NCBI GenBank assembly: GCA_965240325.2
Contig: OZ251248.1
Coordinates: 744,001 to 808,000 of the forward strand
Direction: 5' to 3'
Length of the DNA stretch: 64,000 nt
From: Rebecca billardiae RCC1528
Lineage: Eukaryota; Protista; Haptophyta
This document shows, piece after piece, positions 1 through 64,000 of this stretch (position 1 is the stretch's first letter; the number at the start of each line of letters is the position of its first letter). The translations under genes were made by a program, and so were the position numbers. The notes beneath the pieces are model-generated. The model worked only from the letters and a program-made list of their open reading frames with translations. It made no database searches and was not told the DNA's origin.

Positions 1-2
1 AG

Positions 3-101
3 GTGACAACCGACGACTGCGCCACCTGCCTCAGCCTCGACTCGAGCCACCCGGAGCTCTTGGCGCACTACCTCGAGGCGGACTCGATTGGCGGCGTGTA
101 G
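3..101 (+). CDS. Possible terminal exon of a gene starting upstream of the window
   Basis: AG at 1-2 is followed by an open frame with coding-like codon usage (VTTDDCATCLSLDSSHPELLAHYLEADSIGGV*) ending TAG at 99-101, just before the satellite. Confidence 0.35.
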   Translation: MTTDDCATCLSLDSSHPELLAHYLEADSIGGV

Positions 102-149
102 CTCAGCGTGCGCAGCCGCGCAGCCGCCTTGGTGGAGGCGGTGGGCGCG

Positions 150-3100
150 CGGCACACGGCGGCGGTGCACGGCGTTGACGGCAGTCGCGCGCGCGCGGAG
201 TCGATGGCGGAGGCTGCCTCGGCCGAGTGCGCTCGCGTGCACCGCCGCCGTCGCCGAGCAAGCGTGTCCGCTCGATGTCGCGCGCCGCGGCCGGGCGCGC
301 GGCCGCGGCCGCGGTCGCGTGCGGCGCCGCGCCGTGCCGCGCCGCCGCCTCGCCGGAAGCGGCGGGCGCGCGGCGCGCGGCGGCGGCACGCGGCGATGAC
401 GGCAGTCGCGCGCGCGTGGAGTCGATGGCGAAGGCTGCCTCGGCCGAGTGCGCTCGCGTGCACCGCCGCCGCCGCCGAGCACACGTGTCAGCTCGATGCC
501 GCACGCCGCGGCTGGGCGCGCGGCCGCGGCCGCGGCCGCGTGCGGCCAACGCGGCCGCGCGGCCGCGCCGCGCCGCGCCGCCGCCTCGCCGAAGGCGGCG
601 GGCGCGCGGCGCGCGGCGGCGGCACGCGGGGATGACGGCAGTCGCGCGCGCGTGGAGTCGATGGCGGAGACTGCATCGGCCGAGTGCGCTCGCGTGCACC
701 GCCGCCGCCGCCGAGCGCGCGTGTCAGCTCGATGCCGCGCGCCGCGGCCGGGCGCGCGGCCGCCCCCGCGGCCGCGTGCGGCGCCGCGCCGCGCCGCGCC
801 GCCGCCTCGCCGAAGGCGGCGGGCGCGCGGCGCGCGGCGGCGGCACGCGGCGATGACGGCAGTCGCGCGCGCGTGGAGTCGATGGCGGAGACTGCATCGG
901 CCGAGTGCGCTCGCGTGCACCGCCGCCGCCGCCGAGCACGCGTGTCAACTCGATGCCGCGCGCCGCGGCCGGGCGCGCGGCCGCGGCCGCGGCCGCGTGC
1001 GGCGCCGCGCCGCGCCGCGCCGCCGCCTCGCCGGGGGCGGCGGGCGCGCGGCGCGCGGCGGCGGCACGCGGCGATGACGGCAGTCGCGCGCGCGTGGAGT
1101 CGATGGCGAAGGCTGCCTCGGCCGAGTGCGCTCGCGTGCACCGCCGCCGCCGCCGAGCACACGTGTCAGCTCGATGCCGCGCGCCGCGGCTGGGCGCGCG
1201 GCCGCGGCCGCGGCCGCGTGCGGCCAACGCGGCCGCGCGGCCGCGCCGCGCCGCGCCGCCGCCTCGCCGAAGGCGGCGGGCGCGCGGCGCGCGGCGGCGG
1301 CACGCGGCGATGACGGCAGTCGCGCGCGGGTGGAGTCGATGGCGGAGACTGCATCGGCCGAGTGCGCTCGCGTGCACCGCCGCCGCCGCCGAGCACGCGT
1401 GTCAACTCGATGCCGCGCGCCGCGGCCGGGCGCGCGGCCGCCCCCGCGGCCGCGTGCGGCGCCGCGCCGCGCCGCGCCGCCGCCTCGCCGGGGGCGGCGG
1501 GCGCGCGGCGCGCGGCGGCGGCACGCGGCGATGACGGCAGTCGCGCGCGCGTGGAGTCGATGGCAAAGGCTGCCTCGGCCGAGTGCGCTCGCGTGCACCG
1601 CCGCCGCCGCCGAGCACGCGTGTCAACTCGATGCCGCGCGCCGCGGCCGGGCGCGCGGCCGCCCCCGCGGCCGCGTGCGGCGCCGCGCCGCGCCGCGCCG
1701 CCGCCTCGCCGGGGGCGGCGGGCGCGCGGCGCGCGGCGGCGGCACGCGGCGATGACGGCAGTCGCGCGCGCGTGGAGTCGATGGCGAAGGCTGCCTCGGC
1801 CGAGTGCGCTCGCGTGCACCGCCGCCGCCGCCGAGCACACGTGTCAGCTCGATGCCGCGCGCCGCGGCTGGGTGCGCGGCCGCGGCCGCGGCCGCGTGCG
1901 GCCAACGCGGCCGCGCGGCCGCGCCGCGCCGCGCCGCCGCCTCGCCGAAGGCGGCGGGCGCGCGGCGCGCGGCGGCGGCACGCGGCGATGACGGCAGTCG
2001 CGCGTGGGTGGAGTCGATGGCGGAGACTGCATCGGCCGAGTGCGCTCGCGTGCACCGCCGCCGCCGCCGAGCACGCGTGTCAACTCGATGCCGCGCGCCG
2101 CGGCCGGGCGCGCGGCCGCGGCCGCGGCCGCGTGCGGCGCCGCGCCGCGCCGCGCCGCCGCCTCGCCGGGGGCGGCGGGCGCGCGGCGCGCGGCGGCGGC
2201 ACGCGGCGATGACGGCAGTCGCGCGCGCGTGGAGTCGATGGCGGAGACTGCATCGGCCGAGTGCGCTCGCGTGCACCGCCGCCGCCGCCGAGCGCGCGTG
2301 TCAGCTCGATGCCGCGCGCCGCGGCCGGGCGCGCGGCCGCGGCCGCGGCCGCGTGCGGCGCCGCGCCGCGCCGCGCCGCCGCCTCGCCGGGGGCGGCGGG
2401 CGCGCGGCGCGCGGCGGCGGCACGCGGCGATGACGGCAGTCGTGCGCGCGTGGAGTCGATGGCGGAGACTGCATCGGCCGAGTGCGCTCGCGTGCACCGC
2501 CGCCGCCGCCGAGCGCGCGTGTCAGCTCGATGCCGCGCGCCGCGGCCGGGCGCGCGGCCGCGGCCGCGGCCGCGTGCGGCGCCGCGCCGCGCCGCGCCGC
2601 CGCCTCGCCGGGGGCGGCGGGCGCGCGGCGCGCGGCGGCGGCACGCGGCGATGACGGCAGTCGCGCGCGCGTGGAGTCGATGGCGGAGACTGCCTCGGCC
2701 GAGTGCGCTCGCGTGCACCGCCGCCGCCGCCGAGCACGCGTGTCAGCTCGATGCCGCGCGCCGCGGGCGGGCGCGCGGCCGCGGCCGCGGCCGCGTGCGG
2801 CCAACGCGGCCGCGCGGCCGCGCCGCGCCGCGCCGCCTCCTCGCCGGAAGTGGCGGGCGCGCGGCGCGCGGCGGCGGCACGCGGCGATGACGGCAGTCCC
2901 GCGCGGCCGCGCCCCGCCGCGCCGCCTCCTCGCCGAAGGCGGCGGGCGCGCGGCGCGCGGCGGCGGCACGCGGCGATGACGGCAGTCCCGCGCGCGTGGA
3001 GTTGATGGCGGAGACTGCCTCGGCCGAGTGCGCTCGCGCGCGCCGCCGTCGAGCACGCGTGTTAGCTCGATGCCGCGGCCATGCGCCCATGCGCGGCCGC

Positions 3101-3300
3101 CCCCGCGCGCGGCCAACACGGCCGCGCCGCCGCACCGCCGCGCCGCGGCCTCGGCGAAGGCGGCAGGCGCGCAGCGCGGCGCGTGGCGGTGGCGCGTGTC
3201 GACTGTGGCAGACTGACGCGTAGAGACGATGGTGGAGGTGGCCCCGGCTGAGCGTGCTCGCGCGCACCGCTGCCTCTGCCGAGGCGTCGGTGCGCACGCA
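150..3300. repeat. GC-rich tandem satellite, ~13 units of 221 or 236 bp, degenerating after ~2900
   Basis: The motif GCCGAGTGCGCTCGCGTGCACCGCCGCCG recurs; equivalent positions are 227, 448, 684, 905, 1126, 1362, 1583, 1804, 2040, 2261, 2482, 2703 (spacings 221,236,221,221,236,221,221,236,221,221,221). Long units carry a 15-bp insert containing CCAACGCGG. Confidence 0.97.
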
Positions 3301-5148
3301 TGCGCAGTCGCGGCCTCGGCCGCTTGCGCACGCGCGCTCGGCCGCGGCGCACTGCATTGAGCTGACATGCGCGCTCGGCGGCGGTGGCGGTGCCTGCGAG
3401 CTTAGCGTCGACGTCGTGCCCGCGCGTCCCACTCGCCTCGCGCTCACGCCACCGACATGATGTCTGCTGCGTGGGCGTGGCACATTGGCCGAGGCTAAGG
3501 TGGAATCGCGCGGCGCGGCGCGGCGCGGCGCGGCGCGGCGGCGCTGCTGCTGAGCACTCGATGGCGGGCGCGGGCGCTCTGGATGCGCAGCCCAGCGGCC
3601 GCGCCTGATGCCATGCTCGGCGGCACACAGGCCGAGGCTGTGGAATCGCGCGGCGCGGCGCGGCGCGGCGGCGCCGCTGTAGGCGGCGCCGTAGTCCGCG
3701 TAGCTACCGTAGTGGTGACCCGCCACGCGGCCACCCGGGAGTCGCGGGCCCAAGTGCGCCTGACTCTGAGTCGTAGGCTACATACGCTTATCACGCGGCG
3801 GGCCACCCCGCAGGATGACAGCAGGATCCGCGTTACGCCGCGGGCCGAGCTACTTATCGGTGGCGGATGCGTGGGATGATGCCATGATCGACGCGACGGA
3901 TTGTCATTGATGACCACGACTCATCGCAGTATGATACAGTCGTCATACTAATACTGCTTCATTACTTGGCCCGCTTAGCTGCTTTAGCTTACGTACCGCG
4001 TACGTAATTCAGCTTGCAGTAGGCTGCTGGCTCGGCTCCCGCTGATCATTCAGCATACTGAGAATAATATTGCGGCGGCCCGACGATCAGCGCCTATCAG
4101 TCTGGCGCGGCGGAATAATATCATATCAGCCGCACAGACTCTGCGCTGTAGTACGTACGTCGCGCGTATATATACGCGGTGACGAGCAGGCAATGTCTCA
4201 ACTGGCACATCAGTCTCACTGTCTCCGACAGACCACGGTCATTACAGGCTTCGGTCCGAACAGCCGGCGAGTGCCATCAATCAGTCGGCCAGTCACTGGC
4301 CAGTCCCGAGTCCGGGCTCGCGGTCTCTTCAGTGTAAGTGTGACGGCGCTCAGGGTTCATCATCGTCAGCATCGTCATCATCAGGCCATATCTCACTCAT
4401 CAGCTTCAGCGCGGCCGCTGTGGCCCGCCTGTCCGGGCCGTGCCAGTCAGCCATCGCAAGTTTGGCTTGGGCCCGGCGGTGGCGGCGCCTGCAGGCGGCT
4501 CCGACGGCAGTTAGGCACTTAGGCCGGCAGCGTGCCCGGCCTGAGTGGCGGCACGCCACTGGTTGACGCGGTCATCACGCCGTGAGTCGGCCGCGCAGGC
4601 AGCGGGCGGGGCTGGCATGGACGTTGCCACTGCCTTTCGGGCTCACGCTGTGCGCGACCGTTCAGTGCCGAAGTGGCGCCGCCGCAGGACAGCGCCGGCA
4701 TACGTGCAGCGCTCGAAGCTTGTCTGGTCATCACGAGCGCGTGACAGTGCGGCGTGCTGCCACGAACGAGGCATCGGTCTAGACAGATCTCATTCAAGGG
4801 CGCGCGCCGGCGCTTGCCGCCTGTGCATCGACGTCGATCTCTATCCACGCCAGCGCCGTGGTGCAGGCGTCGTGCGTGACTGCACGGCGTTGGTTGTGGC
4901 AAAGAGCTGCTCATTACAGAGGCTTGTGGCTAGGCGCGACGCCGCTCGAGCAGCCTCATCGCCGCCATTATGAAGCTCGACGATAGATGGCGGCGCCGGC
5001 CGGGCGCCATCATGACGGCGGTACTACTATGGATTCATTTGCTCCGGAACCAGACGGAGCTCTCGTCCGGTCGAAGGAAACGGAATTCAAGCTAAACGAA
5101 CAGCTGTCCGTTGCACGGAGGCCTTCCGGCCGTGAACGGCCCGGCGAG

Positions 5149-5492
5149 GTCGCCACGACGTCGTGGCGACCTCGCTGAGGTCGCCACGACGTCGTGGCGA
5201 CATCCGGATGTCGCCACGACGTCGCCACGATCTCGCTGCGACATTCAATGTCGCCACGAGATCGTGGCGACGTCGTGGCGACATCGGACAGTGTCGCCAC
5301 GATCTCGTGGCGACATCCGGATGTCGCCACGAGATCGTGGCGATTTCGTGGCGACATCCGGATGTCGCCACGAGATCGTGGCGAAGTCGCCACGATCTCG
5401 TGGCGACGGCTGCGAGGTCGCTACGAGGTCGCCACGAAAGCTTAGACTCCAACACTGATTTCTTTTTATTCTCGCAGCGACCTCGTGGCGAC
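5149..5492. repeat. Array of 22-bp palindromes GTCGCCACGA-NN-TCGTGGCGAC and half sites with 7-10 bp spacers
   Basis: About 7-8 full palindromes plus half sites. Spacers include CTCGCTGAG, ATCCGGAT (x3), ATTCAAT and ATCGGACAGT. Confidence 0.9.
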
Positions 5493-5880
5493 ATCACCCC
5501 TTTGCACCCTCCGCCCACGCTACACGCTACGGGGCTTGGTAGAGACACAGTATCGTCGCCACTGTCTTTGTAGTTGTACCGTCCTGGTCAGTCCGGACTC
5601 CGGCGTGGCGGCGTCGGCACCCCGGCCTTGAGATCAGGGATGGCGGCCGCGCCGCCCGCCGCTCACTAGCCGCCGCTTGCGCCGCTGATGCTCCGGAGCC
5701 GTCGAAAGGACTCTGCACTACTACGTACTGCAAATAGTATAGACACTATAGCAGCCTGCTGCATTTCTGCCCAGGCCAGGCCCAGCGGCAAGGCTGCCAT
5801 CACGTTCGGGCATCAGCGCCGGCACGCCGCCGCGGGCCCGGCACGTGCGCCTGGCAGTGGCCACGGCTGACGCGGACGTC

Positions 5881-8070
<2,190 letters not shown>

Positions 8071-8884
8071 TCACCTTGCTTGTACAACACCAGGCGCTGA
8101 CTCCCATGCCATTACCTTGCACGGAAGACTGCCTCGGCACCTTGCGTCTGCGTTCAAATGCTCACGAAGCTGGCTCGCGGCGCTTGTGGCAGTGCCTAGC
8201 GGGCAAGAAGCTCCTACAAGTGGTGCCGTAGCACTCAAGACCCGGCCGTGACGCATGGGCCTAGTCGGGTAGGCTGATCTGTGCTATCGGCGACCAGAAA
8301 AGCAGTTCGATCAGTGATCTGTGCCTCTGGAAATGTCGTGCGGCACAACGCGTTTGAAACGCGAGAGCGTGGCGCGTGCCAAACGTGACCTCTTTCAGGC
8401 GGCGTGCGGGGTCGGACGTCCTGCGCGCGTGTACGTATACATTGCACATACATACCCCCACCTCCCCGAGCCATCTCATCGCGCCCAGGCTCCCCAAATG
8501 TCGAGTCGGCTGGCAGGAAGTGACCGCTCGCACAAGGTCAAGCCCGCAAGTGGTTGCGCGCGCCAACCGCAAGGGCGACGAGCGACGAGAGACATCAGCG
8601 GGCTGGTTTGTCGACGTTCCCCTACGTCTTGGGGCCCGCCCCGCCCAGCGTGCCGCCACGGAACGCCCCGCAATCGACCGCTAGGACGCTCGGCGAGCAC
8701 GCACCCACCACCGCCACGGCAGCCGGCCCCCGAGCACGGCCCTTGCCCGAGCCAGGCGTTTAGGGGATCCACAAGCCAGTAGTCTGTTACACTTGCCTCA
8801 GTCCGGGCTGGACGCCGTTTCTCGGTGGGGGGTAGTAAAAGGGTGGCGGCCAGCAAACCGATCGAAGGAAAGCAGGATCACCCG

Positions 8885-9961
8885 ATGGGCTGTGGCGCGA
8901 GCTCGGCCACCCCCCCCGAGGGGGCGAAGCCGGAGGAGCCCGCGGCGAAAGCGTCGCCAGAGCCGGCAACTCCTGCGGCGAGCGGGGAAGCCGACAAGTC
9001 CGGCGCATCCCCCGCGAGCGCGTCGGCGCAGCCGGCCAAGCCAGCCGCGGAGGGCGGCGGCAGCAGCGAGGGCGCGGCTAAGCCCGCCGAGCCCACCCCC
9101 GAGCCGGCGGCAGCATCCAGCCCGCCGCCGCCCGCCCCGGCGGCATCGACCCCGGCGCGCGAAACACCGCCCGAGAAGACGTCCACCGTGCTGCCCAAGC
9201 ACGTCGGCGCGGACGAGCTCGGCCAGCTCTGCCAGGCCACGAACTTTGACCGCAAGCAGGTCGAGCGGCTGTATGAGGTCTTCAAAGTGATCTCCAGCAT
9301 GTGCGTGGCACGCGCGCGCGCGCGCCGCGGGGATGGCCTGCTGGCGCCCGCCGCCGCGTGCCCGCCGCGCGCGCCGCGCGCGCCGCGCGCCGGGGCGGGC
9401 GCCTCGGGTCGCGGGGCGAGCGGGCGCGGGCCGGCGCTCGTCTCACGCGCGTGCGCCCCTGCCGCGCGCGCGGTGCCGCGGCCGCCCGTCCCTCCGCGCG
9501 CATGCTTGCGCAGCGGGCGCGACGACGGCTTCATCGACAAGTCGGAGTTCGAGCAGGCGCTCGGGCTGCGCCCGTCGCTCTTCGTCGACCGCATATTCCG
9601 CATATTCGACAAGAATCGCGACGCCAACATTGCCTTTGACGAGTTTGTCCACGGGCTGTCTGTCTTCAGCCCGCGCGCCTCGCGCGACGAGAAAGCAGCG
9701 TTTGCGTACCGAATCTACGACCTGGACGAGGACGGCAAGATCTCGCGCGAGGACCTGCGGCAGATGGTGCGCTCGACGGTGACGGAGAGGAAGCTCGACG
9801 TCAACGACGAGCAGCTCGACGAGCTCGTGACCGTCACCTTCTCGCAGGGCGGCGCGGCGGGCAGCGACCACCTCGAGCTCGAGGCGTTTACGTCGCTCGT
9901 CAAGCAGCGGCCGGCAATGATCGCAAACATGACGATCGCGAGCCTCTCGGTGTCGAGATGA
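8885..9961 (+). CDS. Calcineurin B-like (CBL-type) EF-hand Ca2+ sensor, N-acylated; intron 9301-9513
   Basis: Starts MGCGASS, then a Pro/Ala linker and LYEVFKVISSI|GRDDGFIDKSEF (CBL-type EF1), DRIFRIFDKNRDANIAFDEF and YRIYDLDEDGKISREDL. Confidence 0.9.
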   Translation: MGCGASSATPPEGAKPEEPAAKASPEPATPAASGEADKSGASPASASAQPAKPAAEGGGSSEGAAKPAEPTPEPAAASSPPPPAPAASTPARETPPEKTSTVLPKHVGADELGQLCQATNFDRKQVERLYEVFKVISSMCVARARARRGDGLLAPAAACPPRAPRAPRAGAGASGRGASGRGPALVSRACAPAARAVPRPPVPPRACLRSGRDDGFIDKSEFEQALGLRPSLFVDRIFRIFDKNRDANIAFDEFVHGLSVFSPRASRDEKAAFAYRIYDLDEDGKISREDLRQMVRSTVTERKLDVNDEQLDELVTVTFSQGGAAGSDHLELEAFTSLVKQRPAMIANMTIASLSVSR

Positions 9962-11583
9962 GTGCGCCGCCGCGGTACGCGCAGCCGTACGCGTGGGCGG
10001 TGAGTCGGAGAGTTACTCACTCATCAATCATTGAACTCAGTCAGCAACGGTGACTCGGTGGCATCATCGTCTCGTCACTTACTCATCATGCTAAGCCGTC
10101 AGCCGGGTCAGCACCGTGGGCATCGCCAGACTCATCATGCATCACTCCGAGCATCACGCAGCTCCATAGTCAGTCCTACTGGCACCTACTCCGCTAGTGC
10201 CCGAGTCCGAGTCCCGGCGGGCTCCGGCCGCGCAGACCGGGCCACTCGCCGGTCGGGCCTGCAGAGTGCAGTGCCGGCTGGCGGCTGCCGCAGTGCGGCG
10301 GCCGTTGGCCGAGTCAGGCCGCCCGGGGCCGGCCCGCGGGCGCGGACGAGGCGCGGCGGCCCGCGGCGGGCCCGGGCCCCGCGCCGCAATAATCGCCATC
10401 GGCGGCGGCGCCGCCGCGCCGCCGGCGGCGCCGCCACTGGCTAAAGGATTTCGCCGCGCGTCATTTCGCCCGCCGCCCCGCGCGTTGCTGCGGCGATGAG
10501 TCGTGACGGGCACGGCGGCCGACGCGGCTGCAATCAATCATCAGTAAGATCAGACGTGACTCGATCTTGCTGTCGCAGCTCCGGGACGAACCGTCGTGCC
10601 GGCATAAGCGGGGCCGCCGCGGCGAGTCATCTGCATATCATCGTCGTCATCAATTATTATTTTAATATACGGCAGACTGGTCCATCGTCGCGGACTCGCG
10701 GAGTCGGGAGTGACTGACGGCTGAACTTGAAGTAGGTACTGATAGTGATAAACATCTCGTCCGACGATACTAACGACTGAGACTGTGAGACTGAGGCGGA
10801 CGACCGCCGTCGTATAAATGCGTACTGACGATCGACTATAACAATAATTTAATAATAAGTCAGTTGTCACCGCCGGGAACAAACTGACCGCTGAGACGAC
10901 AGTGTGGCCATGCGGCGACCCACCGTGCCACGGCCGAGTATAGCCCTCTCACGGTCTCACGCCTCTTGACGCCACAGCCTGTATAAGCCACACCGTGAGC
11001 AACGCAGAAGCGGCCATCGGAGCCGATGGCCCGATCCTCATCCGACATGCACACCGTGCAAATTATCAAAATAGCAGAAATGGGAGCAGCTACAGGACGC
11101 ATCCGCCCGCGCGGCACTCGTGTCTCGTCTCTTCTTTACTCACACGTCACAGCCGCGGTTATGCGTGTTGCTGCTCCGGCGGCATCAGCACGCACTCGCG
11201 CCTAGATTGGGCGTGCTGATGGCCGCGGGTCACGGGCAGGCAGGCCTGTCTCAAGTGCTGCCTACATAGTATGAATGAATGACGACGCACGCCGGCACGG
11301 CCCGATCATGACTCATGAGGCTGCGACGCGTGAGTGACACTGCTGATACTGCCGGCAGCACGACTGCACGTTCGGATCATGCACTCGTACAGTATATATT
11401 ATTATTGTCTACTGATGCTGAAATATTATCGCATCACTGCGCTAATCGTGCTTACTGCAAATGTCTGCGCAATTCAGATGCGCAATTCAGATGCAGAACC
11501 AAGTTGCATCAATAGATCGATGATATATTTAACGACGTGGTATGCAACCGGCAAGCGTCAGGCTCATCATCAGAGTGCAGCAT

Positions 11584-11631
<48 letters not shown>

Positions 11632-11651
11632 TAATTAAGTAAGTAAGTAAG
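11584..11651. repeat. (GA)n microsatellite followed by (TAAG)n
   Basis: About 24 AG units, then TAAGTAAGTAAGTAAG. Confidence 0.95.
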
Positions 11652-13981
11652 GTCCCGCTCACAGTCAGCTCCGCCGCGATCTGATAGACTGCAGGGGCCT
11701 GATGAATCCGCGGCCGCCTGACATCTGACGTTCGGATGAATAATAACCGTGCTGCTCGTCGTCGTCGACTTACGCGATGAGTTCCTACTACTTATCTACT
11801 ACCTTGACGTGCCCATCGCCAAGGAGCAGGCTTTGTTCGATGATGACGTGCCCGACCAACGCCAAGGAGCAGGCTCGGTGCTCGATGATGCGACTGCCAA
11901 TGCTCGGGCTTGCTGGCTGCCGCGGGCGAGGGCGCCGAGCAGCATCGCACCGACGGACACGCACGGCTGTATGCTGTATGGAGAGCTCTGTGGAACTTGG
12001 AGCCCGGTTTGGCGCCAACGCGGCGGGCGTACACGGGCCACGGGGCCCGCGGCAGCGGGAAGCGCGCCGCGCGCGGGTGCGGTCGATGACGTTACGGTCC
12101 GCCGGTCCGGACGCCTCTCGCCAGCCGCGGACACGCACAGCGCATCCTCCTCGCACGCTGCTATATTCATCCGGTGCCAAGCGGTGGTTGTGCTGCCGAA
12201 ACCGGCTAGAGTTCCACGGCTGGTCATGGTTCGGCTTGCGACCTCGCCGCTGATGGTGCTTCCGTGCTTGCAAGAAGGTATGCTGTTTAGCAAGAATAAA
12301 GGTACTCTGCGCTTGTCGACGCCCTCTGAAGGTGACTCGGGGTGGATGAGGGGCAGTGGAATGCAGTGCGGGTCGGCATTGACTCTCACTCGTCCAGCGC
12401 GCATGCCACCAGTAGCGCGGATGTGGTGCGCGCACGGCCCGGTAATTGCGGTCGCGGCGTGTGTGTCTGGCCAAGGGAGGTGTCTGGCCCTGGTTGCGGA
12501 GGCACCAGCGGAAGGGCGTTACTCTGGTACAATACTGCTGTGCGACACTACTCTGAATATTATATATGGGTTGGCGCTGCGCGTCAACTTGGGCTGGAAA
12601 CCTGTTTCTGAAACGCATGATGGCACGCCGGGCCGGTAGCCCGAGCTCGGAATTCCGACGCTGCCAACGGCGCCACAGGGGCGCAGCGGCGGGGCTGACG
12701 ACGCGCGCGCGTGTGCACGTCTGACCACGGAGTGCGCGCTGCAATGACTGGCCCGTCCGCAGCACCACGCCCCGCGCTGTGAGTGAGAGTGTGGCCCGCG
12801 CCCAAGCGAGAACGAGGGCCGGGCGGCACTCCGCCGACCTCGCCGGCCGCCGACCAGCCCGCGGCCGCCTGCTGCAGCTCGTGGAACACGCAGTCGCGCG
12901 CTCGCGCGTGGAGGGCGGACCTGCGCGTATGCGCCCACCGGGCTTGCCGCTTCATCCGCTGGCACCGCAGTGCAGGTCGAGCCGTCCGCCGCCCACCGAG
13001 CCGGCGCCACGCCTCGCGCTCGTGCTCGGGCTGAGGCGGCGGCGTGTCGCCCGAGCCGGCGGGGTCGCGCGCGTGCGCGTGGTGGGCAGCCTCGCGCGTG
13101 CGCCCGCCGCGCGCCCCGCGTCTCTCGCTTGGCGCCGCACGCGAGCCGCTCGTCGCGCGACCGAACGAGACGTCAACGCAAGGGCGACCCTTGGAATGGC
13201 GTGGGCTCCCCGCCTTGTCGTCCTTCACGGGACGTCGTCGACGCGAGGCCGCGCGAGGTTGCTCCGATGCTCGTAGTCCAATGCAAGATGATACCCGCGT
13301 GCCGCTATCAGCGCGCCCTTTCGCTCGTGAATTGTCTAGCGAGAAAGTGACGGATCGTGCGAATGTGAAGTGTGAACTCGCGACACGACGAATGCGCCGA
13401 AAATCGCCGATGCGATTCGCGCGAATGCGAGTACGCAAAGCGCCGAACGACGAGCGGCTTTTGACCGAACGACGAGCGGCTTTTGTCCTATCGAGCGCGT
13501 AAGTGGGTACGCGAATTGCGCTTATGTGACCCGGTGGACGGGCCGGTGGTGAGCCGGGCGTCAAATAAAGGCCCGCGACGGGCTGGTCCCCAGCGTGAAG
13601 TCGTGCCTTTGTTCTCGTGGGTTTCCAGAATTAACGAGGTGGTATGCAACGGGCAATGTATACATATTGTACGCGTAACGAAAAGCAATAATGAACAGCC
13701 GATACGGTATAATCTACCACTCACGCAGAGATTCTCATCAGATTCAGCCCGCGAAAATATGTGGGTCGTACTCACCATAATGAACAGCCGATTCGGTATA
13801 ATCTACAACGAGAGATTCTCATAAGATTCACCACCTGTGCCAATATGCGGATAATCACCTCAAATTTTGGAACCACTCATCTACTCGGCAGCTCGGCGGG
13901 AAATCGGGGTGAATTTGGGCCTTGGTCGGAGGGCACCTCGGCTGATGGCGCCGTGGCGGCATTACCCTCTCCCCGCGACGT

Positions 13982-14606
13982 CGTAAGCCGCTGCGTGCGC
14001 GGAGGTGCGCGCCACGGCGGCGCCTGGCGGCGCTGCTGTAGGAGGCCACTGTGCAATCTCTCTGCTCGCGCGCTTCGCCCGTCGTCGCCGTTGCAGCGCC
14101 TGCGACCAGCACGCACGCGAGCGAGCGCCGCACTGGCCCAGCAGCCGGGGCAGTCTCAGCCGTCAGTGCGCATGTGCGTCGCGATCTGGTCGGCCCAGGG
14201 CGTGAGGCGCGTCCGGGCGAGGTAGGGCCACCATGGGCGTGCGCCACTCCGCCTCGACCTTGCGCCGGTGGGCATGTTGCGGGCGACCTTGCGAGGCCCG
14301 CGGCATTCCCACCGGCGCAACGGGTCGAGGCGGCGTGCCGCGCGCCCATGGTGGCCCTACCTCGCCCGCACCCGCCTCGCGCCCTGGGCCGACCAGATCG
14401 CGACGCACATGCACGGCTGAGACTGCCCCGACTGCCTGCCGGCAGTGCCGAGTGCGCCGCTCGGCTCGCGCATGCTGGTCGCAGGCGCGGAGACCGGGCG
14501 ACGACGAGCAATGCGCGAGAGGCAAAGAGGAGCGCAGTGGCTTCCTAGAGCAGTGCATCGGGACGCGCCGCCGTGGCGCGCACCTTCGCGCCCGCAGCGG
14601 CTCACG
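13982..14606. repeat. Imperfect long inverted repeat (foldback), ~300-bp arms, centre ~14290
   Basis: For example GCATGTGCGTCGCGATCTGGTCGGCCCAGGGCG at ~14170 pairs with CGCCCTGGGCCGACCAGATCGCGACGCACATGC at ~14380. Pairing continues outward with mismatches and indels. Confidence 0.92.
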
Positions 14607-15401
14607 CCGTGCGCGCCACAACCGCCCATCGACGGCGGCGGCGGCGGCGCTGCGTCGTGGGAGACTTGAAGAGTGATGAAGACCCAATGACTGTACGATA
14701 TTGACTATGTACTGTATCGTATTGTATTATGATACAAGAGTGCAACACCCATAGTACAATACCCAGCAAGCTCGAGCAGCAGAGAAGCAGAAGCGAAGGA
14801 CCACACACCAACTGCACAGATGTACAGCCTACAGGTGCTATGGCCTATTTCTGGACGGAAAATCCAAGTAGCTCTCACGTCCAGCCATGGCGGACTAGCC
14901 CGCCCACGATGCCACCACGCCAACCAGCGTGGAGTTAAAGGTAGGCACACGAAGTCTCATCGTCATCGGCCATCGCGTTGGTGAGCAACGTGCTCGACTT
15001 CGTCATAGCCCAGATCTGGGCACATGCCGTTTTCTGGACAAACCGTGGACGTGCGGTCGTGAAGCTGTGCGCGCATGTTGGTGGGCCAGGAATGCTTGAG
15101 ACCGGACAGGAAGGGCCGCAGTAGCTCGCTGGACTTACTTGACGACCTAGTCCAGGCATATACCACGCGTTCTCTGCTCCACTAGTCCATTCACCTGCGT
15201 TCGGTGCCTGGCACATGCTACGCGTTCTCACAAAGCACCCGCGTTGTCATGCAGCTATCTGATAGCTCAGCTCTGCACGCGATCAGTCTCATCAGCCGAC
15301 CATGTGCTAGATCACCAGTTCTGTGAGCCCACGCCCTCCTGCGACAGCGTCGCCACCCACTCCGGGGTAACCGTGCGCTGCTGCGCGCGGCCTGAAGCGG
15401 C

Positions 15402-15691
15402 GCGCCGTCGGCGTCGGCATGCCATGACGCCCCTGTGTCCGGATGCCGCTCGGCGCGGAGCACCGTGACCGGCCGTGACACACGAGACAGACGAGTACCC
15501 GAGCAGTCTCGTCCCGGCCGATCATCTATCAAAGACTAGGCGTGATGACACGCCTAGTCTTTGATAGATGATCGGCCGGGACGAGACTGCTCGGGTACTC
15601 GTCTGTCTCGTGTGTCACGGCCGGTCACGGTGCTCCGCGCCGAGCGGCATCCGGACACAGGGGCGTCATGGCATGCCGACGCCGACGGCGC
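15402..15691. repeat. Perfect palindrome, 143-bp arms with a 4-nt loop (ATGA, 15545-15548)
   Basis: 15402-15544 reads as the reverse complement of 15549-15691, with no mismatch seen by eye. Confidence 0.95.
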
Positions 15692-15741
15692 AGCGGAGTG
15701 ATGACATCCGCGGATACAAACCTACTGCTAGGGTCTAAGCG

Positions 15742-17163
15742 TCATCCATCGTGATCGTCGTGTCGATACTCGATGTCGATGACAGCCTCCGAAGGCGCAC
15801 CCACGAGATGCGGCTGGCACTTCTGCTTCTTCCATGCCGTCTTCTGCACGCGCCTGCAATGCGGACAGAAGTGATGCGTCCGGCACGTGCACGTCGCGGC
15901 CGAATCTGCGCCGCACGCGCATGGCTCAGCCGAGTTGGCGCGCGCCCTCTCGCAGGCCTTGAAGGCGCGCTCGAGCGCATCGCGCTGGTCGACGTTCGCA
16001 GCTGCCGCGGCCTCGGTCTCGGCGCGCCGTGCCGCCTTCGCAGCGCGCTTTGCCTCGGCATCGGCGGCCGCCGTCACAGCCGCCTCATCGGCTGCCTCCT
16101 GGCCCTCGAGGAAGCAGACCAGCTCGGCCGAACCGAACTTCTCCTTGTTTGCGCGCTTCCGGCCGCCCTCGACCTTCTTGCCCACGACGTCGAACGGCAG
16201 CAGCGCCTCCGCCTCCTCGGCGTTGGGCATCTTGACCGTCGTCTCGTGCCACTTGATCTGAGCACGGAGGCTCTCGATCACCGTCTGCTGCTCGGAGAGA
16301 CGGTGATGCAGGTCGAGCGTCGAGCCGGCACGGTGGGTGGAGGACACGGGCGTGTACTCGGCCGGGATGCCACCGGCGCCGTAGTCGATCGCGCGGCGCA
16401 CCGCACCGCGGTGGCCGGCGCCCTCCGCGGCCGCGGGAGCAGCCTCGAACACGCGCTCGGGGTTGAGCAGCAGATCGGCGACCGCGAACTTGTCCTGCTG
16501 CATCAAGCCGATGTCGACGCCGCTCACGGTGATGCCGCAGCGCTTGAAGGCGCCGATGACGCTCTCTTTCTTACAGAAGCCCTCCCACGAGTGCCCAGGA
16601 AAAGGAGGAAGTCGCGCTTCGAGAGAGACTTCTTCGCGCCCTCGCCCGCGCCGCGTCGCCGCCCCTCCTCGGCCGAGTCGTCGCCCCCGTCGCCGTCGTC
16701 GTCGCTGCCGCCCTCATTATCGTCGTCATCGCCGTCGCCGTCGACTGCGTCCTCGAGGTTGATCTCATCGTCGCCGAGATCGGCGCGCACCTCGCGCATG
16801 CGCTGCGCGAGCAGCTTCGACTGCTGGTAGCGCGCCCACTTCTTGGTACTCACCGAGCAGTAGTAGTGCAGCACCTGGTTGATCTGGTCGAGCGGCTGCG
16901 TCAGCCCCGTTGTGTCCGGCGGGCTGAGGTAGACGTGATGAAGGCGGGCCACCGATCCGAGCTGATCGCGCGGTCGACCGCGCCCTTCGCACGCCCCGCG
17001 TCTGCCTCATCGCGGCACCACTTCAGCGCCGTGCGCAGCTGCCGCTGCTTCTCGTCGTGGTTGGACTTGTTGATGGCGTACTCCGCCTGGTTCCGGGGGT
17101 TGGCGATGCGCGCTGCTGGCGTCTTGCGCCGCTTGGCGGGCGACTCGTCGGTGCGCTTCACCA
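15742..17163 (-). pseudogene. Internally deleted and frameshifted pogo-like DDE transposase with Cys-rich C-terminus
   Basis: The N-terminus MVKRTDESPAKRRK joins out of frame to LSPPDTTGLTQPLDQ (pogo/DDE_1 third-Asp motif). After another frameshift come VIGAFKRCGI and the C-terminal CACG..CTC..HFCPHC..C. The HTH domain and first two Asp regions are not visible. Confidence 0.8.
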
Positions 17164-17509
17164 TGGCCACGCGCTTGTCCAGAAAACGGCATCGTCCAGA
17201 AATAGGCCATAGCACCTGTACAGGGCTAGCTGACGATTACCCTGGCTCCCCTCGAGGTACCACAGGCAGCGGCGCTTGACTGACACCAGCTACAACGCTT
17301 ACCCACACACGCGACCACATCATACACTCAACATTGATTGCGAAATGGCGAAATTGCCCTTTAATTTTTGCCGCGCCCATAGGTCCAGCCGTCCAAGCGT
17401 CGTTTATGCGGGTACGTTCTCTCCCTTGGCCCCTTGGCCATCTCCAGGCAGGAAGGCACCTCGACTTCGCGCTTGGCAGGAATCAACCGGTGGGCCCCTC
17501 GTGGCATCC

Positions 17510-18537
17510 ATGTCTTCCAACCCGCACGGGCAGGGCGGCGGGTGGCAGGGCGGCGGGAATGGGATGATGGGGATGGGTCAGCCCCAGCAGTCGCAGATGG
17601 GTGGCATGCCCATGCAGATGTCCGGCGGCCAAGGCTACCCGCAGTCCCCGCAGCAGCAGATGCAGATGCCGATGTACTACCAACATCAGCAGCCGATGCC
17701 GCCGCCGCAACATAAGGTACGCGCACCGGGTTTGCGCGGCACGGCCGCCCGCCACGCCGCTCCCCACCCCACCGCCCCCCACCCCACCCCCCTGCTCGCG
17801 AGCAGCCGCCGCAGCGCGGCGGCGCGCGCGTGCACGGGAGCGGCCGGCGCTTGCGCGCGCCAAACCGACGACTTACGCCGCGCCGCGCGACCGCCGCCGC
17901 CGTCGCCGCCGTGGGCGCGCAGGCGTGCTCGATGCTGACGAACGTGATCAAAACAGAGCGCGGGCACCGGGGCGAGAGCCGGCCGACCGCCGAGGAGTGC
18001 CAGTCCGCGCTCGAGGCGATCGCGCTCGACTCGATGCTCGACGAGGCGCGCGAGCGCGAGCAGCAGTTCCAACAATCGGTCGACCTGCTCTCGTCGTCGC
18101 TGCCGACGATGCAGTCGGAGCAGAAGCGCGCGGAGCGGCAAGCCGAGATAGAGGCGTACAGGCGGCAGTGCGAGTTGGACATCACCGCGATGCGCGATGC
18201 GCACACGCGGCGCGCGCAGGCCGACTCGGCGGAGGTGATCCCCTACCTGATGGTAGCGCAGTCGTGGCAGCAGCAGTCGCCCCCGGTCGCGGGGCCGCCG
18301 CTGCTGCCGCCGCTGCCGTCGATAACGCACGCGGGCCTGGGGCCTGCCCACGGCGGCCTGGGGTCTGCCCATGGCACCCGGGCCTTCGCGCCGCCGCTGA
18401 TGTCAACGCTGGCACCAGCGGGCCTGGGGCCGCCGGCCGGGCTGCCGCCGCAGCCTTCATCCGCTACGCCGAGCGGCAGCACAGGCGCGGGGACGATTGA
18501 CGACGAGGACATGGCGCCTGCACCTGACGCGGACTGA
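17510..18537 (+). CDS. Hypothetical protein with Q/M/G/P-rich N-terminus and coiled-coil; intron 17717-17922
   Basis: ATG 17510 starts MSSNPHGQGGGWQ...PPPQHK, then GTACGC...CGCAG, then the in-frame exon ACSMLTNVIK...DADstop. Confidence 0.75.
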
Positions 18538-19092
18538 CGGCAGCGGGCAGTCGCGTAAGCAGACGCCGGGCCACCGCGCGAGGCGACGCGCGAACGCTCC
18601 GAATGAACGACGACGCTGTGGGCGAGCGCCCGGCCCGCCAGGCAGTGTGGCTGTGTCTGATACTGACTGCCGGCGCGTCTTCTCTCTTCAGTCACTACGT
18701 GTGCAGTCGTCAATTTGACAATTTCGTAGTATAATCCGAGGCTCTCATAGTAAAAGATGCACGGTGATCATCAACTGCCGTCCTTGGGCATCATCAACGC
18801 CGGCGTGATGAATACTGGATTCGCATGGTCCGAAGAGAATCCCTGGACCACGACCGCGCATCTCGGTCTGGATTCCTCCTCGGCTGGTTTAGCCCAATTT
18901 CATATGGCGGGATGGTTCAACAACTTCAACTTACCCACCCATATTACAAAACTTCCAAAGTCCAACCACCGTCGGGCATTTTTCTATCCTAATAAACCGT
19001 ATGCGTGTTCAACGGTGAACCGGAATATTCTTTTGGTGGACCGCCAACAACAATTCTAATCAGCCACTACCCCCATACACTTTAATAATAGC

Positions 19093-19963
19093 ATAAGAGA
19101 CGCACACAGCTCCGAAGGAGGCAGGTGAGATCACGACGACTAAAGTGGCGGTGAAGTGGCGTGTGGCCTCGCTTCGCGTCATCGCGTGCGCGCTGGCGCC
19201 GGCGAAGGCTCGACGACGGCGCGCAAGGCGCGCAGGTCGGGTAGCATCTAATGACCCCTTCTGACGCGCATGGCTTGCCGCCGCCGCGCCCTCTTCTGAT
19301 GCGCCTGCATCTCAATGTGTTCGCTTGTGAGTCAATGTGTTCGTTTGCTCGCTGTTGGCGGCGCCTGCGCTGTCGTTTCATCGCGTCGGGGGTGCTGCAA
19401 GGACTCGACGTGGGCTTCGTGAAGAGAGACGTTGCATGTTAGCCCATGCGCACTGGTTCAACGCACGACTCAACCTCATGTCACGAGCAGAAGCGGACGC
19501 GCCGACGCGGTAGGCTACGGTTGGCTTTCTCGGCTCGGTGGCAGTCAGGTGGCGCCACTCACCTGCGGAGAACGGGCTGAGGCGGCACATTTTCGCAGAG
19601 CGGTACTTGCATACCCCTAGATAGAGAGAGTCCCTTCAGATGAGGATGACCGCGACGCGCCGTCGCCACGGCCATGATGTCAGCCGCGGGGCCGCCGCGA
19701 ACCAGGCGTCGGGAAAAGTGCATAATATCAACTACAGTTTACTAAGAATAAGAGACGCATACAAGTGCATGGCTAAGTGGACGACGGTGGGGCGAGGACG
19801 ACGGGCGCTGGCGCGCCGCGAGGCGGCCGCAGCCCTCATCCAGGCCTCGCAGGCGGACGGCTGAACGAATTTTTCCGGCGGCGCTACCATCGGCGACGGC
19901 TTCATGGGCGGTGACAGTTGGCGGGCGTCAATCTCGCCTGCCTGAGCTGTGTGCGTCTCTTAT
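19093..19963. mobile_element. Putative non-autonomous TIR element (MITE-like) with an extra internal left end
   Basis: ATAAGAGACGCACACAGCTC (19093-19112) is exactly inverted at 19944-19963, followed inward by AGGCAGG(T/C)GAGAT similarity. A third copy GAATAAGAGACGCATAC lies at ~19746. Confidence 0.6.
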
Positions 19964-21442
19964 TCCCACTGGGGACACGGCACCCAAGGTCGGAGAAAAT
20001 CGGCGCGCTTTTTATTTCCGCCTTGCATTTATTCAGCCGCGCGCTGCGCGGCGGACGCGCGCGTCTCGGGCGAGCGGGCGACGGCGCCGCGCTCCCGTGC
20101 GTGTGGACGATCCCGCGAGCGCAGAGCCGGCGTGCTAGGCTGGGCAGTCGTGCTGAAGTGCCATTCGCCGCTTCGCGCCGCGCATCACATTCGGCTGTAC
20201 TTGCCTCGGGCCAGCACTTGTCTGTGCACACCGCCACACGGCCAGCCTCGCCCGCGTGCGCCATGAGACACACACGGAGCATGCGCTTCCGCGCGGCGAG
20301 GCCTACGCTGTACGCACTGCGCTACCTTGCGCCGCCGTGCATGAGCGCGGGTCCGAACAGCTGCGTTCAGGTGTGCTGATTGCATCATTCATACGAGCCG
20401 ATTGGTCGAACAAGCGCTCTGGCCCGACGATGACGTTACAGCGCACGCCATGCTGATATGCGGTGACGCGGAGCATGTGCGCTCGCGCGGAGTGGCCACA
20501 CACGTGACCGCTGTCCAGCTCTGCCCCGGCATTGAACTCCCTGACTCGTGCTCCGACGTCAATCTTGGCCCGAGCTAGTACGTGCATGCATGCGTGCTGA
20601 TGCAGAATATACCTGAACGAGGCCCATGATGGCCTGCGTGTATGTGCCTCCTCGGATGACACGGCGCGTGTATGAATGTGTGTATACTACCTTGTCAAGC
20701 AGTAGCTCACGTCTGGACGTTCGTGTCGAACTTGACGGTGCGCATCGTGCACACACGGTCAGCCTTGATAGACGCACCCGTGCAGCCGGAAGGCAGCATC
20801 AGCCTGCCTAAGACGTGAGCATCCAGCCCCGACGCCGCTTCCGGTGCCTGGATGGCGCGCGCCCCTTTCACGCGGGAATGTGCCCACTACATCACTATCC
20901 AGAAGGGCACATGTCAGTGCTTTGCATGCTCACACGACCCTCGCCGTAGGTCGATGCCAACCGCTGCGTGATGCTCGATCATGCCTTTTGACGGCTGTGT
21001 GACCCGTGCAGATGCGTATGCCAGGCAGCGTACTGTGACGAGCGATGACGCGTGCATAAACTACCTGGACATTGCCCAGTGCAACCAAGTGCCGGACGCC
21101 GACGCCGCTGCTCGCGGCACGCGTGCAGTCAGCCGAGGAATGCACACAACTTCCTTGTTGGTGCGGCGCACGCGATGGCCTGAGGCGCGGCGGATGCAGT
21201 GATTCCGAACGGCGAGCGGTAGAACGACGCAAATGGCTGCTCTTCAGCCGCGCTCAACCACGCGCACCGCCTTCGCGGGCACGCAACTACCGCAGGAGGG
21301 CGCGCAGTCGGCGCCAATCTCGCCCCTCCAGCGCCGCCCAGCGCGCTGTCAGCGCAGCCGCCAGCGGCAGAGGTTGGTGGTGCTCTGACGGCATCACCAA
21401 CATATTCGGAAAAGAAAATCCCCACCCGAAATTCCTGCGCCC

Positions 21443-24400
21443 GAGGCCATTCCACCGAAATCAGCCGGCGGGTGGGGACCCCAGAAGCGCCTTCGGGTGG
21501 GGAGGTCCCCACCCGAGCGCGCACTCGGGTGGGGAGGGCGAGCTCCGCAGTGCGCGGCCGCCGGCGACGCGCACCGCGGTCGTCGCTCGAGTCTCCGCGG
21601 CGCGCGCGCGAGTCTGCGCGGCCCGCGCGCGCGTCCTACGGGCGCGCACGGCCAATCTGCCCTCGCGCGCCGCTGGCTGCGCGCCTCTCCGCCGCTCACG
21701 CCGCTCGCCAATGGCCCGCGACTGCGCGTCGGCACGTTTGTCCGCTGCGGCCGACCGCGAACGCGCACAGGCGGGCACAAGGAAGTCGGACGATGATTTG
21801 CTGTCGTGTTGTGCGCGGACCATGTGTATGCGCTTCGCCCAGCCGCGCGCGTCGGTCGCGCACGCCGACCAAGGCGAGCTCGAGCGCGCGCGCAAGCTGG
21901 CGCTCGCGCGTTTTGGACCCATGAAGGTGCCAGCGACTCGAGCGCGCCCAAGCGTCGGTAGAGCGCGCGCCGCGCTCGCGCGAGGAGCTGTGTGGTCGCA
22001 GATCGCCCGCACGCTTGCGCCCTGGGCGATCCGCGCCCTCGCATGCGCCAGCCGCGCGAGGCAGCGGCGCGTCGCACATGCCGGCCGCGCGAGCGCGGCG
22101 CGCGCCAAGCCTGCGTGCAGCGGCCGCAGCTGGTGTGCCTCTGAGCCTCAGCTGTGTGCTAGCCTGCGCGAGGATGCGGACGGCGCGCAGGGCGTACACT
22201 TGAACGGGTAGGTTGTGTACCAGCGCGGTGGCGCACCTAAGCCTCTTCTGATCCTCGCACGTGCTTCGTCTTTGGATAGCACATCAGCAGAATCGTCACG
22301 ACAGACTCCCCAAGTCCGCGCTGCGTTGCTGTCGCCAGGTGAGGGTTGCGCAACCAGTCGCCACACGACACCACCATCGTCTCCGGCTGTCATGCCGAGG
22401 ACGCGTACAGGCCGGTACTGACTCGGGCGTTCAGCGCGACGCGTACTCACCTCGAATGGATTCGCTGCGTGCGCAGTTCGCAATTAACGCCAGCGATAGC
22501 CGAAGGAGTGCTGCTCTGCACAGCATGGATGCAGACGCGAGCGTGGGCGAGGAGCAACTTGGGCGCTAGGCGGCAACGACTGCGTGTTGATTGATCGACT
22601 CATGCTGCGATGACGACTCAGTGGCAAGGGCCCTCAGCCGTTGATGTATGGCAGGCGCCGTGACGTCGGATCAGCATGGAGCACGGGGCTTGACGTCTGA
22701 CGCGTCTGAGCAGCTTTCTGTCGTGGTCGTGATTGAACCGCACTCGGTGCGGGCTGCACGGCGCATGCCATCGCAGCGGACCGGCCTCGGCCGCGCGGCC
22801 GCCTGCCCTGGGATCGGTCGGCGGGCCCGTCGGCGCCCGCCCGCTGACTACGGCGAGACTCTGGATGAGACCGAGTCCGATGGCCGTGGTGGCTCGCGGC
22901 GACGCGCGCGCGCGGCCCACTTGGCCTGTCGCCGCCGCGGCCTGCGGTGGCGCGCAAGGCTCAGGTCACACGGGCTGCGCTGGGCCGCGCAGCGCCGCCG
23001 CGCTTTTATCAGCAGCATCGGCCTGCGGCCGCCGCGGTGGCTGGCCGCCTGACGGCCGGTGCTCGCAGGCCGCAGCCCACGCATCCTCGTGGCAGTCTGC
23101 ACGCAGAGGATGGTAGACCGGCTAACGGCGGCCTCGGCGGCTGCGAGCAGCCCCTTCATCTTCGGTTGACGGCGTGTCGGCGGCGAAGAGGTGGCACGGG
23201 CGGCCACGGTCGTGTCGACTCAGTGCCTCTGACGCCGCGCCTTTGTCGTCCCAGTCAGTGCCAGGCTGCCGCCGTGGACGACTTGGATGCCAATGCGGTT
23301 GCCTTGACGAGCGCGTGCGGTCGTTGCGCCTGAAGTGTCTCAGACAGAGCTGATGGCTATGCCGGACGAACTTGCCGCCGCGGAGCCATCGGCGGTGCCT
23401 GACGCACCGCCATCGCCGCACCGATGCGCATTCGCCGCGCCAGCGCCACGCAGTCCGGACTCCTGCGCCAACTCCCAGCTGCTGCGGTCCGTGCTCGGGA
23501 ACACGGCGCAGCTGGACACACTCTGCGCGCACAGCCTTCTTGCGCGCTTACCAGCCAGAGTGAGTGGCACAGCACGTGGCCAATTCGGGAGTGGCGTGCG
23601 TCTGAGGCGGCGCTGTGTGACAATGTGCTCGCTGTGAACGGCGCTGTCGACCACAGCGCAGGCGGCCACGATGCAACGAGGTGTGGCCGCGACGCGTGCG
23701 TACAATGTACTGCCGAAACTAGCGTACCTGCGCCAATATTCAAGTGACAATGCCCGCGTCTGACACGCTCTTGGTCCCGCGAGCATGCTGTCCCCTTGTC
23801 TCAGCCTATGACTCAGACTGACTAGCACCGTTGTCCAATGGCATCGAGTAGGCTACAGGTAGCAAGGCGCGCGCCGCGCTCGCGCGGCCGGCATGTGCGA
23901 CGCGCCGCTGCCTCGCGCGGCTGGCGCATGCGAGGGCGCGGATCGCCCAGGGCGCAAGCGTGCGGGCGATCTGCGACCACACAGCTCCTCGCGCGAGCGC
24001 GGCGCGCGCTCTACCGACGCTTGGGCGCGCTCGAGTCGCTGGCACCTTCATGGGTCCAAAACGCGCGAGCGCCAGCTTGCGCGCGCGCTCGAGCTCGCCT
24101 TGGTCGGCGTGCGCGACCGACGCGCGCGGCTGGGCGAAGCGCATACACATGGTCCGCGCACAACACGACAGCAAATCATCGTCCGACTTCCTTGTGCCCG
24201 CCTGTGCGCGTTCGCGGTCGGCCGCAGCGGACAAACGTGCCGACGCGCAGTCGCGGGCCATTGGCGAGCGGCGTGAGCGGCGGAGAGGCGCGCAGCCAGC
24301 GGCGCGCGAGGGCAGATTGGCCGTGCGCGCCCGTAGGACGCGCGCGCGGGCCGCGCAGACTCGCGCGCGCGCCGCGGAGACTCGAGCGACGACCGCGGTG

Positions 24401-24529
24401 CGCGTCGCCGGCGGCCGCGCACTGCGGAGCTCGCCCTCCCCACCCGAGTGCGCGCTCGGGTGGGGACCTCCCCACCCGAAGGCGCTTCTGGGGTCCCCAC
24501 CCGCCGGCTGATTTCGGTGGAATGGCCTC
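21443..24529. mobile_element. Non-autonomous element with 664-bp TIRs (GAGGCCATT... ends) and candidate 5-bp TSD CGCCC
   Basis: 21443-22106 is the reverse complement of 23866-24529 (identical translations in the ORF track). CGCCC lies at 21438-21442 and 24530-24534. Confidence 0.88.
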
Positions 24530-24612
24530 CGCCCAGTGGTAGTAAACTGTACAACAGAATTAAAACTCCGCACGGCCCGTCGCTTGCTGAAAAGTTTTGG
24601 CGGGCCGCCACG

Positions 24613-27044
24613 ATGGGCGACGACGACGCAGAAGGCGCGGATCCAGCAGCAGGGCAGAGCGTGGAGGATGCGGCGCCGGACGCGGCGTCGCGCAAGCGCA
24701 AGCGCGCCGGCGACCCGCACCACGAGCGCTTCGTCCTCGACGCACTGCCCTGCGCCGACATGTACGAGAAGTCGTACATGCACCGCGACGTGGTGACGCA
24801 CGTGGCGACGTCGTCGTCGACCGGCTTCTTGATCACGGCGAGCCGCGACGGGCAGGTGAAGTTCTGGCGGAAGACGAGCGGCGGGATCGAGTTCGTGAAG
24901 CAGTTCCGTGCGCACGTGGCCTCGATCAACGCGCTCGCCGTCTCGGCGGATGGTACGCTGCTCGCGACCACCTCGGACGACGGCTCTGTGAAGGTGTTTG
25001 ACGTGCTCAGCTTCGACATGATCAGCTGGATCAAGACGGGGTTCGTGCCCGGCGTCGCCGAGTTCCTCGCGCCGACGGGCAGCACGCCGCGCTCGCTGCT
25101 CGCCGTCGCCGACCGGCAGAGCTCCGACATGCACCTCTTCGACACGAACAAGCCCGCCGACCGCGCGGCGGTCGGCGCGGTGCGCGTGCACGCGGCGCGC
25201 GTCGTGCTCATTCGGTACAACGGCGCGCTGGGCGCGGTGGTCTCGGCGGACGCGAAGGGGGTGATCGAGTACTGGACGCCGGATACCGCCGCCGACGCGG
25301 GCTCCGACGCGGACGAGCCCGCGCCCGGCGCCGACGCGGCCGCGGGCGGCGCGGGCGCGCCTGGCGGCGCGGGCGCGCCCGGCGGCGCGCGCGCGGCGCG
25401 GCAGGTCCCGACCGAGCTGCCGCCGTGCGCGGCCTTCCAGTTCAAGTCGGACACGGACCTGTTCGAGCTGGCGAAGGCGCGCGCGCTACCGCTCTCGCTC
25501 GCCTTCTCGCCGGACGGGCGCTCCTTCGCCACCACCTCCACCGACTGGCACGTGCGCGTCTTCTCGTTTGCGTCAGGCAAGCTGCTGCGCAAATACGACG
25601 AAACGCTCGAGTCTGTGAACGCGCAGCAGCGCGCCGAAGCGTTTCCGTACCGGCTGGACGCGTTCGACTTCGGGCGGCGCGTCGCGGTGGAGAAGGAGCT
25701 GCGCGCGCTGCCGCCCGAGCTCAGCCCGCCGTCCAACGCGCTCTTCGACCAGTCCGGCGCCGTCCTCATCTACCCGTCCCTATTCGGGATCAAAATGGTT
25801 CACGTGCCGACCAATCGGCTGCTGCGGATCGTCGGCCGCGCCGAGAGCACCGAGCGCTTCGTCAGCCTGGCGCTGTGGCAGGACCGCGCGCTCGCGCGCG
25901 CGCGCGCGCTGTACGCCGACGCGACGCCCACCGCCGGCGGCGCCTCCGCGCTCGCCGCCGCCGCCGACCCGCTCGTCCTGTGCGGCGCGTTCAAGCGCTC
26001 GCGCTTCTTCCTGTTCTCGCGCCGGGAGCCGGCCGACCCGGAGGATGAGGCGGCGGCGGGGCGCGACGTGTTCAACGAGAAGCCGTCGCGTGACGAGCTG
26101 GCCCTCGCCGCGGCGGGGCAGGCGAAGCCCTCCGCGCTCGGCGCCTCCGCCATCATCTCCACCACCTACGGCGAGGTCCACCTCAAGCTCTTCGCCGACG
26201 AGTGCCCACGGACCATCGAGAACTTTGTCACACACGCGCGGAACGGGTGCGCGCCGCGCCGCGCGCTCGGGCCGCGCCCGCCGGGCTGGGGGTCGGTGGG
26301 GCGCGGGGCTCGGTGGATCGCTCGCGTGGCCGCGCGCGTGAGGGGGGCGCTTGCGCGAGGGATGGGCGCGGGGGAGGCTGGCGTGCTGTCCGCGGCGGCG
26401 CGGCGGGGCGCTCGGGGCGGGGCGGCGCGGCGGAGCGTGGCCGTCGCCGGCGCGCGTGTGCGCTCGCTCACCGGCTCGCGCGCGCACTGCCCGCGCCCGC
26501 AGCTACTACGACGGCGTGATCTTCCACCGCGTGATCAAGGGGTTCATGCTGCAGACCGGTGACCCGCTCGGTGACGGCACGGGCGGCACGTCCATCTGGG
26601 GCCGCGATTTCGAGGTGCGCGCGCGCCGCCGCCAGCCGCGAGCCCCGCGGACGCGTCGCGCTCGCGCGCCGCCGGCGCTTCCTCGCTCCCGCCTCCGCCC
26701 TACTCTCATCCTGCGCGAGAGCCCACCCCGCGCGGTCCGCCGTCGGCGGCACCGGCACGGTCGGTCGGTGGCGCGCTCCCCGCGCGGCGCAGGACGAGTT
26801 CCATCGGTCGCTGCGCCACGACCGCCCGTTCACCGTCTCGATGGCCAACGCCGGCCCCAACACGAACGGCTCGCAATTCTTCATCACGACCGTGCCCACG
26901 CCGTGGCTGGACGGCAAGCACACGGTCTTTGGGCGCGTCACGCGCGGCATGGACGTGTGCATGGCGATCGAGAAGACGAAGGTCAACCGGAACGACAAGC
27001 CGGTCGAGGACATCAAGATCACGGGCATCGCCATCGTCGAGTGA
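24613..27044 (+). CDS. PPWD1: WD40-repeat cyclophilin-type peptidyl-prolyl isomerase (PPWD1/CYP71); exons 24613-26246, 26503-26614, 26793-27044
   Basis: [83 protein letters not shown] and [12 protein letters not shown]. Confidence 0.96.
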
Positions 27045-27272
27045 CTGTATGTGTTACCAAGCCCGCGCGAAGCCGCCGCACCGCGCGCTCGCTGCGCGCA
27101 TGCTTCGTTCGTCGGAGTCGGCAGTCAGTCAGTGCTGGCGGCATCTAATTGAAGCAGTCGTGCTGATCAGCGCGCAGACTATAGCTTGCTGACGACGATT
27201 GATGATGATGCGCCGCGATGATGCGACTACGGGCCGCGATCGGACGAGCCGTACTCGGAGTAGTCCGGCCCC

Positions 27273-28217
27273 GGGGCCACCGGGGGCCTGTTTTATTTCT
27301 ACGAGAGCCCAACGGCGACATTCGCCAAAACCGGGTAAAATGGCGGCTGCTTGCCCGCTGGTGGTGGGTGCCGGCGCGATTGCGGAGTAGGGATGGCACG
27401 TCGTTGGCGCATGTTCGTACTAGGGCGCTGAGCTGTAGCGAAAGGTGTTGCCAAGGCATGCTGCTTAGCCTTGCCATGGTGCTTCGCCATGACACAGAGG
27501 TCACTCGCAGCGCACGGCGGTGTGACGATCGCCGCGCCGCGGCGGCAAACCGTAGTTGCGGGCGCGCTGCGAGCTGCAAGCACTCTGCCTTGGCTGCGTC
27601 GCGCCCGTGTCAGTTGCTGAACCAGGATTGTTGAACAACCGATGGGCTGCAAACGATACCAGCTACACTCGCTCCGCCGCCACTTCCTTGTCGAGCGTGA
27701 GATGCTTCCGTTGCGTGCGCTCGCATGCAGCTTGCCGCCTGCATTTGAACGTGGTCACGGCAGGTTGGTGGGCTGGTTGCTCACGCCTCCTCGGCGTAGA
27801 TGACGACAGGGTGCGTGCCACGCGCACCCATGACGCGGGAAAGGCGTGCACACGCGTCCTCGCGCATCTGGCAGGCTGCAGTCTTGGCCAAGATGATGCC
27901 AGAACAAGCCTGCCAGTGCCTCGCCGCGCGGGTGCGAGCGCGCAGAGAGATCTGGCTTCTGACCCGTGCTCTTCAGTGTACCTCGTGTGCGACGACGACG
28001 AGGCGGACGAGCGCCGCAACTGGATTCCTGCACTCACCGGTCACCGAGGAGTGCAGGAATCGCATTCCTCGCGCACGCCGGGGCCGCCATCGGCCGTGAG
28101 AGGTATACACTGAACGGGGCGTGACACCGATTCCCACTGGCGGGCACGGGTTTGTCGCCGTGACATATAATAGTAAATGGAATCTGGTAGAAATAAAACA
28201 GGCCCGGGGCGGCCGCC
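27273..28217. mobile_element. Putative ~950-bp non-autonomous TIR element
   Basis: GGGCCTGTTTTATTTCTAC (27284-27302) is exactly inverted at 28188-28206, with weaker pairing outward. The interior has lower GC. No TSD was found. Confidence 0.5.
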
Positions 28218-28453
28218 CCGATGATTCCGATGAATGCCGGTATATGTCACCGGGCCACTACTTATTACTACTGCTTAGTACTTAGCAGTGTCCCAGTGTC
28301 AGACCCGCCAGTCCGCAGTCGCCAGACGCTAATAAGCTTCCATCTTCATCAAATCTCCTCCTAAGATCGTTGTTGTTGATGATCGACTGTACAATAAGAT
28401 CGATGTAACAATGTAACTAAAGACTACACCGACGGCCAACGCGGCGGGAATAA

Positions 28454-29335
28454 ATGACGACGAGTGAATCCATGGCGCCCCGGGCGTCGCCGTCAGAGGC
28501 GAGGGTGGCCTTCCTCTTCCTCGCGCGCGAAGGGCTGCACGCCGAGGCGCTCTGGGCCGACTTCTTCGCCGCTGCGCCCGCCCACCGCTTCGCCATCTTC
28601 GCGCACACCAAGGCGCCGCCGCCGCCCTCCTCGCTGCTCTCCCGCGCACGCATTGCCGAGATCGTGCCGACAGAGTGGGGCACGATCTCGCTCGTGCGCG
28701 CGACGCTCGCGCTGCTGCGCGCGGCGCTGAGGGACGAGGCAGCGACGCACTTCGTCCTGCTGTCCGAGAGCTGCGTGCCGCTCTACGCCTTCGATCACAT
28801 CTACGCCGAGCTCGCGGCCGATGGCCGAGCATGGATCGCACACGCGCCGACGCCGCCGTGGATGATTCATCAGAAGGGGCCGACGCGCGAGTTCGTGCGC
28901 TGGAGCCCGCGGCTCGCGCCGATCGTGCCCTCGCCCGATGTGCTGCTCAAGCAGCAGCAGTGGATGGTCCTGTCGCGCGACCTCGCCGCGCTGCACACGC
29001 GCGTCGATCACTCGGCCCTGTGGGATGACGGCCTCTTTGCGCCGGACGAGCATTACTTTATTAACGCGACAATTCACGAGCTGCGGCAGCAGAGAGGCGG
29101 CGCGCGGGCGGCGGCGAGCGCGGGCTTGGAGCGCGCGCTGGACGCGCTCGTGCGCAACCGAAAGCTGACGCACGTTGAGTGGGGCGTGGTGGGGAACGGG
29201 CGCGCGCCGCTCAAGCTGAGTACCGTGAGTACGGAGCTCGTCGAGCGCGCGCGCGGCGAGGGCTGCCTGTTTCTGCGCAAGGTGGCGCCGGGCGCCGAGC
29301 TCGGCGAGCTCAGAGCTGCCTGGGCGCGATCCTGA
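28454..29335 (+). CDS. Core-2/I-branching (GT14-like, Branch/DUF266) glycosyltransferase
   Basis: VAFLFL, LWADFF, EWGTISLV, HFVLLSESCVPLYAF, QQWMVLSR, PDEHYF and LFLRKV motifs; intronless. Confidence 0.9.
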   Translation: MTTSESMAPRASPSEARVAFLFLAREGLHAEALWADFFAAAPAHRFAIFAHTKAPPPPSSLLSRARIAEIVPTEWGTISLVRATLALLRAALRDEAATHFVLLSESCVPLYAFDHIYAELAADGRAWIAHAPTPPWMIHQKGPTREFVRWSPRLAPIVPSPDVLLKQQQWMVLSRDLAALHTRVDHSALWDDGLFAPDEHYFINATIHELRQQRGGARAAASAGLERALDALVRNRKLTHVEWGVVGNGRAPLKLSTVSTELVERARGEGCLFLRKVAPGAELGELRAAWARS

Positions 29336-29751
29336 GCTGCTCGCGGCGGGCCGCTGCACGTCGCGTGGACGTCGCGGCGGAGGTAGGCGCGCGCTGTCGC
29401 GTGCCACCGAGCCGGGATCGGTTCCGCATCACTGCTATCTGCGTCCTCTTCGGCCGAGCTGACGACTATGTGTGATATTGCATGGGTATATTCATGACGA
29501 CATTTCGCAATCGCAAAACGGATCATAGGTTCGGTATTTATCTCCCGATCTCCCACGTCGCGGTCGAAACGGTAAAACGTCGATTTCGTGGTTTTTAGAT
29601 CAAGGAGACGTTAAAAATCCACGCATCATTTGTAAGACCCCTTGATTAGATACTCGCGTGCTTCTGCGCGTTTGATCGCCGCGCAGAACCGCGCACGTCG
29701 GCGCTCAACTTCAGTCTTCCCGGCACCCGCTCTAGCTCGCCGCGCAGCACG

Positions 29752-30312
29752 ATGGTGTGGGAGGAGGTTGTCTCGACGATCGGTCTGGTCCTCATCTGTG
29801 TCCCCTTCCTGCTCTGGGGCGTCCTCGCACCCGCGTGGTTCAACCCCAAGTACATCACGATCGTGGCGAATTACGTGCTGCCGCCGCTGATGCATTTCCG
29901 CTGGCTGTCCAAGGACGAGCGCGTGCAGCCGAATGAGTGGATCTCGATGATGAAGTCCGCGTCGAACATGGATTCGATGCCCGTGACCAAGCAGCACACG
30001 ATGCAGACGCTCATGTGGATGGAGACGCTCGAGCACCGCCTCGGCGCGAGCGCGTTTGCAGGCATCGCAGCCGGCGCGATCTATGCGCTGACGCAAGATT
30101 TCACAGACCGCCATCCGATTTTCTTCTGCTTCGCGGTCACCTCCGTGTTCTGCGCGTTTGTCAACTTCACGCACGCGATCGGCACGAACAACGCGCTCAC
30201 CAACGACACGGGCACGCGCGTGGGCATCGTCTTCTCCGCCGCGTTCTGGATACCCATCGCAGCGTGCATGTTCATCGGCCTCTTCGGCTCTCGCGCAGCG
30301 GCTGGGCTCTGA
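29752..30312 (+). CDS. Small multi-pass membrane protein of unknown function (186 aa)
   Basis: Clean ORF with coding-type composition and about 4 hydrophobic segments. Confidence 0.75.
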   Translation: MVWEEVVSTIGLVLICVPFLLWGVLAPAWFNPKYITIVANYVLPPLMHFRWLSKDERVQPNEWISMMKSASNMDSMPVTKQHTMQTLMWMETLEHRLGASAFAGIAAGAIYALTQDFTDRHPIFFCFAVTSVFCAFVNFTHAIGTNNALTNDTGTRVGIVFSAAFWIPIAACMFIGLFGSRAAAGL

Positions 30313-31221
30313 GTTGGGGTCAGCGGGCCGGGCGAGGACCGCGACGACGTGGCGACGATTGTACTCGTTCATCTCTGGTGCGCACCCACCGCCTGCCGGG
30401 CACCGCGGCGGCACTCACGGACGAAGCCGGTGCTGTCTGATGCAGGCCGCCGGCGGGACGCCTGCGTGAGTGCGTCCCGCGCCGCCCCGGCCCGCCCCGC
30501 CGGTTCGCGCTGACCGGTCGTGGCGACGCGCAGATATCATGGCGCATCAGCAGTATCTTCATCATCTGCATCCTCGTCATCATCGCGACCGGGCGGCGGA
30601 TGGCGGCTGAGTGAGCTGCTGCCGGCGTCGTCGTCGCCAGTCTCTGCTGACGACGACGATATGTCTACATCCGGCATCCGCAACATGCGCGCCGTCGTGG
30701 CGGGCGGGCTGGCGGCGACAGCTGCTGCGTCGATATCATCCGCCGGAATAAATAGTCGTTATATTATTATTATTCGTCTGGCTGCTGCTATATGATGAGT
30801 ACAGACTGATGCTGGTCTGCGTTACGCCCGGATGAGCCTGAGGCCGAGTTCAGGCCGGCGACGGCGGACGGGCCATCATGCCCATAGCCGCCAGGATGCC
30901 CCGCCCCCGGGCCGCGGCGTCACGACTCACGGGGCTCAGGCGCGCGCCGCGTGTCGTCGGGCAGGTGTCACTACCTGTGACGACTGACGTGACCCGCGCC
31001 GTAGTGTACCCCTGCCCCCGGGGCGACGCGACGGCGCAAGGCGCAAGGGCGCCCGGGCGGCCCCCGAGGGCGACACCGAATCCGATTCCGCCGATTCGCA
31101 CCGGCTGCCGCTGGCACCGTGACACTGCCACTCGGCCGCCCTCTCATAGAGTCGTGAGCTCCGCCAGACGTGCAGCACAGCACAGCGGGGCCACGATGCC
31201 GCCATGCTCCAGCGTCGTCGC

Positions 31222-33219
31222 TCAGTACTGCAGCATGCTCCCCTCCGGCCCGTCGACCTCCTCCGCCCACGCGTTCACGCCGCCGCGCAGGCTGAGCGGC
31301 TGGCCCGCGCGCAGCAGCCCGCGCCGCACGAGCTCGATGCACGCGGCGCGCGAGCGTACGCCCGTGCGGCAGTAGAGAAGGACGTCGCGCCCCGCGCCGA
31401 GCCCGGCAAAGGTGTCGGCGCACGCCTCGTCCAGGCTCGCGCGCGCGTGCGTGCCCGGCACCGCGCTGATCGCCGCCTCCGCCGGCGTGCGCACGTCGAG
31501 CACGAACGGGTCCCATCGCTCGTCCCGCATCCGCCGCGCCGCCTCCGCGGCGCCAACGGTGCGAACCGGGTCCTCTGCCGCAGGCGCGGCCGACGCGACT
31601 GTGGGCGGCGGCGAGCACGTGCCCGCGGCGTCGCCCGCCGCCGCCGCCTCCGCCGCGCCGAGCGCCCACTGCTCGCACGGCGGGGGCACGCCCGCGCGCC
31701 GGCCGATCGGCAGCTCGTCGAACCGCATGCCGAGCGCGTCGTACAGCAGCAGCCGGCCGCCGAGCGGCGCGCCGAGCCCGGTGAGTAACTTGAGTAGCTC
31801 GGTGGCCTGGAGGGCCCCAATCACGGCCGGCAGAACGCCGAGCACGCCCGCCGCCGCGCAGGTCTGCACCGCGCCCGGCGGCGCGCGCTTCGGGTACAGG
31901 TCGCGGTAGCTCGGCGCGTCCGGCGTGTCCAGCCGGAACGTGCTCACGTGCCCCTCGAACTGGCTGATCGCGCCGTACACCAGCGGCTTGGCGGCGTGCG
32001 CACACGCGTCACTCAGGGTGTATCGCGCGTCGATGGAGTCGGTGCAGTCGGCGACGGCGTCGGCGGCGCTCACGAGCTGCAGCGCGTTGTGCCGGCTCAG
32101 CCGCGCGTGCACGCGCTCCACGCGCACGTGCGGGTTGAGCGCCGCCACCGCCGCCGCCGCCGATTCCGTCTTCGGCCGGCCGACCGTCGCCATCGAGTGG
32201 AGAATCTGCCGCTGCAGGTTTGATTCCTCGACGGCGTCGTCGTCGACGACGACGAGCGTGCCTACGCCCGCCGCGGCGAGATAGAGGAGGACGGGCGAGC
32301 CGAGCCCGCCCGCGCCGACCACCAGCACGCGCGAGCCCTTGAGACGGAGCTGCCCCGCCACGCCGAACTGAGGGAGCAGCAGGTGACGGCCGTAGCGCCT
32401 GCCCTCCTCCCGGCTCAGTCGCACTCCGGCGGCGGCGCCGACGGCGGCGTCGGTTGGGGGCAGTTGCGTGGTGGTGGCAGGCGTCGTCGCCGCGGCGGCG
32501 GGCGGCGGAGGAGGCGGCGGCTCGCGTGCGGCGGCGGGGGCGTGGTTGGTGGGCGAGCTGGCGGTCACGCCGTGCGCTCGCGCCGCCTCCTCGCCAGCGG
32601 CACCGGTGTCGCCATTGCCCGCGGAGCCGGCCGCGGCGGGTGCGCGGTCGGCGCGCCGAGCGGCTGCGGCGGCGGCGGCAGCGGCGGTGGCGAAGCGGCG
32701 GAGCGCAGCCGGGTCAACGTCGGCGCACACGAGCGCGCGCGCGAGTGCCATCGCCGGCGTGCGCCCCGACGCGTCCTTCGCGCACAGCCCGGCGCGCTCG
32801 GCGCCGGCGCCGTCGGCAAGAGCCAGCGCCGTGCTCAGGTGTCCTCCCTCGCACGCCAAGTGCAGCGGCGTGGAGCGGTCGTCGCGCGCGAGCGACGGGT
32901 CGGCGCCGCGGGCGAGCAGCGCGGTGCACAAATCGGCGTGCCCCCGCCCCGCCGCGACGGCGAGCGGCGTCGTGCCCGTCGCGTCCGTCGCGTCGAGCGG
33001 CGCGCCGTGCGCGTCGGCGAGCACAAGGGCGGCGCGCGTGTGCCCGCCGGCGCACGCGCGGTGGAGGGCGGTGAGGCCGTGGCGTGCGCCATCGGTGACG
33101 CTGGCGCCATGCGCGACGCACTCGCTCGCGCGCGCGGCGAGCGCCTCCTCCGCCGCCTCGTCCGACCGCGCCACGCCGAGCGCATCCCACAGCGCGAGCG
33201 TCGCGGGCGCCACGGCCAT
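31222..33219 (-). CDS. Ankyrin repeats fused to MoeB/ThiF adenylyltransferase and rhodanese (MoeZ/MOCS3-like)
   Basis: Ankyrin motifs GLTALHRAC, GTTPLAVAA, STPLHLAC and GRTPA. ThiF domain RYGRHLLL..VLVVGAGGLGSP..SNLQRQILH. Rhodanese LDVRTP..YCRTGVRS..LRGGVNAW. One uninterrupted frame. Confidence 0.92.
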   Translation of the reverse strand: MAVAPATLALWDALGVARSDEAAEEALAARASECVAHGASVTDGARHGLTALHRACAGGHTRAALVLADAHGAPLDATDATGTTPLAVAAGRGHADLCTALLARGADPSLARDDRSTPLHLACEGGHLSTALALADGAGAERAGLCAKDASGRTPAMALARALVCADVDPAALRRFATAAAAAAAAARRADRAPAAAGSAGNGDTGAAGEEAARAHGVTASSPTNHAPAAAREPPPPPPPAAAATTPATTTQLPPTDAAVGAAAGVRLSREEGRRYGRHLLLPQFGVAGQLRLKGSRVLVVGAGGLGSPVLLYLAAAGVGTLVVVDDDAVEESNLQRQILHSMATVGRPKTESAAAAVAALNPHVRVERVHARLSRHNALQLVSAADAVADCTDSIDARYTLSDACAHAAKPLVYGAISQFEGHVSTFRLDTPDAPSYRDLYPKRAPPGAVQTCAAAGVLGVLPAVIGALQATELLKLLTGLGAPLGGRLLLYDALGMRFDELPIGRRAGVPPPCEQWALGAAEAAAAGDAAGTCSPPPTVASAAPAAEDPVRTVGAAEAARRMRDERWDPFVLDVRTPAEAAISAVPGTHARASLDEACADTFAGLGAGRDVLLYCRTGVRSRAACIELVRRGLLRAGQPLSLRGGVNAWAEEVDGPEGSMLQY

Positions 33220-33720
33220 TGTCCGTTCGCGCTTTTTCCCGGGGGAAAAAACGCGTTTTCTTTTCCAAAGCCTTTTCACGCCGGTGCCGCCCGGTGGACG
33301 TGACCCCGCGGATGCGCGCACCCCGCGGCGCGGCCGGCGATCCAGACGGGCGGCCGCGTGCCTCGGCCCGCTTCGGCTTTGCCAGTGCGGCCCTGCACGC
33401 GCTGGGCCCACGCACCTGTCCGCCCGGACTTGATGAGCCACCGAGGCCGACGACGCATCCACAATTATCAGCGCTCTCCTCGACCAATCAGCGCGCGCAG
33501 CTGGCGCTCTTTACCCGCGCGAGCCTCGTGGATCTCTGCATCTCGCCCGCGCGAGATCGCAGCCGGAACATGAAATGAGGTCGGTGGCTCGGTGCTAATG
33601 AGCACTACCGAGTCCGGTGCGAGCCGTCGAGGCCGTCCAGAGCCCCCGCTCGAGCCTTGCGGCGAGGATTCCACCCCGATTGCGCCGCCGCCCAGACGAC
33701 GCCTGGAGAACCGAGGGACC
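33220..33720. promoter_or_regulatory. Candidate bidirectional promoter between the Ank-MoeB gene and FBA
   Basis: Divergent ATGs are 500 bp apart. A CCAATCAG box lies at ~33484 and a T5C3/G3A5 hairpin at 33228-33255. Confidence 0.4.
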
Positions 33721-35697
33721 ATGCTCCGCCTCCTCGTGCTCGCGACGCTCGCGCTCGGCGCCTCGTCCGCCGCGGCGACGCGCTCGTCGGCCTACCGCCG
33801 GCCTGCGCGCTCCACGCCGTCGGCTATCCGGGCGGCGACCGCTGTCACCCCACTGTGCGTCAGCTTGCGCGGCGGCGCCTTAATTACGTGCGCCCGCCCG
33901 CACGGCCGACCGCTGGCCGCGTCGTCCTGGCCGGCTCGGGCGGCACGCCCCGGCGGAGGGCGGCGCGCCGCGCGCACGCGCGGGCGCTGAGCTCGCCCCC
34001 TCGCCCCCGCGCCCGCGTAGGCCCGCCACGGTCAAGCCCGGCGTCGTCACGGGCAAGGCGCTTGTCGACCTTTTGCAGCACGCGAAGGACAACAAGTGCG
34101 CGCGGCGCGCGCGCGCGCGCGGCGCGGCTCGGCGGGTGTGCCGAGCGGCGCCGCGCGGGCGTGGGGGCTCCCTCGCGCCGCGCCGCTCACGCCGCTCCTC
34201 CGCCCGCCCCCGCAGGTACGCCATCCCGGCGGTCAACTGCGTGTCGTCGAGCGCCATCAACGCCTGCCTTGAGGTGAGAGACCGCTGCACCGACCGCGCG
34301 CGCGTGGCGCGGCGGGGAGCTCGGCGACTGAGGCCGCGTGGCTGGAGCCGAGTGGACGAGGCGGGTCGGAGCCGCGGCGACGAGGGAGGGCGGGCGCGTC
34401 GCTGTGACTGCGCCGCACGCACGCCGAGGGCGCGGGCAGGGCTCCACCGCACGCGCAGGCATTCGTCTGCGCCCGGCGCGCGCGCGCGCGCGCGCGCGCT
34501 GACCCGCCGCCCTGCGCGCGCGCGCGCCCGCGATTCCCTCGCAGGCGGCGAAGCAGTACAAGAGCCCCGTGATGGTCCAGTTCTCGCGCGGCGGCGGCCA
34601 GTTCTTCGCGGGCAAGACGGCGGACAACACCGACGACGCGGCCTGCATTGCGGGCTGCGTCGCCGGCGCGCTGATGGTCCGGGAAACGGCTAAGCTGTAC
34701 GGCGTGCCGGTCGTGTTGCACACGGACCACTGCATGAAGTCGTGGCTGCCGTGGTTCGACGGGCTGATCGACGCGAACGAGGCCTACTTCAAGCAGTACG
34801 GCGTGCCCCTCTTCTCGTCGCACATGCTCGACCTCTCCGAGGAGCCGCTCGAGGAGAACATCGCCATCTGCAAGAAGTACCTCGAGCGCATGGCCAAGAT
34901 GGACCTGCTGCTCGAGATGGAGCTCGGCGTGACGGGCGGCGAGGAGGACGGCGTGGACAACACAGAAGTGGACAACTCGCTGCTGTACACGCAGCCCGAG
35001 GAGGTCTGGGCGGTGTACAAGGAGCTCTCCACCGTCCCCAACGGCGCGTTCACCATCGCGGCCGCGTTCGGCAACGTGCACGGCGTCTACGCGCCCGGCA
35101 ACGTCAAGCTGACGCCGGAGATCCTGCATAACTCGCAGGCGTACATCAAGGAGAAGCTCGGCACGGACAACCCGAAGCCGGTGTTCTTCGTCTTCCACGG
35201 CGGCTCGGGCTCCTCGCGGGAGGAGATCCGCTACGCCATCGAGGCCGGGACCATCAAGATGAACATTGACACGGACACGCAGTGGTCGTACTGGGATGGC
35301 ATCCGGTGCGCACGCACGCGCGCGGACACGCGCGCGCGGACACCGACGCGCGCGCGGTGGGCTGCGCAGTGGGCTGCGCGTGTGCGCGTGCGTGGGTGCG
35401 CGTGGGCGCGGGCGAGGGGCGCGCCACGCCGCGCCCGCGCCGGACGCGCCTCTCCTCACGCGTGCCCTATCGCCCTCCCCGCATCATCTACCCGCATTTA
35501 CCCGCCCCCTATGCTCCAGCTCGTACGAGGCGGAGTTCCATGACTTCCTGCAGGGCCAGATCGGCAACCCGGAGGGCGAGACCAAGCCCAACAAGAAGTA
35601 CTACGACCCGCGCATGTCGATGCGCCGCGCGGAGGAGTTCACCGCCAAGCGCCTGGGCGAGGCGATGGAGGACCTGAACTCGGTCAACACGGTCTAG
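33721..35697 (+). CDS. FBA: Class II fructose-bisphosphate aldolase with signal peptide/bipartite presequence; exons 33721-33887, 34021-34095, 34216-34273, 34545-35305, 35520-35697
   Basis: VKPGVVTG, YAIPAVN, VLHTDHC, FSSHMLDLSEE, EMELGVTGGEEDG, FGNVHGVY, FHGGSGS, KMNIDTD and NKKYYDPR. The N-terminus MLRLLVLATLALGASSA is hydrophobic. Confidence 0.96.
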
Positions 35698-36998
35698 GCG
35701 CCGGGTGTGCACCCGAGCGCGCAGCGGGCGTCGCCGCACGGCGCGCTTGCTGCAGCTGCGCCGGGGCCCGCCCCGCGCGGCGACACGGACCGTGACCCGT
35801 TCCCGGGCCTTCTCTACGACGAGTCGTATGTTTACGCACAACGACTGCCGTGCCTGCGACCAAGCTACCGCCTTGAGCGCAACTGGCGAGCACGGCTGCT
35901 GCGCTGCACGCTCCGGCAGCGACGGCTGACTGCCGAGCAGCGGCAGCGCAGCGGCCAAGCGATCTGCACCCTTGCATGACGCGCATTGTCGAGATGACTG
36001 ATCCATACTGTGACGATGCTGCCGCGACGTAATTGTTTCTACGCTATGAGTCGTACGTACGAGCCCGACCGCGGAGCAGCGGGGGCCACGTGCGTAACTA
36101 TGTGTGTGGCCTTGGCAACTGGCCTGGTCATTGGCTGCCCTGGCGGCCTGGCCGGGCGCCGCGGGGTGGTCCAGACATAACTAGTATCTTCGAGCCGGCC
36201 CGGGCGGATGCGGGAGATTTTTCGGGCATCGCCGCCGCCACGTTGAACGTTCAACGTCAATTGGCAGGCCGCAGCGCCTCCCCGGCCGCGCTCAGAATCT
36301 ACTTGCCGTGATTCCTCGTTGATCCGATCAAGTTGATGGCTGCCGCTCGTGCGCCCGGCACGTGACGACTTGAGACGACGCAGAAAGGGCAACTGCGTGA
36401 CGCAGACAGCTCCGCGGTGTCCGATCGGCCGCGCGCTTCCATCCGAAGACCGTAGACCTGCGACCTTGCGCACCCTGCCGAGATCTTGGAGCTGGTGGGA
36501 GCCGACTGGCGGCTGAATGACCCTCGGGAGCCAACGCCTGCGCGCTGAGAAGTCTGAGTGGCTGGCTGCGCATTCAGCTCGGGCTATGATGTGCATCCAG
36601 TGTGCTAGCAGGTGACAAGCGTCGGTTGGCTCGTCGCACGCGGAACGCCAATCTAGCAGCAGTAGGCTCATTGATCAGCAGTGATCGATCGGCCAGAGGC
36701 GCATGGCGGCCCGGGCTCTGATTTGCGACGAGAGTGCCCGAATCAGTTAAAGGCGGCGAGCTGGGCCGGTGGCTGCCTCGTCAGTCGGCGCCGTTTAGTG
36801 CTGCGGGGATATAATTGGCACGTACGGCCGGCACGGACAGCTAGCATGATGACATGATACAGTCCGCCCGCCGGATCATATTCCGATGCCAGCGCGCGCC
36901 ACAACCGCCACGTGACGACCGCCAGGCACCACGGGCACGGCCGGCATCGGCTCCGCGCCATCACGACTGGCGCGTCCACCGGCCATCCTGCCGAACCA

Positions 36999-39900
36999 TC
37001 ACGACGCCTCCAGCGTGCGCCTGCGCCGGGCGAAGGCCGAGCCGTGCCCCGCGGCCGCGGCCGAGGCGCGCGCGGCGGCCGGCCCGCCGCGGCCGCGCTC
37101 TCCGCCGACAGCTCGCGGCGCGCCACCCTCCTGCAGACTGGCGCCGCCCTTGCGCGCCGCCGCCGCCGCCGCCGCCCCCGGCCGCGGCTGCTGTGACCAC
37201 GCGTGCTGTGCGGGCGGTGGTGCGTGCTGGGCGCGTGCCCCGCTCGCCATCGAGTCGCGAGGCCCAACCGGGCGGCGCTCGGCGGACGCCTCCGAGCTGA
37301 GGAGTGCCGTGCCCTGCCCGCTGCCGCCGTCCGCGGCCGCAACCTCCGCTGGCGCAGTGCCTGGTCGCAGCTGCATCCAGGCAGGCGGCGGCAGCCGCGC
37401 CGTCGGGCGCTCCGCTGCGCGCTCGGCGAGATGCGGCGGGTCCCCGCGGCGCGGCGAGAGCCCGGTGTACAGGTTTCCCGGGAGCGTCACCGCCGAGCGC
37501 GCACGGCCGGGCCCGTAGGGCGGTGGGTATCGGGCTGAGGCCAGCAGCGCACTGTTCGGTCGCGAGTCGTCAGCCGCGCCGCCGCCGCCGCCGCCGCCGC
37601 CGGGGAAGTCAGCTGCGTGCGGTGTGGGCGCTCGGGGGAAGTGCGCCGTCGCGCCCAGCGGCGGCGGCGGCGGCGAAGCACCGCCCTGCGGCTGCTGCTG
37701 CCGCATGAACTGCTGCAGCGTCTGCCCCGGCACCAGGGCGCGCTCGCCGCGCGCGCGCGCCTCCACCGAGCCGCGCGTCGGCCGCGCGGGCGGCTGCAGC
37801 GCTGCCGGCGTCGCTGGCCTGGGCCCCTTGGTGCTGTGGCCACCTTCCAGAACGGTCGGGTCGTGCAGCAGGTTGAGCAGCGCGGGGTCGAGCACGGGCG
37901 CGCCGCACGCCAGGCAGCGCACGCCGTCCTCGCCCTCGTCGCCCGCCGCTGTCGGCGGCGCGCCGCCGCCGACCCCGAGGCCGTCCGCGCCGCCGCCGCC
38001 GCCGCCGCCGCCGCCACGCCCAGCGAGCGCGTGCGCCGTGCCTGAGAGCTTTGCGTGTGCGCTTGCGGCTGTGCCCGCGCCCGGCCGGCCAGGAACGGGC
38101 GGCGCGGTGCCCGCGCGCTGCTGCAGCAGCGTGCTCGAGCCGCCGCCGAGGAAGCGGTGCAGGTGGAACGCGACAGACTGCAGCTTGAGCTGCGCGTCGT
38201 ACGCCGAGCGCTCCGCCTCCTGCTTCTCCTCGACGCCCCTCTCGATCGCCCGGTGGCACTCTGTCAGCCTGAGGCCCTGCGTGCGCAGCGACTTTTGGAG
38301 GCCGCTGATCCGCGCCGTGTCGCGCGGGTGGCGCCACTTGCTCACCGCGTGGTCCACGCGGTGCATGCTCGTCGCGGCCGGCGGCTCGTGCAGCCGCTCG
38401 CGCCGCGCGAGCCGCAGCTGGTGCGTCACGAAGGCCACCTCGTGAGAGATGTCGTCCGATCGCTCGCCGAGCGGCACCGGCGTCGACGAGTGCGGTACGC
38501 CGGCCGAGGGCTCTGTGAGGTAGTGGCGCAGCGGCGGCGGCTGGTGCGCGCCGCCGCCCTCGCCGTACTCCGAGCCCGCCGTCACGGACGCGAGCTCGGA
38601 GATCCGATCTCCTGCCTCCGCCCGCGAGATTGCATCTCCCGCCTCCGCCCGCGAGATTGCATCTCCCGCCTCGGCGCCCTCGGCTGATGGGTCAGCTGCG
38701 GGCGCCGCGGGCGCAGACTCGTCGGCCGCGAGCGGCGCAGAGGCGGGTGCAGCGCCTGCGCCGGCGCCCTCGCCATCCACGCCGCGCGGCGCCGCCGTGC
38801 CGGGCGCCGCCGCCACGCCGCCCGCGCCAGCCGCGGGCGCGGCGCCAGCTGCCGGCGGCGCAGGCGTCGCGGCGGCGGCGGGCGGCGCCGCGCCGTCCGC
38901 GGCGCCTGATGGCGCGCCGGCGCCGGCGCCGGCGCCGCTCGGGGCTGCGCGCTGCTCTGACGCCACACTCGACGACTGGCGGCGCGGCGCCGGCGGCGGC
39001 GCGGCGCCACCGGGCTGCCACTCGCTCGCGTGCGAGCCCGCAGTGCCGCCGGCGCCTCCGCCGGCAGCGGCGCCGGCGGCGCCGCCGCCATGGCTACCGC
39101 CGCCCACGCTCAATGCCGCCTCCGCCTCGGCCGCCGCAACGTGTGCCGCCAGCGTGGCCGCGCCCGCCACGCCGCTCGGCGCGTAGCCCACGCCGCCTGC
39201 CTGCGCCTCCGCCTGCGCCGCCGCCTGCGCCGCCGCCTCCGCCTCCGCCGCCGCACCCGCGCCCAGCTCCGCAGGCATGAACCCGGGCCGACACAGCCAC
39301 TCGACACGCCTCACAACGGCGGCGCACAGGTCGCCGTTCCTCTGCGCCACCTTGCGGGTGCTGAGCAGCTCGGACGCGAGCTCCTGCGCGCGCGCGGGCG
39401 TGCGCGGGGTGCAGGGCGGGGCGCGCGGCCGCGTGCTCGGGGGGTGAGGGCACGCCCAGCGGGGCGCGAGTAGAGGGCCGCCGCGGCCGGCCACGGCACT
39501 GCGGCACGGCGCGTCCGTCGCGCGCGGGGGCGCGCGCGCACGCGCGGGGGCGCGCGGGCGCGCGCGCAGCGCCGGCTGATGGATGGCTGCGCGGCGGCGG
39601 CGAGCGGCGCGCACCAGCTCGACGCGCAGCGCGCGCTGCCGCTCGGCGCCGAGCTCGAGCGCGCTCGCCTCGCGCTGCTCGCGCAGCTGCACCACCAGCT
39701 CGGCCCTCGCCATGTCCCGCTCATCCGCCAGCCTGGTCAGCTCGCTTTCAAACTCGGCGCGGACGAGCTCGGTGCCCTGGGCCAGCCGGTGCTCGGTCTC
39801 GGCGAGCTTCTTGACCATGCGGAGCCTCTCGGCGTACCACTCGGCGTCGGCGTCGGCGATCGAGCCGGCGACCACGCCGAGCTCGGCCTCGAGCCGCTCG

Positions 39901-41521
39901 CCCCACGCGATCGACAGCGCGAGCGCGCCGCTCTGCGCCGACGCGGCGGAGCGCTCAGCCACCAGGTCGTCCGACTTGGCGTTGAGCAGCTTCTTCAGCC
40001 GCTCGTTGTCGGCGCGCACGGAGTGGAGCAGGGTGCGCGCCTCGTCGCGGTCGTGCACCAGCACGGCCACCTCCTTCGAGTGCTGCTGCGTCAGCGCGTG
40101 CTCGCGCTCGCGCAGCTTCTTGCGCAGCTCCTCGTCGCGCTTCCGCTTCAATTCCTCGAGCTCCTTCGCCTTAATCTGGAGCCGCGAGATCTCGGCGGCC
40201 TGGTTGGTCATCCGCCCCTCGTACTCGGCGCGCACGGTGGCGTGCTTCTCGAGGAGCTCGTCGTGCTCGGCGCGCAGCACCGCGAGCCGCCCCTCCGTCT
40301 CGCCCAGCGTCGAGCGCAGCTGCTCCGTGTGTCGCGTGTGCTTGAGCTCGGTCGCGCGCACCGCCTCGCGGCCCGCGACCTCGAGCGCGATCACTCGGTT
40401 TTCAAACTCGGTGTGCGTCGACTCGGAGACCTTCTCGGTGCGGCTGCGCGCGTGGGTCGTCGCCGCGCGGTACTCGTCGAGCTTGAGCTTCACGCGCGCC
40501 AGCTCCGTCGCCAGGCTGCGCTGCGACTCCTTCGCTCGGTGTGCCTCGGCCTCGGCGCTCGCAACCCGCGCAGACGCATCCTCCTTGGCTGCGGTCGCCT
40601 TCGCGCGCTGCAGCGTCACGTCCTTCTGCAGCGAGACGATCTGCTCGTTGAGCCCGGCGACGGTCATGTCGTACCGCCGCTCCATCGCCGCCAGCTTCAG
40701 GTCGAGCTCCGACTGCAGCGCCGCGCCCTCGTTCCGCGATTGCACGGCCGCGGCCGAGCGCGCCTGCGCGCGCGCCGGCACAAGAGCAGGCCGCGTCGGC
40801 GTCGGCGCCAGCTCGCGTGAGCGACGCGCGGCGCGGTGCCGCGCCGAGGGCGCGCGACGCGTGGTGCCGCTGCGCGCGCGCACACGCCGCGCGCGCGCGC
40901 ACGCACCTGCTCGACGCGGCTGGTCGCCGTCGAGCGCGCGGCCGTGTCGCGCCCGCGCGCCTGTGCGATGCTGTCGACGTAAAGCTCGCGCGCGAGCGCG
41001 TGGACGGAGCCGATGATGGTGGCCTGCGCGGAGGACCAGTCCTTCTGCGTCTGCACGAACGCGTCGAGCGCCTGCGAGAAGCTCGCGTACACCGTGTGCA
41101 GCAGCCCCTGCAGCGCGCCGTTCAGCGCCTCGTGCTCGGCGCGCAGCTGCGGCTTCAGCTGCTCGTGCACGCCCGGGTTGGAGAAGTAGGTCTCGAGGCG
41201 CGCGGCCTCGAGCTCGGTCTGCAGCTCGAGGAGTCGCTCGCCCAGGTACCGCCCGAGCCCCGCGGTGAGCGCCTCGTGCCGCTTCGCCACGTCGTCGATC
41301 TTGGATGCGAACTGCACCTCGCCGTGCACCTCGGCCTTGCTCTGCAGCGGGCGCTCGGCGCCGGCGTTGGCGATGAGGTTCTCGAGGTCGTGGCGCGTGA
41401 GGCGGAGGCGCGCGCGCTCAGCGTTCGCCTCCTGCTCGATCGAGATCCGCCGCGCGCGCCGCGAGAGCTCCGCGGCCGTGAGCTTCGCCTTGCCGGGGGA
41501 GGCGCCCTCAGCCTCCTCCAT
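36999..41521 (-). CDS. Large coiled-coil protein with low-complexity C-terminal half; exons ~41521-40907, 40763-39615, 39383-36999
   Basis: Long E/L/R/A heptad-rich frames are joined by GTGCG...GCAG introns. Contains a 9-aa repeat AEAGDAISR. The 3' end is uncertain. Confidence 0.75.
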
Positions 41522-41725
41522 GGCGTAACTCACTGCTTGCTTTGTTCGTTACTCGTGCCTGTGGACTTCAGTCATCGGTTACTGTGAAATGTAAGTCGCC
41601 GTCAACCCGCGAAAGGTCGATCGATGTAAAAGGTTCCCACGCGCTCGACTGCCGGCCCGCCCCGCCCGCCCCGGCCGGGCCGGAGGCGACCCACACCACT
41701 CCGCAGCGCCGGCCAAACGAACGAC

Positions 41726-42649
41726 TCAGACAGGCCCCGCGAGGGGCTGGGGACGGTACGCATCGAACGTCGCGGCCGTAAAGCCATCGAGCGCCGCGCG
41801 CGCGCCGACGGCAGCCTCGGTGAACGGCGCCTCGCGCGCGCCGTACCGACGGCGCGTCGGCTCGTCGCAGCACGCGCACACGACATACGCCCAATCGGCT
41901 TCGTCAAACGGCTCGAGGCTGACCGCGCCCGGCTCGGCGCTGGCGAGGAGCCGCGTTCCCTCGCGCGCGCTCTGCAGCATGGCGCGGGCACGCGCCGCAG
42001 CTTCAGGGCGCGACTCGCCACCGGGCGGCGCGCCCGGCCCGCCGCGCCTGCCCGCGCGGCCGCCGCCGCCCCTGCCGCCGCCGCCAGCGCCGCCCCACCG
42101 GCGGCGGCCGAGCTGCACGAGCTCGTCGTCGCTCATGTGGCCCGCATCCCAGTGCGTCCGGTAGGGGTAGGCCACCTTGATCCGGAGCCTCCCTACCCCG
42201 CACGGCCGCAGCTCACGCCGGTGCCACTCGAGCAGGCCGAGCGTGCACGACAGTCGCTCCTCGGACGAGGAGTGGTGGCACGGCTGCAGGTTGAGCCGAA
42301 GCACGACCTCGAGCGGCCCGAGGCCGGCTTCGTGCGCGGCGCGTAGCGCGGCGGTGAAGCGCGCGTCTCGCATGAGCGCGCCCTCCGCGTGCTCGCGCTG
42401 CGACGTGTTCGTGTGCAGCGCGGCGTGCGCCTCGGAGCCGTCCGCGCACACGACCGTTGCGACGAGTGCCGTCGTCTTCCCGCGGCAGCACTCGCCGCCC
42501 GCGCGTAGGCACACGGGGCGCTCGATCCCGGCCTCGGGCGTGGCCTTGACGTGGTAGAAAGCCTCGCAGAAGTCCTCCGCGCCAAGCTGCGCCACTGGCA
42601 GGGGCGGCTTCAAAACAATGCTGCTCTCCTGGGCCGCAGCAGCGGCCAT
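41726..42649 (-). CDS. AID/APOBEC-like zinc-dependent cytidine deaminase
   Basis: FCEAFYH, HTN..REHAE, VVLRLNLQPCHHSSSEERLSC, LRIKVAYPY, AREGTRLL and LEPFDEADW appear in the order expected for the AID/APOBEC fold. The gene is intronless. Confidence 0.8.
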   Translation of the reverse strand: MAAAAAQESSIVLKPPLPVAQLGAEDFCEAFYHVKATPEAGIERPVCLRAGGECCRGKTTALVATVVCADGSEAHAALHTNTSQREHAEGALMRDARFTAALRAAHEAGLGPLEVVLRLNLQPCHHSSSEERLSCTLGLLEWHRRELRPCGVGRLRIKVAYPYRTHWDAGHMSDDELVQLGRRRWGGAGGGGRGGGGRAGRRGGPGAPPGGESRPEAAARARAMLQSAREGTRLLASAEPGAVSLEPFDEADWAYVVCACCDEPTRRRYGAREAPFTEAAVGARAALDGFTAATFDAYRPQPLAGPV

Positions 42650-43324
42650 CGTGAGTGAGTCTCCGCGTCCGTGATGTTGAGCCGCCTCGCGGCTGCGACG
42701 GTTGGGCCAAACGGAAAGGAATGAAAGGGGGCTTGCTCTGGCTGACTTGGACAATATGGACGTATTGTCGTCGGCGCGCGTGAATAAATCGTGGGATATA
42801 TGCGGACATCATCCGTTTCCTAGCTAGGCGTACCAGCTGGTACAGTATTCGACTGTACATATTGTGCGTGCCGGCTGCATGCGCGTCCGGGCGTCCAGCG
42901 CCGCGCCGGCACCGCGCAGGCGCGCTGCCCTGCCGGCCGCGGACGCACCGGACTCCGAGTCCGACAGCGGTCGGCTGCCGGGGCGCTGCCCCCGGGCCGA
43001 CCGTGAAGTGCCGCAGGCTGTGAGTGTGAGGCTGCAGCCCGACTGGCCGGGCGCCGCGGCGCGCGGCGACGTAGCCTTGACGCAGCCGTCAGCGGCGTGC
43101 GTTCGTGCCCGTGGTCGTGGATGGTGGCGCCTTCGCGGTGGCGCCTCGCCCCACAGAAGTCGCATGCAGACCATCCAGTCACCGTCGGCCTCGGCCACTG
43201 GCCGGCCAGCGGCGCGCAATCGAAAAGATGAATGTGCCAATGCCTGCCAGAGGGCTCCGCGGACCGACCCGCCCACTTCTGCCGCCAGCCCGCCCATGGA
43301 CGCTCGAGCTGAGCGCGATCGCCC

Positions 43325-44800
43325 TCACTTCGCCTTCCGCGCGTGCGAGCCGTCGTTGGCGAACATCGACGACGTCGACGCTGGCCTGTACATCGACATT
43401 CGGCTGGTCATCGTGTTCTTGATGTCGCCGCCGTGCTCCGCGCCCATCAGCCGCTCAAAGCTCGCGCGGTCGATTGTCCACGCCTGCGCGGCGCGGACGC
43501 GCACGGCCGGGTCAGGTGTGAGCGGCCGGGCGCGGTGCGCGTGTGTGCCAGCCGCGCGCGCGGGCAGGCCGATGCGCGGCGGCGCGCACCTTCACCAGCC
43601 CCTCCGCCATCACCGTCGCAGCCCGCGGCTCATCTGTGATTAGCGAGCGCTCGCCAAAATAGTCTCCGGCAGAATGGCGGCCCACTTCTTGCCTCTGCGT
43701 GATGCCGTGTACCCGCACGTCCTGGAACGCGACCGCCGTGCCCTGCGCGACGGCGCGCGTGGGCGCCGCACGCAGCGTCACCGGCCTGCGCCGCGCCGCG
43801 AGCGCCGCGGACGCCCCTCGCTCGCTCGCTGGCGCTGAGCGCATGCAGGCGTGCGTGCGCGCCGCCGCGCTCCCCGCGCCGCCCGCCCGCACGCCTTCCG
43901 ACGCGCCAGACGGAGCGCACCGCGCGCCACGCGCATCCCCGCGCGCGCATACACCCCGCTCGCCCCGTGCGTGCCCCCGCCGCGCGCGCACCTCCTCGAT
44001 GATGAACATGGCGTCCCCATACGCACCCTGCTGGATGATCACCTCGTTGTCCTTGAACTCGCGCGAGAGCAGCGCGTCGGCGAGCTTGGCGCGCTCGCCC
44101 TTCGAGAGGGTTGAGATGACGGGCACCTTGGCGAGCCAGGCGTCGGATACCGCCACGCGGTCCTTGCTCTTGTTCGTCACCATCCGGCGGAAGGTGCCGC
44201 GGTCAAGCCGCCACAACACGCCCGCCTCCATCGCGACGACCGTCGCGGCGCGCGGCGCGTTGTACATCAGCGCGAGCTCGCCAAAGAAGCCGGTGCCGTT
44301 GTACTCGTAGACCTTCTTGCCGTCCTTGTCGACGCGGTACTTGCCCTTCTCGATGATGTAGAAGAACTCCGAGTCGCGCGAGCCCTGCTCCATCAGCTTG
44401 TCGCCGACGGCGCACTCGGCTCTCTCCATCGCATCGACAATCTCGTCGAGCAGCTTCGAGTCGAGGTCGGCGAAGAGGAAGATGCCGCTCACCGCCTGCT
44501 TGAGGAAGGTGCGCTGCGTGGCACTCTTCGGGATCACCTTCTTCTTTGCAGGAGCCCCCGTCTCCTTGTCCGCCTGCACGGCGCGTGCGGCCGCGCGATG
44601 AGCGGCCGCGTCGCACGTGCGCTCGCGCGCATCGCGGGCGCGCGCGCGGCGCGCACTTCCGCAGAGACGGATCCTCGCCGCTTTGTGTTGAACGACTCGG
44701 GCATGCGCCCGGACGTGTCCCGCTCCGGCGGCCGCCCATCGCTGCTCGGGTCGGCCAAGCTGACCGCCGAGCGCTCGGGGGCGGAGGCGCCACAGCCCAT
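43325..44800 (-). CDS. cAMP-dependent protein kinase regulatory subunit; exons 44800-44657, 44573-43992, 43742-43590, 43483-43325
   Basis: Inhibitor site KRRGSVSAE and two phosphate-binding cassettes, FGELALMYNAPRAATV and FGERSLITDEPRAATV. The N-terminus is MGCGAS. Confidence 0.93.
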
Positions 44801-46117
44801 GGTGGCTGCCCACTGCTTCAGCCGTATGTATTCACCCGTCCACTGCCTGCTGAAAGGCCGAAACCGTCGTCGTCGCGGCGTCTTTCGCCAGAAATCGCAT
44901 TTTCATTTTTGATGCAAAGATTTTCTCGCGGCGGTCTGTCTGTCACCGTGTCACGCCCACGCCCGCACAGACCTGCCCGGGCAGACGTACAGGCAATCGC
45001 GGGCAATAAGGAGCTGTCACGTTAAGAAACTGGGGCTTGCTATCTGCGGATCTGGCCTAGAAACTGAGACTAGCGATTGGCTGGTTCGCTATACGCATAG
45101 TCACACTAAGAAACCGGGACTGCGTCTGCGTCGTAAATCGTAGCGGCTGACGAGTGGTCCGCCGAGGCGCAGTCGGCCCGTGGGACGCGGCGCGCGGCCC
45201 GACTACGAGTACAGGCCAAGTCCCGACTTCTCCTGATGACTGACTCCTGGCCAGTGCACCGCAGCATCCATGCAACATCATGCCAGATTTGCTCCAAAAT
45301 GATGGCCCAAATTTTTCTTCGGCCTCGCCGGCCGGGCCTGACTCCCAGTGGCACCGTGACCGTGCTAGCATTCAGTCAGGGAACGCGTCTTGCAAGGCAT
45401 GACGGTCGCGGTCAGCGGCGGCGGCCGTTCGGCTGCGATGCTGTAGTGCGTTGTTATGCAATAAAGCGTGTTGTGAAGTGCTCGGGCTGCTCGGCTCATG
45501 TTTCGTTCATTTATATTTCAGAATCATCTGGAGATTGGAATGCTTCGAGTTCGAGATGCCGCCGCCAGCCATGCTGTCCTGCTGTATTAACAGTGTCTAT
45601 ATTTTAATAGGATGAGGTTCAGGATGATGCGATTTTGGAGGATTTTCAGTGCCGAGCGCCGCCGCAGCGGTCGCGCCGCCACTGTGTGACTGCGAGTAAA
45701 ATGTTGGATTGATGGAAATTGGAAATCACTGCAAATTGATGGCGCGATCGATTCCTTCGAAAATAATTATCATTATATATAATTATAAATATTATTATTT
45801 ATAATAAATATATATATATGCATGGTCATTCTTATTACAGCAGCAATTATTGCTGATATATGATGAATGGGTTATTCGCTCCGGTAGTTATTCCCGCGGA
45901 TTTTGATAATAATAATTGATGTCGGATGCGTGGGAGTTTTTTATTTATTTATAATAAAGTATTTACGGGTACTACTCGGCGGGGCTAGCTGATATCCGAA
46001 GCTGCTGCCGCGCAGCGCGCGCCACACGGTCACGGGCACGCGCTGCCAGGCCGCGGCCTGCCCGCGACCGCGTCCGCGACCCGTCCGGTTCTTAGAATCA
46101 TCATACTGCATGACGGG

Positions 46118-48019
46118 TCAGTCGTCATCGTCGAAGCTCTCCTGCTTCACCTCCTTGGGGAAGATGAGGAGCCACATGAACGAGAGCAGCGCGAGGATGT
46201 TGAACACGTACAGGAACACGTTATTTCGGAAGAAGGCCTCGAGCACGCGCAGGTTCTCTACCTGCACGCCCAGCAGCATGTCGATGTCGGTCAGCCGCGT
46301 GTACAGGCTGAACGACTCCTGGCAGAAGTGCACGACCGCGACGGAGCAGAGCAGGATGAGCTCGGTGTTGAAGAGCAGCGAGTTCATCATCGTCGCGCCG
46401 ATCCGCATCGGGTGGATCTGGAAGATGAACACGCGCAGGCCTGCGCGCGCGACGCACGCAGCGGGCGCGCGGGCGGGCGCGGCGCGCGGGGCAGCCGTCA
46501 GTCAGGTGGCGGCCGAGTGCCGCCCAGCCGCTGGGCGCGTCCGCACCCCAGCGCGCGCGCGCGCGCGCCACGGCTTCGCGCCGGCGCGCCCGTGGGCGCC
46601 CCGGCCCCGCGCTCGGCGCGCCCGCCCTCCCGCCCTCCCGCCCGCGCCTCCCCCGCGCCCCGCACCGAACTTGATGTTGCCCTTGATCACGCACAGCAGC
46701 AGGTAGACCGCAAAGATGGCGTACGTGAGCGTGCCAAAGAGGGGAAAGACGCGGTCGAGCGCGACGAAGTACGAGTTGAGGAAGGGGCTGACGGGGGGCT
46801 GGACGAAGGTGTACAGGATCACGTGGATGATCCACAGCACCGAGAGCACCAGCGAGAAGAGCCCGCCCACCAGCTGCAGCAGGAAGATGAGCGGGTTGCC
46901 GCCGCGCTGCTTATACGCAACCTTCACCTTCTCCCAGTCCTTGTCCAGAAAGTACACGGCCTGCTTGAACTTGTTGTACGTGCGCCGGTTGGCGCGGGTG
47001 CGCTTCGCGTGGCGGCCCTCCGCCTTGAACTTCTTGCCGATCTCGAGCAGCTTCGCCGCGCGCTCGTTCAGCAGCATCTTCTGCTTGGCGAACTCCTCGA
47101 GGTCGATGCGCTGCGGCCGGTTTGCGTAGTCGTTGAGCAGGTCGAGCGGCATCGCCGCGATGCCGATGCCGCCGAAGACGACGAAGAAGAACCAGCCGAG
47201 GAAGGAGATCATCGCCATGATGTACACGCTCGGCGTGATGTTGATCGTCAGCTGCGCAGGGATGCTCGTGCACTGCGCGCGCGCGCGCGCGGATTTTGCG
47301 GCGGAGGCGCCGCGGCGGCTGAGCGCGAGCCCGCCTGCACGCCTCGCATCGCATCGCACCGCCGCGCGCGCGCGCGCGGCGCGCGGCGCGCGGCGCGTAC
47401 GCTGGCGCCGCTGCAGACGCTGCCGTAGTCTGAGCTCTTCCAGTCCAGATCGGCCTTCGCCTGCAGCTTCGCGACGGGCACGTCCGCCACGCCGAGGAAC
47501 GCCCACATGAGGAACGTGACGAAGAGGGACACGAAGACCGACAGCATCGTCCACTTGACGGCGGTCCACATCTGCGACTGCGACGAGTCGGGGTCCTCCG
47601 CCTCGTAGTAGAAGATGGCGAAGGGGATGATCGCGATGCACCACACCGCGATCGTCGTGTACAGGATCTGCCACACGATGTCTATTCTCAGCCCGCCGGC
47701 GACTTTGGTGTTAGCAATGTCCAGCGGCAGGGCGCACACGACCCACGCGGCGAGCGCGAGGCCGATGAGCTGCGGCGCGGGCGGCGGGTGGCGGGCGGGT
47801 GGCGGGGGTCGTCACTCGCGCGCGTGCGCCCGGGCCCCGCGCTCGCGCTCGCGCGCGCGCATCGCGCCGCGCGCGATGCGCACGTACCACCACGACCTTT
47901 GGCGCCCACGCGACGTTCTTGTCCTCCTCGTGCTGGAAGTAGACGAGGATGTAGAGCGCGCCGGCCAGGGTCATCACCATGATGACCAGCATGCCGATCA
48001 GCAGCATCACGTCGATCAT
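46118..48019 (-). CDS. LMBR1-domain (LIMR family) membrane protein, 3 introns
   Basis: LVYFQHEEDKNVAWAPK, LPLDIAN, IPFAIFYYE, FGGIGIAAMPLDL, CVIKGNIKFG and IHPMRIGATMMNSLLFN. Confidence 0.92.
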
Positions 48020-48255
48020 CGCGCCCACGCGCGCGTCCGCGCCGCGCGGCGGCGGTGTCTCGGAGGATGGAGGTTGCGCAGCGGGCGGGCGGCCGCCACC
48101 CTTGTGTTGATCAGCCGCCCGGACTGCGGCTTGACGAAGTCGACTGCTATGAGCCGAGCCGGTACTTATCCAGTACTTGCCCATGGGGGTATGCAAGCGT
48201 TGTCGGCCGTCCCGGACTGTTGCGGCGGCTCGGCCCCATCGGACACGGCGCTAAT

Positions 48256-51200
48256 ATGGTGGCGGGGATGCTGCTGCGGCGCAGCGGCGGCGCTCGGCGC
48301 GGCGTGGGCGGCGTAGCCCTCGCGGCCGCGCGCGCGCTGAGCAGCAAGCCGGTCCGCACGGCCGCGCACCCGCTCGAGTCCTTCCTCAACGCCGGCAGCG
48401 CCAACTACGTCGACGAGATGTACGAGGCGTGGCGTGCCGACCCCTCGTCCGTCCACAAGTCGTGGCAGGTCTTCTTCCGCGACGCGGAGGCGGGCGTGCC
48501 CGCCGGTGGCTCGTTCGTGCCCCCGCCCACCCTCGCCACCACCACGCAGCTCGCCGCGCCCGCGCCCGCCGCGGCCGCCGCGCGGCCGGCCGTGCCGACG
48601 ACGGGCGCCGTCGTGCCACTCGAGCCGCTCGCCGCCGCGTCCGAGCACTCGGAGACGATGAAGGTGGTGCAGCTGGTGCGCGCGTACCAGAACCGCGGGC
48701 ACAACATCGCGAATCTCGACCCGCTCGGCGTGTACGACGCAGACCTCGACGGCTCCATCCCGCCCGAGCTCGACCTCGACAACTACGGGTTCACCGAGGC
48801 GGACATGGACAAGGAGTTCAACATCGGCGCGTTCATGGCGTCCGGGTTCATGAACATCGACCGGCCGCCGATGAAGCTGCGCGACCTGCTCGCGCGGCTG
48901 GAGCAGACGTACGCCGGCTCGATCGGCGTCGAGTACATGCACATCCCCGACCGCGAGCAGCTCAACTGGCTGCGCGAGCACTTTGAGACGCCCGAGCCGT
49001 TTTCCTTCTCCAAGGACGAGAAGCTTCGCATGCTCGACCGGCTCACCTGGGGCGACCACTTCGAGTCGTTCCTCGCGAACAAGTTCTCCGCGGTGAAGCG
49101 GTTCGGCGTGGAGGGCGGCGAGTCGCTCATCCCCGGCATGAAGGCGATGGTCGACGAGGCGTGCGAGCACGGCATCGAGGCCATCGTGATGGGCATGCCG
49201 CACCGCGGGCGGCTCAACGTGCTCGCCAACGTCGTGCGCAAGCCGTTCGAGTCGATCTTCGGCGAGTTCCAGGTGCGCGCGCGCGCGCGCGGTGTGGCGC
49301 GCGGTGGGTGGCGCGAGGCGTGCCGGCGTGCGCCGCGCCGCGCCGCGGGCGGCCGCGCGCTCACCGCGCGCCGCGCCGCCGCCGCTGCCGCGCCCCCCGT
49401 CACACCGCGCGCGCGCGCGCACGCACGGCTGGCTGGCTGGCTGCTGTGGCTGGGGGGGGCGCGCAGGGCAAGTTCTCGAAGGGGGAGGAGGACGACTGGT
49501 CTGGGACGGGCGACGTCAAGTACCACCTCGGCATGTCGTACACGCGGCCCACCGTGACGGGCAAGTCGATCCACCTTGCCCTCGTCGCGAACCCTTCTCA
49601 CCTCGAGGCGGTCAACCCTGTGGTTGAGGGCAAGACGCGCGCCAAGCAGCACTTCACGGGGGACACGGACCGCTCGCGCACGATGAGCGTGCTGCTGCAC
49701 GGCGACGCGGCGTTCTCGGGGCAGGGCGTCGTGTTCGAGACGATGGGGCTCTCCGACCTGCACAACTACACGACGGGCGGCACGGTGCACATCGTCGTCA
49801 ACAACCAGATCGGCTTCACCACCGACCCGCGCTCGTCGCGCTCGTCGCCGTACTGCTCCGACGTGGCGAAGGCGATCTCGGCGCCGGTGTTCCACGTGAA
49901 CGGCGACGACGTGGAGGCGGTGTGCTTCGTGATGCAGCTCGCGGCGAAGTGGCGGCAGACCTTCCACAAGGACGTCGTCGTCGACATCGTGTGCTACCGC
50001 AAGCACGGGCACAACGAGATCGATCAGCCCATGTTCACGCAGCCGCTCATGTACCAGGTGCGTGCGCGGTGGGGCGGTGGCGGTGTGGTGGTGGTGGCGG
50101 TGCGTGCGCGGTGGGGCGGTGGCGGTGTGGTGGTGGTGGCGGTGTGTGCGCGGTGGTGGTGCCGGCGTGTGCGCACCCGCCGACGGCAACGAGGTCACTG
50201 CCGCGGTGGCGGGAGTGTGCGCCACCGCTGCCGCCGCCGCCACTGGCGCGGTGGCGCAGCCGTGTACGCCGCCGCTGCCCGCCGCCACTGCGGCTGCCGC
50301 GCGGTGGTGTGTGCCGCTGCCGCCGCTGCCGCGCGGAGTGGGGCGCGGCGCCCCACTCCGCGCGCATGCCCCTCGCTCACCCATGCCCTGTGGTCGCTCC
50401 CCCGCTCGCGCGACCGCGACGGCGCGCGGCGCGTGCCGCCGCCCTCCGCCACCGCCACCTCCACCGCCTCCGCGCCCGCCTCCGCGCCCGCGCCCGCGCC
50501 CGTGCCCGCCACCGCCCCCGCCTCCGCGCCCGCGCCCGCGCCCGTGCCCGCCACCGCCCCCGCCTCCGCGCCCGCGCCCGCGCCCGCGTCCGCAGGCCAT
50601 CGCCAAGCAGGTCCCCACTTGGAAGCAGTACTCGCAGAAGCTGGTCGCAGAGGGCACGGTCACACAGGAGCAGGTCGACCGGCTCTCGAAGAGCGTGCTC
50701 GACGAGTTCACCGCCAAGCTCGAGCAGTCCAAGACGCACACGCCCAAGAAGTCGGAGTGGCTCTCGTCCAGCTGGTGCGCCGCGCGCGCTCTGCAAGCGC
50801 GCGGCGCGAGCGCGCGGCGCGGCGGGGCGCGTGGCGCGCCTCAGCTGACGCGCGCGCACGCGGCCACGCGCGCCCTCTCTCTCTCTCTCTCTCGCGCGCG
50901 CGCCCAGGTCGGGCATGCACACGCCCAACATCTTCTCGCCCGTGAAGGACACGGGCGTCGAGCTCGAGACGATGCGGCGCATCGGCGAGCGCATCTCGAC
51001 CATCCCGGCCGAGATCGCCACGCCGCACCGCAAGATCAAGGAGATCTATGCGCAGCGCGCCAAGATGGTGGAATCGGGCGAGAACATCGACTGGGCGATG
51101 GCGGAGCAGCTGGCGTTCGGCTCGCTGCTGTGCGAGAACATCCACGTGCGGCTGTCCGGGCAGGACGTGGAGCGCGGCACGTTCTCGCACCGGCACGCCG

Positions 51201-52796
51201 TCGTGCACGACCAGAAGACCGGCGAGAAGGCGATGCCGCTCCAGAAGATCATGCCGAACCAAGCGGCGTTCATCGCGTGCAACTCGTCGCTTTCCGAGTT
51301 TGCGGTGCTCGGCTTTGAGCTCGGGTACTCGCTCGAGTCGCCCAACCAGCTGGTGCTGTGGGAGGGGCAGTTCGGCGACTTTGCGAACACCGCGCAGTGC
51401 ATCATCGACCAGTTCATCTGCTCGGGCGAGCAGAAGTGGATCCGCCAGGTGCGTCGTGTCTGCGCGTGTGTGCGTGCGCGTGTGCGCGTGCGTGTGCGCG
51501 TGTGCGCGTGTGCGTGTGCGCGCGTGTGTGTGTGCGCGCAGCGCGCGCGCCGACGCAGGGCGGCCAACGGTCGTGTGCGTGCAGTGCAGCGCGCGCGCTG
51601 ACGCGGGGCAGCCAGCGCCGCGGGCGTGGCGGCGCCGGCACGCCCGCCGGCCTGCGGCCGGAACGGCGGGCGGCGGGAGGGCGGGCGCCGGGCTGTCTGG
51701 GACAATCCGGCCGATGGGAGCGGGGCGCGGCTGAGGCGCGCGCCGCGCGCGCGGGGCGCGCGCGACGCGGCGCGTGCGGCTGAGCCGCGCCCCTCGCACG
51801 CGCTGCGCACACGCCGCCCCTCCCGCCGCGTGCGCCCTCGCCCTCCTCCGCGCCCCGCCCCTCGCCGCCCAGTCGGGCCTCGTCCTCCTGCTGCCGCACG
51901 GCTACGACGGCCAAGGCCCCGAGCACTCCTCCGCTCGGCTCGAGCGCTTCCTACAGATGTCTGACGACGATCCTGACGTTTTTCCGCCGATGGAGATTAC
52001 GGAGCGGCGGCAGATTCAGGAGGGGAACTGGCAGGTGGTGAACGTGACGACGCCGGCCAACTACTTCCACGTGCTCCGGCGGCAGGTGCGCCGCGCCGAC
52101 GCGGCCGCGGCCACACACCCTGCGCGCGCGCGCGCGCGTGTAGGCCGCCCTGCGCAGCCCGCAGCCCGCCCGCCTCTCACCGCCGCCCGCGCGCCCGCGC
52201 GCGCGTCCGCCCGCCCGCGCGCGCCTCGCCCGGCGGCCCCGCCCCGCGTGTGCTCGGCGTCGCAGACGCACCGCGACTTCCGCAAGCCGCTCGTCGTGAT
52301 GTCGCCCAAGAACCTGCTGCGCCACCGCCAGTGCGTCTCCACCTTCGCGCAGATGGGCGCGGGCACGCGCTTCATGCGCATGATCCCGGACTCTGGCGAG
52401 GGAGTCCTGCCGCCGGACGAGGTGCGCCGCCTCGTGTTCTGCTCGGGTAAGGTGTACTACGAGTTGATGCAGGCGCGCGAGAAGCTGGCGGAGGAGTCCG
52501 GGCGGCCGTCGGACGTGGCGATCGCGCGGATCGAGCAGATCTCGCCCTTCCCCTTCGACAAGGTGCGCGACGAGGGCCTGCGCTTCAAGAACGCCGAGGT
52601 GATCTGGTGCCAGGAGGAGCCCAAGAACGCGGGCGCGTGGTCGTACGTACAGCCTCGCATGGAAACCGCGTTCCGGCCGACGAGCGGCCAGCGCGCGCGC
52701 TACGTGGGGCGCAAGCCGATGGCGGCGGTCTCGACGGGGTACAAGGACATGCACGACCGCGAGCAGGCCAAGCTCATCAGCGAGGCGCTCGTCTGA
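48256..52796 (+). CDS. OGDH: Mitochondrial 2-oxoglutarate dehydrogenase E1; exons ~48256-49272, 49467-50057, 50595-50774, 50908-51448, 51873-52085, 52266-52796
   Basis: [74 protein letters not shown] and WCQEEPKN. Arg-rich presequence. Confidence 0.97.
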
Positions 52797-53860
52797 GCGG
52801 CCCGCCCGCCGGAGCGCCCCCTCCCCACCTCCGGGCCGCGCTCGGCGGAGGCCGCGCGCCGCCGAGCCGGTGCTCCGGGAGGGAGCGGACGCTGCCGCGC
52901 GCACTGGCCGCTGCCGTGGCGCGCCCAGTGTGCCGGTGGCGTGCCGGCGGCTCCGCCCGCCGAGCACTCCACGGCTGCAGCAACGACGCGATTGCGCGCT
53001 GCGAGCTGCGCTCCTGCTCGTCGTCAGCAGTGCCTAAGCTCGCGTTGCCTGTCGGCCCGCCTGTCGCACGCGCCTGCTGGCTCCGGCTTCGGTCCACCCC
53101 TCCCTGTCCGGTCACTGGAGCGTTACATCTGCTGCTTGATGACAGCACGGAAATCGGCGGGACCAGCGCCGCCGCGCGCCTCTGATGATGATCGTCTACT
53201 CCATAGCTCCGGCCTAGACCGCGGCAGTCGATCTCGGACCCAGTGCCGGCCACGCGGCGGCGGGCCCGCGCCAGCGGGCCCGCCGGACCGGCGGGCCGCC
53301 GGGCCCACGGGCGCTGGCGCCGCGAGTGGCGCGAGTCGGCGCCGCACCGGGGCGACCGGCGGCACGGTGACGGAGTCGCCGCCGCCAGCCTGAGCCGCGC
53401 GCTGACGATCGATGTGCGCGCCGCGCCGCCATCGCGTCAGTACGACGTACGCGAATTCATCATCAGCGTATATTAAGCGCGCTCGGCGCGGGCCTCCTCC
53501 CGCCTCCGCGAGGCCTGGCAGCGCGGGCCGGCGCGGCCGGCGAGCAGGCACTTAGCCCGCTCATGCCCGGATCGGTCACTCTCGCCGCGCGGCGGCGGCG
53601 GCGCGAATGACGACGCTACTCGTCATGACGATTGATGCTGATCGACGACATTGCCACTGCTGTCATTGCCCGGCGCTGACGCGCTAGCTACACTAACACT
53701 CACGCCACCGCATCATTGATGATGCTGGCGCCGTCACGCCCCGCCGTCGCCCTGATGGCTGCATGATGCTGATGGCGGCGGCCCGTGCCCACCGAGCTCC
53801 GAGTGTGATCGCTGATGCGTAGGTGGTCGCGTTCGCTGCTCATCGGCGTGACGCTACCGC

Positions 53861-55501
53861 TCAGCTCGGGCCCTCCAGCCAGCCCTCATCCGTGCGCAGG
53901 CGCGGCAGGCAGCCCGCGCCGATGCGCGTCGGCGTTTGCATTTGGTCGAGGTCTCGCTCGATGCTTAGGTTGTGGCCGAGCGCGGCGCAGGCGCGGCCGC
54001 ACGCGTACACGGCGCCGTCGGCCGTCCAGAAGAGGGAGTGGCTGCCGCCGAGCGCGCAGCCGAGCACCGGCCTGCCCGCGAGGGCGCGCACCTGGTTCAC
54101 GTGCCCGCGCGGCTCGCCCGCCGGCCCGTGCGCGAGCCGGCCGTGCTTCGAGTCACCCAGCGTATGCACGGTGGCGTCGGCGGCAAGAAGGGCCGACGCG
54201 CTGAACCCGCCGGCGGCGCGCACGCTCGTCAGGTGGCGCGGCAGGCTCTGGATGCGCCTGGGCACGAGCTGGTCCGCGTGATCGCCGTGGCCGAGGCAGC
54301 CCAGGCGGCCGCAGCCGAACGAGTACGCGCTCCCCGCGGCGTCCACCACCAGGCTGTGCATCCAGCCCGCGCTGACGTGCACCGCGCGCACGGCCGCGAG
54401 CGCAGCGATGCGCCTCGGCACCAGGCAGCCCACCTCGTCGCCGTGGCCGAGCTGGCCTCCGATGCCGCTGCCGCAGGAGAAGACGCCCCCGCCGATGGAG
54501 AGCAAGAGCGTGTGGCCCCCGCCTGCCGAGAGCCCGCCAAGGCGCACGCCCCCCAGCGCGTCGATTCGCGTCGGCGTCGCCACCCAGCGCCCGCCCGCGC
54601 CATCGCTGTGGCCGAGCTGGCCGCAGCCGTTGGCGCCCCAGCTGTACGCACAGCCCGCGGCGCTGAGCGCGAGGCTGTGGTCGGCGCCGGCGGCGATGCC
54701 CACGACGAGCTCGGCCTTCGGCACGCGCACGCGACAGAATGCCCCGCGGTCCTCCGGATCGCCCAGCCCCAGCTGGCCGCACTCGTTGCGGCCGCAGCCG
54801 TACACGGCGCCCGCCTCGCTCAGCGCGAGCAGGTGCTCCCAGCCAGCGGCCACCGAGCGCACGCGCACCGCGCCGAGCGAGGCGACGCGCGTCGGCACGA
54901 GCATGGGGGGCGCGCCGCCGTGCGCGGGGGCCGGCTGCCCCATCGCCATGCACCGACGGACCCCGCCCGTCGCGAGGCCAAACGCGTCTGCCACCGCCTC
55001 CTCGCCGCACGTGTACAGCCCACCGTCCGCGCCCACAAACGCGCTGAACAGGCATTGGCCATCGGCGGCGCTCGCCGCAGCGGGGTAGGCGAACGCGCGC
55101 GCGAGCTCGAAGACGCGCTCGCGCGCGAGGAGCTCGCCCACCCACGAGCACGAACACGCGGGCAGCGCGGGCGGCAGCGCGCGCTCGTGCCCGCGCATGC
55201 GCGTGCGCTCGCGCAGCGCGTGCTCGACCGGCGAGCGGCCGCCAGGCTCGCCTCGGAAGAGGCGTGCCGTAGCGTTGGCAGCGGCGATGGCCCGCGCGGT
55301 CGGCAGCCACCCCACGATCCGCTCGATCACGTCGGCGGGCAGGTCGACCAGGCGCCCCGCAACCGCGACGCACGGCGGACGCAGCAGCGCGTCGGGCAGG
55401 CTGGCCGCAGACCCGGCGGCGGTGGCGTCGGTTCCATGGGTCTCGCGCACGCGTGCCCAGCCGAGCGCGGCCGCGAGGCCCTGCAGCACCCAGCCGAACA
55501 T
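53861..55501 (-). CDS. F-box-like plus RCC1-repeat protein (copy A)
   Basis: LVDLPADVIERIVGWLP is F-box-like. Repeats follow the pattern AAG..HSL.....G.VYSWG.N..GQLGHG. Confidence 0.85.
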   Translation of the reverse strand: MFGWVLQGLAAALGWARVRETHGTDATAAGSAASLPDALLRPPCVAVAGRLVDLPADVIERIVGWLPTARAIAAANATARLFRGEPGGRSPVEHALRERTRMRGHERALPPALPACSCSWVGELLARERVFELARAFAYPAAASAADGQCLFSAFVGADGGLYTCGEEAVADAFGLATGGVRRCMAMGQPAPAHGGAPPMLVPTRVASLGAVRVRSVAAGWEHLLALSEAGAVYGCGRNECGQLGLGDPEDRGAFCRVRVPKAELVVGIAAGADHSLALSAAGCAYSWGANGCGQLGHSDGAGGRWVATPTRIDALGGVRLGGLSAGGGHTLLLSIGGGVFSCGSGIGGQLGHGDEVGCLVPRRIAALAAVRAVHVSAGWMHSLVVDAAGSAYSFGCGRLGCLGHGDHADQLVPRRIQSLPRHLTSVRAAGGFSASALLAADATVHTLGDSKHGRLAHGPAGEPRGHVNQVRALAGRPVLGCALGGSHSLFWTADGAVYACGRACAALGHNLSIERDLDQMQTPTRIGAGCLPRLRTDEGWLEGPS

Positions 55502-55682
55502 TCGCGCGCGCGTCGCGCGTCGCGATCTCGATTGGCTGCGGAGGACCCCCGACCGGGCGGCCCCGGAGAGGCCGGCCAAGAGCGGCCGCCCGGGATTTCA
55601 GATTTGATCAGCATGGAGCCTGGCCGGCCCGTTGGCGTCCCGCCGTACAGGCTGAGTGAGTGCACGTTCGACTGGGTGGTCG

Positions 55683-57644
55683 ATGCTGAGCGTGCACTCT
55701 CTCTACTCGGCCGGGAAGACGTACACCAAGCGCAAGCGCTGCCGCACCTCCTACCTCGGCCCGCCTGCCGGCAAGCTCCGCGCGCTCGGCGCGCGCACGT
55801 CACGGCTCGGCGCACTCCGGGCGCGCAGGCGCCGTGGCGCTGGTCGCGGCAGCGCGCCGCCGGGCCCGCTGGCGGAGCCACCAGCCGAGCCGGCCGAGCG
55901 CGCTGTTTCGGGCCGCAGCGCGGCGCCGGCTGGGCTGGCCCACCTGCCAGCCGAGCTGATCGAGCGGGTGCTCACGTTTGTGCCATCGGCACGCGATCTC
56001 GCCGCCGCTGAGGCGGCGTCGCGCCTCTTCCGCGGCGCGCCGGGCGGCCGCTCGCCGGTCGAGCGCGCGCTGCGCGAGCGCGTGCGCATGCGCGGGCACG
56101 AGCACCTGCTGCCGCCGACGCTGCCCGCCGGCGCGCGCTCGTGGAAGGCTGAGCTGCTCATGCGTGAGCGGGTGCTTGACCTCGCGCGCGCGCACGCGCG
56201 CGTCGCCGACCCGAGCTCGAGCGCGCACATGGACTACGCGTTCCTCAGCGCGTTTGTGGGCGCGGGCGGCGCGCTGCACACGCGCGGCGAGGAGGCGGGG
56301 CTCCTCGCCTTCCACCCGTGCGCGGCGCTGGGGCACGGGAATCGCGTCGGCAGGGTTGCGACGCCGCGCCGCGTGCTCTTGCTCTCGGCTGTGCGCGTGG
56401 TCGCGATGGCCGCCGGCTGGGCCCACCTGCTCGCGCTGACCGATGCCGGCGCCGTGTACGGCTGCGGCCGCAACGCGTGCGGCCAGCTGGGGCTGGGCGA
56501 TATGGAGGACCGCTGGAAGTTCTGCCGCGTGCGCACGCTGGCGGGCGAGCTCGTCGTGGGCATCGACGCCGGCGCCGACCACAGCGTAGCGCTCAGCGCC
56601 GCTGGCTGTGCGTACAGCTGGGGCGACAACACCTTTGGCCAGCTCGGCCACGGCGACCAGACTCAGCGGTGACAGCCGACGCGCATCGAGGCGCTGGATG
56701 GCGTGCGCGTGGGCGCGGTCTCTGCGGGAGGGAGCACAACGCTGCTGCTCACGGCCAGCGGCGTTGTGTACGCGTGCGGTCACGGCTGCCACGGCCAGCT
56801 CGGCCACGGTCCCCAGGCGGTCCCGATCGAGAGCACGCCGAGGCGCATCCGCGCGCTCGATGGCGTGTGCATCGTGCGCGTGAGCGCGGGCGCGACGCAC
56901 AGCCTGCTGGTCGACGCGCGGGGCGCCGTGCACGCGTTCGGCTTCGGGCTGTGGGGCTGCCTGGGGGCACGCGCCTCGGCGCGCGCTCTCGCGCGCGACG
57001 AAGACGACGGGGCTTGCAACCCGCACGGCCTGTTCAGCTACTGGGACCCCGGCAACCACCGCGACCGCTGGGCGCCCAGGCGGATCAGCGCGCTCAGCCG
57101 CGTGCGCGCCGTGCACGCCAGCGCAGGCTACTTCAACAGCGCCGTGCTGGACGCGGACGGCAGCGTGCACACGTTCGGCCACCCGCACTACCCGCTGCCG
57201 GACCCGGAGCTCTCTGCACGGCTGGCGGCGCCCAGGCGCTTTGTGGAGCTCGCGCACGAGCGCGTGGTGGGCTGCTCGCTGGGCGCCGGGAGCGCGCTGT
57301 TCGTGACGGTGGGCGGGCGCGTGTACTTGTGCGGCATTCGCACAGCCGCGCTTGGGCTCGGCTTCAGCACCTCGGACATGTTCGGGCCAACGAGGACGCC
57401 GACTCCGAGGCGACTGGCTCCAGCAGCGGCGGTGACGATGACGACCCCGGCCTCCTCATGCTCAGCACGGACGATGGCGCGATCTGGGCCTCACCGCTAT
57501 GCGCCAGCGGCGGCGGAAGGGGGCGGCGTACACGGTGAACCCAGAGCCCATCGTGAGGCAGCTGCCGCCGATCTGAGCTCCGATCATCATCATCCGGTTG
57601 ACGACCCCGCCCCTAATATATATGTGGGGTTATTGGCACAATAA
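55683..57644 (+). pseudogene. F-box-like plus RCC1-repeat protein (copy B) interrupted by a single in-frame TGA at 56670-56672
   Basis: Paralogous to copy A (LFRGAPGGRSPVERALRERVRMRGHE). ORFs 55656-56672 and 56703-57644 share a frame and the RCC1 pattern continues across the stop: GHGDQTQR*QPTRIEAL. Confidence 0.7.
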
Positions 57645-58386
57645 CTGATTATTGTCTAAGAGGACGGTGGGAGCGCAATGCGCCGTATCAACACCTGCCT
57701 GCCATTCGGCCCGAGCCAGGCGGCCGAGCTCAAGTCCGGCCGCCATCTTGGCCACCCTCTTCTCGCTCGTGCCACGAGGGACTTTTGAGCCTGCTCTGTG
57801 CTCTCGCACAACGACCCCGAGCAACCTACTCGCTGTGATGCTCCTGGGCCTTAGGCAAATAGGCAAGGTTGGCGGCGGCACAGGACGGCCAATTGGTGAA
57901 CTGGGTTTTTCATCAGGCGCCGAGCGAACCGACGCAGTCCAGTGCCTCTCGCTTACACTCGCAGCGAACGCCCTTCGGAAGTGCCCACTGGCATGATGGC
58001 TGCAGCTGTTTCCGGGCCCGCATCTTCGCGATGCCCTCTGCACGATGGTGCTTCGTGCCTTGCTCTCATGCGGCTTAGTAGCGGCTCTCGAGCTGCGCCT
58101 ACAAATAAACAGTCTGGTATCTCGCAGCGTGGCTCTGCCCTGCCCGGCGTGTGCCTCGCCTCCTCGCTGCCGAATCCGATCTGGATGGCGCAGGCGCTTC
58201 GACTGGACGGCTAGACATATATATATATTAAACTACTCGTCGACGATATTAATCGCGATGATATGAATTATGATCGACGATCATCATCATCATCAGGCAT
58301 CTATATATTAACGACGTATATTAAATATTATAATAATAAATAATATATAAGCTCGTCGCGTCATCCGCATATATCTGAGCGCGATG

Positions 58387-59811
58387 CACCTTGAATGACC
58401 CCAGTGGGCGGAAATGGCCATATCTCCCGGAGATTGCGTTTACTGACGTACGTCAGTAAAGTTTCGTCGGGATTTTCAGCAATTTCATTGGAGGAGGGTG
58501 CCTCACTCTATTGTCCAAACATGCATTTTCGGGATGTGAAGCTGTAAGTGTTTCGCCTTGCGGAGTAGCGCAGCCGCCAATCCGTCCAATGGGAAGCCAG
58601 CTCGGGCTTCGCTCAATGAAAAATGATCACATCGGCTCCCGCGAGCCCCGATAGGAAATAGAGCTCGCTCCGTTCCACTTCGTCGGTATCTCGCCGTCTC
58701 GTGGTGGGCGAGGGGCGGAGCTGAGTGGTTGGGTCTGCGGCGCAGACTGCGATGCTGGGCTGCTGACGTTCTCCGCGCGGGATATCTGAGGGGCACGCGA
58801 GCTGTATGTAGGGCACGCCTTGCAAACAATCTCCCCGCTGTACGTGCAGGTCATGCTAGCGTCCTCCGCGCCAAAAAAACCTGCTTGTTCTTGCGCGAGG
58901 CCCGAGTCCGCGGCACTCGGTCGCTGCTCGCCGCAAGCTGGCACGCGTCAGCGTCTACACATTCACGATTCGGTGGTCATCGTGCGCCTGAGGACGGGGG
59001 CGATCTACTGAGTGCGCTGCTAGATGAGCAGGCCCGCGTAAGGTTAGATCACCCTGCTCCTCACGCCTTGCGCGCACCTTGGGTTGCTTCCGTCACGCTT
59101 GAGGCGCTTCACGTCGCACGGGTCGGCGTAAGCTGTGTGTGTGATGCAAGCAGACGTCTTCCAAGCCTGGCTTGTACCCGATGGGAGAGCATACTTCTAT
59201 CGCCTTCAGCCACCACCTTCTCCGGCGTTCGACGCCCACACTACATGCGACCACAGCCATACGCAGCTCGTCGGGACTCGTCTCCGTTAGCTTATCGATG
59301 TGCAAACGCCAAGGCCTGTGACACGCAGGGAAGACTGATTCGCCATGGCATTTGTGCACTGCGTGAAGTATTGACACCAGCGCACGTTCGCCAGGTAGAT
59401 TTGCGGGAGCAGAGCGTGCTTTTCTGCAAGGATTCGCACACGTATCACAGAAGTTCAGCAGTCGCGGGCTCGGACTGAAGATCTCTGCACCGTCGCTTGG
59501 CCGTGAGTGACAGGAACAGGCGAGGAGCTCCCACGGTGCTGGCGCACAACATGCCGTGACAGCGGGGGGCACACACATGGCGCGTGCGCTGACACAACCG
59601 CGCGGACGACCGGGCTAGGCGCCACTGATCGGCCGCCCTCGGGCAAGGCACCGGCGGACTTCGCGGCCGGAACGCCATCGGGACAGCCGTCCCTCGTTTC
59701 GGCCGCCAGATAGTCTTTCGCCTTCTTCAAAACTCTAAACATTGACTGGCCAAGTAACTCTGAGATTCGCAATCGTGCGGCCAAAAACGGGGCTGGGGGG
59801 CAGTCAAGGTG
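58387..59811. mobile_element. Putative non-autonomous TIR element with CACC termini
   Basis: Left end CACCTTGAATGACCCC versus the reverse complement of the right end, CACCTTGACTGCCCCC (14/16). The interior has lower GC and both flanks are AT-rich. No convincing TSD. Confidence 0.55.
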
Positions 59812-61782
59812 TATTGTACGCGACGTAGTCCCATCATCAGCATCAATAATAATAATAATAATATATATATATATATAAACTCAGCCCTGGCGGGCGGGGG
59901 GGTCGGCGGGCCGTGCCAGTGCTGTCGCAATATTTCCCCAGCGGGTTCGCGCCTTTTATTTATAGCGGTTTGACGGGCAGGATGACTACGAATAATAACA
60001 ATGCGACATCATACCGAGATGATTGTGAGCTACCCGACTCACTGACGAATAATAACGCGACAGATGACTCTGGTGCGAGCTCAGCGACAGTGTGATTGCG
60101 CGTGTATTCCTGCACCCACTGTGATGCTACTCGTCATCGTGCCGAGCCTTCGACTGCGCGCACGCACTGCCAACTGATTGGCGTGCGACGGCGGCGTGCC
60201 CGTGTGCGCCTGACGGTGACGGTTTGTCCTTGGAGCTAAACACGAAAACAGTTCAAGTTGTGGCGGAGTGTGATGTTCAGTGCATCCTACCGATTTCTGT
60301 CTCTCTGTCTCTCTGTCTCTCTATGTTGATTTCTAACGGTTATTATTATTTGAAATCAGTGTAATGGGCCCGGTCTTTATATTAAAATCGTACGTACCGT
60401 TTTACTGTCATTGACTACTGTCTAGTCATAGTATCTCCCGGCGACTGCACCCGCGTTGCGCCACTTCGGCGGTGACGGCGATGGCGTGCTGATCGCCCTC
60501 AACGCAAGGAGCGGTGGCGATGCTCAGGTCGACGTGTCTCTCGCGCGCGCGGTGGTGCGCAGCGCGCGCAGAGGCCCGTGCGGCGCTGAGGTGCTCCAGC
60601 TGGGCGGCGGCGCCGGTCGCGATCAACGGTGGGCACGCGCTGCTCGAGCAGGCACACGAAGCGCAGCGCATGCGTCACCGGCTTCACGACGTCGGCCTCC
60701 TCCCGCAGCGCCCGTGCCATGGTGGAGGATGGCGCGGCGATCTTGCACGCTCGGCGACTCATTTCTCTGCGAAAGAGCGCTTTGGCTCGGTCATAGCGCG
60801 CTGTCGCCTGCGCCGCCGACTCGCGAAGATGCGGTTCCTGCCACGGCTGCAAACCCGGCAGGTGCGTGCGGTGCGCGTCGTACGCCGCTTTGCGCTGCCC
60901 CTCCGTCGCATTGGCCACTGTCGACGCCATGCAGGCTGGACGTGGGCCCCCGAGCGCCGAGCGATCTTTGGCCGCGAGCTCGCGAGCGCGAAAGATGATC
61001 GCTGGTCAGGAGTCCTGTGCGGTAGCAAACGGATTTGCATGCGCCCGACCTTGCCAACCGGGGCACGCGACAGTCCGGTGTGTGGATTCCGGTTATGGTG
61101 TTCAGAAGGCCGCGCCAAATCTTGCGTCGCGTGCGATGGCGCTTCCCGCCCGCGAGACACCTCGTGATGAGGGCCTTTCCGCACCGAACTCGACGCGCGA
61201 CGGTGGATCGCGCGAGGTGGCTGTCGTGCGCAGCGCTTAATACTATGGCTCGTGCGAGCGCTCGACGTGCAAGTCGGGCGAGGACCGCCCCAGGTCGCAC
61301 GATCGTGTCGACGCGCCGAGCGTGCCTCCAAACGCGTCGACTTTGGCCCCCGTTCGACCTGCACGCGAGACGACGAGGGCAGCAAACGCGAATCGGGCGA
61401 AAACACGTCTCGGGAATCCCCGCGCGATGTCCGCGCCGGCGTTGGATTCGGCGCGCGCGGCCCACGCGCTCCGCGCCATCCAGGACTCTCTTTCGGCCGA
61501 GCGTCCCCAGTGGGAGCTGCGAGGGCGCCCGGTAGTGAGCGAAGCGACCCGGCAGCGAGGGAGGCGATTTTCTTTTCTTTGCGAGGCGATTTTCTTTTTT
61601 CTTTTTCTTTTTCTTATCTTTTTCCCGGGCACTACAAGGGGCGGACCTACGGCCCGCCATATATATAATATATATCCGCGCGCGACTCGATCGCGACGAT
61701 GATGACGCGAGTGATGATTAGCAGCAGGGCGCCCTGCTGGTGAATGTGATGGCGGCGCCGCCGAGCGCGTGCGCGCGGGCCG

Positions 61783-64000
61783 CTAGCCCCACAGCGACTC
61801 GGAGCGGTACACCAGGAAGTCGAGCTCCTCGTACTCCGAGTTGCGCGCGAGCAGGCTCTCGACGCGCGCGTCGATCCGGTCCGAGACCGCCTGCGCCTCC
61901 GTGAGGAACGGGTGCTGCTCGCCGCGCCGCTCCGAGATCACGTTGGAGTAGGCGATGCCGACCGTGTCGCCGGTGAGCGGGTTGGTCTCCTCGTGCACGG
62001 TCCAGCCGGCGGGCAGCGACGAGGCGAACGAGAGCATCAGCTCCGGCAGCCATGCCATCTCGGTGTCGAGGTGGACGGGGACTCCGAGCGCGTTGGCGGC
62101 GATCAGAATCTCCGGAGCCTGAGATTGCGGCAAGGGCGGGAGATCGCGGGGAGATTGCGGCAAGGGCGGGAGATCGCGGCGAGATCCGACGTGGCGGGCG
62201 GGGAGGGCGCGGCGCGACGCGTGAGGACGCGAGGGCGGCGGACGGCGCGCAGCGCAGCAGCTGTGCGCGCCAGCAGTGCACACGCAGTCCGGCGCGCCGG
62301 GCGCCCGCCCGCGCGCGCGCCCGCCCGCGCGCGCGCTCGGCCGCGCGCGCTCGGCCGCAGCGCGCGGCGCGCACCGGGCAAGGCTTGAGCCGGATGGCGG
62401 CGCTGCGCATCTGACGGTACGGCCCAGCGACCTCGCTGATCGCCTGCCGCCGCGCCTCGTCGTGGAGCTCGTCCAGCCGCTCCTCCTGCGGCCGCGGCGG
62501 CGGCCGAGCGGGCGAGCGCGCAGCGACAATGGTCAGCGGCGTGCGGTGGGCGCGCGCCGCTGCGCGCGGGCGCGCGCGGGCACGTCGCGCGCGCGCGCGG
62601 CGTGCGGCTCGGCCGCCAGGCGGCGGCATGGGCGCGCGCTCGATGTGCGGGCCCGCGCGGCCCGCGCGCGCACCCGCTCGCGGTTCACTTGCTCGAAGAC
62701 ACGCGCCACGATGGAGGAGGTCGCGCCGGTTTCGGCCGCGCTGTGCGCGGCGGCGGCGCGCTCGGCGGCGGTCGACGTGTCCGAACGCTTGCGCGTTGGC
62801 GGCCGCGGCGTCTCGATGGCCTTGCCCTTGCCCTTGCGGTTGGGCGCGAGGTAGGGCAGCGTCTGCGCGCGCGTGCCGGTGCCAAAGTCGTAATAGTACA
62901 GCGAGCCGTCCGCGCCTCCGAACTGCATCCAGCCTGCACAGGCGCAGGCGCAGCGCGCGCGGCGGCGGCGCCAGGCGTCAATGGGAGGGATGATGGGGAG
63001 TCCCGTGAATTGCCATACTTCTTCCCTCGGAGGGCGGAGGGAACGGCGCGGACGTGCCGGCATGGACCCAACACGCGGCGCGGCGCGGCGGCGCACGGCT
63101 CGCACGCGGCGGCGCACGGGAGGGCTGCGCGGCGGCGCGCGGCCTCCGCGCGGCGCAGGCGCGCGCGCGCGCGCGCGCACTGTCGTAGTGAGCAAACTTG
63201 CGCTTGACGCCCGCGCCAAACGCGCGCCGGTACGCCACGAAGTCTCGGAAGGTTCCGAGAAGCGGGTGCTCGTCGCGGCTCTCGCCCGTGAGCACGTTGA
63301 CGAAGCTGCAGTCGCCGAGGAAGCGCGGCGGCTCGGCGGGCGCGGCCTCGCGCCACAGCACGGGCAGCGGCGCGGTCAGTGCCTCGATGGCCACCCAGAG
63401 CAAGAAGTGCTCGGACGATTCGGAGGAGGCGTCGATGCTGCGCGCGGGCGCGGGCCGCGCGCGCGCGCGTGAGCGGGCGGTGTGCGCCTCGCGGCCTCCG
63501 CGCGCGGCAGCTGCACCGCGCGCACTGGGCGGGGTAGGGTTGTGGCGTAGGGCTGGCGGAGGGCGCGCGCCGCGAGCGCGCACCCGAGCAGCTCCGCCAT
63601 CGCCGCCACGTCTTCGGGCGCGACCGGGCGCACGGCGCGCGGCTGCATCGACGGGCGCGGCTGAAGCTGCATGCACGCGACCACCTGCTCGATCGACGAC
63701 GCGGCGACGCCCGCGTTGTACCCGAGCTCCTGCCGGCTGAGCTCGCTCGCCGCGCGGCTGAGCCGGGTGAACAGCTTGCGCTCGTCGCCGTGGCGCTCGA
63801 GTGACACCCACGGCGCCTCCCGCTCCGTGGGCACCGGCACTCGGACCGCGAGCGCGGCGGCGGCCTCGGCGCCGGCGCCGGCGCGCCTGTCGGTGAGCTG
63901 CGCGTGCGCCGCGCGCACGGCGTGCATCGTCTTCGCCAGCCGGCGCTTGAGCGGGCGGCGCGTCGCGTACACTCGCTCGAGCCGGCGCACGACCGCGGCC
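61783..64000 (-). CDS. 3' part of a multi-WW-domain protein with CEP164-like N-terminal modules (start outside window; 4 introns visible)
   Basis: MAELLG|IDAS..HFLLWVAIEALTAPLPVLW..FVNVLTGESRDEHPL, SWMQFGGADGSLYYYDF, and EILIAANALGV..EMAWL..LPAGW..YSNVIS..EQHPF. Confidence 0.75.

Follow-up and report, generated by a model that had tools for sequence, protein, structure and literature searches.

The window analysed here, a 64-kb stretch of DNA, carries on its minus strand a complete coding sequence for a deaminase (41726..42649), which begins with an ATG at 42649 and comprises a single open reading frame (ORF; 41729-42649) of 307 amino acids with an uninterrupted translation, followed by a stop codon at 41726-41728. 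In DNA that is 72% GC, with long ORFs present in all six frames, one must consider that such a sequence could be a chance ORF or a decaying pseudogene rather than a functional gene. This reading can be taken as already refuted for practical purposes, its probability being vanishingly small: Firstly, the ORF runs its full length without a stop or frameshift, its GC content at the three codon positions (0.76/0.60/0.88) has a coding-type pattern with an excess at the third, and GC on either side falls to 55-64%. Secondly, a contig of the independent Logan assembly matches the locus at 100% identity across 6,371 bp. Thirdly, the motifs and functional residues are kept across 161 representative homologues (clusters at 50% identity), and the protein yields a confident single-domain model. 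The gene is thereby confirmed as real, intact and intronless, encoding a zinc deaminase with an AID/APOBEC (AAD) fold; the absence of introns, already proposed in the preliminary description, holds because one continuous ORF encodes the whole fold. A tblastn search for paralogues found none inside the 64-kb window, and a synteny comparison with the locus of one homologue (L001) revealed nothing in common except the gene itself.

Every motif listed in the preliminary description was recovered where it had been placed within the 307-residue ORF (all coordinates that follow are on the minus strand). Helix 1 and a long loop 1 (residues 24-60; 42470..42580) hold the N-terminal motif F27-x3-F31-Y32-H33 and the extra cysteine cluster C47LRAGGEC54C55, and include a second Cys/His set, C28, H33, C47 and C55, conserved in 76/77, 76/78, 77/79 and 77/78 members of the family, respectively. 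These four residues are predicted from sequence to form an accessory zinc-chelating site, an insert of this kind having been described for the cnidaria-algae-APOBEC4 clade (PMC3239186, PMC5889660). At the end of strand 2 (residues 73-80 in the model) and the start of loop 3 lies N81 (42407..42409), an Asn in 71/77 members and the counterpart of N57 of A3A, for which a base-contacting role is known (PMC5889660). The catalytic H87-A88-E89 (42383..42391) provides a zinc ligand and the proton-shuttle Glu at the start of helix 2 (residues 88-107 in the model); position 87 is H or C, and position 89 is E, in 76/77 members each. The two remaining zinc ligands are supplied by loop 5 and the start of helix 3 in QPCHHSSSEERLSC, that is, P123-C124-x10-C135 (42245..42283), conserved in 80/81, 83/84 and 82/83 members, with an insert between the cysteines of 10 residues in the window protein and 10-30 across all members. 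The catalytic zinc site, H87, C124 and C135 with E89 as proton shuttle, is therefore intact, and ~99% of members keep the [H/C]xE and PC-x10-C residues together with the second Cys/His set. Conservation across the alignment further marks the stretch in which strand 4 ends and loop 7 opens with aromatic residues (A160YPYRTHW167; 42149..42172), where Y163 is found in 85/89 members, R164 in 76/90 (with Lys in a further 11) and W167 in 85/90. Finally, helix 4, strand 5, helix 5 with D252-W253 and helix 6 with R284, D288 and F290 (41762..42010) make up the C-terminal half of the protein and contain the elements R229EG..LL235 and F248DEADW253; according to the model, these residues are part of the APOBEC fold and not a separate domain, and they are well conserved (G231 in 90/91, D252 in 82/92, W253 in 78/92 and R284 in 92/93 members, with F/L/M at position 248 in 77/93).

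Searches of Pfam, NCBIfam and PDB sequences with the window protein returned no direct match beyond a weak one to nSTAND_NTPase5, and a Pfam scan of its ten closest relatives gave no match either. A P-loop reading of the nSTAND_NTPase5 match (E 0.064, over a 'GKTT' segment) was rejected: in the deaminase fold this segment leads into strand 1, and relatives do not conserve GxxxxGK[ST]. Homology to known deaminases is instead transitive: the window protein matches one member of its family (P0057) with a phmmer E-value of 2.7e-13, and this member scores 42 bits against APOBEC_N (cut-off 25) and 34.4 bits against NAD1 (cut-off 27). Short-loop members of the family exceed the Pfam thresholds for APOBEC models and, among 92 members, matches were found to APOBEC4 (PF18775; 34 members), APOBEC_N (33), NAD1 (29) and SNAD4 (28), with PF18774 (APOBEC4_like) matched by only one (E 1.2e-4). 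A profile search for named relatives returned no informative names, and the close family members P0009, P0010 and P0018 come from marine metagenomes other than the window's sample. The family as a whole is patchy and highly divergent, and its loop lengths vary widely.

The fold also bears on where the protein belongs. AlphaFold predicts one domain of APOBEC topology (pLDDT 89.3, pTM 0.88), in the order alpha1-beta1-beta2-alpha2-beta3-alpha3-beta4-alpha4-beta5-alpha5-alpha6, with strand 4 at residues 152-159, helix 4 (214-236) between it and strand 5 (243-247), and two extra C-terminal helices thereafter (250-270 and 278-296). The best 50 Foldseek matches are all AID/APOBEC proteins (TM by target 0.6-0.73), and the whole fold superposes on APOBEC3G-NTD (6p3x), APOBEC3H (5w3v), AID (5w0r), APOBEC1 (6x91) and APOBEC2 (2nyt) with an rmsd of 2.8-3.2 A, and the zinc ligands, the Asn of loop 3 and the aromatic residue of loop 7 follow one another in the same order, albeit at a sequence identity of only 15-18%. 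Six AAD representatives give VIA-align Z scores spanning 13.1-17.0, amongst them A3G (17.0; 183 residues aligned at 2.8 A), A3H (16.9; 185/186), AID (16.6), APOBEC1 (15.0) and APOBEC2 (13.1), and the AAD structures align over 170-185 residues, covering residues 15-303 of the model. These comparisons bear directly on the alternative that the protein is a free-nucleotide or tRNA deaminase of the CDA, dCMP deaminase or TadA/ADAT type, sharing no more than the HxE...PC...C signature. Such a reading could draw on the profile of the core, which gave marginal TadA matches against PDB sequences (E 0.065, over the HAE..PC segment), and on dCMP_cyt_deam_1, weakly matched by 6/92 members; the TadA suggestion was, however, superseded by the fold searches, and dCMP-deaminase matches in BFVD were likewise weak. 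Where AADs reach a Z of 13-17, the other deaminases do not exceed 6.9 (CDADC1 6.9, the best; dCMP deaminase 6.4; TadA 4.6), with ~100 residues aligned; the model has a helix 4 before strand 5 and two more helices after it, and loop 7 bears an aromatic residue, an AAD hallmark, at a place where TadA has a small one (PMC5889660). A nucleotide or tRNA deaminase is thus highly improbable, being largely refuted already on the strength of the model, and the structure that the preliminary description had named as counting against it, one resembling CDA, dCMP or tRNA deaminases, is not what the fold searches returned.

Within the AADs, the closest described group is that of the "novel AID/APOBEC-like" proteins of C. 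elegans (ZK287.1), Nematostella, Micromonas and Emiliania (Iyer et al. 2011), later the cnidaria-algae-APOBEC4 clade (Krishnan et al. 2018) and Pfam PF18774 APOBEC4_like. The window protein shares with this clade an insert in loop 5 between the catalytic cysteines, an extended loop joining strand 4 to helix 4, a large hydrophobic residue (F248) ending strand 5, two further helices at the C-terminus, the first of which bears a D-aromatic pair (D252-W253), and its occurrence in algae. The four near-invariant Cys/His of helix 1 and loop 1 may correspond to the zinc-chelating insert that the clade has at the N-terminus or in loop 1. In the Atlas, the full-length fold is matched best by clusters of APOBEC4/APOBEC4_like and by one cnidarian cluster of APOBEC4_like; the nearest unnamed Atlas clusters are mostly from Haptophyta. 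Unlike the clade, neither the window protein nor its ten closest relatives are recognised by PF18774 or other Pfam models, CAE takes the place of HAE in most sister sequences, and loop 7 is enlarged by an insert specific to the window protein's own clade. Nor does the family conserve two further features of the 2011 group, HxEE in helix 2 and a Glu in strand 5: position 90 is G in the window protein and variable elsewhere (E14, D12, G10, Q10), as is position 246 (R25, D16, E10). Both carried little weight in the 2011 description, and the 2018 account does not name them among the defining features.

Vertebrate APOBEC4 (PF18775) offers a further comparison, as the family's commonest Pfam match and a protein with a long loop-5 region, an additional insert close to loop 1 that binds metal, and an Atlas fold similar to that of the window protein (TM 0.55 over 198 residues). 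Its sequence similarity to the window protein nevertheless lies below detection, and loop 3 supplies the fourth of its accessory ligands, whereas all four Cys/His of the window protein precede strand 1. In the vertebrate enzymes of solved structure, the cysteines are spaced as PC-x2-4-C, loop 1 is short and lacks a Cys/His cluster, and loop 7 is short as well; the window protein differs in each respect. On balance, transitive profile homology, an AAD-specific fold match and the published clade features bear out the initial assignment to an APOBEC4-like AID/APOBEC family whose zinc cysteines are set apart by an insert, and we hold both the AAD fold and membership of the APOBEC4-like group to be very likely.

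The most distinctive part of the protein is loop 7, which spans 63 residues compared with 15-29 in most members of the family. It is interrupted by an insert of 46 residues (45-114 across a clade of 15 members) that has a single origin and includes a conserved helix. Its first part, residues 168-185 (D-A-G-H-M-S-D-D-E-L-V-Q-L-G-R-R-R-W; 42095..42148), is a conserved module with a predicted helix at 174-182, common to both long-loop subclades and missing in short-loop relatives. The second, residues 186-213 (42011..42094), is a variable, disordered tail rich in Gly, Arg and Pro (pLDDT below 50 across residues 190-204); its G+R fraction reaches 0.31-0.58 in the window protein's subclade only, the sister subclade having no conserved Gly/Arg tail. 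The RGG-like insert first proposed after strand 4 requires some revision: a Gly/Arg stretch does lie there (residues 189-203; 42041-42085), but it contains only two true RGG triplets and is the variable end of a longer insert, in which the initial ~18 residues are the conserved part. The position of the stretch in loop 7, on which the specificity of APOBECs rests, makes it plausible that it binds nucleic acid.

Taken together, the best explanation, which we regard as probable, is a single-domain, zinc-dependent AAD of the APOBEC4-like group that would deaminate cytosine in polynucleotides, most likely in defence. Such an enzyme would convert cytosine to uracil in single-stranded DNA and/or RNA, with the enlarged loops 1, 5 and 7 making the substrate groove, and the loop-7 insert, with its short conserved helix and flexible tail of Gly and Arg, would contribute electrostatic binding of nucleic acid or the recruitment of partners. 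In solved APOBECs, the loop-3 Asn (or a small polar residue in its stead) and the loop-7 aromatic residues limit the pocket to pyrimidine size (PMC5889660), and the window protein has both at the places expected relative to strands 2 and 4. It lacks a hydrophobic N-terminus or signal peptide, and should thus act intracellularly, in the nucleus or cytoplasm.

Residues tilt the balance modestly towards catalytic activity on polynucleotide cytosine, yet conservation of residues does not prove catalysis, because APOBEC4 and APOBEC2 keep theirs and have no assigned enzymatic activity. The window protein could similarly retain the AAD fold and zinc site and mainly bind nucleic acid or partner proteins, for example through its RGG-like loop, while deaminating little or not at all. 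Its closest named relatives by both profile and fold are indeed APOBEC4 and APOBEC4_like, and its loop 7 is interrupted by the 46-residue insert. The His of HxE, moreover, is reported to be absolutely conserved in active AADs (PMC5889660); the window protein has it, but this base-stacking residue is replaced by Cys in sister sequences, with CAE in 7/9 representatives of the window protein's own subclade. Conversely, E89, P123/C124, C135, N81 and Y163/W167 are near-completely conserved across the 161 diverged representatives, which would most simply reflect selection for catalysis. AADs of invertebrates have also been found to be active: the sea-urchin and brachiopod proteins SpAIDL and LaAIDL are mutators in E. 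coli, as assayed in ung- strains by rpoB mutation and KanR reversion, with only some paralogues active (Liu et al. 2018). These are the only functional precedent for non-vertebrate AADs such as the window protein, from which they differ in belonging to another AAD clade, none of them having its loop-5 or loop-7 inserts. Weighing both sides, a protein that chiefly binds is an unlikely outcome, albeit one of appreciable weight, and an active deaminase is preferred.

An active deaminase would most likely serve to restrict viruses or mobile elements by mutating them, or alternatively to edit RNA at specific sites; defence itself is a tentative assignment, to which we give somewhat less than an even chance. 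A housekeeping C-to-U editor of specific sites in mRNA, rRNA or tRNA would be in keeping with the RGG/RG stretch of the loop-7 tail, stretches of this type being typical of RNA-binding proteins, and APOBEC1 provides a precedent for RNA editing by an AAD. The gene is also present as a single copy in the window, with no local expansion, and orthologue-like relatives at ~50% identity are present in several marine samples. Against such an editor, the sister subclade does without a conserved Gly/Arg tail, and the 50%-identity clusters form the patchy, divergent family of widely varying loop lengths set out above; in AADs, patchiness and divergence go with conflict-driven evolution (PMC5889660). Housekeeping editing accordingly appears quite improbable, and defence is retained as the preferred role. 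The suggestion that nearby hairpin elements serve as substrates found no support: no deamination footprint could be interpreted in a self-BLAST of the window's repeats (2,455 transitions, 3,581 transversions), where a single GC-rich tandem array, together with GC-rich alignments of low identity, dominates the signal and renders the test uninformative.

A more speculative proposition, and an improbable one as it stands, is that the 15 members with a long loop 7 may form an algal AAD subtype not described before, in which the specificity loop gained a helical module and an RGG-type tail and with them a new mode of substrate recognition, and that short-loop members may be carried by AT-rich giant viruses. 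Candidate targets of the long loop would include structured or G-rich RNA or DNA, or it may recruit the enzyme to ribonucleoprotein bodies. With regard to viruses, scans of IMG/VR with single proteins (P0159, P0001 and the helicase of locus L009) gave no matches, a search of BFVD gave no APOBEC-like match, and the Atlas clusters closest to P0159 bear no viral label. Should giant viruses carry short-loop members, exchange between algal hosts and their viruses, rather than transfer from cnidarians to algae, would be implied.

In vertebrates, AID/APOBEC enzymes act as the mutators that diversify antibodies and restrict retroviruses. Algal relatives were predicted as early as 2011 (Iyer et al.), and the present prediction, well supported, falls within a known group and is not a surprise: the APOBEC4-like group was already known from sea anemones and some algae, and what appears new is the large loop-7 insert and the invisibility of its bearers to standard domain databases. 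Standard annotation misses the long-loop clade wholly, and such genes are therefore probably under-counted in algal genomes. The locus provides a complete, intronless and easily cloned example of 307 amino acids with an intact active site. As loops 1, 5 and 7 line the substrate groove of solved APOBECs, their enlargement here makes an unusual preference for sequence or structure possible; if the enzyme is active with such a preference, it would be of interest both for algal antiviral immunity and for the engineering of base editors, and if the long-loop reading is true, the family would be a source of compact new base-editor domains.

The deaminase gene occupies the minus strand of the window as a compact, intronless frame of uninterrupted translation, from an ATG at 42649 to a stop codon at 41726-41728, and encodes a protein of 307 aa that lacks a signal-peptide-like N-terminus. 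Translation of this frame recovers all of the motifs listed in the preliminary description where it had placed them: HAE at residues 87-89 (42383-42391, minus strand), QPC-x10-C (P123, C124, C135), the N-terminal F27-x3-FYH33, the Cys cluster C47LRAGGECC55, AYPYRTHW (residues 160-167), REG..LL (residues 229-235), FDEADW (residues 248-253) and a Gly/Arg run (residues 189-203). GC content at the first, second and third codon positions is 0.76, 0.60 and 0.88, as is typical of protein-coding sequence where the genome is GC-rich; on either flank GC falls to 55-64%. In an independent assembly of a public run, one contig matches the gene and both its neighbours at 100% identity over 6,371 bp. The upstream neighbour encodes a cyclic-nucleotide-binding-domain protein on the same strand. 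Directly downstream and on the same strand lies a region (36999-41533, minus) that begins ~190 bp past the stop codon of the deaminase. Its two overlapping ORFs, of 278 and 1,294 aa, have no Pfam match and may be one large gene.

The predicted fold identifies the product. The full-length model is a single domain (pLDDT 89.3, pTM 0.88) with a helix at 24-32, strands at 61-67 and 73-80, a helix at 88-107, a strand at 113-119, a helix at 135-150, a strand at 152-159, a long loop, a helix at 214-236, a strand at 243-247 and helices at 250-270 and 278-296. This modelled topology is that of the helix-4 division with two extra helices, as in AID/APOBEC enzymes; a separate ‘C-terminal domain’ suggested by phmmer matches was rejected, as the model places that region in the second half of the same fold. 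When the full-length model was compared with 48,161 PDB representatives using VIA-align, the matches included APOBEC3G (Z 17.0; 183 residues, 2.8 Å), APOBEC3H (Z 16.9; 185/186 residues), AID (Z 16.6), APOBEC1 (15.0), APOBEC2 (13.1) and an NMR structure of the A3G N-terminal domain (10.8), whereas deaminases outside the family scored 6.9 (CDADC1), 6.4 (dCMP deaminase) and 4.6 (TadA). Foldseek agreed, with TM by target of 0.6-0.73. When residues 20-176, the core, were modelled alone (pLDDT 88.9), the top 50 Foldseek matches were AID/APOBEC structures without exception, but a Foldseek-independent ranking gave only a slight separation of APOBECs (Z 7.6-8.4) from other deaminases (Z ≤ 7.0). VIA-align and Foldseek thus favour APOBECs over a CDA, dCMP or tRNA deaminase, an identity largely ruled out by the drop to Z ≤ 6.9, and the original assignment to the AID/APOBEC family is right.

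The protein has no significant match in Pfam, NCBIfam or PDB sequences, and nor do its ten closest relatives in Pfam. A word-indexed search yielded four relatives at ~50% identity; exhaustive phmmer searching of 1.84 billion cluster representatives yielded 161 at E ≤ 1e-3, 69 of them at E ≤ 1e-10. Across an alignment of 94 of the 161, the putative catalytic residues are nearly invariant (position 87: H in 65/77 and C in 11/77; E89 76/77; P123 80/81; C124 83/84; C135 82/83), and a second set of Cys and His residues is conserved to the same degree (C28 76/77, H33 76/78, C47 77/79, C55 77/78). N81 (71/77), Y163 (85/89), W167 (85/90), G231, D252-W253 and R284 are likewise conserved. Scanned singly against Pfam, 92 members matched APOBEC4 (34), APOBEC_N (33), NAD1 (29) and SNAD4 (28), some above curated thresholds; only six matched the general dCMP_cyt_deam_1 model and only one touched PF18774 (APOBEC4_like). 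One of those above threshold, P0057, scores 42 bits against APOBEC_N (cut-off 25) and 34.4 bits against NAD1 (cut-off 27), and its phmmer match to the window protein has an E-value of 2.7e-13.

Within the AID/APOBEC-like deaminases (AADs), a ‘novel’ group was described from nematodes, Nematostella, Micromonas and Emiliania (Iyer et al. 2011, PMC3239186), with a CxxC-motif insert, a longer strand-4/helix-4 loop, a large hydrophobic residue closing strand 5, two additional helices bearing a D-aromatic pair and, in Nematostella and algal proteins, an N-terminal zinc-chelating domain. Krishnan et al. 2018 (PMC5889660) later joined it to APOBEC4 in a single cnidaria-algae-APOBEC4 clade, on the basis of a metal-binding insert in loop 1, a loop-5 insert between the catalytic cysteines, and loops 1 and 7 of variable length. 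The family described here has these features, the metal-binding insert in loop 1 being predicted from the conserved Cys/His set. Two minor descriptors from 2011, HxEE and a strand-5 Glu, are not conserved. In a fold search of the ESM Atlas, the best full-length matches included an APOBEC4/APOBEC4_like cluster (TM 0.64 over 232 residues), a cnidarian APOBEC4_like cluster (0.62) and vertebrate APOBEC4 (0.55), along with two further clusters, one of nematode CRC-domain proteins and one mostly haptophyte. The window protein very likely belongs to this clade. An AAD gene in an alga will not surprise specialists; this one adds a Pfam-invisible member to a group whose algal representatives have been predicted since 2011.

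According to PMC5889660, active AADs invariably have His at the first zinc ligand. The window protein keeps it, as does its sister P0002, whereas CAE replaces HAE in seven of the nine representatives of their Gly/Arg-rich subclade, which is unusual among AID/APOBEC-like enzymes (alignment A4, residue-87 column; P0004, P0005, P0008-P0014). An independent instance of this substitution is seen in each of P0038 and P0044. Loop-5 spacing in the window protein, at 10 residues, is the family minimum (range 10-30). Loop 7, counted from W167 to G231, is bimodal: most members have 15-29 residues, and a subset has 45-114. When the core domain is placed in a maximum-likelihood tree, that subset coincides exactly with a single clade of 15 (support 98/93). 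This clade-specific elaboration is shared by the Gly/Arg-rich subclade (9 representatives, 100/93) and a second without such richness (6 representatives, 100/99). Its first part, common to both, is a conserved module of ~18 residues (D-x-x-H-M-S-acidic-acidic-acidic-L-x-x-L-G-R/A-R-x-W; predicted helix 174-182), and the tail that follows varies between members, lacks order in the model (pLDDT <50 at residues 190-204) and is rich in Gly and Arg only in the window's subclade. ‘RGG-like’ was a fair description of this tail, with just two RGG triplets, and its composition may partly reflect codon bias in GC-rich DNA. Because loop 7 sets target-sequence preference in APOBEC3 enzymes (PMC5889660), it is reasonable to suppose that the insert helps to bind substrate.

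Close relatives occur in several marine metagenomes beside eukaryote-type genes, and in the tree, GARP-rich and FYMINK-rich sources contribute intermixed members. P0002, the closest homologue, lies on contigs of 1.1-1.8 kb (L003-L008; 72% GC) that a single study yielded in nine runs. Most of these contigs share a start base ~130 nt upstream of the ATG that could be a transcript 5' end. Two short-loop members, P0159 and P0161, lie on gene-dense, very AT-rich metagenome contigs of 17-23% GC (L009:6781-7551; L010:2646-3416; L011:6001-6807; L012:3520-4326). ORFans are numerous on these contigs, which also encode an F-box protein, an RNase H/Cauli_VI protein and a UvrD-type helicase of 1,196 aa; the Atlas clusters closest to the helicase are mainly Nucleocytoviricota. 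Part of the family may therefore be carried by giant viruses, but the contigs showed no capsid or polymerase hallmark gene, and searches of IMG/VR and BFVD found nothing.

The hairpin elements proposed earlier as plausible substrates, three palindromic stretches at 13974-14615 (80% identity over 672 bp), 15402-15691 (98.6% over 290 bp) and 5149-5407 (80% over 270 bp), have no support in that role: nothing connects the deaminase gene to nearby hairpin or TIR elements, and the window's own repeats carry no interpretable mutational footprint. An inverted-repeat pair of 664 bp (21443-22106 and 23866-24529) is 100% identical, so neither decay by mutation nor editing is evident in this element. A long tandem array at 90-3400 (~80% GC, register ~220-230 bp) has copies 86-95% identical to each other and weak self-complementarity.

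The zinc site of the window protein is intact and its pyrimidine-pocket residues are present. The protein is predicted to deaminate C to U in single-stranded polynucleotides and may serve in defence. Its closest precedents for function point both ways: AADs of sea urchin and brachiopod act as mutators in ung⁻ E. coli, but no activity has been assigned to APOBEC2 or APOBEC4.
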